A stretch of 64,000 nucleotides of DNA from an uncultured Phycisphaerales bacterium. Lineage in GTDB: Bacteria > Planctomycetota > Phycisphaerae > Sedimentisphaerales > Anaerobacaceae. The number at the start of each line of letters is the position of its first letter. Positions within the stretch are counted from its first letter, which is position 1. The notes below the pieces were generated by a model that ran no database searches, had not been told where the DNA came from, and saw only the letters and a program-made list of their open reading frames with translations. Shown piece by piece: positions 1 to 64,000 of this stretch. The translations under genes were made by a program, and so were the position numbers. Where the stretch lies: contig OY970359.1 in the NCBI GenBank assembly GCA_963718665.1, positions 320,001 to 384,000 of the forward strand. The letters are read 5' to 3'.

Positions 1-526
1 GCGGAATCAGCGGCACCTCTTTTATGAATAGCTCGTGGGCAATGCGATATATGGCTATCGCTATTATGCAGGGATAGCTAATGACAATCTCTTCGGGAGA
101 TTTCGCGGCCGGGTCACCGTCATACGCGGCCTTGACGTCGCCTTTAAGCATTTCCCGGATATGAGGCAGCTGCGTCAGGAGATGAATGGTAGCATCTTCG
201 GCCATTTTATGGCAGCCGCCCGTTTCGCAATTTTCCAGCCGGCAGCGGTATTTGAGCGCACGTTCTATCTGTGTGGAAAGCTCGGTGTAAATGTGGCAAA
301 GGACGTCTATCACGACGAAGTTGACGTTCGATTTTGTTACCATTCTTTTGCCGGTAAAACCGGGGAAAAGGACCTCGAAAATCATATCAAGTACTTCGAG
401 GATTTTGTCCCGCACAGGCAGATTGGTCGCGTCGATGAAGTTTATTCCCAAATCGCCCTGGTAGGTCCCGACGATTTCAGCGACTAATTGTTCAAGCTTT
501 TTGTCTGTCAAATCAGCTTTGGCCAT
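1..526 (-). CDS. cysE: Serine O-acetyltransferase (EpsC/CysE type); 3' end runs off the window
   Basis: Not in the ORF track. Manual minus-strand translation from ATG at 526 (SD GGAGAGG) gives MAKADLTDKK...DVKAAYDGDPAAKSPEEIVISYPCIIAIAIYRIAHELFIKEVPLIP, the serine acetyltransferase signature. It lies directly downstream of cysK. Confidence 0.9.
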   Translation of the reverse strand, partial: MAKADLTDKKLEQLVAEIVGTYQGDLGINFIDATNLPVRDKILEVLDMIFEVLFPGFTGKRMVTKSNVNFVVIDVLCHIYTELSTQIERALKYRCRLENCETGGCHKMAEDATIHLLTQLPHIREMLKGDVKAAYDGDPAAKSPEEIVISYPCIIAIAIYRIAHELFIKEVPLIP

Positions 527-559
527 ATAAGGTCCTCTCCTATAACCACCACGCGGCTT

Positions 560-1489
560 CTATGTGACGGCGGCAAACATTTCAGTAGATATATAACGCT
601 CGCCGGTATCGGGCAGAATCACGACTATCGTCTTGCCCTGGTTTTTGGGACGCTGCGAGACCTGGATTGCAGCCCATATCGCCGCACCGCAGCTTATCCC
701 GGCCAGTATCCCTTCTTTGGATGCCAGTTGACGAGCGGTCTCCATCGCATCCTGGTTTGTAACCTGAATTATTTCATCAATTATCTCACGGTTTAGCACG
801 TCCGGCAAAAAACCGGCGCCGATACCCTGAATCTTATGCGGGCCTGGTTTGCCGCCTGAAAGCACAGGCGAATCCTTCGGCTCAACCGCAATTACTTTGA
901 GATTTTTGTTTCGGCTTTTCAACACCTCGCCGCAACCGGTAATCGTTCCCCCCGTCCCGACGCCGGCCACAAAAAAATCAACCTTGCCATCGGTATCCGC
1001 CCATATTTCCTCGGCTGTCGTCTCACGGTGAACCTGCGGATTGGCAGGATTACTGAACTGCTGAGGCATAAAGGTGTTTGGGGTTTGGGCCATAAGCTCT
1101 TCGGCTTTTTTTATCGCGCCTCTCATTCCTTCGGCAGCAGGAGTAAGAACAAGTTTTGCGCCAAACATCGCCAGTATCTTGCGCCGTTCTATGCTCATCG
1201 ACTCCGGCATCGTCAGAATCAGATGATATCCCTTTGCCGCACAGACAAAGGCAAGGCCTATACCCGTGTTGCCGCTTGTCGGCTCGATGATTACAGTATC
1301 CGGCTTTATCAATCCCTTGTTTTCAGCGTCCTCTATCATCGACAACGCAATCCTGTCTTTGACGCTGCCGCAGGGATTTCTGGACTCAAGTTTTGCAACT
1401 ATAGTCGCCACGCCCGGATTCAATTTGTTAATCCGGACAAGAGGCGTAAAACCAATCGAAGCAGTTATATCATCAAATATCGCGCTCAT
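560..1489 (-). CDS. cysK: Cysteine synthase A
   Basis: PLP-lysine motif [41 protein letters not shown] and DTGERYIST. The ATG at 1489 is preferred over the track start at 1501. Confidence 0.96.
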
Positions 1490-1503
1490 AGCAATTTCCA
1501 ATT

Positions 1504-1935
1504 CTATATCTGGTAATCCGACTTGTTGACTTTAGATTTTTCAATCACATCCTGCAGAGTTGTTGCCTGTAAAACATTTCTCACTGCCCGCTGGATATCG
1601 CTCCACACCTGCCTGGCTACACAATTGACCGCCTTATTACAGTATTTTTCGTTGCTTACACATTCCACAGTAACAACCGGCCCCTCAAAGACATCAAAAA
1701 CATCGCTTAGTTTAATCTTTTCGGGTGGATTAGCCAGAATATATCCTCCCTTTGCGCCGCGCTGACTTCGTATAAGGCCCGCAGATTTAAGGGCAGCCAT
1801 CAGTTGCTCAAGGTATTTGACTGAAATATCCTGATTCTGGGCAATCACCCTTGTCTGGAGAGGCCCTTTTCCGAAGTGTTCCGCCAACTCCAAAACCGCC
1901 CGCATCGCATATCTTGTTCTTGTTGATAGCTTCAT
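1504..1935 (-). CDS. Rrf2-family transcriptional regulator (IscR/CymR-like, three C-terminal Cys)
   Basis: [31 protein letters not shown] and ECV...YC...NC; first gene of the Rrf2-cysK-cysE operon. Confidence 0.93.
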
Positions 1936-1950
1936 ATTCCATTCTCCATT

Positions 1951-1974
1951 ATTCCTACTACCCTGGTAGTATAT
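1951..1974. promoter_or_regulatory. Putative Rrf2 autoregulatory operator
   Basis: ATTCCTACTACCCTGGTAGTATAT contains the palindrome TACTAC-N4-GTAGTA just upstream of the Rrf2 start. The half-site TCCTACTA recurs inverted within 2068-2091. Confidence 0.5.
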
Positions 1975-2230
1975 TATACGAACAGCCCTATATTTGGTAT
2001 TAAAAAAATATGTAAAATTTTCAAAAAAAGTGTTTTAAACAGGCTTTTCAATATGATGCTATCGCTTATATCAGTAGTATTAGTAGGATATTGTCATACA
2101 ATACATACGGACTGTGCCGGAAAGAAAATCGACTGTGTCTTTCGACATAGCTGTTCCAAGAGCCGTAGTATATAGCGATACTGTTACGGATAACCTTGAC
2201 GCAGGTTCGGCGTAACAATAAGATTGGTGT

Positions 2231-3301
2231 ATGGCAAAACAATCTCTGCCCAAGCCATCGCTGGAGCATCTTCGTCGGCTAACCGATGATACGGGGCTTT
2301 TTCAGCACGCCAAGTTCACAATACCGCTTCGCAGCGAGGGCTACACGACCGACGACAACGCCAGGGCTTTAATCGTGGCGACAAAACACTATGCCCTGTA
2401 CCGCAAGCCGGAAACACTGCAACTAATCGACAGGTATTTGGCTTTTGTTCTTCATTCGCACAACGACGACCCTTCTTCGCTATCGCTACGAAGGGCAGGT
2501 GGCACGGTGAAGAATTTTATGGATTTCGACAGGACCTGGCATAAGGCAGAGCCGGTCAATGACGCATTAGGACGGGTAATCTGGGCATTCGGGGCTGTTT
2601 TGGCACAACCTCCTTCCGAGATTTATGTGCCTATAGTTCAAGAGCGAATCGATATAGCGATGCCACTTATCAAGAAGCAATACCCGCGGGGATTGTCTTA
2701 TTCGATATTGGGTTTGGCTGGTTATCTTAAACGGCTCCCAGATGCAGAGAATGCTAAAAGCTGTATGGCAACCGCAGCGGATTTGATTGTGTCGCGGTTC
2801 AAGGAAAACACCAAACCGAATTGGCCCTGGTTCGAGAACATACTCACTTATGACAATGCGATGCTGCCTTGTGCGCTTTTCACGGCCGGTATAACACTTG
2901 GTGAAAAAAAATATCTGCAAGCCGCGAAGAAGGCCTGCGATTTTCTGTTGGCCAATACTTTTACGGGTGCTCACTTTAGTTTCATTGGTTGTAACGGCTG
3001 GTTTCCGCGGGGAGGTCAAAAGGCACAGTTCGACCAGCAACCAATCGAAGCGGCGGGGACAATTCTGATGTTAGACGCCGGATATAAGACGACAAAGGAC
3101 AAAAAATATCTGATGCTGCGGCAAAAAGCATTTAACTGGTTTTTGGGCGAGAATGACTTGGGGATTCCACTTTACGATTCGAAGAGCAAGGGCTGCGGCG
3201 ACGGGCTTGGTGCAGAAGGCGTCAGCTTAAATGAGGGAGCGGAAAGCACACTTAGTTTTCTGCTTGGTCTGCTGACAATGTGCGAAGGTAAACATCTATG
3301 A
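2231..3301 (+). CDS. Six-hairpin glycosidase-like protein (resembles the C-terminal domain of GT4-fused glycosyltransferases)
   Basis: LTDDTGLFQHA, GYTTDDNARAL, WPWFENILTYDNA, FDQQPIEA and NEGAESTLSFL motifs. Confidence 0.7.
   Translation: MAKQSLPKPSLEHLRRLTDDTGLFQHAKFTIPLRSEGYTTDDNARALIVATKHYALYRKPETLQLIDRYLAFVLHSHNDDPSSLSLRRAGGTVKNFMDFDRTWHKAEPVNDALGRVIWAFGAVLAQPPSEIYVPIVQERIDIAMPLIKKQYPRGLSYSILGLAGYLKRLPDAENAKSCMATAADLIVSRFKENTKPNWPWFENILTYDNAMLPCALFTAGITLGEKKYLQAAKKACDFLLANTFTGAHFSFIGCNGWFPRGGQKAQFDQQPIEAAGTILMLDAGYKTTKDKKYLMLRQKAFNWFLGENDLGIPLYDSKSKGCGDGLGAEGVSLNEGAESTLSFLLGLLTMCEGKHL
2470..2499. repeat. 30-nt palindromic mini-element inserted in frame (copy 1)
   Basis: CCCTTCTTCGCTATCGCTACGAAGGGCAGG is near-identical to 54892-54921 and adds PSSLSLRRAG to the protein. 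Confidence 0.75.
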
Positions 3302-4068
3302 TTGTCGCGAGTTTCAATGTCAATTCTTTGCGGGCGAGAATGCCTATTGTTCTCGACTGGCTGGCAAACACCAAACCAGATGTCCTGTGTGTGCAGGAAA
3401 CAAAAGTTCAGGACAAGGACTTCCCGGCTGAAGTATTCGATGAGGCAGGGTACAACTATGCCTTCGCGGGCCAGAAAAGTTATAACGGCGTGGCAATCTT
3501 AGCGAAAAGCAGAATCGCAGACGTACAGGCCGGCTTCGACGATGAACCGAAAGATGAACCCCGGCTGATAAAGGCCGAAATAAATGGGATAATAATCGTC
3601 AACACTTATGTCCCACAGGGGTATCTTCCCGAATCAGACAAATTTCAATACAAACTCGAATGGTTCAGACGATTGCGCAGGTTCTTTGAAGAACATTTCA
3701 AACCAACTGACCCGGTTTTGTGGGTTGGCGATTTGAATATCGCACCGGAGGCAATTGACGTTTACGACCCCGAAGGATTATTGGGAAATGTTTGTTATCA
3801 TCCTGACGTTCATAAAGAGTTAAAAAACGTAATGAGCTGGGGATTTGTTGACTCATTTCGGCTGCATTGCAAAGAGCCGGGGCAATATACGTTCTGGGAT
3901 TACAGGCCTATTAACGCCGTGAAACGCAACCTCGGCTGGCGATTAGACCATATTATGGCGACTAAACCATTAGCCGAAAAATGCACCGCCTGTTACATCG
4001 ACAAAGCCCCACGGTTATTGCCTCGTCCCAGCGACCACACGCCGATTATCGCGGAACTTGACTGGTAA
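3298..4068 (+). CDS. xth: Exodeoxyribonuclease III
   Basis: SFNVNSLRAR, QETKV, GQKSYNGVA, GDLNIAP, GWRLDHI and SDHTP. Confidence 0.95.
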   Translation: MIVASFNVNSLRARMPIVLDWLANTKPDVLCVQETKVQDKDFPAEVFDEAGYNYAFAGQKSYNGVAILAKSRIADVQAGFDDEPKDEPRLIKAEINGIIIVNTYVPQGYLPESDKFQYKLEWFRRLRRFFEEHFKPTDPVLWVGDLNIAPEAIDVYDPEGLLGNVCYHPDVHKELKNVMSWGFVDSFRLHCKEPGQYTFWDYRPINAVKRNLGWRLDHIMATKPLAEKCTACYIDKAPRLLPRPSDHTPIIAELDW

Positions 4069-4128
4069 AGAAACTGATATACCGCAAGTCCAACCTGCCA
4101 AGGCATCGTCGGCATATTATTAAAATTG

Positions 4129-5160
4129 TTATGGCTTTGCCTGCTGCTGAGTCATAAGATTTCGCTGGGTTTGTCCCAGAGCCGCCATGCCGCCGAGATT
4201 CATCGTATCGAGAACAGAACTCGGCACAATCATAAGCGAGCCGCCTGCCCGTATGCCTTCATAAACGATGTTCATTGCGCGAAGCTGCAAAGCAACAGGG
4301 TTATCCTGGTATCCTTTGGACGCCATGGCGAACTTTTCGGCAATTTCCATTTCCGCCTGTCCGAGTATTCCTCGCGCCTGCCGTTCTCTTTCGGCCTGGG
4401 CCTGCTTGGAAAGAACGTCCTTGAGGTTTTCAGGAATGGCTATGTCGCGGATTTCGATTGAGGTAACACTGATACCCCATGCCTCGGTCTTTGCTTCGAG
4501 CACCTTCTGAAGCGTCTTAGCCACCTTTTCCCGGTCGGAAAGAATTTCAGCAAGGGAATGGATGCCTACTATATCCCGAAGCGCGGTCTGAACAGCCAGT
4601 GAAATTGCCTGATAGTAGCTTTCGACCTCAAGCAGGGCTTTTTGGCTATCCCAGACATGCCAAAACGCTATTGCGTCGATATTCACAGGCACGGTATCGC
4701 TGGTAAGCATCGACTCGCTGTAAAAAGTTGTGGTGCGAACTCGCATATCCACAATACGGATAACACTTTCGAGGATGGGTAAAATCATAAAAAAGCCCGG
4801 GCCCCTGACAGAACTAAAACGACCTAATCGCAACACAAGGGCTTTATCCCATTCGGCCAAAAGGTGTGCGGACAAGGACCATAGTGCCGCAAGAATAAAA
4901 CCGACTATGAACGTGGCAACAGCAGGAGCCGTTCTGTCTGCCCGTAACAGAACTATGCCGCCAATAATTGTCCCTACAGCAATGATAACTGTAAGGAAGG
5001 TAATTGGTGCATAAGTCTTCATTCGCTGAATCTGGCGGACAGCATGGTCTTTATTAAGTTGTGTCATAGCATCATACATAGAGTTCTCCTTTTTGCGAAT
5101 AGTTTCAGTTAGTCCGGATGATACTTTTTCTGAAATGGCTTGTAGAAGATTGAAACGCAC
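4129..5160 (-). CDS. SPFH/Band 7 (stomatin-like) membrane protein
   Basis: Two N-terminal TM segments, LRLGRF...GPG, VDMRVRT, QTALRDIVG, IEIRDI, QAQAERERQA and ALQLR. An alternative start exists at ATG 5079. Confidence 0.9.
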   Translation of the reverse strand: MRFNLLQAISEKVSSGLTETIRKKENSMYDAMTQLNKDHAVRQIQRMKTYAPITFLTVIIAVGTIIGGIVLLRADRTAPAVATFIVGFILAALWSLSAHLLAEWDKALVLRLGRFSSVRGPGFFMILPILESVIRIVDMRVRTTTFYSESMLTSDTVPVNIDAIAFWHVWDSQKALLEVESYYQAISLAVQTALRDIVGIHSLAEILSDREKVAKTLQKVLEAKTEAWGISVTSIEIRDIAIPENLKDVLSKQAQAERERQARGILGQAEMEIAEKFAMASKGYQDNPVALQLRAMNIVYEGIRAGGSLMIVPSSVLDTMNLGGMAALGQTQRNLMTQQQAKP

Positions 5161-5193
5161 GAGATTCTCCTTTCCGCCGAAAGTATCGGCAAC

Positions 5194-5583
5194 TTATTCG
5201 GGTTGTTGTTTCTGCATACTCCGCAAGTATTCGACTATTTCATCGATGGTGAGATTTTGCAAATGGGCTCTTGAAATAAAATCTCTGCAAAGTTCTTCCA
5301 GCGCCCGCAGATTTTCACGATTCTTTTTCGCAGGAATAGACGGCTGCGGCCGGACAAATACACCTGTTCCCTGCTGCGTATCGAGAAAGCCGAGAAGCTG
5401 AAGCTGCGAATAGGCCTTTACCACAGTATTGGGGTTGACTTCCAGTTTTACAGCCAGGTCGCGGATAGTTGGTAATCTTTCGCCCGGCAGGATTGTGCCT
5501 GCGGAAATACTGGATAATATTATATCCACGAGTTGGCGATAAAAAGGCACATAGCTTTGTTTGTCTAACTTAAAGTTTATCAT
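5194..5583 (-). CDS. GntR-family (YtrA-like) regulator
   Basis: PFYRQL, GERLPTIRDLA, VNPNTVVKAY and GTGVFV; short 129-aa YtrA architecture. Confidence 0.93.
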   Translation of the reverse strand: MINFKLDKQSYVPFYRQLVDIILSSISAGTILPGERLPTIRDLAVKLEVNPNTVVKAYSQLQLLGFLDTQQGTGVFVRPQPSIPAKKNRENLRALEELCRDFISRAHLQNLTIDEIVEYLRSMQKQQPE

Positions 5584-5620
5584 TGTATTAGTATTATAGT
5601 ACAGTAGGTAACCAAGTCAA
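5584..5620 (-). promoter_or_regulatory. Sigma70-type promoter with overlapping YtrA-type operator
   Basis: The minus strand reads TTGACT-16-TATAAT-9nt-ATG. The palindrome TGTATTA-N6-TAGTACA (5584-5603) overlaps the -10. Confidence 0.7.
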
Positions 5621-5796
5621 GAAAAATCTTTTCAAAATTATGATTTAAATTCGGGAGCTGTACTTTTAATCCGAATATCTCACGGTATTTGCAATAAAAA
5701 AAACAGCATAACTGCTTGCTAAATAAGAAGTTACGATAACGACTCAGCCCAAGCGACCATACGTCGATTATCGTGGAGTTTGAATGGTAGTTCCCC

Positions 5797-6951
5797 TTAT
5801 CGGCCAGCGTCGTCCATATCAACGATATCCTCTTCTTCAACGGGCATAAACCACTTTTGGGCTATGAACGTTGGTATAACCGCGCTTGCGATTACAACAC
5901 CTACAAGGACTGAATACTGCACCTGGTCAATGTAGCCAGCGTTAAGCCCGAACAAGCTCGAAATCGTTCCAAAGGTAAGTCCCGTGCTCATCAATAATGT
6001 CGTGTATGTGCTTCCGTTGCGAATATATTTTCTCGCGAAGAAGTAAACGCCGATGAATTTGGTTGCTATTTTCAGCAGGAACAAAATAACAAATATCCCT
6101 CCTGCCGTGATTAGCATAGGCACCGATATTTTAAGCCCGCCAACGATGAAGAATACGGGCGTTATGAATGCATAAGCGACGGTACGAAGACGATCCCGGA
6201 CCGCTTTATTGCCGGACGTTTCGCCGAAATGGCGCGACATCAAAAGCCCTAATATAAACGCCGGCAAAATCGCGTGCCCGTCACCCAATTTGGCAAAATA
6301 CATAAATGCAATCAAAAGCAGGAATACGTATTTTATTTCCGGCTCAATCACCTTATTTTTCAACGTCTTGCTGTCAAACACTTTGTGTGAGAATTTTTCG
6401 GCAAAATATATCACATTCAGAGAAACCGATATGAAGACCAGCGTGTATATTGTCGGTTTGATGAAGAGAATGCTTAACGCAAGGGCGGTTCCCATTTCGG
6501 TAATGAAAGTTGACGCCATAAGAAACTTGCCTATCTGTGTTGATGACAATCCCGTCTCAACCAATACCGAATAGACCACAGCGAGCGAGGTCGTCGATAA
6601 AGCAGTGCCCGCAATCAGAGATGCCTGAAGAGACCAGCCCGCGACAAAAAATGTATAGAGGAAAACACCTAAGAACGGACACAGAAAAGAGAACCCGCCT
6701 ATGAGCATACTTTCTTTGAATTTCTCCCGCATCAAACGCGTATCAATCTCGGTCCCCGCTAAATACGTCAGGAGAATGCCCCCAAAACCGGCCAAGTACA
6801 TCATCCATTCTTCCGGCTTGAGACCAAAATACCCCCCTATCGCTCCGAGCAGGATTTCAATTATGGCTACCGAAAGCCCCAACTTCAAAGACAGCAAACT
6901 CGAAACGAAAATCAAACCACCTACAACCAGCGGAACCAAATCTGCATTCAT
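5797..6951 (-). CDS. Cation:proton antiporter (Na+/H+ exchanger/CPA superfamily) under a fluoride riboswitch
   Basis: About 12 hydrophobic segments; LTYLAGTEID, ALSTTSLAVV and PVFFIVGGLK motifs. Confidence 0.88.
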   Translation of the reverse strand: MNADLVPLVVGGLIFVSSLLSLKLGLSVAIIEILLGAIGGYFGLKPEEWMMYLAGFGGILLTYLAGTEIDTRLMREKFKESMLIGGFSFLCPFLGVFLYTFFVAGWSLQASLIAGTALSTTSLAVVYSVLVETGLSSTQIGKFLMASTFITEMGTALALSILFIKPTIYTLVFISVSLNVIYFAEKFSHKVFDSKTLKNKVIEPEIKYVFLLLIAFMYFAKLGDGHAILPAFILGLLMSRHFGETSGNKAVRDRLRTVAYAFITPVFFIVGGLKISVPMLITAGGIFVILFLLKIATKFIGVYFFARKYIRNGSTYTTLLMSTGLTFGTISSLFGLNAGYIDQVQYSVLVGVVIASAVIPTFIAQKWFMPVEEEDIVDMDDAGR

Positions 6952-6965
6952 ACTTTAATTTCCTT

Positions 6966-7002
6966 AAAAAGAAAAAACCTCTATCAATCTTTCGATAGAG
7001 GT
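6966..7002 (-). terminator. Second intrinsic terminator-like hairpin in the antiporter leader
   Basis: The minus strand reads ACCTCTATC-GAAAGATT-GATAGAGGT-TTTTTCTTTTT. Confidence 0.7.
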
Positions 7003-7004
7003 CT

Positions 7005-7038
7005 AAAAAATAACCCCTACCGTTGCCGGTAGAGGTTA
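7005..7038 (-). terminator. Riboswitch expression-platform terminator
   Basis: The minus strand reads TAACCTCTACCG-GCAA-CGGTAGGGGTTA-TTTTTT; the left arm overlaps the 3' end of the aptamer. Confidence 0.85.
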
Positions 7039-7085
7039 TTATCCCTATTTATGAGGGCGGTTATTAGGCGAACCTCATCGCCACC
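7029..7085 (-). ncRNA. Fluoride (crcB) riboswitch aptamer 1
   Basis: GGCGATGAGGTTCGCC-TAATAACCGCCCTCATAAATAGGG-ATAATAACCTCTAC: P1 GGCGA/TCGCC and pseudoknot GAGGT/ACCTC match the crcB motif. The upstream promoter is TTGAAA-17-TATTAT (7123-7095). Confidence 0.92.
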
Positions 7086-7171
7086 TTATTTGTAATAATA
7101 AAGTAACAGGTGTGAACTTTCAACACAATTTTTGATGTTTTTCGAGCCCCTTCACGAAGGTTCATATTGAT

Positions 7172-7200
7172 TTGACATTTACGGTTATAATGCCGATAAT
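7172..7200 (+). promoter_or_regulatory. Sigma70-type promoter of the dynamin-enolase operon
   Basis: TTGACA(7172-7177)-17-GATAAT(7195-7200), ending 9 nt before aptamer 2. Confidence 0.75.
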
Positions 7201-7209
7201 AAAAGATAA

Positions 7210-7257
7210 GGGGATGGAGTTCCCCATAACCGCTTGTATTGGCTGATAACTCCTGAC
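7210..7257 (+). ncRNA. Fluoride (crcB) riboswitch aptamer 2
   Basis: GGGGATGGAGTTCCCC-ATAACCGC-TTGTATTG-GCTGATAACTCCTGAC: P1 GGGGA/TCCCC and pseudoknot GGAGT/ACTCC, with compensatory changes relative to aptamer 1. Confidence 0.9.
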
Positions 7258-7324
7258 GATTTTCTGCGGCAATTTGGCTGTAGAAACGTAAAATAAGTTG
7301 CGCAAAAGATTAAGGAATGCGGTT

Positions 7325-9145
7325 ATGGGCGGCAATAACAAACCGAAAGAAAATCAAATTTACGCGCCACTAACTCTGAATATTCAAGAAGAGCTGGAAG
7401 ATGCCCTTGGTATTTTTGATTCACTTGGCACGGTATTTAGCTCGGATTCACAGAAGCTGCTCGAGCTCAAAGAGCGTATTAACGAAGGCCGATTCCATCT
7501 TGCGGTTTTAGGGCAATTTAAACGAGGCAAAAGCACCTTTCTCAACGCATTACTCGGGGAGACGCTACTGCCGACTTCTGTCGTGCCCCTGACGATGATT
7601 CCAACCTTTATTAAATCGGGCCCGGTCAGACGAGCCATAATTTATTACCAAGACCAAAATAAAAAAACCAATGAGATACAAGCGGATGAGCCGGAACAAT
7701 TGAATGTGTTTCTGCGAAAATTTGTAACGGAAGTTGAGAATCCAAAGAATCGTCTCGGCATATCGCAAGTCGAAGTTTTTCATCCTGCCTCTATTCTTCA
7801 GAACGGCGTAGTTATGATAGATACCCCCGGTATCGGTTCAACTTTGAAGCATAACACGGAGGCGACGCTCAATTTCCTTCCTCAGTGCGACGCTGCATTA
7901 TTTCTCGTTTCAGCCGACCCGCCCATAACTGATACGGAAGTGAAATTTCTTAAAGAAGTGAGGTCTAAAGTCCCGCGGCTGTTCTTTGTTTTAAACAAGA
8001 TTGATTACCTGTCCGGTGAAGATAAGGATAAGGCACTGGAATTCTTCAGGAAAGTTTTGGCAGAACAAGCCGAAATCGACTCTGATTCGCCTGTATTCTG
8101 TGTTTCTGCACAAAAGGGGCTTGAGGCAAAAGGAATGAAAGATTCCCTTGGGTGGGCAAAAAGCGGGATGGAAACAGCAGAAAAATACTTGGTTGGATTC
8201 CTGGCAAGCAAAAAAATAGAGGCACTGAATGAAGCGGTTGCCCTGAAAACCAATGATATCGTTACCGATTGCCTTATGAGAGTGAATCTCACAATCAATT
8301 CGCTCAAAATGCCGCTGGTAGATATGGAAAGGAAAATGGCCGTTTTCGAGGCCAAACTTAAGGAGTCACAAAACGAACGAATCGCTTTTGGCGACATCCT
8401 GACAGGGGAAAGAAAACGGATGGTCGAATCGCTTTATGATTATGCACAAACGCTTAAGAAAAAGGCCCGGTTGTATCTTGATAGCGTTGCCGTGGAACAC
8501 GCAACCAAGGGAGAGAAATCTCTGGATGAAGACACTGCTCAGGAGGCATTGGATGAGACAATCCCCGGATTCTGTGAGCATGAGGCCGGCCAAATGAGGA
8601 GGATATTTGACCAGCGAGCCACTGATTTATTAAAGAAGCACCAGAAGAAGGTAAATATTCTTGCTGAGTCCATCCGCAAAACGGCGGCCCAACTTTTCGA
8701 TATTTCGTATCAGCCGCTCCAACATCCTGCCGTTATGCCATCAATGCGGGACCTTTACTGGATTACTCAAAAGTGGGACACATCTTTTTTACCCATTCCA
8801 TTCGGTCTGCTGGAAAAAATTTTACCTAAGCGTATTCGTGAAGCAAGGGTTCATAAAAGGATAAAATCGCAGATTGACGACCTGGCAAATTACAACGTGG
8901 GCAAAATGCGGTTAGAGGTGCAGGAAAATATCGAAAACGCTTATGCTGCTTTCGCCAGAAATCTGGATTCATCTATGCAGGAGATTATTTCTTCGATTCA
9001 TATCGCCCTAAAAACAGCATTTACAAGAAAAAAAGACCAGTCCGAAACGATTGCAGATGAGATGCGAGAGTTAGAGTCGGCAGCTATGAAATTGGCTGAT
9101 ATCAAGAATAAACTTGTTCGGGATAGTGTCTATGCAAAACAATGA
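7325..9145 (+). CDS. Bacterial dynamin-like GTPase
   Basis: G1 GQFKRGKS, LLPTSVVPLT, G3 DTPG, G4 NKID and a long helical C-terminus. The ATG at 7325 has SD AAGGA. Confidence 0.9.
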   Translation: MGGNNKPKENQIYAPLTLNIQEELEDALGIFDSLGTVFSSDSQKLLELKERINEGRFHLAVLGQFKRGKSTFLNALLGETLLPTSVVPLTMIPTFIKSGPVRRAIIYYQDQNKKTNEIQADEPEQLNVFLRKFVTEVENPKNRLGISQVEVFHPASILQNGVVMIDTPGIGSTLKHNTEATLNFLPQCDAALFLVSADPPITDTEVKFLKEVRSKVPRLFFVLNKIDYLSGEDKDKALEFFRKVLAEQAEIDSDSPVFCVSAQKGLEAKGMKDSLGWAKSGMETAEKYLVGFLASKKIEALNEAVALKTNDIVTDCLMRVNLTINSLKMPLVDMERKMAVFEAKLKESQNERIAFGDILTGERKRMVESLYDYAQTLKKKARLYLDSVAVEHATKGEKSLDEDTAQEALDETIPGFCEHEAGQMRRIFDQRATDLLKKHQKKVNILAESIRKTAAQLFDISYQPLQHPAVMPSMRDLYWITQKWDTSFLPIPFGLLEKILPKRIREARVHKRIKSQIDDLANYNVGKMRLEVQENIENAYAAFARNLDSSMQEIISSIHIALKTAFTRKKDQSETIADEMRELESAAMKLADIKNKLVRDSVYAKQ

Positions 9146-9178
9146 ATTAAAAACTGAAAGGACTTTTAGGAAAATATT

Positions 9179-10453
9179 ATGAACAATCAAATTACATCGG
9201 TCAAAGCAATGGAAATTCTTGATTCTCGCGGGAATCCAACTATTCGCGTATTTTGCACGCTTAAAAACGGCATTACCGCCAAAGCGTCGGTTCCATCGGG
9301 CGCATCTACGGGAGAAAACGAAGCCGTCGAGCTACGCGACGGTGACAAAAAACGTTATGGCGGTAAAGGAGTGTTGAAGGCCGTTGAAAACGTAAATAAG
9401 CTCATAGCTCCCCAAGTAATCGGATTATACCCCGAAAACCAGGCCCGAATAGACGAGATTATGATTAAGTTGGACAGAACCCCCAACAAAAACAAACTCG
9501 GCGCAAACGCGATACTTGGGGTTTCAATGGCGGTCGCCCGCGCAGCGGCAAAAGCGGCAAATCGGCCTTTGTATGCTTATCTGGGAGAGCCATCAGCCGT
9601 GCGCCTGCCGATACCAATGATGAATATTCTCAACGGCGGAAAACACGCGGACAACAGCGTTGACTTCCAGGAATTTATGGTTATGCCAATAGGTGCGCCA
9701 ACTTTTGCCGAGGCCTTACGCTACGGCGCGGAAACATTTCACGCTTTGAAATCAATTTTGAAAAAGAAGGGATATACAACAAGCGTCGGGGACGAGGGCG
9801 GCTTCGCCCCCAATCTCAAAAGCAATGATGAGGCCTGCGACGTTATCGTTTCAGCAATTGAAGCGGCCGGGTATAAACCGGGAAAAGACATAGCCATTGC
9901 GCTGGACCCGGCAGCCAGCTCGTTTTATGAAGATGGAAAATATAATCTGGCAAAATCGGGGCAGGGACAAAAAACCAGTTCTCAAATGACTCAACTTTAC
10001 AAAGCATGGATTGAGAAATATCCGATTGTTTCTATCGAGGACGGCCTTGCGGAAAATGACTGGAAAGGATTTCAGGAGCATACTTCCGTACTTGGCGGCA
10101 AGATTCAGATAGTTGGAGATGATATTTATGTTACCAACACCGAATTTATAAAACGAGGAATTGAAGAACATACAACCAATGCCGTTCTTATAAAACTCAA
10201 CCAGATCGGCACCGTGACTGAGACAATTGAGGCAATCGAATTATGTCGTAAGGCGAAGTGGGGTTATGTAATTTCACATCGTTCGGGCGAGACAGAAGAT
10301 ACCTTTATGGCTGATTTCGCTGTCGCAATGGGCGGCGGTCAAATCAAGACCGGTTCTGCCTGCCGAAGCGAACGAATTGCCAAGTACAACAGGTTGTTGG
10401 AAATCGAAGCCGAATTAGGTAAGGCGGCGGTGTTCAGTAATCCTTTGGCATAG
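9179..10453 (+). CDS. eno: Enolase
   Basis: [43 protein letters not shown] and GQIKTGS. Confidence 0.98.
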
Positions 10454-10472
10454 CGTTGAAAATGATTTGATA

Positions 10473-10685
10473 ATGGGATTAACAAAGGCCTTATTCTGTA
10501 TAGCAGCCATCTTAAGCGCTTTGGCGGCGATTATGGCCTTTCTAATTATTTATGGAGAATACGCGCATCATTATCCTGACAAGCGAAAAGTATTGAAAAC
10601 AGCTCTTGAGGCAGGCATTTTTACTCTTCTTTTCTTTTTTGCTTTGGGGTTGTTGTTGGCAATATTTTTGCCGTTGTATTTTTAG
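10473..10685 (+). CDS. Small two-TM membrane protein
   Basis: Two hydrophobic helices separated by YGEYAHHYPDK; tightly packed in the operon. Confidence 0.7.
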   Translation: MGLTKALFCIAAILSALAAIMAFLIIYGEYAHHYPDKRKVLKTALEAGIFTLLFFFALGLLLAIFLPLYF

Positions 10686-10690
10686 AAAAG

Positions 10691-11371
10691 ATGGAAGAAA
10701 CAAAAGACACTCGCATAAGAATTATCGAGGCGTTTTCTTCGAATGGATGCCCTTTGTGCGATATGTTGCGCCGGGATGAGCTTGATAGTTTGTATCAATG
10801 GGTGGGGCAGAGCAATAATAATGCCAAAAACTCTGAGCAAATAAAACGACTTTTAGACGCAGGCGGATTCTGCAACTATCACTTTTGGCAATTCCAGGAA
10901 ATGAGTTCTCATTATGGTAGCGCAAACATAGGCGCTCAATTAATCGAAAAACTATTAGAAATCTTAAGAGCGGATAAACAAAAATGTTTTGTCGATGCGA
11001 GTAAAAATGGAGAGAATCATTTGAAGATTTGGTTAATCGAGTGTCCTCTATGCTGCGAGTTGAGCAAAAAAAAAAGAGAGTATCTTAAGGAGCTATCGGT
11101 TGTTTTGACGGACAATAAGCATAAGACAGAGTACGAACAGAACTGTGGCCTATGCATACCGCATCTTATGAAAATTACAGGTTATGTTGATAACGATTCG
11201 CTCCTGGATATCCTATATGAAACAGAAATATATCAATTAGAAAAAATTAAAAGCGATGCCTCCGGTTTCGTCAGTAAAAGGTATCCGCCTCAACGTTGGA
11301 AACAGACCGAAGACGAAAAGAAGTCATGGTTTCGAGCCATTGAAAAGATAGCAGGCAGACGTGGTGCTTAG
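10691..11371 (+). CDS. Cys/His-rich putative Zn-binding protein (DUF6062-like)
   Basis: Duplicated motif CPLC...GFCNYH / CPLC...GLCIPH and C-terminal W..AIEKIAG. Confidence 0.65.
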   Translation: MEETKDTRIRIIEAFSSNGCPLCDMLRRDELDSLYQWVGQSNNNAKNSEQIKRLLDAGGFCNYHFWQFQEMSSHYGSANIGAQLIEKLLEILRADKQKCFVDASKNGENHLKIWLIECPLCCELSKKKREYLKELSVVLTDNKHKTEYEQNCGLCIPHLMKITGYVDNDSLLDILYETEIYQLEKIKSDASGFVSKRYPPQRWKQTEDEKKSWFRAIEKIAGRRGA

Positions 11372-11386
11372 AGTGGAAATAGCATT

Positions 11387-11656
11387 ATGGTCTATAAAAA
11401 AGAGTGTCAGCGAGATAAGAACGAACGACGCGAAGACGCACTTCGACCAAGTCGTTATCTTGGTTATGACCACGATTCTCTGGGTATGCACTTGGTTTCG
11501 CGAGAGGCCTACAAAATTGCTGTCCATTGTTTCAGACGAGCTATCTGGCTAAACCCCTTTGAGCCGGTGTTCAAAAAACATTTAGCGCTGTGCCTGTATA
11601 AACTTGAACGAAACACCGAAGCGATTAAGCGGCCTGATAACAAAAAGGACAGGTAG
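11387..11656 (+). CDS. Small tetratricopeptide-repeat protein
   Basis: SLGMHL...AYKIAVHCFRRAIWLNP...KHLALCLYKL is a TPR pattern. Confidence 0.7.
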   Translation: MVYKKECQRDKNERREDALRPSRYLGYDHDSLGMHLVSREAYKIAVHCFRRAIWLNPFEPVFKKHLALCLYKLERNTEAIKRPDNKKDR

Positions 11657-11665
11657 GCACTCAAA

Positions 11666-11719
11666 GTAGAGGTCATCAGCTTAATCAATCGCTAAGCAGT
11701 TCAGGCGAACCTCATCGCC
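11666..11719 (-). ncRNA. Fluoride (crcB) riboswitch aptamer 3 (orphan, convergent)
   Basis: The minus strand reads GGCGATGAGGTTCGCC-TGAACT-GCTTAGCGATTGATTAAGC-TGATGACCTCTAC with intact P1, P2 and pseudoknot. The first 17 nt are identical to aptamer 1. Confidence 0.92.
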
Positions 11720-11879
11720 TTTATCGATATGAACGGAATTTTATGTTTTCCCTGACGTTATAATTCAGAACGCACATTAGAAAAGCCCCATCCTCGCCCA
11801 CGGCAATCACACGTTCATGGTTGCGGAATGCGAGCAGGCCGAAATGAAACGGCACAAAGTGCATATAATCCGGAAATAG

Positions 11880-14162
11880 TTAATGTATCTTGTCGCTTTC
11901 GCGACTAAGCAGATAACGCCAAAGGGGAAACTCTGTATATGGGTAGTTGTCAGTAATAATTGATGTGGTTTCCGTAAGGTCATCCATACTTTTTCCATCC
12001 CGCATATAAAAAAGATTAAGCAGTTGCTCGCTTGTTATGCAGACCTTATCAATTTCACTCAAATCGTTTACAAGCTGAGGGTTTGTAAAGGCGTGCTCTA
12101 TCTTTGACCGGTCAACATTTGTCGGGGCAGAAGTGCCGAGCAGGTAAAAGCCCCGGTTGTGCGGGCCTTTCCAGAGGGTCATGTTCTTGAAAACGGAATA
12201 GAAAGTTTTACATATATACATACTATCCTGCTGGTTGCCCCCCAGGAACCACAGGCACATAACGCCGCCCGGCGTCAGGTGCTCCCTACACAGCGTAAAA
12301 AATTCCCGGGTATAAAGATTTACCGTGCCGGCATTGTAAACGGGAGGCGAAGGGTCAACAATAATTACGTCGTATTTGTCGGGACTCAGCAGCAAGAAGT
12401 TACGACCATCGTTGGCAATGAAACGGACATTCGGACGGCTTATAACTTTTTGTGCGTCGCTGTGATAATAGCCGAAATATTTATAAACCTCAGGCACAAG
12501 CTCAACACATGTAATATTCAAATCATCATAAATACACGCGGACCTCATGGTAGTCCCCATCCCGAAGCATATCATGAGCATTTCTTTCGGTTTATCAGCC
12601 AGCATAACCGGAAGATGTGCCATAAGTTTTGTCTCCGTGCACAAAAGGGTCTGCCCACAGCCGTTAATCCAGAGTTGCTTGATGCCGTCTCTGACAAAGC
12701 TGGTTACGGTTCCTTCCACGGTCTCCCGGTTGCGATATATCTCATAGTGGTTTGCGCCTTGTGCAATTCTGCTTTCAATGACGGCCAGAAACGGGTCTCT
12801 GCCTTTAAATCCAAGTGCAAGCAATATAACAATCGGAACTATTAGCAGAAACCTCAGTTTGTAACCCTTCGACGTGCGAGGTTCGAGCCACAAAAGAACC
12901 AATCCGAGCATGATATTTACGAAACCCAGTATAATTACGGTTTTGCTGGAGCCCAGCAGACTGATGAAAAGGAAGCCCGTAAAAAGAGAGCCGGTAACAT
13001 TGCCCACCGCATTAAATGTATACAGGATACCCACGGAAGTGCCAGCAAGGTTCGTGCTTTTGGCATAGCATAATGAGGCAATAGGAAATATGGCGCCAAA
13101 AAGAAGAGTAAGCGGCAGCACCAACACAACCGGCGAAAGCACCCTCGTTAAAAGATTGGTATCCAACGGACCGAAAAGATAAAGGTTGAAAATCGACAAA
13201 GCACCGATGGCCAACTCCAGGATTCCAAAAATTAACAGTGGAGTCCTGAGACGGTCCACATACCTGTTCACAAACATACTGCCAATCGCCACTCCTACAA
13301 GGAATATTGCCAACATACCGGAAAACGCGTATATCGAGGTCTGCAGAAACAGAATTAGCTGTCGCGTCCATACCACCTCATAGGCCAGTGCCGTAAATCC
13401 GCTTATCATAAACGCGATGAGCACCATTTTTCGCACCGTGTCCGAGTACATCGAAATGCGGTTGCCCACAGCATTGACAGCTACGTCGCGCGTGACGCCG
13501 GTTTGTCCGGTGAATCGTAATTGCCTGCGGTAAATAACAAATGTTATGAAACCGACCACAAGGTTTATTAACGCCCCAATGAATATGGTATTCCACTCGC
13601 CGATTGCGCCGATGGTAATGAAACCGCTCAGGAGAACACCCAAAACAGCTCCTAACGTATTCAATCCATACAACAAGCTGAAGTTCTTTCCGAACATCCC
13701 GCCTTGCCTGACAAGGTAGCTGGTCAAAGCAGGAAGTGTGCCGCCCATCAGCACCGTAGGAACCAGCAGCGAGAGAAAGGACACAACCACTTTTGACAAT
13801 GAAATCGCGGCGGCGCTTTGATGAGTGATTATAGAAACGAATTTGTAAACATCAACCGAGCCAATCAGGATGAAGGGTGTGACAATGGCAAAAACTGCGA
13901 GCCATATCTGCAACAGAGCAAAAATTTTCAACTGGTCATTGCGTTTATCAACAAGCCGGCCGAATATAAAGCTGCCCAGGGCCAACCCAGCCATAAAGGC
14001 GGCCAATGTTACGGCTGTGGCATAAGCGGTTACGCCAATTGTTCTTGAAAGGATTCTAAGATAGACAACCTCATAGATAAGGCCGCTGATTCCTGACGCG
14101 AAAAACAACAAAAAAACAATCTTTTGTGATACCGCCTGTCTGCTTGTTTTCACTTCTCCCAT
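11880..14162 (-). CDS. Fused membrane (MFS-like)/spermidine synthase-like SAM-dependent transferase
   Basis: Duplicated TM module (SGISGLIYEVVY / SGFTALAYEVVW, LYGLNTLGA) plus CVELVPEV, DGRNFL, YDVIIVDP, NLYTREFF and ITDNYP. Confidence 0.85.
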   Translation of the reverse strand: MGEVKTSRQAVSQKIVFLLFFASGISGLIYEVVYLRILSRTIGVTAYATAVTLAAFMAGLALGSFIFGRLVDKRNDQLKIFALLQIWLAVFAIVTPFILIGSVDVYKFVSIITHQSAAAISLSKVVVSFLSLLVPTVLMGGTLPALTSYLVRQGGMFGKNFSLLYGLNTLGAVLGVLLSGFITIGAIGEWNTIFIGALINLVVGFITFVIYRRQLRFTGQTGVTRDVAVNAVGNRISMYSDTVRKMVLIAFMISGFTALAYEVVWTRQLILFLQTSIYAFSGMLAIFLVGVAIGSMFVNRYVDRLRTPLLIFGILELAIGALSIFNLYLFGPLDTNLLTRVLSPVVLVLPLTLLFGAIFPIASLCYAKSTNLAGTSVGILYTFNAVGNVTGSLFTGFLFISLLGSSKTVIILGFVNIMLGLVLLWLEPRTSKGYKLRFLLIVPIVILLALGFKGRDPFLAVIESRIAQGANHYEIYRNRETVEGTVTSFVRDGIKQLWINGCGQTLLCTETKLMAHLPVMLADKPKEMLMICFGMGTTMRSACIYDDLNITCVELVPEVYKYFGYYHSDAQKVISRPNVRFIANDGRNFLLLSPDKYDVIIVDPSPPVYNAGTVNLYTREFFTLCREHLTPGGVMCLWFLGGNQQDSMYICKTFYSVFKNMTLWKGPHNRGFYLLGTSAPTNVDRSKIEHAFTNPQLVNDLSEIDKVCITSEQLLNLFYMRDGKSMDDLTETTSIITDNYPYTEFPLWRYLLSRESDKIH

Positions 14163-14225
14163 TTTCTCCTTTTTGCCCGGATTGGAGCAATAGACCTACC
14201 CTGGATAGATAATGCGTCGAAAGAC

Positions 14226-14296
14226 CTGGGGTACTAGGATTCGGACCTAGACTAACTGATCCAGAGTCAGTTGTGCTACCATTACACTATACCCCA
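14226..14296 (-). tRNA. tRNA-Gln(CTG)
   Basis: TGGGGTATAGTGTAATGGTAGCACAACTGACTCTGGATCAGTTAGTCTAGGTCCGAATCCTAGTACCCCAG folds as a cloverleaf with anticodon CTG. Confidence 0.93.
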
Positions 14297-14342
14297 ATAA
14301 AAGTATTGACCGCAGGTGCACATCTAATTTACACTGATTGTT

Positions 14343-14972
14343 ATGGATTTGCAACTATATTCAAGCGACGTAAAAAACGCGACGGACATCTTGAAGGACA
14401 TCCTGCTGTCATTCATACCGTTGTTCGTGGCAGTCGATGCAATCGGAGTGCTGCCGATATTTGTTTCGCTGACGGACGGCCTTGACAAACAGCAAAAAAA
14501 CAAAATCATAGTCCAGTCGATGGTAACTGCTTTTTTGCTGGCGGTCGGCTTTATCCTCATCGGCAAACTGGTATTTAAACTGCTCGGTATTACCATCGGG
14601 GATTTTATGGTCGCAGGCGGCGCGCTGCTTTTCTGCATAGCAATAATAGACCTTGTGAGTCATACCAAAGAAAGGCATATACCTGTCAAAGACCTCGGGG
14701 CTGTACCGATAGGTACCCCGTTGATTGTTGGGCCGGCGGTTCTGGCAACCTCGCTTTTAATAATCTCCGAATACGGTCTTCTGCCAACTGTCATCGCGGT
14801 GATTGGGAACATTCTTTTCGCGGGTCTAATATTTAGCGGCTCATACTGGCTAATAAAAGGTCTTGGCGAAGCTGGAACGAAGGCATTATCAAAGATAATG
14901 AGCTTGCTTTTGGCGGCGATTGCAGTGATGCTGATGAGAAAGGGCATCCTGCTGTTTGTTGGTCATGCCTAA
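14343..14972 (+). CDS. MarC-family inner membrane protein
   Basis: FIPLFVAVDAIG, FMVAGGALLF, AVPIGTPLIVGPA and KIMSLLLAAIAV. Confidence 0.92.
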   Translation: MDLQLYSSDVKNATDILKDILLSFIPLFVAVDAIGVLPIFVSLTDGLDKQQKNKIIVQSMVTAFLLAVGFILIGKLVFKLLGITIGDFMVAGGALLFCIAIIDLVSHTKERHIPVKDLGAVPIGTPLIVGPAVLATSLLIISEYGLLPTVIAVIGNILFAGLIFSGSYWLIKGLGEAGTKALSKIMSLLLAAIAVMLMRKGILLFVGHA

Positions 14973-15023
14973 CGAACCATCAGGCATTGACGAACACATC
15001 GTGATTGAAGATGATATTGCCAA

Positions 15024-15059
15024 CCCATCCTTCGCCCCTTAGGGGCTACGGAGGAGGGG
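15024..15059. repeat. Intergenic palindrome related to the 30-nt element
   Basis: CCCATCCTTCGCCCCTTAGGGGCTACGGAGGAGGGG shares the CTTCGC...GCTACG(A/G)AGG core. Confidence 0.55.
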
Positions 15060-15074
15060 CCGGAGACAGATACT

Positions 15075-15722
15075 ATGGCGATTTCAAAAACAGGACAATC
15101 GTGGGAATTCAGCAACTGTCTGTTAATTATTGCCCATCCCGATGATGAAACGCTGTGGGCAGGAGGACTGATGCTGCTGCACCCGCAGACACGCTGGACG
15201 GTAATTACGCTTTGCCGAAAAAGCGATCCTGACCGCTCCGCCAAATTCAACCGTGTAATGGATTATCTTGGCGCAAAGGGGATTATGGGCGACCTCGACG
15301 ACGGCCCGGAACAAAAGCCCCTTGCTGAAAAGGAAATCAGGAAAACAATCTTGTCGCTGCTGCCTATGGGCAAATTTGACCTGATTCTTACGCACAGCCG
15401 ATGGGGCGAATACACACGGCATTTGAGACATGAGGAAGCATCAAGGGCGGTATTATCGTTGCACACAACAGGCGAGCTTCCGAGCAAATTGATATGGATG
15501 TTCGCGTATGAGGACGGGGGCGGCAAATACCTGCCAAAACCCAGCCGGGACGCTGATATACAGATTTGGCTGCCCGATCCTATCTGGCAGGAGAAATACG
15601 GAATTATTACGGAAATGTATGGTTTTGCAGCCGACAGCTTCGAGGCCAGCTGCTGCCCGAAACAGGAAGGGTTCTGGCAATTCGGCACAACTGTTACGCC
15701 CAATCGAGGAGAAAAAAAATGA
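15075..15722 (+). CDS. PIG-L-family deacetylase
   Basis: AHPDDE metal-binding motif and THS..GEY..H.RH. Confidence 0.88.
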   Translation: MAISKTGQSWEFSNCLLIIAHPDDETLWAGGLMLLHPQTRWTVITLCRKSDPDRSAKFNRVMDYLGAKGIMGDLDDGPEQKPLAEKEIRKTILSLLPMGKFDLILTHSRWGEYTRHLRHEEASRAVLSLHTTGELPSKLIWMFAYEDGGGKYLPKPSRDADIQIWLPDPIWQEKYGIITEMYGFAADSFEASCCPKQEGFWQFGTTVTPNRGEKK

Positions 15723-16860
15723 AGGTGCTGCTGCTTTATGATTATCCGCCTTCGCCAGCGGGCCTTGCAACACAGGGGCATTTGCTGCACCGGGGCCTGA
15801 CGGAGCTTGGCGTGGACGTGCATTCGGTGAATTTCGAATCGGCGCAGGAAAAGGAATGGTATTACCGCTGGTTCGAGCCGGATATTGTTGTGGGCGTGGG
15901 ATACTGGGGGCATACGCCTAACTTAGTGCTTCACCCGCAAAGGTATGGCGTTCAACCGGTGCCGTGGTTAGTCGCGGATGGCTATATGGGCGATTATCAC
16001 GAGATACTTGAAAAACTGCCGTTGATACTTGTTACAAGCAAATGGGTAAAAAGCGTTTATGTTCGAGACGGCCTGAGCGGCAAGAATATCGAGGTGCTGC
16101 CCGTCGGCTGCGATACCGATGCCTTCATACCACGAGACAAAAATGACCCCAAGGTTGTGGCGGTTCGCGAATCGCTCGGCGTTGCGCCCGACCAGATAAT
16201 GATTATGACTGTGGGCGGCGACGCAACATCAAAAGGGCGCAGGAGGTTATGCAGGCGCTTGCTCTGATTGATACAAAGGCGCCTGACTGGAAATATGTCT
16301 GCAAGGTCTGGCCTCAGCCGAGAACTGAAAAGCAAAATTCAATCGATATGCAGTTGGCAACCGACCTGGGAATCGAAAAAAATGTTACCTATACGACGAA
16401 CGTTACGAGCCGGAATTTTATGCCTTATCTCCTGGCTGCCTGCGATATTTACGCGGCGCCATCCCGGCTCGAAGGATTCGGGATGATTCAGGTTGAGGCG
16501 GGCGCCTGCGGTAAACCCGTCATAGGCATAAAGGCAATGGGACTGCTTGATACTATCGTTGACGGCGAAACCGGCTTTCTGGCGGAGGTCTCAACCGAAA
16601 TCCGGCTAAGGGAAACGATTCTCAACGACGAATCAGGGCACAAAATAAGCCGCAAAGTGGTCTTCAAAGAACCGCGAATCGTCGATTACAGGGCCAGTGT
16701 GCACGATATCGCCAAATACCTGATGGAGCTTATGACCAACGCCGAATTACGAAAAAAAATGGGTAAGGCGGGCAGACAGCGGGTGGTCGAGAAATTCGAT
16801 TACCGCGTAGTCGCAAAAAAATTCGTCGAGATAATCTCAAAGCAGCTGGGAATTTCGTAA
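15719..16860 (+). pseudogene. GT4-family glycosyltransferase split by a single-base frameshift (real lesion or assembly error)
   Basis: MKVLLLYDYPP...VGGDATSKG continues in another frame as AQEVMQALA...APSRLEGFGMIQVEAGACGKPVI. One extra G at AAAGGG (~16232-16237) restores a single ORF. Confidence 0.85.
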
Positions 16861-16861
16861 C

Positions 16862-18037
16862 GTGAATAAATCTGATAAAGCATTGATTACCAGAGCAAAA
16901 GAGGCGGCGATAAAAGTCCTGCTTCACAATGCTCACGGCCCATACAAGGGTCTGCCTCGAACAGCCGGCTGGGGATATCCGGAACCATATACGCGCGACC
17001 TGATGGTATCGTCGCTGGGTATCCTGTTGACGAGAAACACCAAGTTAATCAAGTCCCTGCAAAAGACGCTCGAAACCGCCGCCAGCAATCAAAGTCCGCA
17101 GGGGCATATCCCGTCATTAGTTCACGACCGCGAAGACCGCGGGTCAAGCGACTGCACCCCCCTGTTTTTAACAGCCGTCGCCCTGTTCAGGCAGGTAACT
17201 GGAAAGAAAAATTTTCTCGAGCCGGCAATCCGCAAAGCGATTGTTTGGATGGAACATCAAAGCCCCACAAACCGCGTCCTCGTCGCCCAGCTGCCGACAA
17301 GCGACTGGCGTGACGAGCAATGGGTCCTTGGATATGGGTTGTATGTGAATACCCTTGTGTATGCTTATCTGCATTTGTTCGGACAACACAGGCGAGCGGC
17401 GGAGCTTAAGGAGCAGATGGGCAGATTTTTTGTGCGCGGTGACAGGCAAAACAGGCACATACACGAAGGACTTGTGTTGCCGAATAAACCATATTACGCA
17501 TTGTGGGCTTACAAGGTCTATAGAAGCGAACGCTTTGACCTTTTAGGTAATAGCATTGCGATTCTTACGGGGCTGGCATCGACCTCAAGGGCGAGAAGAA
17601 TAATATCGTGGGTCGAGGCGGAATGCCAGTCAATGAGAAAAAATGGTGAGCTGGCGGGGAATCTGCCGCCGAATTTCTTTCCATATATCAGGCCCGGGGA
17701 CCCTGACTGGTTTGCCAGATACGCGAAATACAACAAACCCGGAGATTACCATAACGGGGGTATATGGCCTTTTGTTTGCGGGTTTTATGTGGCAGTGCTT
17801 GTGGCGGCAGGCAAATACGAACTTGCCGAGGAAAAACTGCTGTCATTAACGGAACTTGTGAGGCCTGCCCGCAAGGCAAAGGTTGAGTTTGGATTTAACG
17901 AATGGTTCAAGGCACAAAACGGCATCCCCCGCGGCGAGGACTGGCAAAGCTGGTCGGCTGCGATGTACTTTTACGCCGCCCAGTGCGTAGAGCAAAAACG
18001 AACGCCTTTTTTTGACCGGATTCGGCAATTCGCCTGA
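16862..18037 (+). CDS. Six-hairpin glycoside hydrolase (GH100/amylo-alpha-1,6-glucosidase-like)
   Basis: YTRD, YHNGGIWPF, FNEW and QSWSAA motifs. Confidence 0.8.
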   Translation: MNKSDKALITRAKEAAIKVLLHNAHGPYKGLPRTAGWGYPEPYTRDLMVSSLGILLTRNTKLIKSLQKTLETAASNQSPQGHIPSLVHDREDRGSSDCTPLFLTAVALFRQVTGKKNFLEPAIRKAIVWMEHQSPTNRVLVAQLPTSDWRDEQWVLGYGLYVNTLVYAYLHLFGQHRRAAELKEQMGRFFVRGDRQNRHIHEGLVLPNKPYYALWAYKVYRSERFDLLGNSIAILTGLASTSRARRIISWVEAECQSMRKNGELAGNLPPNFFPYIRPGDPDWFARYAKYNKPGDYHNGGIWPFVCGFYVAVLVAAGKYELAEEKLLSLTELVRPARKAKVEFGFNEWFKAQNGIPRGEDWQSWSAAMYFYAAQCVEQKRTPFFDRIRQFA

Positions 18038-18095
18038 AAATAATCCCTGTGCCCTTTCGATTGACAGATATTTCCTGACCGGCTAACCTATACTT

Positions 18096-18947
18096 ATGGC
18101 TCGTCTGCTGCAAATCTTGTTTGTCTGCTCGGTTGTAATGTTGGCCGCCGGCTGCGACAACGCTCAGAAAAAACCGAATACCGAAGGTATTAAAATAGGC
18201 GACATTGCGCCGACCGGCAAGCGTGCTCAGCCACAGCACCTGCGAACGACCAATATCGAAATCATAAGTTATGAGCTGCCTGCGGATAACATCACATCAA
18301 TGGAAGGCGTCTGGCAGATGCTGAAGCCGGGGACACTGCGATACAATGACCTTGACGGTTTTGCAGCAAACGGGTTGCGAGCTGCTATGGGCAATTTCGC
18401 CGCGTTTAATAAAGTTACCAAGATATTAAAAAACGCAAACGCGAATAATCTGCCCAAGAATTCGCTGTTATTGTCGGACAACCAGCCGGAAATGATCAAT
18501 ATAACCAGAATATCGCACAAGACCATCTCTTTCATAGGTCGGCAGGGCGTCGTCAAAAACGCAGATGTCGGGCCTGGAATTGTCGGGTTACAGGTGCTCT
18601 CGAGACAAATCATCAGCGATTCAGCTTTACCCGGGACAAACAAGCCGCCTGAATCCAACGTTGAGGTACAGGCGAACAGGCCGCAATTAGCGAACATCCA
18701 GATAACGCCTGTAATTTTTTCCTCGACCGAAGGCGCTGCGCCTGCGCTGGCGGAACGAATCAGGGAAAACGACTTACGGATTTACTCAGCGGGATTTTCC
18801 GCGATGATGAAGCCGGGCGATTTTGTCCTGCTAAGCCCGCGAGAATACAATCCCGATGAAACCACGGCGTCGGGCCGATTCTTTACCCAAAGCGGGCCTA
18901 AGCCGATTATCACGGTTTATTTGCTGGTCTGTGTATCAATTTTTTAG
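18096..18947 (+). CDS. Hypothetical lipoprotein
   Basis: Lipobox LAAGC after a hydrophobic signal peptide. Confidence 0.75.
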   Translation: MARLLQILFVCSVVMLAAGCDNAQKKPNTEGIKIGDIAPTGKRAQPQHLRTTNIEIISYELPADNITSMEGVWQMLKPGTLRYNDLDGFAANGLRAAMGNFAAFNKVTKILKNANANNLPKNSLLLSDNQPEMINITRISHKTISFIGRQGVVKNADVGPGIVGLQVLSRQIISDSALPGTNKPPESNVEVQANRPQLANIQITPVIFSSTEGAAPALAERIRENDLRIYSAGFSAMMKPGDFVLLSPREYNPDETTASGRFFTQSGPKPIITVYLLVCVSIF

Positions 18948-18949
18948 TC

Positions 18950-19888
18950 ATGCCGATAAAACCGATAGTAGCGCTGACACACTGCACCGAATACAGAGAA
19001 CCTGTCGTTGCCGAGGCAATCGCCAGACAATTCGAGCTGTTGGGCGGAATCGAACAATTTATCAAAAAGGGTGACAGCGTCCTGCTGAAGCCCAACCTCA
19101 TCGCTCCGAAACCACGCCGCTGCGCCACGCAAACCGACCCCGCGGTCATAATAGAAACCGCCAGGATACTTAAGGATTTTGGCGCAAGGCCATTTGTCGG
19201 CGATTCGCCGGCGTGGGGAGACGTTTTTAAATGCGTCAGCATGCTGGAACTCGAAGAGCCGCTGAAGAAACTGGGTGTACCCGTCAGGCAGTTAGATAAG
19301 CCGGTGAAGCGTAAGATAGCCGGCGTCGATGTCGGTATAAGCTCGGCTGCCCTTGATGCCGATAAAATTATCAACCTGCCGAAATTCAAGGCACATCAGC
19401 AGCTTGTGGCAACGTTCGCAGTAAAGAATATGTTCGGCTGTGTAAGCGGCAAGTGGAAGGCGTACTGGCATTTCGCAAAAGGCGGCAATGAAAAGAAATT
19501 CTGCAAGCTGCTCATCGAAATATACAAACTACTAAGCCCCGCCCTGACCATTATCGACGGCGTAATCGCGATGGACGGCCCGGGGCCAATCAGCGGCAGA
19601 CCAAGGGCTTTGGGCTGGCTAATCGGAGGAACAGAGCCGATTGCCTGTGAAATAGTATGCAGCAAACTGATAAATTTATCGCCGGAATCACTGCCCATCA
19701 TCAAAACCGCCAAACAAATCGGTCTCGGTTGTGCTAATTTTGACGATATAACAATCGTTGGGGACCCATTTCCACAAACCGTCTGCACCGACTTTGCATT
19801 AGCCAAGCCGATTCCAATCAGGTTTTCATTGCTTCACGTTTGCAAAAGCATCTGCAAGCAAATCCTTCTGCTCGCCCGTCCACGTTGA
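18950..19888 (+). CDS. DUF362-family protein
   Basis: VLLKPNL, TDPAVI, IINLPKFKAH, AVKNMFG and IIDGVIAMDG.GP. Confidence 0.88.
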   Translation: MPIKPIVALTHCTEYREPVVAEAIARQFELLGGIEQFIKKGDSVLLKPNLIAPKPRRCATQTDPAVIIETARILKDFGARPFVGDSPAWGDVFKCVSMLELEEPLKKLGVPVRQLDKPVKRKIAGVDVGISSAALDADKIINLPKFKAHQQLVATFAVKNMFGCVSGKWKAYWHFAKGGNEKKFCKLLIEIYKLLSPALTIIDGVIAMDGPGPISGRPRALGWLIGGTEPIACEIVCSKLINLSPESLPIIKTAKQIGLGCANFDDITIVGDPFPQTVCTDFALAKPIPIRFSLLHVCKSICKQILLLARPR

Positions 19889-19920
19889 CAGTCCCCTGCC
19901 GTTGGGCTAATATCCGGATT

Positions 19921-20958
19921 ATGCCTGAAAAAACGATTAACATATTAGGTATTGAGACGAGCTGTGATGAAACAGCCGCGGCGGTTGTCGCAGACGGCAA
20001 AACCGTCAAGTCATCGATTGTAACCTCGCAGGCCAAACTGCACGAGAAATACGGCGGAGTCGTTCCCGAAATCGCCTCACGCGCCCATATTGAAAATATC
20101 TACCCCGTGATAACCGAGGCACTCAAAACAGCCAATGTTAGCAAAGATGATATCGCCGCAATCGCGGTCGCAAACCAGCCGGGTCTGGCTGTCGCGCTGG
20201 TCGTGGGCGTAACGGCGGCAAAGACACTGAGCATGGCCTGGAATAAACCATTGATAGCGGTCAATCATCTTCACGCGCATCTGCAATCAGCAATGATAGC
20301 GGAGCAGGATTTGCAGTTGCCGGCAATTGCGCTGATTGTTTCCGGCGGGCATACCTGTCTTTACGAATGCGAATCACCTCTCGAATTGAAATTGATTGGC
20401 CGATGTATCGATGACGCGGCGGGCGAGGCGTTTGACAAGGTCGCCACGATTTTGAAGCTGCCCTACCCGGGCGGCCCATCGATTGAAAAGGCGGCCAAAA
20501 CGGGCAACCCGCACGCGATAGATTTTCCGCGTTCAATGCTGGGGGCGGATTCGCTTGATTTTTCGTTCAGCGGCCTGAAGACGGCGGTGCTTTATCACTG
20601 CCGGGGACAGGAAATGAAGGGACAATCCAAAGTCGATTCGATGAGCAAACAGGAAATAGCCGATATCGCAGCGTCGTTTCAATCGGCGGTAGTTGACGTG
20701 CTGATAGAAAAAACCCAAAGAGCAATCGACAATGTAAGGGCAAAGACCGTTTTATTGGGCGGGGGCGTCGCGGCAAACAGCTCGCTGCGGGCCGTTCTTG
20801 TGAAGATGTGCGAATCATATACGCCGGCGAAAAAGCTGCTGGTAGCCCCGAAAGCATATTGCACCGACAACGCCGTTATGGTAGCTTCGCTTGCGTATCA
20901 TAAATATAAAGCGGGTCTGTTCGCGGACCTGACGCTTGAACCAAAAGCAAACGGTTAA
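19921..20958 (+). CDS. tsaD: tRNA N6-adenosine threonylcarbamoyltransferase
   Basis: ILGIETSCDET, GGVVPEIASRAH, NHLHAH, VSGGHT, DDAAGEAFDK and CTDNAVM. Confidence 0.97.
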   Translation: MPEKTINILGIETSCDETAAAVVADGKTVKSSIVTSQAKLHEKYGGVVPEIASRAHIENIYPVITEALKTANVSKDDIAAIAVANQPGLAVALVVGVTAAKTLSMAWNKPLIAVNHLHAHLQSAMIAEQDLQLPAIALIVSGGHTCLYECESPLELKLIGRCIDDAAGEAFDKVATILKLPYPGGPSIEKAAKTGNPHAIDFPRSMLGADSLDFSFSGLKTAVLYHCRGQEMKGQSKVDSMSKQEIADIAASFQSAVVDVLIEKTQRAIDNVRAKTVLLGGGVAANSSLRAVLVKMCESYTPAKKLLVAPKAYCTDNAVMVASLAYHKYKAGLFADLTLEPKANG

Positions 20959-20969
20959 GGAGTAATCAT

Positions 20970-21737
20970 ATTCAGCCGGAACAGTTAAAAAAGTTGCTAC
21001 AGCAGGTCAAAAACAGCGATGTAACCATCGATGAAGCGGTCGAGAAGCTGCGTCATTTACCTTACGAAGACCTCGGTTTTGCACGCGTTGACCACCACCG
21101 TCATATCCGCCAGGGGTTTCCTGAGGTGATTTACTGCCCCGGCAAGACAAACGAACAGATAATCAAAATTTTCACTGCGCTTGCGGCAAAAGGCAATAAC
21201 GTCTTGGCCACAAGGGCAGGGGAAGATGTCTTTGAGGCAATCGTGAAAACGGGAGAATTCCCTCTCGCCCGATATGAAAAAGCAGCCAGAGCAATAGTTC
21301 TCGAACAAAAAAAGCTTACGCCATCGAAATCGGTCCTGCCGATAGTAACCGCGGGCACGGCTGATTTGCCCGTCGCTTCCGAGGCCAAAGTTACCGCGGA
21401 GATTATGGGCCAGCAAACAGAACTGGTCTGCGACGTGGGCGTCGCGGGCCTGCACCGATTGCTTGCTCACGTGCCAAAATTGCAGCAAGCCAACGTTATA
21501 ATCGTAGTTGCGGGAATGGAAGGCGCGCTTGCCAGCGTTGTGGGCGGACTTGTGAGCTGCCCGGTAATAGCAGTGCCAACAAGCGTTGGTTACGGCGCGA
21601 GTTTCGAGGGGCTATCCGCTCTTTTGACGATGCTCAATAGTTGCTCTTCAGGCGTTACGGTTGTGAATATCGACAACGGTTTTTCCGCGGCTGTTACCGC
21701 CACACTAATAAACAAAAAAATTGACGCAGGAAAGTAG
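20970..21737 (+). CDS. larB: Nickel-pincer cofactor biosynthesis protein LarB (PurE-like)
   Basis: DLGFARVDHHR..RQGFPEVIY, AGTADLPVA, DVGVAGLHRL, AGMEGAL and VVNIDNGF. The start is either ATT 20970 (SD AAGGAG) or TTG 20994. Confidence 0.9.
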   Translation: MQPEQLKKLLQQVKNSDVTIDEAVEKLRHLPYEDLGFARVDHHRHIRQGFPEVIYCPGKTNEQIIKIFTALAAKGNNVLATRAGEDVFEAIVKTGEFPLARYEKAARAIVLEQKKLTPSKSVLPIVTAGTADLPVASEAKVTAEIMGQQTELVCDVGVAGLHRLLAHVPKLQQANVIIVVAGMEGALASVVGGLVSCPVIAVPTSVGYGASFEGLSALLTMLNSCSSGVTVVNIDNGFSAAVTATLINKKIDAGK

Positions 21738-21805
21738 GAATAGGTGGGATATTATCCCCGCCTCACATTTTCAGCAAAGCCGCTAACGACCACTGTACCG
21801 GCTAT

Positions 21806-22300
21806 TTAATACTCTCTTTTATAACTCTTTATAACTTCTCTGACAAATCTCTCCCAATCACCCTTTGTGTCTAAGAAAAAAGCCCGCTTTTTTCCAAATG
21901 TTGATTCAGTTGATAAGTGATAAGGCTTGTAGCTTTCACTCCTTGTCAAATAACAATATACCCAACCTCTTCCTTCGACTTTAACTCGATAACGACGGTA
22001 TTTCTCTGCGTCATCGCCAAAAGAACCTAACGCTTTTATTTCAATGGCCACATTGCCTACCAATAAGTCAACTTTAGCTCTTCCATAAAGAGGAACCTGC
22101 TCTTTTACAAGTGTCGACAACCCCAGTACCATTAATTCTTGGCACAAACAATAGCGAATTGTTTGTTCGTAAACCCACCCATTCAGTCCTGTAACATTTG
22201 GTTTCCTGCCCTCAGCAGCAGGTAAAGAAGCAAGCAGTTGACGCGCTTTATCTAAATTCTCCTGATAAAGCTTTTCTACTGTATTCTCATCGTATTTCAT
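21806..22300 (-). CDS. Hypothetical PD-(D/E)xK nuclease-like protein
   Basis: G.VYE...KVDLLVGNVAIEIK is a nuclease-like pattern. The gene is AT-rich and oriented opposite to its neighbours. Confidence 0.6.
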   Translation of the reverse strand: MKYDENTVEKLYQENLDKARQLLASLPAAEGRKPNVTGLNGWVYEQTIRYCLCQELMVLGLSTLVKEQVPLYGRAKVDLLVGNVAIEIKALGSFGDDAEKYRRYRVKVEGRGWVYCYLTRSESYKPYHLSTESTFGKKRAFFLDTKGDWERFVREVIKSYKREY

Positions 22301-22461
22301 CTTTTTGATCTCTGACTATTCTGCTCCACTTGTACCATCTGTTCTTGGTTTCACATAAGTTCTCCATTTATTCCTGATTATAAATCCTCCGACCTGCTTA
22401 TCAAATCTTTTATTGACCGTATCCAGCGTAATTTATACCATACAGCAAGAAATGAGGTTAT

Positions 22462-23319
22462 ATGCAGATAATAAAAAACATCCCGAAACTAAAACCAAGA
22501 GCAAGTGACTCTCATAAGGGCGATTTCGGCAAGGTTTGCATTATCGCGGGCAGCATCGGTATGAGCGGTGCGGCTGCTCTTGCAGGAAGGGCCGCGTTGC
22601 GGGCAGGCGCGGGATTAGTGCGAGTAGCAACACCTAAAAGCATCCTACCAATTGTCGCGTCAATCGAGCCATCCTTCACAACCATCCCCCTGCCCGAAGA
22701 CAACGCGGGCAGAATCGCTGCAAGTGCCGTTAATACAATCCTTAATCTGATTTCTGATAATGACTGCATCGCCTTCGGGCCGGGGCTTGGCATTACGCAA
22801 GGCGTATGTGCGATACTTGAACGGCTGCTGGAGCAAAAGGGGCTGCGATTGATTATTGATGCCGACGGGCTGAATAACCTGAGTAAAATAAACGATTGGC
22901 CGAGTCAAAACAAAGCAGACATTATTTTGACGCCTCACCCGGGTGAAATGAACCGGCTCTGGACGGGACTTTTCAGAACCCCCCTGCCCGCTGACAGAAA
23001 AATCCAAGCAATACAAATGGCAAACAAAACAGGGACGACCGTCGTATTAAAAGGGAAAGGCACGGTAGTTACTGACGGCGAAAAACTATATGTGAATAAA
23101 ACAGGCAATCCCGGTATGGCTACGGGTGGGACAGGCGATGTCCTGACGGGCATAATAACCGCGCTGGTTGGCCAGGGGTTGAGTAATTTTGACGCGGCGG
23201 TGCTTGGCGTTTACGTTCACGGGCTGGCAGGAGACATCGCGGCAAAGAAATTTGGGCAAATAAGTTTAATCGCCACGGATGTTGTTGAGTCGCTTGGTGA
23301 GGCGTTTAAGAAAATATAA
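22462..23319 (+). CDS. nnrD: ADP-dependent NAD(P)HX dehydratase (stand-alone)
   Basis: HKGDFG, AGS.GMSGAA, FGPGLG, IDADGL, LTPHPGE and GNPGMATGGTGDVL. Confidence 0.93.
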   Translation: MQIIKNIPKLKPRASDSHKGDFGKVCIIAGSIGMSGAAALAGRAALRAGAGLVRVATPKSILPIVASIEPSFTTIPLPEDNAGRIAASAVNTILNLISDNDCIAFGPGLGITQGVCAILERLLEQKGLRLIIDADGLNNLSKINDWPSQNKADIILTPHPGEMNRLWTGLFRTPLPADRKIQAIQMANKTGTTVVLKGKGTVVTDGEKLYVNKTGNPGMATGGTGDVLTGIITALVGQGLSNFDAAVLGVYVHGLAGDIAAKKFGQISLIATDVVESLGEAFKKI

Positions 23320-23345
23320 AATCACATAATACTGCGAGATTTAAA

Positions 23346-23702
23346 ATGGACAAAACAAGAGAATTTTTTGCGAAGTTCAAAACGGATATGGATAAAATGA
23401 AGGCCGAGATTCCTGATACATTGCAGGGCTTCGGCGGACTATTTCAAAAAGTGATGAAAGACGGCGCATTGACCGTAAAGGAAAAGGAATTAATCGCCCT
23501 GGGTATAGGCGTAGCTTCACACTGCCCACCCTGTATCCGTTCCCACGTACAAAAATGTCTGGAAGCCGGGGCAACCAGACAGCAGATTCTCGAAGCGGCA
23601 TCGGTATCGGTTGTAATGGCAGGCGGCCCTGCTTATGTTCACATACCAATGGTTCTTGATACGCTCGACGATTTGCAAAATACAGGTTCCGATAAGAAAT
23701 AG
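23346..23702 (+). CDS. Carboxymuconolactone decarboxylase/AhpD-like protein
   Basis: GALTVKEKELIALG, CPPCIRSH and MAGGPA. Confidence 0.9.
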   Translation: MDKTREFFAKFKTDMDKMKAEIPDTLQGFGGLFQKVMKDGALTVKEKELIALGIGVASHCPPCIRSHVQKCLEAGATRQQILEAASVSVVMAGGPAYVHIPMVLDTLDDLQNTGSDKK

Positions 23703-23851
23703 GGTTTCAGCCACACAAACCTTCGTTATCTGAGCATAGAGCAAATAACCCGCATATCGTCTATTTGCCGGGCCGATTTTTTCTGGCAATTTTCACTTGT
23801 CGCTGGTAGATTATCATCGCTTAGATAGCTACACACTTTAAGTCGGAAAAA

Positions 23852-24598
23852 ATGGATAATAACCAGACAAATTCGCGTTCAAAGCCGGATAAAGAAATGA
23901 CCGGAGGCGGTACGGCCGTGCAGAAAGCCGAGTCGTCTTCGCATTTCAAGCGGAATCTTGTCCCCCTCCATGAGTACGCCGCGAGGCAGGGAATCTCAAG
24001 CGACATAGTCGAACAGCAGGGTCAGCTCGGCGTCATCCAGATAAGAAAATTCAAGGGGCAAAAATTCGTCGTGGATGTTTCCCCTGAGCAGCTGAGCGAA
24101 TTTGAAAATGAGAACACTGCAGAAACCACCCGCAAAGCCGTTGTGCCTCGCGCAACAACCTCCTCCAAAATTTTCACCGTAGTCCTGGCCGCTGTTACTA
24201 TGGTCATTATAGTCGGCCTCTTTTGGCTTTATATGGACGCCAAAACGAAATTGGACGACCTTACCGCCGAATACAAAAGCATCCAGAACAGATACAACGA
24301 AATGACCCGCACAAACCAAAGCTTAAAAGCGATGCAGGAACAGCTTGTAAGCGCAAAAGCGGAATTTGCCAGCATTCAGAATCGAATTGCCGCGTCGAAA
24401 ACCGATATGGAAAAAATTCAGGGCGACCTGAACAAAACGAAACAAAACCTCGACACTATTCAGTCGGAACTGACAACCGCCAACGAACAGATGTTGCCAT
24501 CCAAAGTCGAAATAAAAAACATCCAAAAAGGCTTGAACGAAATCAAAAACCAGCTGGATACGCTCTATCGGCAAAATACCGAGGCGGGGGTAAGGTAG
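23852..24598 (+). CDS. Single-TM protein with a long C-terminal coiled coil and a possible N-terminal winged HTH
   Basis: One TM (IFTVVLAAVTMVIIVGLFWLY) followed by heptad repeats. Confidence 0.75.
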   Translation: MDNNQTNSRSKPDKEMTGGGTAVQKAESSSHFKRNLVPLHEYAARQGISSDIVEQQGQLGVIQIRKFKGQKFVVDVSPEQLSEFENENTAETTRKAVVPRATTSSKIFTVVLAAVTMVIIVGLFWLYMDAKTKLDDLTAEYKSIQNRYNEMTRTNQSLKAMQEQLVSAKAEFASIQNRIAASKTDMEKIQGDLNKTKQNLDTIQSELTTANEQMLPSKVEIKNIQKGLNEIKNQLDTLYRQNTEAGVR

Positions 24599-24620
24599 CC
24601 GCTTTGTGGTTTCCCTCTTG

Positions 24621-25211
24621 TTATTGCATACCTTTTATTTTCAGGCAATTCAGCAGTTTCCAGCCGGCCGGCAAAACAGCCGCGGCAAGAACCACCTTGA
24701 GAATATCCCCAACGATAAAAGGATAAAGGCCGACCGCTAACGCAATCCTGATATTGGTCATAATCGCAAGCCAGCACACGCCAAACGTATATAACACGAT
24801 TTCACCAGCGAGCATAGCGGCTATGGTCGTGCTGACTCGCCTGTCCCAGCCCATTTCGGCTAATTTGCCGACGACATACGCCACTGCAACAAAGCCGACA
24901 AGATAACCGCCCGTCGGACCTATCAAAGTCGCCGGCCCCATTCCGCCGGCAAAGACAGGCAGCCCCAAAATCCCTTCCACAAGATACGCAATAATCGTCA
25001 GAACACCCCGCTTAGAGCCGAGCAGCGCCGCCAGCATCAAAACGGCAAATGTTTGACCGGTAATCGGAACCGGACTAATCGGAAGATACACTTTTATCTG
25101 CGAGCTAAGGCCAAGTATCAATGAGCCGCAAATGATAACCATCGCGTCATACAAAACCGCCGAAATCTTTTCATCGGGCCGAAAAACATCAACAACCGTG
25201 TTTTTAATCAT
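24621..25211 (-). CDS. bioY: Biotin transporter BioY
   Basis: PVPITGQT, GLPVFAGG, GPTGGYLVGF and PFIVGDILK. Confidence 0.95.
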   Translation of the reverse strand: MIKNTVVDVFRPDEKISAVLYDAMVIICGSLILGLSSQIKVYLPISPVPITGQTFAVLMLAALLGSKRGVLTIIAYLVEGILGLPVFAGGMGPATLIGPTGGYLVGFVAVAYVVGKLAEMGWDRRVSTTIAAMLAGEIVLYTFGVCWLAIMTNIRIALAVGLYPFIVGDILKVVLAAAVLPAGWKLLNCLKIKGMQ

Positions 25212-25379
25212 AACTCAATGCGCCTTCCAAACGTAAATTACTATGTGTTAGCGTTAACGCCACTGGGATTATAACTGATGAAACCAGCCGCGTCAAACAC
25301 CGCGGTTTGGGCTTGATTCAGGACTACGAAAATATATAATGTTATAGCAGTGCCGTTCAAACACAGGTGAGGTTCAACA

Positions 25380-25775
25380 ATGAGAAAAACAGCTATAATT
25401 CTATACCTGCTGATAATCGCCGGCTGCAAAACACCGGACAATCCCCGGCCCGTTTCCCGATTCGATATCGCCATTGAAAACCTGAGCATAACAAGCCAGA
25501 AGCTGGAAGACCTGCGAATGGAAAAGGACATTTTCGTTAGATTGCTGGATGACTTTGAAAAGCAAAAAGCAGAACGCATTGGCATATTAGACGCCAACGA
25601 AATTGATAAGCAGACCAAGGTCTTCGCCGAATGGCACAGAGATATTGCCCAGCGGGAAAAAGACCTGACTATCGAAGACACGATGAACGTCCTCGCCGCT
25701 CACAGAGAGATTTTAAAACGCAGAGCCGCCGAACGAAATGAAATCACACTTGCCAGCCCGGCCGGAAAACCATGA
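25380..25775 (+). CDS. Hypothetical lipoprotein
   Basis: Lipobox IAGC followed by a charged helical body. Confidence 0.7.
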   Translation: MRKTAIILYLLIIAGCKTPDNPRPVSRFDIAIENLSITSQKLEDLRMEKDIFVRLLDDFEKQKAERIGILDANEIDKQTKVFAEWHRDIAQREKDLTIEDTMNVLAAHREILKRRAAERNEITLASPAGKP

Positions 25776-25807
25776 GCAGCCCGCCGAGAAGCGAGCGGGA
25801 TGAATAC

Positions 25808-25880
25808 TGGGCGGTACAGGACTTGAACCTGTGACATCCTGCGTGTAAGGCAGCGCTCTGGCCAACTGAGCTAACCGCCC
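25808..25880 (-). tRNA. tRNA-Val(TAC), one base short in the anticodon stem
   Basis: GGGCGGTTAGCTCAGTTGGCCAGAGCGCTGCCTTACACGCAGGATGTCACAGGTTCAAGTCCTGTACCGCCCA. Confidence 0.88.
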
Positions 25881-25982
25881 GATTCAATTCGGGTCAGGAT
25901 ACCCTTCCCGAACGCTTGCGTCAATATCCTTGATGGTTTATACTCGTATCTGATATTGAAAACAATTATTCGGAGACGCATT

Positions 25983-26495
25983 ATGACGGTGTTTGAGGTA
26001 ATTAAAAAGAGATACTCGTGCAGAGCTTATATTGATAAGCCGGTGGAACAGGACAAGCTCGACCGGATTTTTGAGGCGGCCAGAGAGGCGCCGTCGGCCA
26101 AAAACCTGCAGGACTGGCGATTTGTTGTCGTAACCGACAAAAAAATAAAACAGCAGGTTGCCGGCTGCACGAATCATCAGGATACGTTTGGACAGGCCGG
26201 CGCGATTATCGCGGCTTGTAGCGTCTGCAAAGATACGATGAAATGCGGCCAGCAGATTGCACCGATTGACGTATCAATCGCGCTGGAGCATATCGCCCTT
26301 ATGGCGACGGAACTGGACCTGGCGACCTGCTGGATCGGCTCATTTGACGCCGAAAAGGTCAAACAGATTCTGGCAATTCCAAAAGATGTTGCTATAATTG
26401 AACTGATGGCGCTTGGCTATCCCGAGAAGGGTCACAGGCAAACGACACGGGAACCAGTTAAAAATATAGTTTGCTATGACAAGTGGCAGTTTTAG
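25983..26495 (+). CDS. Nitroreductase-family protein
   Basis: KRYSCRAY, APSAKNLQDWRF and LATCWIGSF. Confidence 0.92.
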   Translation: MTVFEVIKKRYSCRAYIDKPVEQDKLDRIFEAAREAPSAKNLQDWRFVVVTDKKIKQQVAGCTNHQDTFGQAGAIIAACSVCKDTMKCGQQIAPIDVSIALEHIALMATELDLATCWIGSFDAEKVKQILAIPKDVAIIELMALGYPEKGHRQTTREPVKNIVCYDKWQF

Positions 26496-26506
26496 TGAGC
26501 AGTAAT

Positions 26507-26577
26507 GGGGACGTGGTGCAACGGGAGCACACCGCGGTCGCATCGCGGGAATGAGGGTTCGATTCCCTTCGTCTCCA
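26507..26577 (+). tRNA. tRNA-Ala(CGC)
   Basis: Cloverleaf with the G3:U70 alanine determinant, anticodon loop GT-CGC-AT and T-loop TTCGATT. Confidence 0.92.
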
Positions 26578-26686
26578 TTTTTTTATTTTCTTCGGCAAGC
26601 CCTCGATATCACAAAACCTCACGTTAAGAAATGAGCGACGGTATGGCAACTTGCGGCGTATGCTCAGGTCGTGCTATACTGACGGT

Positions 26687-28540
26687 ATGGCTATCAAGGA
26701 TGAAGGTCATTTTGCCAAGTTAGTGGTTCCGGTAAAGAAGATTGGTCTTCGGAAAGGGTTTTTCCGCTGGCCCGGTCGGTCTGTCTTTGCCTGTTCAAAT
26801 ATGGCCGACGCAATCGGCCTCAAACAGCTTGGCTGTGATTTATCGAAGCATCGTCTCATCGCAAATATAAACAGCGATTCATCCCGACAGGCAGCGTTAA
26901 GAATATATCGCGATAAAAACATCACCAACAGCGAGGCATACCGTTTAACAATTACTCAAACAGGCATCGAAATCCACGCGAAAACAGAAGCAGGCGCATA
27001 TTACGCCCTGCAAACATTGCGCGAGATGACGGCAATATATGGGAAGGTCCTGCCCCTGTGCAAAATAGAAGATGAGCCGGATTTTCGCAGGCGGGGCGTA
27101 TATCTCGATTGTTCAAGAGGGAAAGTGCCCAAACTTGATACGCTGAAAGAGCTGACAACGTGGCTCTCTCATTGGAAAATAAACGAAATACAGCTTTACG
27201 TTGAGAACGTATTCACTTTTAAAAAACATCCTGAAATCGGCAGGGGTTACAGTCCCTTCACACCAGAGGAAATCCTTTCTCTTCAGGAACATTGCAAAAA
27301 GCACCATATTCGACTTGTTGGTTCGCTTTCAAGTTTCGGGCATTTCGAAAAAATTCTGTCCCTGCCGAAATACAGACACTTAGGCGAAAAGCCGGGGTTT
27401 AGCGGCTTTCCGGGAGGCACAACTCTTTGCCCCATCGACCCAGACGCAATCAAGCTTGTCGCAGAACTTTACAGCGAGTTTGTGCCGCTCTTCGATGCAG
27501 AGGATTTCAACGTTTGCTGTGACGAGACATGGGAGCTTGGAAAAGGTCGCAGCGAGAAAAAGACGATTCGTATCGGAGTCGGGCAGGTTTACCTCGATTT
27601 CCTCCTGAAGATTCATCGTCTTTGTGAAAAACACGGCAAGCAAATGAACGTCTGGGCGGACATTATATTGAACCATCCGGAATTATTAGGCAAATTGCCG
27701 CGAGATATAGTCCTGCTTAACTGGGGGTATGAACAGAACGGGGCAAACATCGCCAGAACCGGAGAAATCGCAAATTCGGGGCTATCGTTTATGGTTTGTC
27801 CTGGGACAAGCGGGTGGCTGACTCACGGAACACGCCTGCCCAACTCGATGAGTAACGTAACTAATTTTGCCGCTGCGGGCCGTAAATATCACGCGGAAGG
27901 ACTGCTGAATACCGACTGGGGCGACCAGGGACATCGTAATTTCCTGGGAGTCAGCTTGCACAGTTTCGCACACGGGGCCGCCAACGCGTGGAATGGTAAA
28001 GCCGTTGATAACGCCAGGTTCACCGAAAATTTCTGTTGTCACGCTTTTGGCCAAAAAAACAAGCGTATGGCCGAGGCGATAAGATTGCTCGGCAGCACCT
28101 ATATCACCTGCGGCAAAACTTCGCCGAATAAATCGTTGTTGTTTCAGTCCTTTTTTGAGCCGATGCTGCGGGACAAAACAATAGAATGCAGCGCAATTGA
28201 TTTGATGAGCGATGAAGGTCTGCAACAGATAGCGATTGAGTTATCCGGTGATAATCTCTGGCCGGCGGATATAAAGGGGGATTTTGAGCAACTGGCATTG
28301 CGGGAATTGAAGCTGGCCGCGCGTATGGATTGCTTAGCAGGCAAAAGGGCATTGGCAGTAAAGTCGCTGCGAGCGGGGCAAAACGTGAAAAATTCCGAAC
28401 TGCGACACTTGCACAGGCAAATGCATGATATCGGGACAGATTTCAAGAAACTATGGCTGGCACGCAATAAGCTTTCCCGGCTGAACGATAATATGCGATT
28501 ATTTAATCTCGCCGAAGATGAGTTGAAAAAGAGATTGTGA
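26687..28540 (+). CDS. GH20 beta-N-acetylhexosaminidase
   Basis: IEDEPDFRRRGVYLDCSRG, catalytic CCDE and TDWGDQGH. Confidence 0.9.
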   Translation: MAIKDEGHFAKLVVPVKKIGLRKGFFRWPGRSVFACSNMADAIGLKQLGCDLSKHRLIANINSDSSRQAALRIYRDKNITNSEAYRLTITQTGIEIHAKTEAGAYYALQTLREMTAIYGKVLPLCKIEDEPDFRRRGVYLDCSRGKVPKLDTLKELTTWLSHWKINEIQLYVENVFTFKKHPEIGRGYSPFTPEEILSLQEHCKKHHIRLVGSLSSFGHFEKILSLPKYRHLGEKPGFSGFPGGTTLCPIDPDAIKLVAELYSEFVPLFDAEDFNVCCDETWELGKGRSEKKTIRIGVGQVYLDFLLKIHRLCEKHGKQMNVWADIILNHPELLGKLPRDIVLLNWGYEQNGANIARTGEIANSGLSFMVCPGTSGWLTHGTRLPNSMSNVTNFAAAGRKYHAEGLLNTDWGDQGHRNFLGVSLHSFAHGAANAWNGKAVDNARFTENFCCHAFGQKNKRMAEAIRLLGSTYITCGKTSPNKSLLFQSFFEPMLRDKTIECSAIDLMSDEGLQQIAIELSGDNLWPADIKGDFEQLALRELKLAARMDCLAGKRALAVKSLRAGQNVKNSELRHLHRQMHDIGTDFKKLWLARNKLSRLNDNMRLFNLAEDELKKRL

Positions 28541-29724
28541 TGAAGACAAAGAGCCGAATAGCTGAGTTTTCACAAAAATCGAGAATGCGCGTCGCAGGTT
28601 TGATGTCGGGCACGTCTGTTGACGGCGTTGATGTGGCGATTATTGATATCGATAATGAAAAAGTGAGTGTGCAGGCGTTTGAAACATTTCCTTATTCCGC
28701 GACGTTACGCCGGGATATCCTTCGGCTTTGCGGAGCTGAATCGTGCAACGTGGCCGATGTTTGTCATCTGAATTTTGTGCTTGGCGAGGTCTTCGCCGAG
28801 TCGATTTTCAAACTATGCAAAAAAAGTGGTATCGGCCTCAATACGATTGATTTGATTGGTTCTCACGGCCAGACCATTTATCATAATCCCAAAGGCAGGC
28901 GTTTCGGCAAAAAGACCGTTCGGTCAACCCTGCAAATAGGCGAGCCATCGATAATCGCCCAGCGAACAGGCATAACAACAGTGGCGGACTTTCGGCCCAG
29001 GGACATGGCCGCCGGCGGACAGGGCGCCCCGTTAGTGCCATTTGCGGATTATTTTCTGTTTCGCGATAAACATCGCAATCGAGCCATTCAGAATATCGGC
29101 GGCATCGCAAATGTTACCTCCCTGCCGGCGGGCTGCCAAACAGGTGATATAATCGCCTTCGATACAGGCCCCGGCAATATGATAATAGACGGAATCGTTT
29201 CAATCATAAGTAAAGGTAAACAAAAGTTTGACCGCGGAGGCAAAATCGCAGCACGAGGCACAATCGACAAAACAATCCTCGACGATATGCTGAAGCATCC
29301 GTTTTTGGGTCTGCGCCCACCAAAATCAACAGGCAGAGAGGGATTCGGCAGCCGGTATTGCGACGCGTTATATCGAAAGATGAAGAAAAAATCGATACCA
29401 GCCGAAGACATTATAGTGACTGTTACCGCGTTTACCGCTAAGAGCATCGTCCGGGCATATCGAAATTTCCTGCCCCGAATGCCTGATGAAGTAATATTGT
29501 GCGGAGGCGGCGCACATAACTCGACTCTGGTCAAAATGCTGCGGCAGGGTCTTGGTAAAAGCAAAATTCTGACAAGCGATGATTTTGGAATCAGCTGCGA
29601 CGCCAAAGAGGCGATTTCATTCGCGATTCTCGCATACGCGACCATTAAAGGCGAGCCAAACAACGTTCCCGGCGCAACGGGAGCAATACAACCATTAGTT
29701 TTAGGAAAGATTATACCCGCATAA
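28540..29724 (+). CDS. anmK: Anhydro-N-acetylmuramic acid kinase
   Basis: GLMSGTSVDGVD, IGSHGQT, DMAAGGQGAPL, NIGGIAN, FDTGPGN and PPKSTGRE. Confidence 0.96.
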   Translation: MKTKSRIAEFSQKSRMRVAGLMSGTSVDGVDVAIIDIDNEKVSVQAFETFPYSATLRRDILRLCGAESCNVADVCHLNFVLGEVFAESIFKLCKKSGIGLNTIDLIGSHGQTIYHNPKGRRFGKKTVRSTLQIGEPSIIAQRTGITTVADFRPRDMAAGGQGAPLVPFADYFLFRDKHRNRAIQNIGGIANVTSLPAGCQTGDIIAFDTGPGNMIIDGIVSIISKGKQKFDRGGKIAARGTIDKTILDDMLKHPFLGLRPPKSTGREGFGSRYCDALYRKMKKKSIPAEDIIVTVTAFTAKSIVRAYRNFLPRMPDEVILCGGGAHNSTLVKMLRQGLGKSKILTSDDFGISCDAKEAISFAILAYATIKGEPNNVPGATGAIQPLVLGKIIPA

Positions 29725-30629
29725 TGAGAAAGCACAGACCACTTCCGACGACGGAGCACAGCAACCAGAGAAGTAAAAATATCGACCGGCTATCGACCTT
29801 GGGGATAGTCGAGCTAATCAACAGTGAAGATATGCTGGTTGCGCAGGCCGTCGGCAAAGAACGTAAAAAAATAGCCGAGGCGGTTGATATGATAGTGGCA
29901 CATTTCCGGAAAGGAGGCCGATTATTTTACGTCGGCGCGGGGACAAGCGGCCGGCTGGGCGTTCTCGACGCTTCGGAATGCCCCCCTACTTTCGGCGTCA
30001 GGCCTACGTTAGTGCAGGGAATTATCGCGGGCGGCAAACGCGCACTTGTTCGGGCAGTCGAGGGGGCCGAGGATAAAGCGAATGAAGGAGCTAAAGCGAT
30101 AATTAAACGCGGGGTTTGCGACAGGGACACAGTCGTCGGGATTGCCGCCTGCGGGCTGACTCCTTACGTACGAGGCGCATTGAAACAGGCGATGCAAATC
30201 GGAGCGGGCACAATCTTTATTACCTGCTCGGCCAAAGGCATCAGGGATATTCCGGCAAAAATAATTATCAATCCGGTTGTCGGCCCGGAGATTATTACCG
30301 GCTCAACAAGAATGAAGGCAGGCACCGCAACCAAGCTTGTGCTCAATATCCTCACAACGGCCGCAATGATAAAAATGGGCAAGGTGTACGGTAATTTAAT
30401 GGTTGACCTCAACGCGACAAATCAGAAACTGCGAGACAGGTCTCAAAGAATCGTTGTTCAACTAACGGGACTTTCCCGTGCGAAGGCAATCAAACTGCTT
30501 GAACGTGCCGGGGGGAAAGTTAAAGCCGCAATCGTAATGCATTTTCGCAAAGTTAATCTGCAACAGGCACTTGTCATCCTCGACGAATGCGGACAGTCGT
30601 TAAGGGAAGCCATTAAGGAAGACGTATGA
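29724..30629 (+). CDS. murQ: N-acetylmuramic acid 6-phosphate etherase
   Basis: GAGTSGRLGVLDASECPPTFG, GPEIITGSTRMKAGTA and GKVYGNLMVD. Confidence 0.97.
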   Translation: MRKHRPLPTTEHSNQRSKNIDRLSTLGIVELINSEDMLVAQAVGKERKKIAEAVDMIVAHFRKGGRLFYVGAGTSGRLGVLDASECPPTFGVRPTLVQGIIAGGKRALVRAVEGAEDKANEGAKAIIKRGVCDRDTVVGIAACGLTPYVRGALKQAMQIGAGTIFITCSAKGIRDIPAKIIINPVVGPEIITGSTRMKAGTATKLVLNILTTAAMIKMGKVYGNLMVDLNATNQKLRDRSQRIVVQLTGLSRAKAIKLLERAGGKVKAAIVMHFRKVNLQQALVILDECGQSLREAIKEDV

Positions 30630-32119
30630 GCGAATTTCTTACCGTGCACCAAATTTCAGGAACACTTAGTCTGATTGATTTAATAGAGGTAGGCCTCGCG
30701 ATTATCCTTCTTTTTGTTATTTCCTATATCTTCGGACGCGAAGAAAAAGACACAAAAGATTTTTTTATCGGCGGACGAAAGGTCCCCTTGATTGTGGCCT
30801 GTCTGTCTTTTGTCGCGACGGAAGTAAGCGCGCTGACTATTATCGGCGTGCCGGCGACCGCCTACAGCGAAAATTGGCAGTATCTTCAGTTTTTTATCGG
30901 TTCGGCGGCCGCGAGAATTATGGTGGCGTTTCTGTTCATCCCGGTATTTTACCAGTATAACTGCACGAGCATTTATGAGTTTCTCAGATATCGCTTCGGG
31001 CCCCAGACGCAGTATGCCGGCTCGATTTTCTTTTTTATCACACGCTTAATAGCATCCGGCGTCAGATTATACGCCGCGTGTCTGGGAGTGGGGATAATCC
31101 TGGGCTGGCCTTTGGCAACGACGCTTTTGGTGTTTACGATGGTAAGCATCGCCTTCATCGCGTTCGGCGGAATAAAAGCGGTGGTTTGGGCAGGCGCATA
31201 TCAAACTCTGGTTTTCTTTTTGGCAGGCGGTGTGTTATTTATTTATCTTCTGCTTAAAATTCAGGGCGGCCTACCGTCCGCCTGGCACATCGCCAATGAG
31301 GCCGGCCGGCTGAGTATTTTTAAATTCGATTTTGACCTCAATAACCCGACAACCTTCTGGGCAGGCACCGCCAACGCGTTTTTCATAGGCCTGGCCGTAT
31401 TCGGAACAGACCAGGAGCTTATGCAGCGACTGCTTACCGTGAAAACCCGCAGGGCGAGCCAGAAGGCAATTATTTCTACTATACTGGTAGGTCTGCCGAT
31501 TCTATGCCTGTACCTAGGAATAGGGACACTGTTTTATGTTTTCTACAAGCAGAATCCCGGCGTGCCCGCGCCGGAAAAAACCAAGGAGGTCTTCTCCCAC
31601 TTTGTAACATATTCTCTTCCCATCGGATTAAAAGGACTGATGCTCTCGACAATTGTATTGGCCAGCATTGATTCGCCATTAAGCTCACTATCATCGTCAT
31701 TTGTAACGGATATTTACCGCCCGCTTATTAAGAAGTCCGCGACGGAGGGCCATTATCTGTTCGTTTCCCGGATTGGAGTGGTTACGTTCGGCCTGATACT
31801 GGCGATTATCGCTTTCGCGTGCCAGCCGGTGGAAAATATTCTATGGTTTGCTTTTGAAATAATGTCTTTGACGGGCGGCGCCACGCTTGGCATTTTCCTG
31901 CTGGGCGTATTAACAAAACGCAAAGCCAATATCAGCAATGCAGCGGCAATGATTATCAGCGCATTATCTATGACGGCCCTTTTGCTGCTGTCTCATGGCG
32001 GATACATCAAGCTGGCCTGGAGCTGGCTGATAGTGGCAGGCACAGTGATGACGTTCGTCCTGGGCTATCTGTTCAGTTGTTTCGGGACGAGATTTAATAG
32101 CAAAAGCCGGTCGTTTTAG
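30626..32119 (+). CDS. Sodium:solute symporter (probable amino-sugar importer)
   Basis: FFIGGRK, SFVATEVSALT, FGGIKAVVW and GTDQELMQR; last gene of the anmK-murQ operon. Confidence 0.9.
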   Translation: MSEFLTVHQISGTLSLIDLIEVGLAIILLFVISYIFGREEKDTKDFFIGGRKVPLIVACLSFVATEVSALTIIGVPATAYSENWQYLQFFIGSAAARIMVAFLFIPVFYQYNCTSIYEFLRYRFGPQTQYAGSIFFFITRLIASGVRLYAACLGVGIILGWPLATTLLVFTMVSIAFIAFGGIKAVVWAGAYQTLVFFLAGGVLFIYLLLKIQGGLPSAWHIANEAGRLSIFKFDFDLNNPTTFWAGTANAFFIGLAVFGTDQELMQRLLTVKTRRASQKAIISTILVGLPILCLYLGIGTLFYVFYKQNPGVPAPEKTKEVFSHFVTYSLPIGLKGLMLSTIVLASIDSPLSSLSSSFVTDIYRPLIKKSATEGHYLFVSRIGVVTFGLILAIIAFACQPVENILWFAFEIMSLTGGATLGIFLLGVLTKRKANISNAAAMIISALSMTALLLLSHGGYIKLAWSWLIVAGTVMTFVLGYLFSCFGTRFNSKSRSF

Positions 32120-32161
32120 AATTATCGCTTTTAGGGAGATATCAGATGATTCCGGCTACGC

Positions 32162-33412
32162 TCATTTATGCGCAATCCTGATTTCTTCGGCAATTATTTT
32201 CAGGCCCGCTTCGACCTTATCAACATCCTGGGCGTAGCTTATTCGAATGCACTGCTGTTTGTGCTCCCAGTCATCTTCAAGGCCGGGGAAAAAGTAATGG
32301 CCGGGAACTATGAGAACGCCGCGTTTTTTCAGCCGTCGATATAATTCAGCATCGGTAATCTTCAATCCGGGCAGCCAGAGCCACAAGAAGAACGCCCCTT
32401 CCGGCTTGTGAATATGAAAATCAATTCCGTCGAGCAGTCCGCAAATTTTGGTGACCGCCCATTTTGCCTTGTCCTGGTAATAGGGTCTTATCACTTCTTT
32501 ACTCAGCCGAACCAGTTCGCCTGTTCGTATAAGCTCAGTTCCAATCGCGGCGCCGATGCTGGCCGTGCTCAAGCTCATCACCGCGTTCATCTCCGAGACC
32601 ATTTCGATAATTTTTTCTCCGGCGATAACAATACCCGTCCGCGTCGCAGGCAGACCGAACTTCGACAAGCTCATACATACAATAGTGTTTTCATTCCAAA
32701 GCGGTCTTGTCTCCGTAAAGATTATATTCGGGAAAGGTGAACCGTATGCGTTGTCAATAATCAACGGGATACCTTTGGCCCGGGCAAGTGAATCGAGCTT
32801 GGCGACTTCGGCGTCGGTCAGCACGTTGGCCGTGGGGTTGGTAGGCCTTGAAATACATATCGCGCCAATATTCTCGTCCACATTAAGACGGTCAAAATCC
32901 ACATGATATTTGAAAATATGCTCATCGATATGCTCGATATCGGGCTTGTTCGCCGTAAACAACCCATCAGTAAAACCCACGTCGCAGTAGCCGGTATATT
33001 CAGGAGCGAGCGGCAGCAAAATTTTCTTTTTTGAGCCGTCTTCAAACTCGCCCGCGAAAATATTGAAGAGCATGAAAAACGCCGACTGACTGCCGGCAGT
33101 GAGCACGATGTTCGCCAGCCTGATGTTCCACCCGCATTCAGCCCGCAGCAATTCACAGATTGCCTCAATAAATTCCTTGTTGCCCTGCGGCGGGTCATAA
33201 TCCCCTACTGCTTTTTCGAATGCGCCTTTTTTCGCAAGAAGCCCGCTCATACACTGTCGAAAAACCCGGTCCACTTCAGGTATATGTGACGGGTTACCTC
33301 CTCCGAGCATCAGAACGTCAACACCGGCCTTTAGCCCCTCGCCCATATCAACCATTAACTGGCTGATTCCCGACCTGCGTTTTATCTTTTGACCAAACCT
33401 CGATACTTTCAT
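32162..33412 (-). CDS. avtA: Valine-pyruvate aminotransferase
   Basis: MLGGGNP, PLAPEY.GY, SRPTNPT, IDNAYG, SLSKFGLP and GVLIVPGHYFF. Confidence 0.88.
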   Translation of the reverse strand: MKVSRFGQKIKRRSGISQLMVDMGEGLKAGVDVLMLGGGNPSHIPEVDRVFRQCMSGLLAKKGAFEKAVGDYDPPQGNKEFIEAICELLRAECGWNIRLANIVLTAGSQSAFFMLFNIFAGEFEDGSKKKILLPLAPEYTGYCDVGFTDGLFTANKPDIEHIDEHIFKYHVDFDRLNVDENIGAICISRPTNPTANVLTDAEVAKLDSLARAKGIPLIIDNAYGSPFPNIIFTETRPLWNENTIVCMSLSKFGLPATRTGIVIAGEKIIEMVSEMNAVMSLSTASIGAAIGTELIRTGELVRLSKEVIRPYYQDKAKWAVTKICGLLDGIDFHIHKPEGAFFLWLWLPGLKITDAELYRRLKKRGVLIVPGHYFFPGLEDDWEHKQQCIRISYAQDVDKVEAGLKIIAEEIRIAHK

Positions 33413-33423
33413 TTCGCCGAAGT

Positions 33424-34626
33424 TTAATTCACTTTAATTTTTGCGAATTTGCGTTTGCCGACCTGTATTGTCATCCCGTTTGCGGGAGTGATTTGAGTAT
33501 TCGGGTCAGTAACCTTCTGGCCATCAATTGTTACGGCCGACTGGGCACACATACGCTTGGCATCGCCACCCGATTCGACAAGTTTGCAGTTGATGAGCAA
33601 CTGCTTTACTGAAGTCGGCTCAGCAGGTAATTTAAATTCCGGCATTTCATCGGGCAGTTGCTTTTGAGCAAAAACCTTTTCAAACTGCTCCGCAGCCGAA
33701 TCAGCGGCTACTGCATCGTAAAACTGCGAGATAATTGTTTTTGCAAGAAGAACTTTCGCCTCTTTGGGATGGGTCTTCTGCGAATTAGTCAGTTCGACAA
33801 TTTTTTCAGCAGGCAGGTCGGTAAGAAGCGTAAAGTAATTTGCCATCATATCATCGGAAATGCTCATCACCTTGCCGAACATATCGTTGGGCTGGTCGGT
33901 AACACCTATGTAATTACCCTTCGATTTGCTCATCTTCTCTTTGCCGTCCAGGCCGACGAGAATCGGAACGGTAATGACAATCTGTACCTGCTGACCATAA
34001 GCGCGTTGAATATCCCTGCCTACGAGATTATTGAAGGTCTGGTCTGTGCCGCCTAATTCGACGTCGCTTTTTACGGCAACAGAATCGTATCCCTGCATAA
34101 GCGGGTAAATAAATTCGTGCGTGTAAACATCGATATCTTTTTCAAGACGCAGCTTGAAACTATCTCGCTGGAGCATCTGAGCAACGGTCTTCTTGGCGGC
34201 AACCTGAATAAGCTCCATCAGGGTCATTTTTTCGAGCCATTCGGAGTTATGCCGGACTTCAAGTTTGTCGGATGAGGTATCGAGAATTTTGCCCGCCTGC
34301 TCGAAATATGTCTTCGCGTTTTTATCGATTTGCTCAGGCGAAAGCATCGGGCGAGTGGTATTCTGGCCTGTGGGATCACCTATGCGGGCAGTGTAATCCC
34401 CGATAATCAAAACGGCTTTGTGGCCCAGGTCCTGAAACTGGCGCATCTTGCGAAGCACAACGGTGTGTCCCAGATGAATATCGGGGCTTGTGGGGTCAAG
34501 GCCAAGCTTTATTCGGAGCTGGCGTTTATCTTTGGCGGCATTAGCAAGCTTTTCAGCCAATTCGGCCTCGGTGAAAATCTCAGCCGTGCCACGTTTGAGC
34601 AATTTCAACTGTTCCGGAATCTGCAT
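33424..34626 (-). CDS. tyrS: Tyrosine-tRNA ligase
   Basis: DPTSPDIHLGH, YPLMQGYD, GGTDQ, KMSKS and a C-terminal S4 domain. Confidence 0.97.
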   Translation of the reverse strand: MQIPEQLKLLKRGTAEIFTEAELAEKLANAAKDKRQLRIKLGLDPTSPDIHLGHTVVLRKMRQFQDLGHKAVLIIGDYTARIGDPTGQNTTRPMLSPEQIDKNAKTYFEQAGKILDTSSDKLEVRHNSEWLEKMTLMELIQVAAKKTVAQMLQRDSFKLRLEKDIDVYTHEFIYPLMQGYDSVAVKSDVELGGTDQTFNNLVGRDIQRAYGQQVQIVITVPILVGLDGKEKMSKSKGNYIGVTDQPNDMFGKVMSISDDMMANYFTLLTDLPAEKIVELTNSQKTHPKEAKVLLAKTIISQFYDAVAADSAAEQFEKVFAQKQLPDEMPEFKLPAEPTSVKQLLINCKLVESGGDAKRMCAQSAVTIDGQKVTDPNTQITPANGMTIQVGKRKFAKIKVN

Positions 34627-34901
34627 CGCAAAAAATCCTCATAAAAATCAGTAAATTCGCCGTCGGCGAACAAGTCGCGGCGATTATACGCCTGCCGGAG
34701 GGGATTTGCAACGCTTATACCTGTTATGACTGACCACAGCTTGAATCAATTAAGTAAACCATCTTAGCCAGGGGCGGAGGCAAAGTATTGAACTGGTATC
34801 TTGAGGCAATCAAATCTTGACCCATTCTATGCAGGCGATACAATAACGGCCGGAATCAGAATTTAAAGTCGCATTTGGTGTAATAGATTCGGGAGAAGAG
34901 T

Positions 34902-35300
34902 ATGTTTGAAGACCAATCGGAACAGGAAGTATCCTCGATGGCAACAGCCAGAATAGGACTGGCGATAATTTTTGTCGTCCTTGCGATACCGTTAGGTGTC
35001 TGGGTGCTAACTACCGTTAACGCATCCATACACGACATGAACACACCAGCGATAGTGCAAAAAATAGTTCCCGCAACGGGCATTTCCTGCGATATAAACA
35101 CTCCGGCGGGCAAATTCGAGCTGCCGAAGCCGATGTTCGCGGGTATGTCTTATTTCATTCTTTATTTGTTCCTTCTCATACCAACGGCAATAGTAATAGC
35201 CCTTATCAAAGGCAGTGTTGCGCTGCTTAATCCCGATTTAAAAAGACAATTGCAGCGATTCACCGAATCGATACGAAAATCAATTGCCCCGAAACAGTAA
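34902..35300 (+). CDS. Hypothetical two-TM membrane protein
   Basis: SD GGAG, two hydrophobic segments and no overlap with neighbouring genes. Confidence 0.7.
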   Translation: MFEDQSEQEVSSMATARIGLAIIFVVLAIPLGVWVLTTVNASIHDMNTPAIVQKIVPATGISCDINTPAGKFELPKPMFAGMSYFILYLFLLIPTAIVIALIKGSVALLNPDLKRQLQRFTESIRKSIAPKQ

Positions 35301-35319
35301 CGGCACAGGACATGACTAT

Positions 35320-36462
35320 CTACAATCCGATTTCGGCATCGGTGAGGTAACAGTCGGGTTCTAATCGCCAATTTTTTATGTCGGGGTCGGAGCCGAGGAA
35401 GCGGAAGTTGCCCTTGCACAAATCAAACCATTTGCATTTGAGGCAGCGTTTGTCGGCAAACTTCGATTTATTGCGAAGTTTATGCAGTACGGGTTCGTTT
35501 TCATTTGTCCAGATTTGTTTGAAGCTCTTTTGAGTAACATTGCCTAAGGGGTAACTTCGCCAGAACTGGTCGGCATAAACGCTGCCATCCCAGCCGACTG
35601 AGGAGATTTTTTCGCCTATGCGATTGCCGCCATTGGAGACAAGCAACTGCTTTTGCTGGTCGATATTTTTCCCCTGCTGCTGCATTTTTACAAGCAGATA
35701 TGGCCCATCGGCGTGATTGCCGACAGTGAGGACCTCATCGAGAAAACCTTTGGCAACAAAATCGGCGGCGCGTTCCAGAATCACGTCCATAACCTTTCGG
35801 GTGTCGGACGAAGAAACAACCTGCGACTCGATATCTTTTGCCCTGCCGGACCTTATGAGGTGATAAAAACAAACTCGTCTTACACCGTTATCTTTGCAGA
35901 TATCGAAAACAGCGGGGACCTGCTCTTTATTAGAATTGCTGATTGTAAAACGCAGGCCCGTCCGCAGGTTCGTTTTTCTGCAGTTTTCGAAGCCGGTCAT
36001 AGTCGCTTTGAAGCAGCCGCTTGTTTGGCGAAAACGGTTGTGAAATTCTTCCGGGCCGTCGATTGAAATCCCGACGTAGCCGACGTTCGCCTCGGCAAGC
36101 TTATTGGCTGTGTCGCCGTCGATAAGTGTGCCGTTGGTGGAGATGACTGTTCGCAAACCGATGCGTTTGGCTTCGGCGAGCAATTCAAACAAGTCGGGAC
36201 GAAGAAGCGGCTCACCGCCTGAGAACAATACTACGGGAGCGTTCACCTCAAGAGTATCATTCAGGAGTTTTTTCGCCTGGGCAGTGTAAAGTTCGGTGTC
36301 ACGGCGTGTCGAATCGGAGGCGGCGTAGCAGTGGAGGCAGCGAAGATTGCAGCGAGAGGTACAGTTATAGACAACGATGGGGCCAACGGAATCTCTATTG
36401 CCGTAACGCAAATGGTCGGATTGTCCCGCAAGGCCGCAATATAACTTTGAGATATTTATCAT
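35320..36462 (-). CDS. ahbC: Radical SAM/SPASM protein, AhbC/NirJ1-like (alternative heme pathway)
   Basis: MINISKLYCG, CNLRCLHC, LTVGNHADG and VYADQFW; adjacent to cobA/hemD. Confidence 0.8.
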   Translation of the reverse strand: MINISKLYCGLAGQSDHLRYGNRDSVGPIVVYNCTSRCNLRCLHCYAASDSTRRDTELYTAQAKKLLNDTLEVNAPVVLFSGGEPLLRPDLFELLAEAKRIGLRTVISTNGTLIDGDTANKLAEANVGYVGISIDGPEEFHNRFRQTSGCFKATMTGFENCRKTNLRTGLRFTISNSNKEQVPAVFDICKDNGVRRVCFYHLIRSGRAKDIESQVVSSSDTRKVMDVILERAADFVAKGFLDEVLTVGNHADGPYLLVKMQQQGKNIDQQKQLLVSNGGNRIGEKISSVGWDGSVYADQFWRSYPLGNVTQKSFKQIWTNENEPVLHKLRNKSKFADKRCLKCKWFDLCKGNFRFLGSDPDIKNWRLEPDCYLTDAEIGL

Positions 36463-38009
36463 TTAGCCGTTGTTCGTCGTTCGTATTTCGTATTTTGTAT
36501 TTCGTGCTGTTCGATGGCGGCAAGCAAGCCGTCAAAAGTATGCTCAGACGCCTCAACATCAACTTTTACGCCAAGCTCGGCAAGTTTTTTAGATGTAACC
36601 GGGCCTATTGAGGCGACTTTGGCATCTTTGGATTTTACGAAATCGACTGAAACCTGTTCAAAAAAGCACGTTGCGGCGAAAGGACTCGCAAAGGTCAGCC
36701 AGTGAATCGGCCTATCAGACAACGGTTTCATATCGCATAAGTTTTTTTCGTGGGTATAGACAGGGACATTATCTACCGATGCGCCGGCGGCTTCGAGCAA
36801 TTGCGGCAGGTCATCGGAAGCAATTAATGAACGCAGAAGCAGGACTTTTTTGCCGCGGAGGTTTGTAAAGTCGACAAGCCCCCTTGCAAGGTCTTTGCTG
36901 GTAAAGGCATTCGGGACAAAGTCAGCTTTGATGCCAAATCTCGCGAGTGTTTCGGCGGTCCTGACACCGATGGCGGCGATTTGGGCTGAGCCGAAGGCAC
37001 GGGCGTCCTTACCGAGTTTTGCCAGCGCAGCGAAAAAGGTCTCGACGCCGTTGCAGCTTGTGAAGATTACCCAGTCGTAAGCGTGAATCCGGGTGAGTGT
37101 TTTTATAAAGTCACTTGAGCCAGTAAGCGTTTTGATTTTGGTAACTGGTATTTCAATGGTAACAGCCATCCTGCCTGCGATTTTTTCGGCGAATTCGGCG
37201 CTTCCTTCAGCATCGCGTGTAACTACCACTGTTTTCCCGAACAAGGGTAATTCAGCAAGCCAGTTGAGTCGTGAGTCGCCGGCGGCGGTCGGGCCAATGA
37301 AAACAAGTGCTGGCGGCGTGATTTTATTTTGGGCGCAGCTATCGGCGATTGTTGTCAGGGTAGCTTTGACGAATTTTTGCGTTGGCAGCGTCGCATCGGC
37401 AACTACGGCCGACGGTGTTTCAGGGGACATACCATTTTCGATGAGCCGACGAGCAATACCGTCGAGATTTTCCATCCCCATATAAAAGACGATTGTGCCG
37501 GTGAATTTGGCGAGCAACTGCCAATCGATGCCAGTTTGTTGTTTACCTTCAGCTTCGTGGCCCGTAACAAATATAACTTCGGATGCAAACGCCCTGTCGG
37601 TAAGAGCGATACCGGAATAACAGCTTGCGGCAAGCGCGGCAGTAACACCCGGCACGACCTCGAAGTCGATTCCGGCTTCTGCAAGAACAGCCGCCTCTTC
37701 AGTCCCCCTGCCGAAAATATACGGGTCGCCCCCTTTGAGGCGAACTACGGATTTACCCTCGCCGGCTTTTTGGACGAGCAGATTATTAATCTGCTCCTGC
37801 CTGAATGATTCAGGCCCGACGCGTTTGGGGACGGCAAGCAGTTCCGCATCCGGACGGGCATAACTCAAAAGGCCCGGATTAGCAAGCTTGTCGTAAATAA
37901 TACAATCGGCGCATTTGAGCAATTCCAGGCCGCGGACCGTAATCAGGTCCGGCCGACCAGGCCCGGCACCAACTAAGTAAACCTTACCTTTTCTATTCGT
38001 CACATTCAT
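36459..38009 (-). CDS. cobA: Fused uroporphyrinogen-III C-methyltransferase/uroporphyrinogen-III synthase
   Basis: VYLVGAGPG, RLKGGDPYIFGRG and VVPGVT, then a HemD domain (PLFGKTVVVTR, WVIFTS.NGV, SIGPVT). The true start is ATG 38009. Confidence 0.93.
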   Translation of the reverse strand: MNVTNRKGKVYLVGAGPGRPDLITVRGLELLKCADCIIYDKLANPGLLSYARPDAELLAVPKRVGPESFRQEQINNLLVQKAGEGKSVVRLKGGDPYIFGRGTEEAAVLAEAGIDFEVVPGVTAALAASCYSGIALTDRAFASEVIFVTGHEAEGKQQTGIDWQLLAKFTGTIVFYMGMENLDGIARRLIENGMSPETPSAVVADATLPTQKFVKATLTTIADSCAQNKITPPALVFIGPTAAGDSRLNWLAELPLFGKTVVVTRDAEGSAEFAEKIAGRMAVTIEIPVTKIKTLTGSSDFIKTLTRIHAYDWVIFTSCNGVETFFAALAKLGKDARAFGSAQIAAIGVRTAETLARFGIKADFVPNAFTSKDLARGLVDFTNLRGKKVLLLRSLIASDDLPQLLEAAGASVDNVPVYTHEKNLCDMKPLSDRPIHWLTFASPFAATCFFEQVSVDFVKSKDAKVASIGPVTSKKLAELGVKVDVEASEHTFDGLLAAIEQHEIQNTKYERRTTAK

Positions 38010-38081
38010 AAGATTCGTAATGATTGTATTATATCCCTTTGGGCAGTAGAATATAATCCCTAAATATAATGCGGAGGCACA

Positions 38082-39014
38082 ATGGAAAACCAGATTGATA
38101 TGTCGGTTGAGTTCGCGGGTTTGAAAACGGCTAATCCTGTGTGGACGGCCTCGGGAACGTGCGGCTACGCCGACGAACTGGGCGATTTTATGGACGTCGG
38201 CAAACTCGGCGGGTTTATTACCAAAAGCGTTACAATAAAACCCCGGCAGGGAAACCCGACGCCGAGAATAGTCGAAACCGACAGCGGTATGCTCAACGCC
38301 ATAGGGCTCGCCAACGTGGGCGTCGATGAGTTTATCGCGGAGAAACTGCCCGCGATTGAAAAAATGTCCTGTGCGGTATTTGTGAATATCGCGGGCGAGA
38401 CAATCGAAGATTACGTCGCAGTCGCACAACGGCTTTGCGAACAGAAAGCGATAGCGGGTTTCGAGCTTAATATCAGTTGCCCAAATGTGAAACAAGGAGG
38501 AATCACCTTTGGGACTCAACCGGCGTTGGTCAAAGAAATCACCTCGGCTGTCAAATCGGCCTGCGGAAGTAAAATACTGATGGTCAAGCTCACGCCCAGC
38601 GTTACGGATATAGCAGTAACCGCAAAGGCAGCCGTCGAAGGCGGCGCCGATGCGCTCAGCTTAATCAATACCTTTACCGCTATGGTCATAGACATTGAAA
38701 CGCGCAAACCCGTGCTTGCGAACCGCACAGGCGGTCTGTCAGGCCCGGCGATAAAACCGATTGCCATTTATATGGTCAACAAGGCCTTTAACGAGGTAAC
38801 AAAGGGGACGCAAGTGCCGATTCTTGGTATGGGCGGGATAAGGACCGCCTCAGACGCGATTGAATTTATCCTGGCAGGCGCAACAGCCGTCGCGGTCGGG
38901 ACATCGAATTTCGTCGACCCTAATTGTGCCGTGAAAATTATCGACGGAATTCATAAATATTGCGACAGCCACGGCGTAGCAGCCATCAGGGACCTTATTG
39001 GTAAAGTTGAATGA
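38082..39014 (+). CDS. pyrD: Dihydroorotate dehydrogenase (class 1B catalytic subunit)
   Basis: ASGTCG, NAIGL.N, ELNISCPNV, VKLTP and GGLSGPAIKP. Confidence 0.95.
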   Translation: MENQIDMSVEFAGLKTANPVWTASGTCGYADELGDFMDVGKLGGFITKSVTIKPRQGNPTPRIVETDSGMLNAIGLANVGVDEFIAEKLPAIEKMSCAVFVNIAGETIEDYVAVAQRLCEQKAIAGFELNISCPNVKQGGITFGTQPALVKEITSAVKSACGSKILMVKLTPSVTDIAVTAKAAVEGGADALSLINTFTAMVIDIETRKPVLANRTGGLSGPAIKPIAIYMVNKAFNEVTKGTQVPILGMGGIRTASDAIEFILAGATAVAVGTSNFVDPNCAVKIIDGIHKYCDSHGVAAIRDLIGKVE

Positions 39015-40552
39015 TAAAGATGACTAAAATCATCGTAACACTGGTAATAGGACTGGCCCTTGTTTGCGGCACAAGCCAGGCAGCCGAGAAAATTGCCCTG
39101 ACCGACTTATCGGCGTGGCTGCCAAACAGCGAATGGAACACCGCCGGGGACGCATTCGAGCATCCGCGCAACGAATACCTTTTGTCGGTAAGGCAAGGCA
39201 CGGGCGTCATAATCAACGGACGAAAGGGTAAAAGCCCGCCGCTTGCGAGCAGGGAAGAATTCGGCGACGCGCGGATACACGTTGAGTTTGTGATACCGAA
39301 AAACTCGAACTCCGGCGTGTACATCCAGGGCCAATATGAGGTCCAGATACTTGACAGCTGGACCGATGCCAACATCCCGTATCCGGGCGGCGAATGCGGG
39401 GGGATATACCCTCGCTGGGATGAAACCAGACCCGGAAAATCATACGACGGCCATTCGGCTTTAGTGAACGCCTCACGTCCGCCCGGACAGTGGCAAACCT
39501 ATGATATTATCTTTCGCGCAGCCAGGTTCGACAGCGAAGGGAAGAAAATCGCCAACGCAAAAGTAATAAGAATATGGCAAAATGGAACACTTATACAAAA
39601 AGACGTGGAACTGACCGGCCCCACCAGAGGCAGTTTCAAACCCAATGACCTGCCCAAAGGGCCGCTTGCCCTTCAGGGCGACCACGGGCCGGTGGCATTT
39701 AGAAATATATGGGTCGTTCCTCTTGATTTTGACAAGACGGGATTGACGAACCCGTTTTTCGCGATGGATACGGGCACGATTGATGAAACGCACAAGTCCG
39801 CCCAGGCCCAGGTCGATATGCTTAAAGAGCTGGGGTACGCAGGGATAGGATACTGGGAAGGAAACCCCGCGCAGGGCACAGCTGGCATTGTTGAAATGCT
39901 TGGCGAACTCGATAAATCAAACCTCAAAATGTTCGGGGTGTATTTCGCGATAAAACTCGAAGACCCGCCTGAAAAATATACGGCATTGATTGAGAACAGC
40001 ATCAGGACGCTGACAGGCCGCAAGACAACGATATGGCTGGCAATGACCAGCGATGTTCATCAAAAATCATCGGTCAGCGGCGATGAGCAGGCGGTCGCGA
40101 TAATCAACGGGATAGCCGACATCGCAAATAAGAACGATATCGCGGTCGCCCTGTATCCGCATGAGAACTTCTGGCTTGAGAAAGTCGAGGATGCCGTTCG
40201 CCTCGCGGAAAAAAGCAACAGGCGCAACGTAGGCGTCATTTTTAACCTCTATCACTGGCTAAAAACCGATAAACCCGCGAATCTGCAAACCATCCTGGCT
40301 AAAACGTCGCCCTACCTGCTTATCGTAACGATAAACGGCACAACCGAAGCCGGCTCAATAGAAACACTGGACAAAGGGACCTATGACGTTTATTCGTTCC
40401 TGCAATCGCTGAAACAGGCCGGTTTCAAAGGCCCCATAGGGTTACAGGGCTATGGTTTAAGCGGCGATATCCGCGAAAACCTCAGACGCTCGATGCTGGC
40501 CTGGCGCGAGTTTTCGCAACGGCTGGCGGTCCAGGACGCCGAAAAACTTTAA
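39011..40552 (+). CDS. Secreted DUF1080 (3-keto-disaccharide hydrolase-like) domain fused to a sugar-phosphate isomerase/epimerase TIM barrel
   Basis: Signal peptide; NSGVY..YEVQILDS, WQTYDIIF and LQGDHGPVAFRNIW, followed by ALYPH and FNLYHW. Confidence 0.8.
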   Translation: MIKMTKIIVTLVIGLALVCGTSQAAEKIALTDLSAWLPNSEWNTAGDAFEHPRNEYLLSVRQGTGVIINGRKGKSPPLASREEFGDARIHVEFVIPKNSNSGVYIQGQYEVQILDSWTDANIPYPGGECGGIYPRWDETRPGKSYDGHSALVNASRPPGQWQTYDIIFRAARFDSEGKKIANAKVIRIWQNGTLIQKDVELTGPTRGSFKPNDLPKGPLALQGDHGPVAFRNIWVVPLDFDKTGLTNPFFAMDTGTIDETHKSAQAQVDMLKELGYAGIGYWEGNPAQGTAGIVEMLGELDKSNLKMFGVYFAIKLEDPPEKYTALIENSIRTLTGRKTTIWLAMTSDVHQKSSVSGDEQAVAIINGIADIANKNDIAVALYPHENFWLEKVEDAVRLAEKSNRRNVGVIFNLYHWLKTDKPANLQTILAKTSPYLLIVTINGTTEAGSIETLDKGTYDVYSFLQSLKQAGFKGPIGLQGYGLSGDIRENLRRSMLAWREFSQRLAVQDAEKL

Positions 40553-40631
40553 AACCTCATCCACGCAAACGCCCCGAATTTAGGCACACAATCTTTGGGA
40601 CGGATTTAATGCCAAAAAACGCCCAAAAAGA

Positions 40632-40660
40632 TTGACAAAGCACGTCCCATAAACTATACT
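40632..40660 (+). promoter_or_regulatory. Sigma70-type promoter
   Basis: TTGACA-17-TATACT upstream of the prepilin-type gene. Confidence 0.7.
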
Positions 40661-40726
40661 GGTTATGTGTCAGAGTATTCTTTCCACACTTAACGTTATG
40701 ATATTTGAGTTTTTAAGGAGAACCAA

Positions 40727-41704
40727 ATGACCTCTAAAAGAACAAAAGGATTTACCATTGTCGAGCTGCTCACGGTAATGAGCATTATCATTATTCTGAT
40801 GAGCATCCTTATGCCGGGCCTGCAGAGAACCCGCAGATACGCCAGGGTCGTAGTCCAGAGGAGCCAGTTCAGCGATATCAGCAAAGCTCTCGAATTATAT
40901 CGCAACGACCATCAGGAAACATACCCCGATTCAGGGGCGACAGATGGCAATGCAACAACAAACGCCGGTTACTGCGGCGCAATGAAACTCTGCGAAGCAT
41001 TGGTAGGCCAGGATGGTATGGGATTGGACCCTTCATCTACCTTCCAGGCCAAAACAAGCACTTATCTTTTCGACCTGTGCGTACAAACAGACTCTGCTAC
41101 CATCAGCAACACTCCCGCTTTAGTAACAAATTTGCAGGAAAGAACCAAATACCTTGATTCCGATAGCATAAAAGCCGCACGTCTTAAAGATTTGTACCCT
41201 TGGTATACGTCTTCCACTGGTACAAATTACTACGCCCCAAAAGCATCATTTCAGGCCACTGTGGACGCAGTTCCAGCAACATCTCCATCCTCATATCCGA
41301 ATTCCGTGCTCACCGATGCATTTCTGCGAACCCCTTCTGCCTGTGGCGGCAAAAAACTTGGTATGCCCATCCTTTATTATAAAGCCGACACAACTAAACT
41401 GGTCCATGACCCCAACTTTGACCCAACTTCAGGCATATATAACAGCATGACCACCAATCCCAGCATTTACAACTTTGATGATAACTATGGGCTTATAGGG
41501 CTTGGCTGCCCCTGGGAAAGTACACAGACAACTGTCCAACCGATGTATGGAACCGCAAACATCAAACTTTTCTACAAGGCAATTACCAATGCAGCCATTA
41601 CCTCCACCTCAAGACCGCACAACGAAGATTCATATATCCTTTTGTCAGCCGGCTGGGATGGCTTATACGGAACAAGCGACGACGTGTATAACTTCTCTAA
41701 TTAA
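40727..41704 (+). CDS. Prepilin-type N-terminal cleavage/methylation protein (pseudopilin-like)
   Basis: KGFTIVELLTVMSII and a GspG-like C-terminal YILLSAGWDGLYGTSDD. Confidence 0.88.
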   Translation: MTSKRTKGFTIVELLTVMSIIIILMSILMPGLQRTRRYARVVVQRSQFSDISKALELYRNDHQETYPDSGATDGNATTNAGYCGAMKLCEALVGQDGMGLDPSSTFQAKTSTYLFDLCVQTDSATISNTPALVTNLQERTKYLDSDSIKAARLKDLYPWYTSSTGTNYYAPKASFQATVDAVPATSPSSYPNSVLTDAFLRTPSACGGKKLGMPILYYKADTTKLVHDPNFDPTSGIYNSMTTNPSIYNFDDNYGLIGLGCPWESTQTTVQPMYGTANIKLFYKAITNAAITSTSRPHNEDSYILLSAGWDGLYGTSDDVYNFSN

Positions 41705-41733
41705 AAACATCTTACCGCAGAGATAAAAAATTT

Positions 41734-41772
41734 ACTGCCGCGAGGTAGAAGGGCCTCGCGGCAGTTTTATTT
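41734..41772 (+). terminator. Intrinsic terminator
   Basis: ACTGCCGCGAGG-loop-CCTCGCGGCAGT-TTTATTT. Confidence 0.85.
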
Positions 41773-41796
41773 ATAGACACGGAATAATTTTATCAG

Positions 41797-41884
41797 ACAC
41801 CGATTAACACTGATTTACACGGTAAAAACAAAACAGTGTTACCTATCCTGAGCTTGTCGAAGGAATCCTGTGTAAATCTGCGTC
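41797..41884. repeat. REP-like palindrome with 10-nt periodic arms carrying a nested 22-nt element
   Basis: ACACCGATTAACACTGATTTACACGG...CAGTGTTA[CCTATCCTGAGCTTGTCGAAGG]AATCCTGTGTAAATCTGCGTC; an empty arm copy lies at 44286-44313. Confidence 0.7.
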
Positions 41885-42077
41885 AAAAAAATATTGTGAT
41901 TTTTGCTTTTTTTGGCGTCAACCTTCGATGTTCGTCTAACGCCTTGAATGTAGTGGCGGAGTTTTCTAAAAAAGAGGAGTTTGTTATTAAAAAGCATTAA
42001 ACCACTCCCGAAAAGGAGTGGTGAAAAATATAAAAATTTTGTGTCTTAGTGCCTTGGTGGCAAAAAAGGAGAAAAAA

Positions 42078-44240
42078 ATGTCACACCAACACCCCCTCAT
42101 TCTGTCGCTCATTATCACCATCGCGAGTTTCCCCATCACAGCTAAGGCAAATTCTTTGGAAGGAAGCACTTCTCCGTACATTTTAAACGCTGAATTATAT
42201 AGTTCTCAACAGTATGAGATAGACACCAATGTTATCACTTTCAGCGAATTCCCGGTAGATACAAATATCACAAATCAATACGCCAATCGAGGTGTCATAT
42301 TCGGAACAGACGGAAATATCCCTTTTATCACCACCGACTCAGCGAATCCTACAAGTCCGGTTTTATCAGGAACGCCAAGATTTACTGGTCCAATCGAAGG
42401 CAGGTTTGTTAATCCGAATGACGGTGTAACGCCGATTGTCGTATCCGCGTTTTCTTTCGATGCGGGTTATTTTGATACTAATGGTTCAACACTCATTGAA
42501 TGGTTCGACCCCAATAACAATAAACTGGGAGAACAAACAAATTCGATTATCGGTATCCAGCATTTTAATATAGGTGGCTGTAACATTGCTCGCTGGCGGA
42601 TTTCGATAATAGGTTCTGAACCTGCTGGCTTTGCAATTGATAATCTGAAAATTGACTTGAGGAATTGGGATCTAAATAAGGTAGCCGACGTCAATAATGG
42701 CGATTGCGTCCTCCCGGGCCGCGAAATCACCTACACTATCACCTATAATTCCAATTGCACTGGCGACACCAATGTTGCACTTATTGACTATCTACCCGTT
42801 GAGGTCGATTATAATTCATCCTCCCCTGAAGGCGATTATGACCCGGCTGCGCGAACCGTTACTTGGAATATCGGAACTGTTCCTCTCGACAGCAATGGCA
42901 CATTTTTACTCAAGGTTAATGTTAATAATCTCGCAGAACCTTGTGGGGTGATTACGAATACTTGCGAATTGGGAGGCGATCACACATATGGTCTTGCTGA
43001 AGAAAATACACCTGTATGCGCTTGGAATGCGGGGGTTATTTACGTCGATTGCAACCGCACAGGCGGAAAAAACAACGGTATGTCTTGGCAAGACGCTTAT
43101 CTGGATTTGCAAAATGCATTAAACAGGGCAAGTATCGGAGGCGGTTCTCAAATCTGGGTCGCCAAGGGAACTTATAAGCCCTCTATTCCAGACCCTTGCA
43201 ACACATCTTACGGTCTGATATTCAAACTTATCAACGGCGTCCCTCTATATGGGCACTTCGCTGGTAATGAGACATCGCTTTCACAACGAAATCTCAGTGA
43301 CCAAAACAATGAAACCATCCTCAGCGGGACATATAACTATCTTGTAACCGCTTCCGGCTTTAGCCAAAACAATATCCTTGATGGCTTCACTATAACGGGA
43401 GGATATTATTCCCGCATCGCAATATTTAACGCCTACCTCACGGTTTCAAATTGTTTCATCAATGGAGCTGGAAACATATACGGCGGGATAAGCGAAGCCG
43501 GTTCCGGTTCTGCGCGAATTGTAGATTGTATCATATGCAATAACGGGCCAGGCATATTCTTCGATTCCTCTTCGTCAAATTTAACGGTTGTTACCGGATG
43601 TAAAATTTTTGCAAACACTTCTTTTGCTATTAGCATTATTGGACCTTCAAATTACGATATTCATGATAGTTGGATATATCGCAACGGCGGAGAAGGAATA
43701 TACTTTTACCCAACGACCGGCTTAACAACCATTCGCAATAACACCATTTTCGGAAATAAATCTTGGGGTATCGCTTGCGGCTCTTCAATAAAACCGATAA
43801 TCACAAGTTCAATTATCTGGGGCAATTCATCTGGAGACCTCTCTGGATGCAGCGGGAGTTATTTATGGCTGACCGCCAACGGCGACCCTTGTTTTGTTAA
43901 TGCAGATGCGAATGATTTCCATCTCAGGCCTGCCTCACTTTGCATAGACGCAGGCGACCCTTGTTTTATGGATTTCAACGACACCGATATTGACGGTGAA
44001 TGCCGGGTAATGTTCGGAAAATCAGCCATCCGGGTCGATATCGGGGCCGATGAGTTGGACTGGCCAAAGGCAGATTTTGACCGTAATAAGATCGTAAACT
44101 TTGTTGATTACGCAATTTGGGCGCCTGCATGGAAAACAACCGACCCAAACAAGTCGCTGGATCTGGATAATGACGTCGATATGGATGACCTTGCCCAGTT
44201 CTGCGACGACTGGTTATGGCAAGCCCCCTGGCAGGAATAA
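42078..44240 (+). CDS. Large secreted/surface protein (DUF11-like Ig domain, parallel beta-helix, dockerin-like C-terminus)
   Basis: Signal peptide; ITYTITY..DYLP..TVTWNIG; SWQDAYLDLQ.AL, IWVAKGTY, DFHLRPASLCIDAGD and VDIGADE; ADFDRNKIVNFVD...DLDNDVDMDDLAQFCDDWL. Confidence 0.8.
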   Translation: MSHQHPLILSLIITIASFPITAKANSLEGSTSPYILNAELYSSQQYEIDTNVITFSEFPVDTNITNQYANRGVIFGTDGNIPFITTDSANPTSPVLSGTPRFTGPIEGRFVNPNDGVTPIVVSAFSFDAGYFDTNGSTLIEWFDPNNNKLGEQTNSIIGIQHFNIGGCNIARWRISIIGSEPAGFAIDNLKIDLRNWDLNKVADVNNGDCVLPGREITYTITYNSNCTGDTNVALIDYLPVEVDYNSSSPEGDYDPAARTVTWNIGTVPLDSNGTFLLKVNVNNLAEPCGVITNTCELGGDHTYGLAEENTPVCAWNAGVIYVDCNRTGGKNNGMSWQDAYLDLQNALNRASIGGGSQIWVAKGTYKPSIPDPCNTSYGLIFKLINGVPLYGHFAGNETSLSQRNLSDQNNETILSGTYNYLVTASGFSQNNILDGFTITGGYYSRIAIFNAYLTVSNCFINGAGNIYGGISEAGSGSARIVDCIICNNGPGIFFDSSSSNLTVVTGCKIFANTSFAISIIGPSNYDIHDSWIYRNGGEGIYFYPTTGLTTIRNNTIFGNKSWGIACGSSIKPIITSSIIWGNSSGDLSGCSGSYLWLTANGDPCFVNADANDFHLRPASLCIDAGDPCFMDFNDTDIDGECRVMFGKSAIRVDIGADELDWPKADFDRNKIVNFVDYAIWAPAWKTTDPNKSLDLDNDVDMDDLAQFCDDWLWQAPWQE

Positions 44241-44245
44241 ACTCA

Positions 44246-44444
44246 ACCACCAAGGCACTAAAACACCAAGTTTTATAAAGAAAAACAGTGTAAATCCTGT
44301 GTTAATCCGCGTCTAAAAAAATGTTGAATTCTCTGTGCTCTCTGTGTCCTCGGTGGCTAAAAAACTTTGTGGCAAAACAAAACTGCGGTTAAAATACTTT
44401 GAGTTTTGGCGTCTCGGTGGTAAAATTTCAGTGTAAATCAGTGA
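44246..44444. repeat. Cluster of REP-like arms with 9-10-nt periodicity
   Basis: ACCACCAAGGCACTAAAACACCAAG, CAGTGTAAATCCTGTGTTAATCCGCGTC, CTCTGTGCTCTCTGTGTCCTCGGTGGC and CTTTGAGTTTTGGCGTCTCGGTGGT. Confidence 0.7.
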
Positions 44445-44471
44445 AACAAACGGTTATAATTTGAACCTACC

Positions 44472-44544
44472 GGGTAGGTAGCTCAGGTGGTAGAGCAGTG
44501 GACTGAAAATCCACGTGTCGTGAGTTCAACTCTCACCCTGCCCA
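44472..44544 (+). tRNA. tRNA-Phe(GAA)
   Basis: GGGTAGGTAGCTCAGGTGGTAGAGCAGTGGACTGAAAATCCACGTGTCGTGAGTTCAACTCTCACCCTGCCCA. Confidence 0.95.
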
Positions 44545-44632
44545 TTAAAATCTCACTATGGATTTAATCCGCAGTTGCCTTCAAATCCGTTCGGTTCACT
44601 TATTGAGCAGAGAAATGAAACAGAGGAATATT

Positions 44633-44728
44633 TTAGATATGAGCGCAAACAACAGCCGTCGCGAATAATACGCCCACAACAAACCATTCCCACCATTTGG
44701 CTCTCGATGTTTCGCTGACGGCTTTCAT
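44633..44728 (-). CDS. Putative 31-aa single-TM small protein
   Basis: SD GGAGG 7 nt before the ATG; MKAVSETSRAKWWEWFVVGVLFATAVVCAHI*. Confidence 0.5.
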   Translation of the reverse strand: MKAVSETSRAKWWEWFVVGVLFATAVVCAHI

Positions 44729-44936
44729 TATTTTGCCTCCGTGTCACACTGATAAAACTCACAAGATTCCACTATATCGGGAAATCGCCTCTCCACATAT
44801 AGTATAGGAACAGGTATAGTGATGTAAAAATGCGTATTTAACAAACCGACACAATAAAATGCGAGGTATTTAACGATTGTATCGACTGCGCCGAACAGAT
44901 TCCCTTCACAAAGAACAAAAAGCCCGCTTTTCAGCA

Positions 44937-45025
44937 TTGTTAACCAGAGCACAAAGTAATTTCTTGACAGGCCTATGGTTAATTTTGTAAATTGGTTCTT
45001 GATGACTTTGTGAATGTGAACACAA
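44937..45025. promoter_or_regulatory. Two Rex operator-like sites flanking a TTGACA promoter element
   Basis: TTGTTAACCAGAGCACAA (44937-44954) and TTGTGAATGTGAACACAA (45008-45025) resemble the Rex consensus TTGTGAA-N4-TTCACAA. Confidence 0.65.
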
Positions 45026-45050
45026 GCACTAATTAGGCATAATATATATT

Positions 45051-45665
45051 GTGAGATACAGCAAGATTCCAAATGAGACGGTTCGTCGCCTGCCGGTTTA
45101 CCTTCGGGGGCTGGCCCTTATGTCCCGGCAGGGACTCAGCAGCGTCTCCAGCAGCAAATTAGCGGATTTTGTCAGCGTGAATCCCTGGCAGATAAGAAAG
45201 GACTTCTCCTACTTCGGCGACTTCGGGACACGCGGCGTCGGTTACGACATTGAAAACCTTGCTAAGCAAATCAAAAAGATATTAAAGCTCGATACGACGC
45301 AAAAAACCGCCCTGGTGGGCGTCGGCAACCTGGGTTCGGCCATAATGGCATACACAGGTTTTGGAACATACGGTTTTCAAATTACCGCCGCCTTCGATAA
45401 TGACCCCGCCAAAATCGGCCGCAAGATGAACAATGTCACGGTCGAAAGCATCTCAATGCTCGATACGCTTGGCAAGCGAGAGGTGGACATGGCTATTATC
45501 GCTGTGCCCGAACAGGCGGCACAGGATGTGGCGGATGCGCTGGTCGGGGCGGGCATAAAGGGAATATTGAATTTCTCCCCGCGAAGAATTATCGTCCCCA
45601 AGAAAATAAAGGTGATAACAATAGATATAGCGACGGACCTTGCCCGTCTGCCCTACTATATATGA
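45051..45665 (+). CDS. rex: Redox-sensing repressor Rex
   Basis: RRLPVYLR, QIRKDFSYFG.FGTRGVGY, VGVGNLG and GILNFSP. Confidence 0.96.
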   Translation: MRYSKIPNETVRRLPVYLRGLALMSRQGLSSVSSSKLADFVSVNPWQIRKDFSYFGDFGTRGVGYDIENLAKQIKKILKLDTTQKTALVGVGNLGSAIMAYTGFGTYGFQITAAFDNDPAKIGRKMNNVTVESISMLDTLGKREVDMAIIAVPEQAAQDVADALVGAGIKGILNFSPRRIIVPKKIKVITIDIATDLARLPYYI

Positions 45666-45726
45666 AAATAGAGGCGTTCGGGTTTTGAGAAATAATGTTT
45701 GAGAACATTTTTAACAGAGGCGTAAA

Positions 45727-46767
45727 ATGAGAACAGTAACAATCGACAAAAACGCTTTCAGGCGGTTTGTGGATGAAATCATAAAACAGCAGCGAGTCAT
45801 CGGCGTCTGCGCCAAGGGCGACCGTTTCGATTTTGAGCAGCTCGAATCCGCCGACCAGCTTCGACTGGATTATGACGTAACGCTTCAGCCGCCGAAAAAA
45901 TACTTCCTGCCTCCGGTTGAAACGCTGCTGACTTTCGAAGTCGGCGACGGCTACAAGTCGGTTTACGATGATACCGCGTTTGTCCTTCTGGGCGTTCATC
46001 CTTATGATATGGTGGCGTTAAATCAGCTTGACAAGCTTTTCAGCCAGGATAATTACGATACCCACTATATGAAAAGACGTCATAACGCAACGATAGTCGC
46101 CTGCGACGTGATTTCACCATCCAAAAACGTATTTGCCTCCTCGATGGGCACGGCGACTGTCAAGGATGGTTTTGACGTTCTGCTGACCGATATAGGCAAC
46201 GCGTTTGTTATGGAAAGCGGCTCAAAGAAAGGTGATAGCTTTATCGCCAAAGCACAGGGCGCGGCTGACTCAAGCGAAAAGGACCTGCAGGCAAGGCATA
46301 AATTTCAGGCAGAAAACGAAAAACGGCTTAATAATCACAAACTCAAATGCGAGGCATCCTATCTGCCCAAACTGCTCGAAGAGGCATACGACCACCCTGT
46401 CTGGGAAGAAAAGGCCAAGACCTGCTTTAGCTGCGGCTCGTGCAATCTCGTCTGCCCGACCTGCTACTGCTTCAACGTGCAGGACGACGTAAACTGGGAC
46501 TTCATATCGGGCAAAAGACAGCGGGCCTGGGATGGCTGCCTGCTTGATGGTTTCACGAAAGTGGCGGGCGAGCACGAATTCAGGAAGAAACGAGCTGACC
46601 GCTTCAGGCACCGCCTGTATCGAAAATGCAAATACGTGCCCGAAAAAATAAGCAGCCAGATAATGTCATGCGTCGGGTGCGGGCGATGCGTGGGCGCGTG
46701 CCTGCCGGATATCGCAAACCCGGTCAAGGTTTACAACAGGTTAGTTGACGATTTGGGAATAAAGTAA
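45727..46767 (+). CDS. Group 3b [NiFe]-hydrogenase (sulfhydrogenase) beta subunit, Fe-S
   Basis: CFSCGSCNLVCPTCYC and CVGCGRCVGAC. Confidence 0.9.
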   Translation: MRTVTIDKNAFRRFVDEIIKQQRVIGVCAKGDRFDFEQLESADQLRLDYDVTLQPPKKYFLPPVETLLTFEVGDGYKSVYDDTAFVLLGVHPYDMVALNQLDKLFSQDNYDTHYMKRRHNATIVACDVISPSKNVFASSMGTATVKDGFDVLLTDIGNAFVMESGSKKGDSFIAKAQGAADSSEKDLQARHKFQAENEKRLNNHKLKCEASYLPKLLEEAYDHPVWEEKAKTCFSCGSCNLVCPTCYCFNVQDDVNWDFISGKRQRAWDGCLLDGFTKVAGEHEFRKKRADRFRHRLYRKCKYVPEKISSQIMSCVGCGRCVGACLPDIANPVKVYNRLVDDLGIK

Positions 46768-46810
46768 TTCAAGTCGAGCGATTCGACATAAAAATATAGG
46801 AGCGTTAACA

Positions 46811-47653
46811 ATGTGTGAACGTTGTGTTATCGAAAAAGACATTTACCTGCCCCGGCTGGCAACCCTCGAAAAAAAGCGGCTGATGAACCCGACCGAGATG
46901 TATCTTCGGCTGTCAATCGATGACAGCGAGCCGTTTGACTTTATCCCGGGCCAGTTCGTCGAGGTATCAATCGCGGGCGTGGGCGAGGCGCCGGTTACAA
47001 TATCATCATCCCCTACGCAAAAGGGCTACTTCGAGCTGGTCGTCCGCAGAATCGGCAACGTTACCAACGCGATTCATCGGCTAAGAATCGGCGACAAAAT
47101 CGGGATACGAGGCCCGCTGGGAAAAGGCACATACCCGGTGGAAGAGGCAAAGGGCAAAAATGTCGTGTTTATCTGCGGCGGCATCGGGCTGGTGTCCCAA
47201 AGGTCTTTTATCAACTACATCCTCGATAACCGTGCCGATTACAAAGAGCTTGCTGTCCTGCTCGGAACAAAGTGTCTGTCGCAAAGGTTCTTCCACTCGG
47301 AGCTCGACGCCTGGTCGCACAGGAGCGACATACGATTTATGGAAACAATCGACCAGACCGACGACTGCTGGCTCGGCAACGTCGGCGTCGTTACCACCCT
47401 TATTCCAAAAATTGAAACTGAGCTTCAGTCGGCGCTGGTTTTTATCTGCGGGCCGCCGGTTATGTATAAATTCGTGCTGATGGCCCTGCAGGAAGCGGAA
47501 GTGCCCAGAGAAAGAATATTCCTGAACCTCGAAAGAAAAATGAAATGCGGCGTAGGCAAGTGCGGGCACTGCCAGATTAACAATTATTATGCCTGTATAG
47601 ACGGGCCGGTATTCCGTTATTCCGACCTGCGTATAGCCCCGGAGGCAATCTGA
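46811..47653 (+). CDS. Group 3b hydrogenase gamma subunit (FAD/NAD(P)-binding)
   Basis: PGQFV, GGIGL, CGPPVM, LERKMKCGVGKCGHC and C.DGPVF. Confidence 0.9.
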   Translation: MCERCVIEKDIYLPRLATLEKKRLMNPTEMYLRLSIDDSEPFDFIPGQFVEVSIAGVGEAPVTISSSPTQKGYFELVVRRIGNVTNAIHRLRIGDKIGIRGPLGKGTYPVEEAKGKNVVFICGGIGLVSQRSFINYILDNRADYKELAVLLGTKCLSQRFFHSELDAWSHRSDIRFMETIDQTDDCWLGNVGVVTTLIPKIETELQSALVFICGPPVMYKFVLMALQEAEVPRERIFLNLERKMKCGVGKCGHCQINNYYACIDGPVFRYSDLRIAPEAI

Positions 47654-47654
47654 T

Positions 47655-48404
47655 ATGGACAGACCAAGAGTAGCGATTTTCGACTTCGCCTGCTGTGAAG
47701 GATGCCAGTTGCAAATCGTCAACCTCGAAGAGGAGCTGCTTGACCTCATCGATAACGTTGACGTGGTCGAATGGCGAGAGGCGATGAGCGAGCAAAGCCA
47801 CGAATACGACATCGCCATAATCGAGGGGTCAATTACCAGGCCCGAAGACGAGCAACGATTAGAGATTATCAGGACAAGGGCAAAGACGCTAATCGCTCTT
47901 GGCGCCTGCGCCACAATCGGCGGAATCAACAAGCTTAAGAACAACTTTGAGATGAACGACGTTAAAAAGTGTGTTTACGGCAAGTCGGCCGATATGCCTC
48001 ATCTTGAAACTATGCCGACAAAAGCGGTGGATGAGGTGGTCAAGGTGGATTTCAAAATCCACGGCTGCCCGATAGACAGGAAGGAATTCAGTTATGTTGT
48101 TCGCTGCCTGCTTATGGGCAAAAAACCGGAGATACCCGAATGGCCCGTATGCGTGGAATGCAAATCGAAAGGCAACCCGTGCCTGTGGGACTATGGGCAG
48201 GTTTGCCTGGGGCCTATTATCAGGGCCGGCTGCGGCGCAAGATGCCCGTCGTCGGGCTTCAGATGTTTCGGTTGTCGGGGCTACATCGATAACCCGAACG
48301 TCAATGGCGCAAAGGATGTTATTGAACGATATGGCTTGAGCGTCGATGCGCTCAAGGCAAAGATGGTTCTTTTTGGAATCGGTCAGGGGCCAACAAATGC
48401 ATAA
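47655..48404 (+). CDS. Group 3b hydrogenase delta (small) subunit
   Basis: CCEGCQ, GACA..GG, HGCP, CVEC, CLGP..RAGC.A.CP and CFGCRG. Confidence 0.92.
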   Translation: MDRPRVAIFDFACCEGCQLQIVNLEEELLDLIDNVDVVEWREAMSEQSHEYDIAIIEGSITRPEDEQRLEIIRTRAKTLIALGACATIGGINKLKNNFEMNDVKKCVYGKSADMPHLETMPTKAVDEVVKVDFKIHGCPIDRKEFSYVVRCLLMGKKPEIPEWPVCVECKSKGNPCLWDYGQVCLGPIIRAGCGARCPSSGFRCFGCRGYIDNPNVNGAKDVIERYGLSVDALKAKMVLFGIGQGPTNA

Positions 48405-49707
48405 CAATCTCGATATCAACGTTCATCATATAACCCGCGTCGAAGGACACGGCAACATAGTCGTAAACGTGAAAAACGGCAAAATCGAAAAGCTCCAGTG
48501 GCAGGTGTCCGAGGCGCCGCGATTCTTCGAGGCGATGGTCCGGGGTCATAGCTACCAGGACATACAAACGATTGTCTCGCGAATCTGCGGGATATGCTCA
48601 ATCACGCATTCGCTGGCCGCGACCAAGGCGGTCGAATCCGCGCTGGGCATAAAGGTTTCCGAACAGGCGGATAAGCTCCGAATACTGATGCATTACTCTG
48701 AGCAACTGCAAAGCCATACCCTGCACGTCGGATACCTGGCTGCACCGGATTTCTTCGGCACGCCATCCGTTGTGCCTCTCGTCGCCAGGGCGACGGACAC
48801 CGTAAAAACGATTGTCAAGGCGCACAGAATCGCCAATACCTGGTCGGACCTCATCGCCGGTAGAACGACTCACCCTGTAACGCTCATCCCCGGCGGCTTG
48901 ACCCGAATACCAACTGAAAAACAGTTACGCCAATTACAGCAGACGCTCAAAGATGCTGTGCCCGACCTCAAAAAAATCGCCGAGGTGGTTTTAAGCGTCG
49001 TGGCAAACATCCCCAAATTTGAACGCCCCACCGAATACGTATCGCTCAAACAGACCACCCCGCCGACATACACCTTCTATCACGGCGGCGTAACATCCAA
49101 CGACAACAAAGGCGCGGTTGTGCCCGTTGAAAAATGGCACGACGTCGCGAACGAATACATGGTTGAGCAATCGACGGCAAAATGGGCAAAGTGGCATCGT
49201 GACGCATACGCGGTCGGCGCGCTGGCAAGATTCAACAACAACGCCGAATTGCTTAGCCCGATGGCCAAAGACGCCGCCAAGACATTCGGACTCCAAAAGG
49301 GCTGCTGCAACCCGTATATGAATACTGTCGCCCAGCTTGTCGAGTGCTTCCACGTCGTTGAGACAAGTATCGAAATTATTGACCAGCTGCTGACCCGTGG
49401 CCTGAAGACGGAAAAAGTTATATCCTCGCCCAAGGCCGGCAAAGGCGCCGGATGCGTCGAGGCGCCTCGCGGGATACTGTTCCACGAATACGAATTCGAC
49501 AAGAACGGCAAATGCGTCGCTGCCGATATTTGCATCCCGACGAACCAGAACCACGCCAATGTACAGAAAGATTTCGAAAAGCTGCTTCCTGAAATCCTGG
49601 ACCAGAGCGAAAAGGACATTCGACTGAAACTTGAAATGTTAGTTCGCTCTTATGACCCGTGCATCTCCTGCTCAACGCATTTCCTCAACGTGCAGTTTGT
49701 GAGGTAA
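48397..49707 (+). CDS. Group 3b [NiFe]-hydrogenase alpha (large) subunit
   Basis: TRVEGHG, L1 SRICGICS, L2 YDPCISCSTH and a short cleavable C-terminal tail. Confidence 0.95.
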   Translation: MHNNLDINVHHITRVEGHGNIVVNVKNGKIEKLQWQVSEAPRFFEAMVRGHSYQDIQTIVSRICGICSITHSLAATKAVESALGIKVSEQADKLRILMHYSEQLQSHTLHVGYLAAPDFFGTPSVVPLVARATDTVKTIVKAHRIANTWSDLIAGRTTHPVTLIPGGLTRIPTEKQLRQLQQTLKDAVPDLKKIAEVVLSVVANIPKFERPTEYVSLKQTTPPTYTFYHGGVTSNDNKGAVVPVEKWHDVANEYMVEQSTAKWAKWHRDAYAVGALARFNNNAELLSPMAKDAAKTFGLQKGCCNPYMNTVAQLVECFHVVETSIEIIDQLLTRGLKTEKVISSPKAGKGAGCVEAPRGILFHEYEFDKNGKCVAADICIPTNQNHANVQKDFEKLLPEILDQSEKDIRLKLEMLVRSYDPCISCSTHFLNVQFVR

Positions 49708-49711
49708 ATTC

Positions 49712-49783
49712 ACCGCCGAGCACGCTGAGACCGCAGAGGAAAAAATCCAAAATAACCTCTGCGTGCTTTGCGAACTCTGCGGT
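49712..49783. repeat. REP-like palindrome with triplicated 9-nt arms
   Basis: ACCGCCGAG-CACGCTGAG-ACCGCAGAG...CTCTGCGTG-CTTTGCGAA-CTCTGCGGT. Confidence 0.75.
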
Positions 49784-49794
49784 AAAAAAGCTGT

Positions 49795-50268
49795 GTGACA
49801 AATCAAACGCCCAAAAAGGATACAGTCGTCATAGGACTTGGCAATCTGCTGTTGTCCGATGAGGGCATAGGTATTCATTTAATCCGAAAGCTTTCTGAGC
49901 ATCAGGACAAATTCTCTTCCGTTGAATTCATCGACGCGGGCACGGGCGGAATGAATGTTCTGCATTTAATCGCAAACCGCAAAAAGACCATTATCATCGA
50001 CTGTGTTAAAATGGGTAAGAAGCCGGGAACAATCAAGCGATTCGAGCCGACTGACGCCCAAACCACGAAAAAAATGACGCACTTTTCCCTTCACGAGGCG
50101 GATATCCTGCAAGTTATAAATTTATCCGTACAGCTCGGAGAATGTCCGAACCAGATAGTGATTTTCGGCATTGAGCCGGAATCGCTTGAGTTGGGCCAAA
50201 AACTGAGCAAAACGCTCTCCGACGGAATTGACAATTACTCAATCGACATCTGCAAAGAACTTCGCTAA
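49795..50268 (+). CDS. Hydrogenase maturation protease
   Basis: GLGNLLLSDEGIG, IDAGT and HFSLHE. Confidence 0.93.
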   Translation: MTNQTPKKDTVVIGLGNLLLSDEGIGIHLIRKLSEHQDKFSSVEFIDAGTGGMNVLHLIANRKKTIIIDCVKMGKKPGTIKRFEPTDAQTTKKMTHFSLHEADILQVINLSVQLGECPNQIVIFGIEPESLELGQKLSKTLSDGIDNYSIDICKELR

Positions 50269-50315
50269 GATTTCTGCAATATATAAACATCATCAACCGT
50301 CATAGATTGTGAATT

Positions 50316-50960
50316 ATGAAACCTGCAGGCAACGAAAAACTGGGCCGGGCCTTTACGCTCGTGGAATTACTGGTGGTCATCAGTGTAATCGGGCTTTTAA
50401 TGGCAATACTGCTTCCTGCGCTCGGCAGAGCCAGGGGCGTTGCAAAACGAACCTACTGTGAGTCAAATCTTCGGCAAATCGGCGTCGCGATCAGGGCATA
50501 TCTTGACGATAACCGCGATATATTTCCCCTTGCCTGTGCCTACCCGTGGTCTATTACTGACCCAACTAACCCTGGTTACCTTCCGCCTATAACAAATTTC
50601 TTAGGCCCCCTCCTGAAAAATCCAAAGGTCTTTATCTGCCCCGCGGATACCACCACCCCTACACCCCCTTACTCCCCCTATTACTCAAGAACTGGAAATA
50701 CCAGTTATTGCTACCGAGGTTACCCGGAGCCGCCGCCCATCCCGCCAACTTCATGTTATCAAATAGACGGCCTGGGTGGAATAACAATATACCAGTCATG
50801 CGATGCCCAGCAGGGCATCAAACTGAACAACATAGAAGTTATGAGTGATTTTGACAAAGTTCACCCGGGATATACGGGGACATTCAGGAAAAGGGTCGGT
50901 CAGAAAAACTATTTGTTTGCCGACTGGCATGTCGGCAACTATAAAAACCAGGACCAGTAA
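50316..50960 (+). CDS. Prepilin-type N-terminal protein (DUF1559/H-X9-DG-like)
   Basis: RAFTLVELLVVISVIGLLMAILLPALGRAR...C.SNLRQIG, FICPAD and NYLFADWHV. Confidence 0.88.
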   Translation: MKPAGNEKLGRAFTLVELLVVISVIGLLMAILLPALGRARGVAKRTYCESNLRQIGVAIRAYLDDNRDIFPLACAYPWSITDPTNPGYLPPITNFLGPLLKNPKVFICPADTTTPTPPYSPYYSRTGNTSYCYRGYPEPPPIPPTSCYQIDGLGGITIYQSCDAQQGIKLNNIEVMSDFDKVHPGYTGTFRKRVGQKNYLFADWHVGNYKNQDQ

Positions 50961-50963
50961 AAT

Positions 50964-51561
50964 ATGACAAAGAAAAATAAAAAAATTCTGATAGCAGTAA
51001 TCGTTTTGGTTATCGGTGCGGCAATTGCTATAACGATGGCAGTCAGTCATTACAGCAAACCCGATTTCACAAAAATGTCCCCTCAGCAGATTCGCCAGTA
51101 TTTCGATTCCAACGAGTTCAGGGACGCAAACGAGGACAAAAGACGGGAAGCATTCGAGCAGATGCGCGACGCAATGGAGACAAGGATGATAAATCGGGCA
51201 AATGAGTATGCCGCATTGTCCGCCGACGAAAAAACGGTTTACTTAGACAAGATAATCGATGAAATGGAGGCCCGGCGGGCGGCAAGAGACGCCAACGATG
51301 CCAACGGCCCGCCTGACCCGAACAGATTTCGAAGGTTCGGCCCTCAAGACCCCAATTCCCAGCGGCGACAGCAGGCCTTCCGCCAGCAGTTCCGCCAGCC
51401 GAATCCTGAAAGAAGAAGAGAACGCTCTTCAAGAATGAGGCGCTGATACGATGGTTAACATGATGCAATTCCGTCAGGATTTGATGAATCGTATGCAGGA
51501 ACGGGGCATACAGATGGGCCCAGGTCGAGGCGGCTTCGGCGGCCCTCCGCCAGGCAGATAA
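50964..51561 (+). pseudogene. Membrane-anchored R/Q/G/P-rich protein with a single-base frameshift near 51439
   Basis: Removing one G from ATGAGGCGCT gives ...RMSADTMVNMMQFRQDLMNRMQERGIQMGPGRGGFGGPPPGR*, ending at 51561. Confidence 0.65.
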
Positions 51562-51580
51562 CCAGACCTATTACATTACT

Positions 51581-51607
51581 GTCATTCCCTCGCAAGCGGG
51601 AATCCAA
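51581..51607. repeat. REP-like palindrome GTCATTCCC...GGGAATCCA
   Basis: GTCATTCCCTCGCAAGCGGGAATCCA forms a hairpin in the intergenic region. Confidence 0.6.
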
Positions 51608-52092
51608 ATATCATCATAAATCGCAGTCTATCCCACGGGGACGGGCTGCTTATATCAGTTGGTGCAAAGAGGTGATGTAACAACTTGCAATTTCTAAACC
51701 CTCAAATAGTCTCTTGCTGTCTTTCCCCCAAAAAATAATTGCAAAAAATCCGGAATAATCATCAACTTTTAGTGCTCTACAAACGCCTTTGAGTGTAGAG
51801 GCTTCTGAAAAACTGAGGCGCAACTTTTTTCGTGTTTCGCCAAAAATCTTTGAAAATACTATTGAGTTTTCGTAAAGAATTGCCGAAAGATATGCGAACA
51901 GCAACCGACAATACTAACCTGAATCTGAACGAAGCCTGCCGACAAAGCGCTGTTCGCACAGTTATCCCCCAAGCTGATTCCGCAGGTTTTTTTCAACATT
52001 ATGTTTCCTCCGACATAGAACAGGGCAGGGCAGGACGCGCCCTGTCCGCCATAATCTTTTTTTAATAATTCCAATATATGATGGAGGCTATC

Positions 52093-53382
52093 ATGAAAAA
52101 ATTAACAATTATATTATTAGTAATGTTGTGTCCAAAAATACTGCTTGGTGCGGGGATAACCATCATCTCAACACTGCTTGTCTCGCCCCTTCCAGAGAAT
52201 AGGTTTTGGGTGGAAAACAGCAATATGAAATGGGTATATGGCTTTGGAACGGGCTATCAGTCCTATTTACAGGATGCTGTTGGCGAGCCGATCGTGGCCA
52301 GAACAATCGCCTTCACAATAAAAGGCCACAACAACGGCGGAGCTTATATGCTGACAAACACTCCACCTTACACCAAAGTTTATGGACAGGATACCTTTGG
52401 CTCCGCGGGATGGCAGAAAACCTCTGGCAAGACGGGGGCTGACGGCTCAATGCTCGCCGGGGCAGGATATGGAAATCCAAACGTGTTTATGAGGGCGTGT
52501 GATTATTCGTCTTCTCCAGTATGCAATCCCCCACTGCCCGGCAACCCAACGCCTTTGGTCACAAGCGGCGGAACCGGATACGACTGTTCTGTGCTTGATA
52601 TAGAAATCGCCTTCAAAAAACTCGGCAAGGTGCTCTCTCAAAGCGCTTATATGTTTGTCGAACTTGTTGACGGCTCAAACATACAATGCCAATGGTGGTA
52701 CTCAGCGGATGCTTCTGTCAATTCAAATTCAACCTCTGCTTCTTCGTCCGCCGCTTCCAATCGCTCCATTGCCGTAAGCAGCACAGCCACGCTGACAGTT
52801 ATACCGACACTGCTCACGCCGCGAGCGTTCGCGGGAGCGGACACAGATAATGTGGTTGACGGGCCGCCGCAAGCGTTCGACATTTCTTCCGTTAATGGCT
52901 GGTGTCAATGGGTGCAGGGCTGCTATGTACAACGACTCTGTCTTATACCGGAATCTTTTGACGGCGATGAAGATAACAAGCCATACCGGACGCTTGACCA
53001 GTGTTCGCCGTATGTTTATGTTGAAACATTGCCCGGAACAGACGATAATCAGTGCATGATAATTTACAGCTTAACGGATTCAAATACTCTAATCGCCAGC
53101 ACGAATGTCACGATGCATAAGCAGGGCAGCAAGTTCGTCTCCGATTACATCGTACCCACCGATGAGCCGAATTATTCCGGCACGATTGTCGGGGAGTCAG
53201 GGCAGACTTACAAGGTGATTTTCGTGGAGGACGGCTGCCATTTGACTATACAGCCATTCACGCAGCCGCCGACCGATGTGGTGAATTTTACGGACTTTTC
53301 GAGGGAAGCGGCGTCTTATGAAACGGTGGACTCCGTGCTCCCTTTTTTCGGAAGGTACTTAAAAAATAAATATACACCGTAA
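52093..53382 (+). CDS. Secreted hypothetical protein
   Basis: SD GGAGG, signal peptide MKKLTIILLVML and a long clean ORF. Confidence 0.75.
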   Translation: MKKLTIILLVMLCPKILLGAGITIISTLLVSPLPENRFWVENSNMKWVYGFGTGYQSYLQDAVGEPIVARTIAFTIKGHNNGGAYMLTNTPPYTKVYGQDTFGSAGWQKTSGKTGADGSMLAGAGYGNPNVFMRACDYSSSPVCNPPLPGNPTPLVTSGGTGYDCSVLDIEIAFKKLGKVLSQSAYMFVELVDGSNIQCQWWYSADASVNSNSTSASSSAASNRSIAVSSTATLTVIPTLLTPRAFAGADTDNVVDGPPQAFDISSVNGWCQWVQGCYVQRLCLIPESFDGDEDNKPYRTLDQCSPYVYVETLPGTDDNQCMIIYSLTDSNTLIASTNVTMHKQGSKFVSDYIVPTDEPNYSGTIVGESGQTYKVIFVEDGCHLTIQPFTQPPTDVVNFTDFSREAASYETVDSVLPFFGRYLKNKYTP

Positions 53383-53396
53383 GGAGAAATAATTTA

Positions 53397-53889
53397 ATGG
53401 CAATCACGAAACAACATCTTAAAGACAGAAGCAAACACTACGGAGCAACCGATATAGTAACGCTGTTTGGGCTGAATCGCCTGTTTGGCTTGATAAATGG
53501 GGATATAAACACAGAATACGCTGACAATTCGTACCCCTATGTTTTCGTAAAATCCTTGTCCGGCACAACCGATCAGAACATGCTTTTGGTCAGCTACTCG
53601 AAAACAAACGACATAGTTTGCGCAACAAATATCGTCATGCACTACTCTGCGGGATTGTTTTATTCAGATTATTTTGTGGTTTCCTAGGAACCAAACTTGT
53701 TGGCTACATTTTATGATTCCGCAGGAAATATCTATCGCGGCGTATATGTTGAACCGAACGGCATGGTCGATGTATATTTCCGGCAGATTCAATTTACAGG
53801 ATTTCGCCAGAGAATCAGATGGAGTTTCCTGGGCTGGCCAAATGAACGGTTTTTTTGAGATATATTTGCGCAATAAACTCCTCCAGTGA
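53397..53889 (+). pseudogene. Degenerate tandem paralog of the C-terminal part of 52093..53382
   Basis: YPYVFVKSLSGT..TNIVMH..FYSDYFVVS*EPN aligns to PYVYVETLPGT..TNVTMH..FVSDYIVPTDEPN. After a frameshift, FNLQDFARE..FFEIYLRNK aligns to VNFTDFSRE..FFGRYLKNK. Confidence 0.75.
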
Positions 53890-54027
53890 TTCGAGCCAAA
53901 TCCTAAAGTGGCTCTCTAAATATAACAGGGTAGGCCAGCGTGGTGCGACTTATACCATGGAGTGAACTGGCCGAATCATTAAGGGATATGTACAAAAACA
54001 ACACCGACAAAGGCGGTGCCTCCAACT

Positions 54028-55071
54028 TTAATAACATTCGGCCGGGCCGAGGACCATTTTGTAAAGGCCTTTGTCAAAAAAGAATTGGCGAATACTTGTG
54101 CAAAGATGACACTTGCCCGCATACAACTTCGATTGCGTGTAACCGGCTTTGACTGCCTCGTCTAATAATCCCACCGGGCCTGAATTGAACAGCGTTTCAA
54201 TCAATTTATCGTTACTCGGCTGCCAGTTTTGCCAGATTTCAGCTAAAGGCCGTTTAGCGATATTTCCAACAATTATCCCGCTGCAGGTCCCGCTAAAAAT
54301 ATTGCCATAGGGGTCAATATGTACGCCTTTGGCGTCGAGAAATGCGTTCGAGCAATTTCGCGTTGCAATTTGTTCAACTGTCTGTGATGCGACTAATTCA
54401 GCAATTTTGCCAGCCGCCCTGCCTGTAAACCGGCAGGGGTAATCTTTCAATGCTTCAACATAGCCTTTGTTCCGCTCATCTGCTGTAATATTCTTCATCT
54501 CAACCGGCTTATCAAGATACTTTTCCCACCGAACCAGAACACGGTCCTGCCCAAGTAACTCCTTCGCTACGCTCGCCAGTCGTTTTACCAGCTCGATATC
54601 GACGTATTCCTGATGAAACGGGTCGCAACTGATTTTGAGCCGACGCACACCGAATTCATCGAGTGTTCTTACTCGCTCTTTGACAATCTTTTCATCAACT
54701 GCCCAAAAGCCGTTTGTTTCAATCATATCAACAGGACCAAGGTTGTTCTTTTTAGCTTCCCGCAGAATCTCAACTAAGTGTTCCCAGTATAAAAATGGCT
54801 CGCCTCCCGTAATATGAATTTTAGCGTTATCTCCCGCTAATTCTTTCAGCGATTGCCAGGCATTTATCGCCATATCGACCGGCATCAAGCCCCCGTTCTT
54901 CGCTGCGCTACGAAGGGCAGGCCCCTGCCGCGGCGAGCAGTTATAATAACAGAATTCGCATTTAGCGTTACATTGATACGTCAGCAGAAGGCCAGCGTTA
55001 CGCCAAATTTTGAACTTCGGCTCATCCCGCCCCGCCTGCTTATTATAATTGTTTCTTGAAAGCAAACTCAT
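54028..55071 (-). CDS. Radical SAM protein with a SPASM/twitch-like C-terminus
   Basis: [31 protein letters not shown] and CHLC. Confidence 0.9.
54892..54921. repeat. 30-nt palindromic mini-element inserted in frame (copy 2)
   Basis: CCCGTTCTTCGCTGCGCTACGAAGGGCAGG adds [10 protein letters not shown] just after the CxxxCxxC motif. Confidence 0.75.
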
Positions 55072-55080
55072 AACCAGCGA

Positions 55081-56928
55081 TTACCTGATTTCCCGATAAT
55101 ATTTTTTAAGATGAATCTGAATGACAGTAACATCGGCTGGCGTGATGCCGGAGATTCGTCCCGCCTGACCAAGCGTTTGGGGGCGGAACAACGTTAATTT
55201 TTCCTTCGCCTCAGGCCTCAGGTGCGTTACCGCACTATAATCCAAATCCGCCGGAATTTGTTTTTTGTCCCATGCCTGCAAACCGGCGGCAAGACGCTCC
55301 TGTTTGACAAGATACCCCTCGTATTTGGCGTCGATGACAGCCGCATCGATTACTTCTTTGTTAAAGCCAGCGTCTTTAATTTCGGGCATTCCCGCCAGCG
55401 CCGGCGCAAAAGGACTGTTCGGCCTGCGAAGCTGTTCCCACAAGACGATTCCGTCCCGTTTATTTTTCGTAAGATATTCCCTGAGTCGTTCTATATCGCT
55501 TAATTTCTTCTGGAATCTTTCCCATCGCTTGTCATCAACCAGGCCGACCGCCCTGCCAATCTCCGTCAGGCGTCTGTCCGCGTTGTCCGACCGCAAACTT
55601 AATCGATATTCCGCGCGTGAGGTAAACATCCTGTATGGCTCATCCGGGATACCGACACCCTCGATGCCAAGCCCCTTGGTAAGTAAATCATCAATCATCA
55701 CGCCGATATATGCCTGGTCCCTGCCCAGAACAATCGGCTCAGCCCCCTGCAGAAATCTCGCGGCGTTTATTCCTGCGATGATGCCCTGTCCCGCCGCTTC
55801 TTCGTAGCCGCTTGTACCGTTGATTTGTCCCGCAAGGAAAAGCCCCGCAATTTTCTTTGTCTCAAGATTGCTCTTCAACTGCACGGGCGGACAGTAATCA
55901 TACTCAATCGCGTAGCCATAATGCACAATATCGGCGTTCTCACAGCCCGGCAGGTTCCTGATAATCTCATCCTGAACGTCTTTGGGCAGTGACGTGCTGA
56001 CGCCATTACAGTAAATAACCTTTTGCTCCAATTCCTCCGGCTCAAGAAATACCTGGTGACGCTCCCTGTCCGCGAAACGAATAATCTTGGTCTCGATGCT
56101 CGGGCAGTATCGCGGGCCGGTCGATTTTATCTGGCCCGTATAAAGCGGCGCACGGTCGAGATTATCGCGAATTATCTTATGTATCTTTTCATTAGTATAG
56201 GTAATCCAGCAGGGTATTTGCGGCCGGTCGATTCTGTCATTCATAAATGAAAACGGCGCCGGCTCCTTATCGCCCTGCTGGACTTCGAGCTTTTCATAAT
56301 CAATCGTGCCAGCGTCCAGCCGTGGCGGCGTTCCGGTCTTCAGCCGTTTGACAACAAGACCCAGCCGCTCAAGACAGCCCGAAAGGTCATCAGACGCCGG
56401 CTCACCTCGCCTGCCTCCCTCGAAACTCTCCTGCCCTATGTGCATAAGCCCGCGAAGAAATGTCCCCGTCGCCACTATCACCGTTTTTGTATCGCACAAC
56501 CAGCTGTCTTTGCCCCGCACACCGACAACACGACCATTCTCAACAATAATCTCGACAGCCATTTGCTCGATGATGGTGAGGTTGGGCGTTTGTTCAAGTG
56601 AGGAAATCATAAATTGCTGATACCTGTATTTGTCCGCCTGGGCGCGTGGCGACTGCACAGCCGGGCCTTTTGAGCGATTTAGCATCCTGAACTGAATCCC
56701 CGTCGCATCGGTCGCCAGCCCCATAAGCCCGCCAAGCGCGTCAACCTCGCGGACAATCTGACCCTTGGCCAGCCCGCCTATCGCCGGGTTGCAGCTCATC
56801 GCCCCGATTTTATTTTTATCGATAGTGATAAGAGCCGTCTTTGCGCCGATTTTCGCAGCCGCGTGCGCGGCCTCTATACCGGCATGCCCCGCCCCGATTA
56901 CTACACAATCAAAATTATTTGCGCCCAT
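55081..56928 (-). CDS. mnmG: tRNA uridine 5-carboxymethylaminomethyl modification enzyme
   Basis: GAGHAG.EAA, MSCNPAIGG, GPRYCPSIE, AGQINGTSGYEEAAGQG and EPYRMFTSRAEYR. Confidence 0.98.
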   Translation of the reverse strand: MGANNFDCVVIGAGHAGIEAAHAAAKIGAKTALITIDKNKIGAMSCNPAIGGLAKGQIVREVDALGGLMGLATDATGIQFRMLNRSKGPAVQSPRAQADKYRYQQFMISSLEQTPNLTIIEQMAVEIIVENGRVVGVRGKDSWLCDTKTVIVATGTFLRGLMHIGQESFEGGRRGEPASDDLSGCLERLGLVVKRLKTGTPPRLDAGTIDYEKLEVQQGDKEPAPFSFMNDRIDRPQIPCWITYTNEKIHKIIRDNLDRAPLYTGQIKSTGPRYCPSIETKIIRFADRERHQVFLEPEELEQKVIYCNGVSTSLPKDVQDEIIRNLPGCENADIVHYGYAIEYDYCPPVQLKSNLETKKIAGLFLAGQINGTSGYEEAAGQGIIAGINAARFLQGAEPIVLGRDQAYIGVMIDDLLTKGLGIEGVGIPDEPYRMFTSRAEYRLSLRSDNADRRLTEIGRAVGLVDDKRWERFQKKLSDIERLREYLTKNKRDGIVLWEQLRRPNSPFAPALAGMPEIKDAGFNKEVIDAAVIDAKYEGYLVKQERLAAGLQAWDKKQIPADLDYSAVTHLRPEAKEKLTLFRPQTLGQAGRISGITPADVTVIQIHLKKYYREIR

Positions 56929-57313
56929 TTGATTCTGCTAATGCCACAGCGGAGGCGATGGCAAAATTGGCGGTATGGGTAATGCTGACGCTTATCTGCG
57001 TGATGCCGAGTTTGTCGGCGATTTTTTTGACCTCGCCGGACAACTTCACCTGGGGCTGCCCCGTTTCGGTATTAACCACCTCGATATCCGTCCAGGCGAT
57101 TTTGCCCCGCCAGCCCGTCCCAACAAGTTTCAGTACCGCCTCTTTTGCGGCAAACCGGCCGGCTAATTTCTCAATCCCGTTTTTGTTGGAATTAGCGTAT
57201 TTCTGCTCCCCGGCGGTAAAAACCCTGTCCAAAAAACGCTCGCCGTGGCGTTTGACCATATCCTCTATCCGAGGAAAATCAACCAAATCTATGCCATGTG
57301 CGATTATTCCCAT
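56915..57313 (-). CDS. acpS: Holo-[acyl-carrier-protein] synthase
   Basis: GIDLVD, AGRFAAKEA and VSITH. Confidence 0.95.
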   Translation of the reverse strand: MGIIAHGIDLVDFPRIEDMVKRHGERFLDRVFTAGEQKYANSNKNGIEKLAGRFAAKEAVLKLVGTGWRGKIAWTDIEVVNTETGQPQVKLSGEVKKIADKLGITQISVSITHTANFAIASAVALAESNGRK

Positions 57314-57328
57314 CCGATGATCCAAACA

Positions 57329-58432
57329 CTATTTATTGGCCACTCTGTAAATTTCACGCACGCAAAAATCCACAAATTTTGCCCTGTCTGCCGCCGAGGC
57401 CTGCTCAACAAGTTCATCATTTACCTTATCAATCGCCTGATGCATACGCTCGACTGATATCCGCGCCTTAACCTGGTTCTGAACCTTCTCGAACGGCTCG
57501 ACGCTCTTCGGCTGATATTCAACAAGTTGCATAACAAAAATGTGCCCTTCCACATCGATAGGCCCCGCCGTTTCTCCCGGCTTCATCGTCGCCGCCTTTC
57601 GGGCCAGAACATCATACGGCGCCACAAGCGAATCCGGGGCGGCGTTCACCTCCCCGGCCGTTAAGGCATCGTTCGCCTTTGAATAATCCTTCGCTAATTG
57701 CTCAAAATTCTCGCCCTGCTTGATACGCTTCACAATACCATCGATAAGCTCCATCGCCTGCTCCTGGCGAGGCCTGTTGACGTCGATATCCCGCATCTTC
57801 GCCGGCTCAAGGTCGATAAGACGAAACTGCAATACCCCCGGCGTTCCATACAACTCCTCTTTGCTTGCATTATACGCCGACATCATCTCGCTATACGTAA
57901 TCGGCTGGTCTTTCGGCATCTTCTGGGCCAAGTAACTCTGACTCAATATGTATCGCCTTTTATATTGCTCAAACTTACTCCAGTCCATCCCCATCTGTTT
58001 TAGCGACTGCTCCGCCTTGGCGTAATCCCCGCCGAAATCCATCACGTATTTTCTGACTTCCGCGGTGGTTACCTTATCAAGCTCATCATCAATCTTATCG
58101 CCTGCATCTTTTTTTGCCCTGCTGTAAAGCAGCGCATTAACTATCTTGTCAATAAGCTGATGCTCAATCACCGGCCCCGCGACACTTTTGAATTTCTCAA
58201 AATCGGTCCTCTGCGCCGCCGCCGCCAGCTTTTCAAAAACAGGACTAATAACTTCATCCGATGTGATTGTCTGGTCGCCCACAGCCAGAGCAAAACCGCC
58301 GCTGACTTCAGGAAGCCCGTCGCGTTTGGCAAGCGGCAGCTTTGCCATCTCTTCCGGCGTAAACTGGGGCTTGTCCTCGCAACCTGCCAGAACCAAACCG
58401 GCCGCCAATATCAATAACATCGCTTTGCGCAT
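57329..58432 (-). CDS. SurA/PrsA-like PpiC-type peptidylprolyl isomerase lipoprotein
   Basis: Lipobox LAGC; GENFEQLAKDYS, MKPGETAGPI and PFEKVQNQV. Confidence 0.8.
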   Translation of the reverse strand: MRKAMLLILAAGLVLAGCEDKPQFTPEEMAKLPLAKRDGLPEVSGGFALAVGDQTITSDEVISPVFEKLAAAAQRTDFEKFKSVAGPVIEHQLIDKIVNALLYSRAKKDAGDKIDDELDKVTTAEVRKYVMDFGGDYAKAEQSLKQMGMDWSKFEQYKRRYILSQSYLAQKMPKDQPITYSEMMSAYNASKEELYGTPGVLQFRLIDLEPAKMRDIDVNRPRQEQAMELIDGIVKRIKQGENFEQLAKDYSKANDALTAGEVNAAPDSLVAPYDVLARKAATMKPGETAGPIDVEGHIFVMQLVEYQPKSVEPFEKVQNQVKARISVERMHQAIDKVNDELVEQASAADRAKFVDFCVREIYRVANK

Positions 58433-58471
58433 ATAATAAACATCCAATCCTTTTTAATAACCAGCCCGCTT

Positions 58472-58543
58472 CTGAGCTTGCCCACCCCGGCAATCCGTAG
58501 GCCGGGGAGCTTGCCGAATAGGTCGAACCCGTTACCAACGGGT
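58472..58543. repeat. Nested palindromic elements
   Basis: The direct repeat GAGCTTGCC (58474-58482, 58507-58515) brackets the hairpin CCCCGGC-N9-GCCGGGG; a further hairpin ACCCGTT-ACC-AACGGGT follows. Confidence 0.6.
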
Positions 58544-58641
58544 AGATTCTACGGTAAAACCCCGGCCAAATCCACAAAAAGCTTTACAGACCGATGCCGT
58601 CCTCTGCCGATAAATACTAACGATTGAAAAGGAGACAAGCT

Positions 58642-59100
58642 ATGAAAAAAGCATTTGCGATTGGCGCTATTTTAACCCTTTTTGCGGGCTGCAACACCGA
58701 TATTGTTACCACCGATCAATTAAAGACCGTCAAAAACAAGTGTGTTTACGTTACGCCAATCGAAAGCCGTGACCCCTCTGTCGGTAAGGTTCTCAAAGAC
58801 ATCCTCGAAAAGGAATTTGTCCGCAAAAACATTCGATTGTGTGATGCTGACAATGCCAACGTCATACTCACCGGTTCGGCATTTCTCACAACCCGCACTG
58901 GCGGAACCGGTTGGACTGGCTTGTTTGACTTTTTTAATGAAAAACCCGTCTCAGCTCAGGCAATCGAATCGGTAACCATTACCGCCAAAGATAAATCGGG
59001 CAACATCCTCCTCACTGCCTCATATAACAACTCAGAACTGAAAACTACAAGTAAATTCGCCAAGGACTTCGGCTCAACCCTCGCAGACAAATTGAGATAG
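58642..59100 (+). CDS. Hypothetical lipoprotein
   Basis: SD AAGGAG and lipobox FAGC. Confidence 0.75.
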   Translation: MKKAFAIGAILTLFAGCNTDIVTTDQLKTVKNKCVYVTPIESRDPSVGKVLKDILEKEFVRKNIRLCDADNANVILTGSAFLTTRTGGTGWTGLFDFFNEKPVSAQAIESVTITAKDKSGNILLTASYNNSELKTTSKFAKDFGSTLADKLR

Positions 59101-59113
59101 AGAGGCCAGACCT

Positions 59114-59623
59114 TTATTTTAGGGTTGCGTTCTTTTTTGCGACTTCTTTGGCCTGTGAGGCCTTAAGCCGGGATAATTTACCAGCCAGGTTCTTATCCGA
59201 TAATGCCAAAATCTGGACCGCCAGAACAGCGGCATTCTTCGCCCCTGCTTTGCCGATTGCTACCGTCGCCACCGGAACCCCTCCCGGCATCTGAACCGTG
59301 CTAAGCAAGGCATCCAATCCCGCCAAACCTTCTTTAGCGGCAAGCGGCACGCCGATAACGGGCAGCGTCGTCTGGGCAGCGATTGCTCCTGCCAGATGGG
59401 CCGCCATACCCGCAGCTGCAATTATCACCTTTATGCCTTTTTTAGCAGCCCCTGCGGCAAACTGTGCGGCCGCCTTGGGCGTCCTATGAGCCGAGATTAT
59501 ACGCACAAACGGCTGTATCCCAAAATCCTTTAGCGTATCGATGCAGGTCTGCATTATCGCAAGGTCGCTGTCCGAACCCATTATCACCGCTACCGATGAT
59601 TTGCTGTTCTTATTAGCTGCCAT
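59114..59623 (-). CDS. purE: N5-carboxyaminoimidazole ribonucleotide mutase
   Basis: IMGSDSD, SAHRTP, AGMAAHL and LSTVQMP.GVPVA. Confidence 0.97.
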   Translation of the reverse strand: MAANKNSKSSVAVIMGSDSDLAIMQTCIDTLKDFGIQPFVRIISAHRTPKAAAQFAAGAAKKGIKVIIAAAGMAAHLAGAIAAQTTLPVIGVPLAAKEGLAGLDALLSTVQMPGGVPVATVAIGKAGAKNAAVLAVQILALSDKNLAGKLSRLKASQAKEVAKKNATLK

Positions 59624-59641
59624 TTATCTTTCTCTCCATTA

Positions 59642-59706
59642 ACTCCGTGAGATATCACAAGCTCTTTTTTACTCCGTGGGACAATAAACAATTTATCTCA
59701 CGGGGT
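59642..59706. repeat. Intergenic inverted repeat
   Basis: ACTCCGTGAGATA...TATCTCACGGGGT with an extra internal arm ACTCCGTGGGA; a related arm TATCCCACGGGG lies at ~51629-51640. Confidence 0.6.
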
Positions 59707-59768
59707 AAAAAATTTACCTATACCGCCATTGCCATAATAGTATAATCGTAGCTTGACAGGTGCACAAT

Positions 59769-60644
59769 ATGCAAAAGAGAAAACCCATAGTAGCAGGCCA
59801 ATTTTACCCCGGCCGACCGGACGAGTGCGCTGACGAGATAAAGCAGTGTCTCAAAGAATCGCCTTTGAATATGCCCCTTCCCGATAGTATCGCTGCGGGC
59901 ATTGTCCCTCACGCGGGCTGGACATTCAGCGGCTCAACCGCGGCGATTGTCTTTGCCGCAATAAAAAAGAAACACCCGAAGGTCGATACCTTTGTAATAT
60001 TCGGCGCAGCACATGGCTACATCGGCCATCCCCCTGCCGTTTACGACAAGGGCAGTTGGCTGACACCACTCGGTGAAATCCCCATCGATGAAGCGCTTGC
60101 AGACGCCATAATCGAAAGTGAAACCGCGATAAGCGACCGCAACGCACACGACAGCGAACACAGTATGGAAGTCCAGGTCCCGTTCATTCAATACCTTTTC
60201 CCCAGCGCGAAAATACTGCCTATTCTCACACCGCCGGACAACGATGCGATTCGCTTGGGCGAAATCGTCGGAAGTATCATTGCCAGCGACAACGAGAGAA
60301 AAATCGTCTGCCTCGGCTCAACCGACCTGACTCACTATGGCCCGGGATATGGTTTTGTTCCTATGGGGACAGGCAAAGACGCGTTAAAATGGGCAATGGA
60401 AGTCAACGACAGGCAGTTCATCGACTATTCGCTGAAGATGCAGCCGGATAAGATGCTCGAAAGCGCAAATGAGAATTATAACGCTTGCGGGGCCGGCGCC
60501 GCTGCGGCAACCGTAGCCGCCGCCAAATCCCTCGGCAAGAAAAAAGGCATTCTCCTCGCCCATACCAACAGCAACGAGATAATGCTTCGCAAGATGGGTT
60601 CCTCCAGCCGGGAGTCCGTCGGCTACGCCGCTATCGTCTTCTAA
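59769..60644 (+). CDS. amrB: AmmeMemoRadiSam system protein B (MEMO1 family)
   Basis: RKPIVAGQFYP, VPHAGW.FSG, EHSMEVQVPF, STDLTHYG and VGYAA. Confidence 0.92.
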   Translation: MQKRKPIVAGQFYPGRPDECADEIKQCLKESPLNMPLPDSIAAGIVPHAGWTFSGSTAAIVFAAIKKKHPKVDTFVIFGAAHGYIGHPPAVYDKGSWLTPLGEIPIDEALADAIIESETAISDRNAHDSEHSMEVQVPFIQYLFPSAKILPILTPPDNDAIRLGEIVGSIIASDNERKIVCLGSTDLTHYGPGYGFVPMGTGKDALKWAMEVNDRQFIDYSLKMQPDKMLESANENYNACGAGAAAATVAAAKSLGKKKGILLAHTNSNEIMLRKMGSSSRESVGYAAIVF

Positions 60645-60822
60645 ACCGGCAGAAGCACTTTTTTTATCAGTTGGCAGACCAATCAGCCTCAAAACTTTCT
60701 GGAATTGTTTTGACAATTCGGAACATTTATCTAAACTGTTATTAATAGTAGGGATACACAATTGCTGTAAAAAGGAAGGACCTAAATTGTTGTTCCATTG
60801 CATCAAATAAGGAAAGGATAAA

Positions 60823-62460
60823 ATGCAAAAGGCAAGTATTATCGTAAAAACAATGTCAATCATAGTTATGGTGTTGGCTTCTGTCCCATTTGCGACAGCA
60901 GCAAATTTAGCAGATTATTTTCCTCTGGGTTTAGGAAGTTCATGGACATATCAGAATGTTGCAGACCACGACGATATGTACACTATAAGTGTTTTTGAAC
61001 GGTTCCTATTCCACAATAACCCAGCAGTTAAATTTGGAAAAGGCATTGATGATTATGCTATTGGTTATAACAACGGATCTTCTGTAAATATTTACTGGGG
61101 CGCATCTGGTGCTATATCTATTGGAAATTTTACAGACGGGACTTTTTTTAATTTGATGGAACCCACTAATTTTGTACTCTTGCGGATGTACGACAACCTT
61201 AATCCTGCGCTCAAAAGTGTTTACGGCGTTAACGACACCAATCTTGTGCTGTGGGTAACCTACGACAGCAGTTATCCGAAGAATTCACAAAATAGTATCG
61301 TAGAATCAAATCTTGGTGTCTCCATTCCAGACTATGCCGTTACAGGTATTGAATGGTATGCTAACGGTGTAGGTGAAATTGTTAACTTGGATGTCGATGC
61401 AGAAACTGGCAATATCGGGACACGATACGAACTAATCGACTACAATATAGTGTCCGAACCATCTCAATTCGGTACCGTTGGCGGAAAAAATATCAAGCTG
61501 ATACAGAAGGATTGCGATGGTAACAATGTAACATTCAGCCTGACAGGAGGCGGTTATGGTGAAGTAAATAGTACTGACTGTGCTTTCTCCACTATTAATC
61601 TGTTCCATACAACAGTAAACTCGGCGCTGACGATTTCAACAAAAGGCAAAGTCTACACGAGCGCAGGCAGCATAATTTGTAACGGGCCAATTAAAAGTAT
61701 CACGGCCAAAACCACTGAACTGTCAGGCAGTATTACAATTGGCTCTTCTTCGAATCCCGAAGCGGCTGTAACGATTGTTTTTGACCAGGCAAACGACCTT
61801 GCGATAAACAGTCAAATGCCAATACAGTCGATTTCAGCAACAGAATGGCTAGGCGGTTCAATTAACGCCCCCTCGGTCGGCAGTATAACAATCAAGGGTG
61901 ATACAAAGCGAGAAATATCAGGCGACTTATACGACGTCAATTTAATCTTGAGTCAACTGCCGGATGTTAAAATAATGGCCTTAGGCAGCCTAACCGTGAA
62001 TGGCTGGATAGATTCCAGTCAAATAATATCGCAAGGAAACATCGGCACAGTAACCGCCGGTGCAATGATAAATTCGGTCTGCTTTGCGGGCGTTAGTCCC
62101 GCTTATTTAGTGGACGTAAATGCTGCTGATGGCGTTCTCGATTTGCCCCCTGTCTTAGATGATACTTTTAATGAAACGGCAACAATAAATAGTATCGCGA
62201 TTAAAGGTATAAAGAGCGAGAATCCGCTTTACTTCATCAACAGCAATATCGCCGCGAAAAATGTTTCCAGCATGTATATCGCTTATCCAAAGTATGACAA
62301 TGCCGGCGCTCCGTTTGGTATCAGTATGTATAACAACCCCGCCAAAACATTCACAATTAAGGATGCCAACGGAACACATTCATGGAAGGGTAATAATATC
62401 GGCACAGCAGTCGATTGGCTCCTTGGAAACGGTGGTGATATGCAAATCCGCAGAGATTAG
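60823..62460 (+). CDS. Secreted/surface hypothetical protein with a beta-rich repetitive C-terminus
   Basis: Signal peptide, DYFPL..GSSWTY, EWYA.GVG.I and repeated I.SI../VGSITI units; upstream TTGACA-type promoter. Confidence 0.75.
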   Translation: MQKASIIVKTMSIIVMVLASVPFATAANLADYFPLGLGSSWTYQNVADHDDMYTISVFERFLFHNNPAVKFGKGIDDYAIGYNNGSSVNIYWGASGAISIGNFTDGTFFNLMEPTNFVLLRMYDNLNPALKSVYGVNDTNLVLWVTYDSSYPKNSQNSIVESNLGVSIPDYAVTGIEWYANGVGEIVNLDVDAETGNIGTRYELIDYNIVSEPSQFGTVGGKNIKLIQKDCDGNNVTFSLTGGGYGEVNSTDCAFSTINLFHTTVNSALTISTKGKVYTSAGSIICNGPIKSITAKTTELSGSITIGSSSNPEAAVTIVFDQANDLAINSQMPIQSISATEWLGGSINAPSVGSITIKGDTKREISGDLYDVNLILSQLPDVKIMALGSLTVNGWIDSSQIISQGNIGTVTAGAMINSVCFAGVSPAYLVDVNAADGVLDLPPVLDDTFNETATINSIAIKGIKSENPLYFINSNIAAKNVSSMYIAYPKYDNAGAPFGISMYNNPAKTFTIKDANGTHSWKGNNIGTAVDWLLGNGGDMQIRRD

Positions 62461-62492
62461 CCGGGCGGGTAAACATCCGATGAATTAAACCT

Positions 62493-62530
62493 GAGGGGGC
62501 TTTTCCCACAAAACCCCCTCTTTTAATTTT
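62493..62530 (+). terminator. Intrinsic terminator
   Basis: GAGGGGG...CCCCCTC-TTTTAATTTT. Confidence 0.75.
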
Positions 62531-62672
62531 ATTCTGATCTCTCTCAAAACTGCCATGCTGGCAGACAGGATTTGTAAAAGCCGGGTTTTGGCAGTCACAA
62601 TCACAGCGAAGAGCTATCGGCAACCCCTTTCAAGACAAGCACTTGCGGTTAGCATTTCCGCTAAACACTTGC

Positions 62673-62688
62673 TGGCACGGGGTTTGCA
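62673..62688 (+). promoter_or_regulatory. Sigma54 (-24/-12) promoter
   Basis: TGGCACGGGGTTTGCA matches TGGCACG-N4-TTGC(A/T) exactly. Confidence 0.75.
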
Positions 62689-62702
62689 ACTCTAAAGGCG
62701 CT

Positions 62703-63119
62703 ATGGTAGCGGACTTGCGACAATTCGATGAGTTAAACGTGCTGGCTATACGGTCGGACTGGGACTGGCCGGGGGCTTTGCGCGATATATTCAGGCCAAG
62801 AGGCATAAATCTGTTGGTCGCGGAGCGCACCAATGATATAGTTAACATTCTGCGGCATCGGCGGATTTGCACAACGATTATCGATACCGACCTCGACGAG
62901 CCGGAGGCGGGGCTGTGGACGCTGAAGATTATCCGAATGGAACAGCCGCTTATGCCCTGTATATTACTGGCAATGCGAGCGACTAATATGATGCTCGAAA
63001 AGGCGCTGCAGTTGGACGTCTTCAGCGTTATGGCAAAACCGGTGGATATGAATATTTTGAGAGACCAGTTGAATCGGCTGTTCGTGAAAAGATACGGCAG
63101 CCATATTTTCTCGTCATAA
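62703..63119 (+). CDS. Stand-alone atypical receiver (CheY-like) domain protein
   Basis: IIDTD, PCILLA, ALQLDVFSVMAKPVD; the beta1 acidic pair and the beta4 Thr/Ser are absent. Confidence 0.75.
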   Translation: MVADLRQFDELNVLAIRSDWDWPGALRDIFRPRGINLLVAERTNDIVNILRHRRICTTIIDTDLDEPEAGLWTLKIIRMEQPLMPCILLAMRATNMMLEKALQLDVFSVMAKPVDMNILRDQLNRLFVKRYGSHIFSS

Positions 63120-63164
63120 ACATAGAGCAAATGAAGGTAGAATTTTTGAAAGGAGTAGCAGGAA

Positions 63165-63455
63165 ATGAAAGTAAGACCATTGGCCGATAAGGTCCTCGTC
63201 CAGAGAGTGGAAGCGGAAACTAAAACAGCGGGTGGAATTGTCCTGCCCGACAGCGCAAAAGAAAAACCTCAGAAAGGCAAAGTCGTCGCGGTAGGCGACG
63301 GCAAAGTCCTCGACGACGGCTCACGCCAGAAACCACAGGTCAAAAAAGGCGACACGGTGCTGTTCACCAGCTACGCAGGCAGCGAAATAAAAATGGACGG
63401 CAAAGAATACCTGATTATGACCGAGTCGGACATTATGGCGGTCATCGAAGATTAA
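63165..63455 (+). CDS. groES: Co-chaperonin GroES
   Basis: [25 protein letters not shown] and ESDIMAVI. Confidence 0.98.
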
Positions 63456-63501
63456 GCCGGAATTGATAATTGAAATTAAAACCCAGAAGGAGAAGTAAGA
63501 T

Positions 63502-64000
63502 ATGGCAGCGAAAAAGATAGCGTTTGGAACAGAGGCGAGAGCGGCGATACGGGAAGGCGTAAGAAAGCTCGCCGCCGCCGTTAAAGTAACATTAGGCCCC
63601 TGCGGCAGGGTCGTAGTTCTTGAAAAATCGTTCGGCTCACCCACCGTAACAAAAGACGGCGTGTCGGTCGCGAAAGAAATCGAGCTTGAAGACGCATACG
63701 AAAATATGGGCGCACAAATGGTCAAGGAAGTCGCGTCAAAGACATCAACCGTCGCGGGCGACGGGACAACCACCGCGACCATCCTGGCCGAAAGCATATT
63801 CGAAGAGGGGCTGAAAAATATCACAGCCGGCGCAAACCCGATGCAGGTAAAACGAGGCATTGATAGGGCGGTCGATACAATCGTAAAAGAATTGCAAAAT
63901 ATGAGCGTATCCGTCAATTCCAGCAACCAAAGAGAGTTTATTGAGCAGGTCGCAACGTGCTCTGCTAACCAAGACGCAGAAATTGGCAAAAAGCTGGCTG
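63502..64000 (+). CDS. groEL: Chaperonin GroEL; 3' end runs off the window
   Basis: Manual translation gives [13 protein letters not shown]...[11 protein letters not shown]...[12 protein letters not shown]...AGDGTTTAT. Confidence 0.98.

Follow-up and report, generated by a model that had tools for sequence, protein, structure and literature searches.

According to the main text of the report on the Ssn system, the nuclease SsnA binds its hairpin as single-stranded DNA (ssDNA) only and cuts a few bases upstream of an unpaired foot (PMC11893778). The role shown there is restriction of incoming ssDNA, mobility being merely hypothesised, and the authors suggest an IS-like origin as well as many further enzyme–hairpin pairs (Chenal 2025, PMC11893778). 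Small palindromes lying in frame within genes have already been described, as intragenic REPs (PMC3733652) and as Rickettsia palindromic elements (RPEs), and CGTC REPs are presented as repeats without a dedicated transposase (PMC3733652).

Here we analyse a window of 64,000 nucleotides (contig OY970359.1, positions 320,001 to 384,000 of the forward strand) from an uncultured Phycisphaerales bacterium, whose homologues bear names indicative of Sedimentisphaerales (Planctomycetota). In our main reading, to which we assign a probability of about 55%, a family of ~30-nt hairpins with a foot inserts precisely and is likely mobilised in trans by small GIY-YIG nucleases docked at tRNA genes. Literature searches returned no description of the hairpin, its peptides or tRNA-docked GIY-YIG cassettes; the Ssn paper itself escaped this searching, so relevant work, including in the Ssn and REP supplements, may exist.

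Two in-frame hairpins and the family they belong to

Five features of the window are considered first.

2231..3301, plus strand: host gene 1, 356 aa, with the insert as aa 81-90
2470..2499, plus strand: hairpin copy 1, left arm of 11 nt, loop TATC, right arm of 11 nt, foot CAGG
15025..15059, plus strand: third family member, 35 nt, intergenic, overlooked in the first-pass annotation, present in the relative G017 and absent from the relative G014
54028..55071, minus strand: host gene 2, radical SAM protein, 347 aa
54892..54921, plus strand: hairpin copy 2, loop TGC, foot CAGG

The first-pass annotation had reported two 30-nt copies that leave their host reading frames open, and both copies (CCCTTCTTCGCTATCGCTACGAAGGGCAGG at 2470-2499 and CCCGTTCTTCGCTGCGCTACGAAGGGCAGG at 54892-54921) and both frames were confirmed. 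The 16-nt block that they share occurs exactly twice in the 2.61-Mb genome of the window (G000; one contig, 94.6% complete, 84% coding) and 20 times with up to two mismatches. Copy 1 lies in sense orientation and in frame with gene 1, and copy 2 is antisense to gene 2, likewise in frame, and encodes 10 residues. Host gene 1, for which no Pfam or NCBIfam match was found, is predicted from its structural model to adopt an alpha/alpha-barrel fold, as in sugar epimerases and glycoside hydrolases; in the AlphaFold model the insert forms a loop with pLDDT below 50 after helix 60-77. In gene 2, the insert is placed shortly behind the CxxxCxxC motif.

Orthologue alignments contained the clean gap of 30 nt or 10 aa that the annotation had anticipated, at both sites. 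Five of 17 genus orthologues of gene 1 carry the 30-nt insert, 11 are empty and one has an unrelated 36-nt palindrome at the identical codon boundary. Among 120 homologues of gene 1, 117 cover the site, and 106 of these are without an insert, five have the copy-1 peptide and six another; the ten residues are thus not broadly shared, and a conserved protein loop at site 1 is ruled out. Site 2 is empty in 19 of 20 orthologue loci. An 805-nt contig from public run X1, which may be the source sample and hence not independent, shows no difference across copy 2, and run X4, from a more distant relative, spans site 2 with no net deletion. A contig of the latter run also holds a family variant elsewhere in the radical SAM gene (at window position 54732; net 33 nt, in frame).

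The genome-wide pattern suggested by the annotation, TTCGC-N3,12-GCTACG[AG]AGG, gave 13 matches in G000 and none in an order-5 Markov control genome. With a two-arm position weight matrix (PWM) trained on 41 G000 copies, 55 copies (including those 41) were found at a cut-off score of 22, again with none in the Markov control. Neither outcome named by the annotation as a refutation, residues broadly shared by orthologues or a motif unrepeated in the genome, was thus observed. Assembly artefact or chance is ruled out by this control together with the orthologue gaps and the public contig match.

The unit, termed family A, consists of a left arm YCCNNCTTCGY, a loop and a right arm RCTWYGNNGGN, completed by a foot of 4 nt that mostly reads CAGG and lies outside the stem, on one side only. 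The annotation had called the element palindromic; a hairpin it is, but an imperfect one, its 11-bp stem having two fixed mismatches, a variable loop and the unpaired foot. Across G000, G017 and G014, which together gave 58 distinct arm pairs, stem pairs 7 and 9 are always mismatched, and the four variable pairs covary, being Watson-Crick in 51, 53, 45 and 54 of 58 against shuffled expectations of 30 (29.8 for pair 1), 34, 25 and 36, in a set that includes related, non-independent copies. Since the mismatches are fixed and the pairs covary, it is the bulged hairpin and not the peptide that is kept. Taken alone, the folding energy gives modest z values, between -0.2 and -2.7. An exact size of 30 nt holds for both window copies but not for the family, in which single units measure 29-37 nt with a mode of 30 (25 of 55 copies). 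The terminal tags (n = 55) are CCTG in 29 copies, TTTA in eight, CCCG in five, CCTA and CTTG in four each, and others in five.

Although the genome is 84% coding, 44 of the 55 copies (~80%) are intergenic. The remaining 11 fall in predicted genes (ten by a simple gene caller, plus copy 2), one of these ORFs probably being spurious. The proposal of an element that adds 10-aa loops holds at the two window sites, with 10 codons in frame at each, and needs correcting for the family, which resides mainly between genes. Some copies, such as that at G000 position 183848, overlap gene ends and may supply a stop codon (TAA in the loop). No replichore strand bias was detected (26 of 55 copies). A strict pattern was present in 24/24 genus genomes, with 4-44 copies each, and in 22/201 phylum genomes, the reversed control giving 0 in both sets.

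Mobility, target preference and survival in genes

Filled and empty sites were compared with relative G017, for which 2.0 Mb of ~2.8 Mb entered the comparison and 1.52 Mb aligned at 89.8% identity. This resolved 13 of the 55 sites, 10 of them empty and three filled, which supports the annotation's suggestion of a very small mobile element and indicates that this non-coding unit has moved recently. In all six family-A filled/empty pairs the junction repeat is just 0-2 nt, i.e. no target-site duplication accompanies these dispersed copies; the count left out 1047965, 1155643, 2040315 and 2605754 (other families, ambiguous or false) and four compound events. An A^Y bias marks the target: position -1, just before the left arm, is occupied by A in 59 of 97 copies (local background ~30%), and the base at +1 of the foot is C or T in 79 of 97 (~48%). 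At least four of the 55 copies carry a second copy nested in the loop, as judged by eye, and such nesting fits a single-stranded target. Boundaries, empty sites, family size, covarying stem, A^Y bias and loop nesting are all directly supported.

Copy 1 is carried by G000, G016, G012, G014 and G015, with 27/27 inner bases identical in all five. These carriers are not monophyletic in the gene 1 tree (p-AU 3e-6, quick tree), in which G000 is sister to the empty G006, and their third codon positions are 67-87% identical pairwise; the chance that the nine third positions of the insert alone would stay invariant is ~0.003. With the insert invariant and the third positions diverged, plain vertical neutral descent of copy 1 is unlikely. 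Possible explanations are reinsertion at a hot spot, a homing-like transfer of short tracts, or several precise losses combined with selection that acts on the hairpin. Gene 1 is mosaic among the relatives. Around copy 1, no co-conversion tract is evident, the run identical to other carriers extending 2 nt to the left and 4-5 to the right; the right flank is identical to G012 over 41 nt, but equally so to the empty G008.

The annotation had proposed a test for enrichment of lengths divisible by three among coding insertions. Here, 30/30 genic indels labelled as repeats are 3n, versus 7/14 intergenic ones; yet unlabelled coding indels are 3n as well (34/37), so the bias reflects ordinary selection. 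Four reading frames of the hairpin are mostly open (34, 36, 33 and 28 of 37 copies), which, together with the modal length of 30, makes for easy in-frame survival. Across the 120 gene 1 homologues, all 11 insert sites lie outside predicted helix interiors, which occupy 48% of positions. In-frame copies are survivors, not the target, of a mainly intergenic, REP-like repeat, and the inserted peptide is likely a tolerated passenger.

Gene 1 also receives other elements: 38 of the 120 homologues have at least one insert of at least 7 aa, at 11 sites and from many repeat families, and sites 80, 197 and 247 have each been struck by different elements. The commonest in-frame insert in G000 is a sister 24-nt hairpin-plus-foot family (window 41842-41863; GAGC..TCGA core), with peptides such as PSTSLRAG and PAVSKVEP, 48 regex matches versus six in the control, and 16 coding indels relative to G017; GIY-YIG genes of its own, located at tRNAs, accompany it in 7/7 loci. 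CCCGTGAGAT-type inverted repeats (window 59694-59704; loci L044, L091, L110, L272 and L307) form 63-66-nt inserts, some in frame, and have a different GIY-YIG clade as their partner; G000 contains one member of that clade. A further 30-nt family occurs at G000 positions 510837, 1047965, 2459902, 2462003 and 377321 (indels relative to G017 or G014), some copies being in frame. Finally, two ORFs of the window (52078-53382 and 60823-62460; 434 and 545 aa) have no Pfam match.

GIY-YIG nuclease cassettes behind tRNA genes

Small GIY-YIG genes are numerous in the genus, and their clades each adjoin their own repeat. Association with family A was scored using a PWM built from dispersed G000 copies only. 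Clade A1 (81 aa, many phyla) has a hairpin within 300 nt upstream at 73 of 114 loci, or at 61 of them under a stricter score threshold, compared with 0/380 far windows and 0/24 loci of other GIY-YIG clades, and the gene stands behind a tRNA or tmRNA at 89 of the 114. For clade A3 (84 aa), the hairpin is found upstream at 39 of 60 distinct loci, four of which are distant matches without the cassette layout, and in 0/131 far windows (0/511 for both clades together). A3 genes follow a tRNA tail at 55/60 loci, and at 45/60 this tail is repeated just past the gene, typically over 13 nt and matching the local tRNA; A1 cassettes rarely duplicate it (2/61).

The cassettes share sequence with their surroundings and with the dispersed copies. 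The first cassette hairpin starts with the last bases of the tRNA, the A3 unit behind tRNA-Ser differs from copy 2 at one position over 29 nt, and the C-terminus of the A3 protein is encoded by an inverted hairpin. Tandem units at locus L290 (genome G032) have the same CC..CAGG boundaries as dispersed copies. That locus (L290:820-1030) holds six diverged ~30-nt hairpin units in tandem, leading from tRNA-Ser to the GIY-YIG gene like a small array. Elsewhere, at L086, L088, L090 and L109, a GIY-YIG clade has the complete tRNA-Pro gene on one side and, on the other, a partial copy of that gene's 5' end. Rfam searches of 18 cassette loci returned tRNA, tmRNA, 6S and one weak sub-threshold match, and no hairpin family.

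The hairpin might alternatively spread by an RNA route, in which read-through transcripts of tRNA and hairpin are reverse-transcribed at GIY-YIG nicks in a SINE- or Penelope-like manner, the reverse transcriptase (RT) coming from elsewhere. The position of the cassettes directly behind tRNA/tmRNA genes, with a first hairpin that begins on tRNA bases, and the 13-nt duplications at A3 cassettes are in keeping with this, and GIY-YIG plus RT is the Penelope arrangement as described in PMC1564403. Yet the cassette sequences analysed contain no RT, the dispersed copies show neither duplication, tRNA remnant nor A-tail, and SsnA, as reported in its main text, does not bind RNA (PMC11893778), all of which leaves the RNA route highly doubtful next to DNA-level mobilisation by the nuclease.

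Cassettes are patchy at orthologous tRNAs, as two tRNA genes of the window illustrate.

14225..14297, minus strand: tRNA-Gln(CTG), no cassette in G000 or G017
26506..26578, plus strand: tRNA-Ala(CGC), no cassette in G000 or G017

In G014, the orthologue of this tRNA-Ala is followed by twin hairpins and a GIY-YIG gene of clade A1 (L291); the hairpin nearer to this gene is identical over 26/26 nt to the G000 copies at genome positions 481775 (in frame) and 1138531. The tRNA-Gln of G014, G002, G006 and G034 has a GIY-YIG cassette with a sister hairpin family, B.

The A1 and A3 proteins (81-84 aa) have PF01541 as their sole domain. Tyr, Arg and Glu are conserved at the usual GIY-YIG catalytic positions, and the A1 structural model matches Slx1 and UPF0213.

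Enzymes named by the annotation as candidates were sought in G000 and its relatives: the GIY-YIG suggestion was borne out by association, but not that of RAYT, and the cognate clades A1 and A3 are absent from G000. No family-A hairpin flanks any of its own candidates, which are two Y1_Tnp, two small GIY-YIG, one GxxExxY and three four-helix-bundle genes. The GxxExxY and the three four-helix-bundle genes have other repeats within 300 nt on each side (G000 alone, by eye); these genes, near 395709, 1235580, 140558 and 1520008, are accompanied by short simple repeats of their own that are among the most frequent 12-mers of G000.

An IS200-type HUH mechanism goes with a bulged hairpin and a foot and leaves no target duplication. 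Family A might accordingly be a REP-type repeat moved by an HUH tyrosine transposase (RAYT or IS200/IS605 TnpA), its GIY-YIG adjacency being incidental: the bulged hairpin, 4-nt foot and absent duplication form the REP/IS200 signature (REP form, PMC3733652), a GTAG lies within the foot-first strand, and Y1_Tnp genes are present in G000 and in 21/24 genus genomes. Against this, a hairpin lies within 500 nt at just one of 27 genus Y1_Tnp loci, which speaks against RAYT as the partner; the palindromes around both Y1_Tnp genes of G000 are different ones, the tags at the hairpin ends read CCTG/TTTA and not GTAG/CGTC, and the GIY-YIG link is clade-specific. We therefore regard an HUH transposase as an improbable mover.

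In one draw of 200 phylum genomes, in which kin are not independent, the strict pattern was found in 9/19 genomes with an A1 gene and 12/181 without. Within the genus, copy number did not correlate with the detected presence of A1/A3 (mean 16.7 with, n = 7; 15.5 without, n = 17; p = 0.61), as scored from 70 classified GIY-YIG loci, a set that leaves out some weak or broken matches. This null result, the persistence of copies in genomes lacking the gene, and the mosaicism of gene 1 would suit a different explanation, namely that the hairpins are sites of a domesticated Ssn-like nuclease for ssDNA restriction or recombination control and spread passively when the host recombines or repairs its DNA (by template switching or conversion of short tracts), with no nuclease-catalysed insertion. 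SsnA is indeed described as cutting incoming ssDNA near the NTS hairpin and lowering transformation (PMC11893778). Passive spread sits poorly, however, with precise unit-length insertions at unrelated sites that show A^Y bias and no flanking homology, with an A3 target duplication that matches whichever tRNA is occupied, and with the patchy occurrence of cassettes at orthologous tRNAs. We judge it rather unlikely.

We thus return to mobilisation by the GIY-YIG nuclease, which is suggested by analogy with SsnA and is accompanied by two directly supported observations, the A1/A3 association and the 13-nt tRNA-tail duplication around A3 cassettes. By that analogy, an Slx1-like nuclease would bind the bulged hairpin on ssDNA and nick beside the foot. 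At an A^Y step, host repair would then place the foot-plus-hairpin strand into a nick, either by copying or by joining, and whole cassettes would enter tRNA tails via staggered nicks. Genic copies would survive if their length is 3n, the frame open (usually 4/6 frames) and the site a loop. Against this mechanism stand the lack of these clades in G000, the absent copy-number correlation in the genus, the even distribution over replichore strands and the rarity of tail duplication at A1 cassettes. The first two of these points would be accounted for if cassettes were transient and left hairpins in the genome. The joining step is the weakest link of the mechanism, no precedent for it having been found in the literature; to our knowledge, no GIY-YIG protein has strand-transfer activity. 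In most cases CAGG does not come directly after the A1 hairpin nearest the gene, so that either A1 or A3 could be the maker of the CAGG copies.

Implications and comparison with known systems

A broader reading, which we advance tentatively and at somewhat less than even odds, would see in small Slx1-like GIY-YIG proteins the transposases that move a hitherto unrecognised class of single-strand mobile elements, comprising autonomous ~350-bp tRNA-homing cassettes and 24-33-nt hairpin micro-transposons, one family per clade, that can return to one and the same codon boundary in separate lineages and continually add loops of 8-11 residues. The micro-transposons would then be among the smallest mobile DNA. 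Mobilisation by the nuclease, if true, would add a transposase chemistry and sequence-specific ssDNA nucleases that are both new, and would provide bacterial proteins with a steady supply of inserted loops. The origin and movement of REP-like repeats without RAYT is an open question, for which family A supplies matched enzyme–hairpin pairs outside SRM, exact filled/empty sites and a target bias, and which becomes testable with an 81-84-aa protein and a 30-mer. Should the nuclease not be the mover, a well-mapped new REP-like family remains. The in-frame habit is already known; the interest lies in the matched nuclease–hairpin pairs with exact insertion geometry.

RPEs, the analogue proposed by the annotation, are less close than the Ssn/SRM GIY-YIG system and intragenic REPs. 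Like family A, they are palindromic, sit in frame within unrelated ORFs, in their case translated, and are absent from orthologues, but as described they measure ~150 bp and are nearly half intragenic, compared with 30 nt and ~20% here (PMC10969869, PMC3733652), where the peptide moreover varies with frame and strand. The hairpins resemble MITEs in being short, non-coding, multi-copy and, likely, trans-mobilised; they differ from MITEs as described in lacking target-site duplication and a parent IS and in having asymmetric ends, at about one fifth of the typical size (PMC10969869).

With REP/RAYT repeats as presented in PMC3733652, family A shares a stem-loop of 20-40 bp, an unpaired terminal tetranucleotide, a mostly intergenic location with some copies in frame in ORFs, and complementary stem variants. 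It departs from GTAG/CGTC REPs in its tag, its two fixed internal mismatches and the rarity of a RAYT neighbour (1/27). With the Ssn/SRM system, as far as its main text describes it, the shared features are a small GIY-YIG gene that stands alone and has at its flank an oriented hairpin of its own, complete with unpaired foot, and many dispersed copies, few of them in genes. In contrast to Ssn/SRM, the SRM consensus (HGTCWY...) occurs in 0/55 copies on either strand (14 other G000 matches), the foot is CCTG/TTTA, and the 3' ends of tRNAs serve as docking sites for the cassettes, whereas the main text of PMC11893778 does not contain the word tRNA; movement is supported here by filled and empty sites, whereas the enzymology is drawn by analogy. 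In a quick tree, the GTCAT-flanked clade taken as Ssn proxy includes neither A1 nor A3, which score a median of 29-30 bits against it and, by this proxy, are probably not in cd10448 (GIY-YIG_unchar_3). Thus, the hairpin family works like Ssn/SRM and REP/RAYT and is a member of neither, as the SRM pattern is found in none of its copies, its tag is not GTAG/CGTC and its nuclease clades stand apart from the Ssn proxy.

Follow-up and report, generated by a model that had tools for sequence, protein, structure and literature searches.

Fluoride (crcB) riboswitches control several kinds of gene, and cation/proton antiporters are a known class of client (PMC11139923, PMC2864571). In Enterobacter cloacae FRM, the fluoride operon has the order ppaC-uspA-eno-gpmA-crcB-orf5249 (PMC5533749). 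Bacterial dynamin-like protein (DLP) genes are mostly paired (PMC6104087). DynA and IniA are described as stress-associated membrane proteins. To our knowledge, bacterial dynamin-like proteins mostly have no defined inducing signal. Here, we analysed a window of 64,000 nt from an uncultured Phycisphaerales bacterium (GCA_963718665.1, contig OY970359.1), in which a fluoride riboswitch leads a dynamin-like GTPase gene and four others:

7172..7200 (+), sigma-70-like promoter (-35 TTGACA, 17 nt, -10 GATAAT)
7201..7262 (+), fluoride riboswitch aptamer ahead of the dynamin gene (RF01734, 49.9 bits, E 7.9e-11)
7225..7327 (+), predicted translational expression platform (ViennaRNA folds)
7325..9145 (+), bacterial dynamin-like GTPase, 606 aa, BDLP/IniA-type fold (Pfam Dynamin_N; AF2; Foldseek)
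9179..10453 (+), second enolase, of the clade found beside these dynamins (TIGR01060, 666.5 bits)
10473..10685 (+), two-helix membrane (2-TM) protein, 70 aa, with motif AF.I.Y.EY..H; its family is unnamed (412 representatives at E ≤ 0.001)
10691..11371 (+), DUF6062 protein in which a CxxC...CxxH set occurs twice, probably as metal sites (PF19538, E 3e-16)
11387..11656 (+), TPR-like protein, 89 aa, C-terminally truncated beside a third aptamer

The initial annotation of this DNA had proposed a TTGACA-17-GATAAT promoter followed by an intact crcB-type aptamer at 7210-7257, and both are present. The promoter matches the consensus at 11/12 positions and ranked top of 10 hits in our motif scan, a number of hits not above chance (11.4 ± 2.7 in shuffles). 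The element is retained in four related loci (L011, L027, L028 and L071). A covariance-model search, suggested with the annotation, gave a significant match for the aptamer, well above the RF01734 gathering cut-off of 34 bits and aligned to model positions 1-64 of 64. Over 21 aptamers, which are mutually related and were chosen with the Rfam model, 98% of cells in P1, P3 and the pseudoknot were paired and 7/14 pairs varied on both sides; the covariation score of these elements was reached by 0/500 shuffles.

The pairing of riboswitch and dynamin is not confined to the window. We compared the best 80 of 572 confirmed metagenome dynamin loci (taxa unlabelled), a sample that leans to close relatives because it was selected in this way. 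A fluoride aptamer on the same strand, no more than 400 nt ahead of the dynamin match, was present at 67/80 loci and in 37/41 clusters at 70% identity. Of the 70 loci whose upstream DNA reached 400 nt or more, 61 had one. The riboswitch-linked dynamins span 37-88% protein identity, and Rfam supported 10 of the 12 weak-scoring direct aptamer hits tested and none of four negative loci. In contrast, model R1 found no fluoride aptamer at 25 other dynamin-like loci, covered to ±1.5 kb (nor did Rfam at 20 of these), and none was present at 29 housekeeping enolase loci. Among genomes of the phylum, 11/14 loci had an aptamer-linked dynamin, with 9 of those 11 from one family. Conserved linkage, which the annotation had named as a check on its reading, is therefore a feature of these loci: the stable unit is fluoride riboswitch plus dynamin, and it recurs in many uncultured bacteria. 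Our searches found no paper on a fluoride riboswitch–dynamin link. The matches for crcB with dynamin were all mammalian cell biology by title, among those listed for bacterial dynamin and fluoride no title or abstract opening dealt with fluoride stress, and the word dynamin does not occur in the texts of PMC2864571 or PMC11139923. Read from sequence, the pairing suggests that the fluoride stress response has a component not yet described.

The position of the dynamin start suggests how the switch might work. The start is most likely ATG 7325, not TTG 7298, since a Shine–Dalgarno (SD) sequence lies at 7313-7316 and most of the closest homologues have 605-610 aa, compared with 606 aa from this codon. 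In the predicted ligand-free fold (ViennaRNA), 7225-7233 pairs with 7319-7327, which includes the start codon, and 7251-7254 pairs with the SD. Forcing the aptamer to form raised the unpaired probability of the AUG from 0.04 to 0.44, and in predicted folds of 4/4 relatives, hence 5/5 sequences with the window, it eased sequestration of SD and AUG. Inspection of the folds revealed no U-tailed terminator within 7225..7327. At 59/67 riboswitch-linked loci, compared with 14.8 in shuffles, a stretch that could base-pair with the 3′ end of the aptamer lay at most 60 nt away. SD-plus-start sites lay near the aptamer at 49/67, a count that lacks a control and carries no weight here. From the folding models, control of the dynamin gene looks translational, with the start codon hidden when fluoride is absent, and fluoride very likely induces the dynamin.

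The protein itself is a bacterial dynamin-like GTPase. Its Dynamin_N match (E 1.5e-29) scored 103.6 bits, compared with a Pfam cut-off of 27. The G1, G3 and G4 motifs, which had been read as intact, were all located (residues 63-71, 166-169 and 224-227), and G1-G4 are invariant across 41 homologues. The AF2 model (pLDDT 81) has long neck/trunk helices at 297-457 and 502-605. Its top Foldseek matches were 2j69 (E 1.4e-20; TM 0.47 over 668 columns) and 6j72 (E 1.8e-20). The trunk tip (472-481) has low pLDDT and conserved aromatic residues, and no strongly hydrophobic window was found at this poorly predicted tip, i.e. there is no clear lipid-binding paddle. Scores fell below the NCBIfam cut-offs for DynA (NF052648, 79.5 vs 1600 bits) and LeoA (NF041922, 27 vs 325). 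The subfamily occurs in 2/24 genomes of the genus, always as a riboswitch-linked copy, and the fluoride riboswitch in 11/24; the dynamin is dispensable within the genus. Outside the phylum, Moorella/Neomoorella species have homologues with 43-45% identity. A plasmid search gave no dynamin match at E 1e-30, viral contigs held one partial dynamin match and no 2-TM relative, and a scan of genome contigs with a single protein query returned L011 only.

By analogy with characterised relatives, we lean slightly towards membrane maintenance as the job of this dynamin. It is unlikely, though plausible, that the dynamin is instead the fluoride effector or target itself, with GDP-Mg-fluoride locking the GTPase dimer in a transition-like state; fluoride would then either induce the protein and also activate its assembly, or inhibit it and so raise the amount needed. 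Metal-fluoride complexes are established transition-state mimics of GTPases, transition-like mitofusin/Fzo1 structures were also among the fold matches, and all G motifs are intact. Other clients, such as enolase and pyrophosphatase, are fluoride-inhibited enzymes (PMC11139923). However, dosage compensation requires an essential housekeeping copy, and the other Dynamin_N-like ORF in the genome is distant and has no riboswitch. The rarity of the subfamily and its exclusively riboswitch-linked copies thus argue against a 'backup target', not against an 'effector'.

For enolase, a housekeeping copy does exist: a separate eno, which the annotation had suggested looking for, is present in the genome. 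The island enolase far exceeds the TIGR01060 cut-off of 300 bits and clusters with nine other dynamin-neighbour enolases, apart from the housekeeping enolases of the class. All 11 of the residues checked, which we take to be the catalytic and Mg-ligand positions, are standard and identical in 24 enolases. In the window genome and five congeners, the catalytic barrel of the housekeeping enolase is of the island type, and this mosaic is a new observation. The mosaic enolase occurs in six genomes and shares just 81-85% DNA identity with the island copies of L027 and the window, which led us to reject a collapsed assembly as its origin. The AU test did not exclude that the six mosaic N-domains are monophyletic (p-AU 0.135), so repeated independent barrel capture is unsupported. 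The mosaic is a natural domain swap, and native, island and chimeric alleles can be used to test for fluoride-tolerant enolases.

The three small genes are less familiar. The 2-TM protein (70-72 aa) matched no family at cut-off, and its relatives had no common Pfam in Atlas clusters. The family lies beside 13/80 dynamin loci compared with 0/400 other genomes of the phylum, i.e. it is enriched beside these dynamins. We rejected the 2-TM protein as a Fluc/CrcB candidate, because it has 70 aa compared with a four-helix protomer of ∼125 aa, and no PF02537 match. The next protein does have the duplicated CxxC/CxxH motifs described earlier, but it is not uncharacterised by family, as it is a catalogued DUF6062 member (60 bits, Pfam cut-off 27). 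Its residues C20, C23, C61, H64, C118, C121, C155 and H158 are invariant in 22 sequences, and DUF6062 is fused to dynamin GTPases at four loci (L221, L030, L079 and L100). Fold searches gave nothing at E ≤ 0.001 (best Z 5.2), which is not proof of a new fold, and we found no paper on DUF6062 function. The last protein is TPR-like, as annotated, but its gene is truncated here: compared with homologues of 115-124 aa it is about 25-35 aa shorter, and its TPR_1 score (24.4 bits) is below the cut-off of 27.8, whereas the full-length homologue at L030 passes TPR_16 and TPR_19.

A bolder reading, more doubtful still, is that dynamin, DUF6062 and 2-TM proteins together form a Fluc/CLC-F-independent fluoride defence (membrane sealing or vesicle shedding), in which fluoride acts on the GTPase, and that the island barrel is fluoride-tolerant, was captured by the housekeeping enolase and spread among species. 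If true, capture through recombination would have made the island copy dispensable.

The five genes had been described as tightly packed and co-oriented, and they are, with gaps of 5-33 nt in the ORF list and no terminator-like hit at + strand gene junctions. An assembly artefact was rejected, as a contig in run X1, which may be from the source sample, bridges 10467-12522 and a 94%-identical contig in run X4, from a second study, covers 9097-11678, from the dynamin 3′ end through the TPR gene in the same order. This compactness, the shared order in the second-study strain and the recurrence of each partner near dynamins would fit one obligate, co-transcribed and co-regulated fluoride module, but we consider this improbable. 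Partners beside the 80 dynamin loci were enolase (26), DUF6062 (15), 2-TM protein (13) and TPR (4); none of the loci, 44 of which are shorter than 9 kb, had all four, and two had three. Losses are nested among close relatives: L027 retains dynamin and enolase only, L011 dynamin only, and others none. L202 has a different subset, with enolase, the 2-TM gene and a complete TPR gene but no DUF6062. The fixed five-gene module of the initial annotation therefore does not hold, and the truncated TPR gene also speaks against it. Because the dynamin switch looks translational, we only infer that fluoride also controls genes 2-5.

The surroundings of the operon add an antiporter and two riboswitches that had been overlooked, 7023-7091 (-) and 11660-11728 (-):

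5797..6951 (-), CPA2-like cation/proton antiporter (PF00999, E 4.2e-35)
7023..7091 (-), divergent fluoride riboswitch with overlapping intrinsic terminator and second hairpin (Rfam, 44 bits; folds)
11660..11728 (-), third fluoride aptamer, stranded relic of an antiporter riboswitch (Rfam, 52.5 bits)
14226..14296 (-), tRNA, anticodon CUG (Gln, from the sequence), bounding a variable gene site (Rfam)

The three fluoride riboswitches are the only ones that Rfam found in the genome. The divergent riboswitch has a terminator-like site at 7004-6975, and the antiporter scored 95.9 bits with TIGR00932, below the cut-off of 238.3. We considered whether the third aptamer is an antisense riboswitch aimed into the operon 3′ end. 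It has an 8-nt upstream deletion and has lost the putative -35 box and the terminator 3′ strand, and its orthologue lies directly ahead of the antiporter in L196, L197, L199, L200 and L203; we therefore rejected a regulatory role. CrcB (PF02537) was not found in the genome, and the single CLC carries GREGP, which presumably differs from the CLC-F signature. The site between an exonuclease III-like gene and the tRNA varies among congeners. Stranded aptamer copies precede unrelated genes at L198 and L201, so an aptamer alone is no proof of selected control here. These copies and the relic in the window would be expected if aptamers merely piled up at a recombination-prone site, with the dynamin behind one by accident, but this is very improbable given the linkage at 67/80 loci compared with 0/25 controls, across widely diverged dynamins, and a predicted platform that fits the start codon of the dynamin itself in 5/5 close sequences.

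Overall, the locus is probably a mobile, modular fluoride-stress cassette with a fluoride-induced membrane-maintenance GTPase at its core. Fluoride reaches the cell interior as HF; there it lowers the pH of the cytoplasm, dissipates the proton-motive force and inhibits enolase. We propose that the cassette, which lies next to a tRNA at a hypervariable site of an uncultured Planctomycetota genus, has a conserved core of fluoride riboswitch and dedicated dynamin-like GTPase subfamily. Without fluoride, the folding predicts that the SD and start codon of the dynamin are held in a duplex with a strand of the aptamer, and both would be released once fluoride binds. The divergent antiporter would restore pH and the extra enolase glycolytic flux, while the dynamin, like DynA and IniA, may bind and seal or remodel the stressed membrane. 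Judging from the fusions, DUF6062 is probably a cofactor of the dynamin, and the 2-TM protein may be its partner in the membrane. Genes downstream of the dynamin might follow via translational coupling or polarity. The cassette appears to erode from its 3′ end, with the TPR gene and third aptamer as likely breakage relics. A dynamin subfamily wired to a fluoride sensor supplies an inducing signal, which makes its cellular role directly testable. If our proposal is true, it adds a membrane-remodelling arm to fluoride resistance where no Fluc/CLC-F exporter was found, and such an arm would be useful for organofluorine bioremediation.

Compared with described RF01734 regulons (Weinberg 2010, PMC2864571; review PMC11139923), the locus shares the aptamer class and the kinds of client, with the antiporter and enolase here and MutS-like ATPase, USP-like and H+-pyrophosphatase genes in related loci. 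In contrast, its first gene encodes a dynamin-like GTPase, no CrcB was found and control looks translational. With the Enterobacter cloacae FRM operon (PMC5533749), a model for glycolysis dosage rescue, it shares a riboswitch lead, a mobile island and an extra enolase. However, crcB, ppaC and gpmA are absent from this locus, and dynamin, DUF6062, 2-TM and TPR genes are present instead. The dynamin is a single gene, in contrast to the mostly paired bacterial DLP genes. It shares GTPase motifs and overall fold with BDLP (Nostoc, 2j68/2j69), IniA (6j72), DynA and LeoA, but is only 17-18% identical to them and differs in its fluoride riboswitch control and its DUF6062 partner or fusion.

The initial annotation had placed a promoter-like site, a fluoride aptamer and five genes in this region, and all were borne out at their assigned positions. 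The aptamer scored 49.9 bits against an Rfam cut-off of 34, and Rfam also located two aptamers that the annotation lacked.

5797-6951 (-): cation/proton antiporter, divergent from the operon
7023-7091 (-): fluoride aptamer before the antiporter (Rfam; newly located)
7201-7262 (+): fluoride aptamer before the dynamin gene
7325-9145 (+): Dynamin_N GTPase by family search; first gene
9179-10453 (+): enolase, above the TIGR01060 cut-off; second gene
10473-10685 (+): 70-72 aa protein (2-TM), no family match; third gene
10691-11371 (+): DUF6062 member; fourth gene
11387-11656 (+): TPR protein, weak match; fifth gene
11660-11728 (-): fluoride aptamer directed into the operon's 3′ end (Rfam; newly located)

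These three were the only fluoride aptamers found in the source genome (2.61 Mb, 94.6% complete). Despite them, neither a CrcB match nor the CLC-F signature was found in this 94.6%-complete genome; its one CLC-CBS protein carries GREGP rather than that signature. Downstream of the antiporter, a GntR regulator and an SPFH/band-7 gene (4129-5583, minus strand) form a second membrane-stress-type pair, absent from L027 and from L011, a Phycisphaerales MAG that is the closest titled relative.

Metagenome contigs were scanned with a 41-sequence dynamin alignment. Confirmation left 572 stretches, of which the best 80 were used, and an aptamer covariance model was built from 21 Rfam hits, none taken from these 80 loci. 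The linkage of dynamin to the riboswitch in other genomes, whose absence the initial annotation had named as a refutation, recurs: 67 of the best 80 of 572 loci have a same-strand aptamer no more than 400 nt ahead of the dynamin match, compared with none of 25 further Dynamin_N loci from the phylum (±1.5 kb, same model). Within these 80, which are biased towards close relatives and unlabelled by taxon, the aptamer preceded dynamin in 61 of the 70 loci whose upstream DNA reaches 400 nt or more and in 37 of the 41 clusters at 70% identity. Rfam confirmed 10 of 12 weak-scoring direct aptamer hits (exceptions L047 and L103) and found nothing at four aptamer-negative dynamin loci. Among controls, none of the 20 Dynamin_N loci (out of the 25) that were also scanned with Rfam had an aptamer, and none was found at 29 housekeeping enolase loci (±1.5 kb). 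A protein search of 301 phylum genomes matched the window dynamin in 14 (the weakest match, L107, is one of the 25 controls), and RF01734 lay within 1.5 kb at 11 of 14 other phylum-genome dynamin loci, nine of the 11 from one family. Named homologues occur in Planctomycetota, Bacillota (Moorella), Desulfomonile and Pseudomonadota. Two loci seemingly carry two fluoride aptamers in tandem on one leader (L059 1278-1342 and L082 90-154, both minus strand), the second copy being seen in the downstream sequence. Four islands (L029, L032, L033 and L086) hold a second, longer dynamin-like gene, and therefore paired dynamin-like proteins (DLPs) occur in some relatives.

No U-tailed terminator follows the dynamin aptamer, and the antiporter aptamer folds with a classical overlapping terminator. 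In the fold predicted without ligand, the segment 7319-7327, with the ATG at 7325, is base-paired to 7225-7233, and the dynamin SD to 7251-7254. Forcing the aptamer raised the predicted unpaired probability from 0.27 to 0.91 for the SD and from 0.04 to 0.44 for the AUG, with shifts in the same direction in L011, L027, L028 and L071. The predicted switch would act on dynamin itself, and control of genes 2-5 would depend on coupling or polarity.

The five genes had been proposed as one module, but among the relatives they are not a fixed set: none of the best 80 of 572 loci, only 36 of which are at least 9 kb long, had all four downstream partners, and two had three. Enolase was present in 26 of these 80, the antiporter in 18, DUF6062 in 15, the 2-TM protein in 13, the TPR protein in 4 and CrcB (by a motif) in 3. 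Partner genes are nonetheless strongly enriched beside dynamins. Of 400 other genomes of the phylum, five had DUF6062, and in three of the five the retrieved stretch carried an aptamer. The 2-TM family, found in 0/400 of these genomes, is real and unnamed, with 412 representatives and no common Pfam. The DUF6062 protein (model pLDDT 81) has two invariant CxxC...CxxH sets, and its fusion to dynamin GTPases in four loci suggests a functional partnership. A zinc-ribbon/HEAT-repeat protein recurs directly behind dynamin (L029, L030, L032, L033, L037, L039, L073 and others), sometimes fused to a HAD-like domain assigned by sequence reading; members of one MFS transporter family lie in 20 dynamin loci. 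A membrane H+-pyrophosphatase lies immediately downstream of a riboswitch-led antiporter in L202 (1-1968; G349).

As the initial annotation had asked, we looked for a separate housekeeping enolase, and the genome has a second enolase:

G000:C1 near 1764500 (L004 1495-2778) (-): mosaic housekeeping enolase, by sequence comparison

It joins a native N-domain and tail to an island-type catalytic barrel (about residues 160-401). Its residues 1-140 match the genus housekeeping type at 92% identity. Over residues 141-400 it shares 92% identity with the island enzyme and 69% with the housekeeping type, and its tail is again of the housekeeping type. The same mosaic occupies the same chromosomal site in G354, G355, G356, G362 and G365 (complete) and G364 (partial); 10 other genus genes examined are purely housekeeping. 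Six mosaic barrels share 93-98% DNA identity and their N-domains form two groups just 84-86% alike, which hints that the barrel spread later among carriers; the AU test did not reject the mosaics as monophyletic (p-AU 0.135). No island copy was seen in any of the five other complete carriers. The island enolase groups with nine other dynamin-neighbour enolases, apart from the housekeeping enolases of the class; other dynamin-neighbour enolases fall in other clades, so enolase has been recruited repeatedly. The 11 catalytic residues inspected show no change, which fits either a fluoride-tolerant or an ordinary enzyme.

Among 24 genus genomes, dynamin was found in two and a fluoride riboswitch in 11, and the stretch between an exonuclease III-like gene and a tRNA gene (14226-14296, minus strand) is variable. 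The riboswitch-led cassette occurs in nested forms: five genes in the window, dynamin and enolase in L027, dynamin and half of the third aptamer (its 5′ part) in L011, and none in L196 and L197. L196 and L197 have window 5797-7082 directly next to window 11666-14300, with one aptamer of the third type linked to the terminator of the first aptamer and to the antiporter, a pattern that fits loss of the cassette through recombination between the two direct-repeat aptamers. L202 holds enolase, the 2-TM gene and a full-length TPR gene running into the antiporter, without DUF6062. In the window, the third aptamer lacks the 8 nt that hold its putative -35 box, as well as its terminator's 3′ strand; the TPR gene next to it is truncated, so the two appear to be remnants of breakage. 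Run X4 of a different study contains a contig 94% identical across 9097-11678, as well as a junction of the L011 type (9172-11683). Between the third aptamer and the tRNA lies a fused MFS/spermidine-synthase-like gene (NF037959; 11880-14162, minus strand), present in some congeners only. Copies of the antiporter-type aptamer precede unrelated genes in L201 (5075-7665; G377) and L198 (6247-6315; G354); L201 has three in tandem, ~1.25 kb apart, two adjoining scraps of the antiporter 3′ end. Aptamers may serve as points of recombination in this variable stretch.

Most likely, fluoride would expose the start site of dynamin, and this GTPase would maintain or remodel the membrane when HF causes acid and proton-motive-force stress, alongside an antiporter serving pH and an extra enolase. 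The main rival is that GDP-Mg-fluoride would act directly on the dynamin GTPase. The membrane-maintenance reading draws on fluoride-stress physiology (PMC11139923, PMC5533749) and on roles of bacterial DLPs (PMC8844932, PMC6715688, PMC6104087). The word 'dynamin' did not occur in the available text of PMC11139923 and PMC2864571 with eight supplements. A literature search, with most subscription journals outside it, returned no paper connecting fluoride with a dynamin, with DUF6062 or with the 2-TM family. The gene-context tables reportedly published by Baker et al. in 2012 could list such genes under other names.

The riboswitch class and its antiporter and enolase clients are known. The window dynamin (model pLDDT 81, with a poorly predicted trunk tip, so that a lipid-binding element there is at most putative) scores far below the family cut-offs of DynA and LeoA, and its best matches, by structure and by sequence, are BDLP and IniA.
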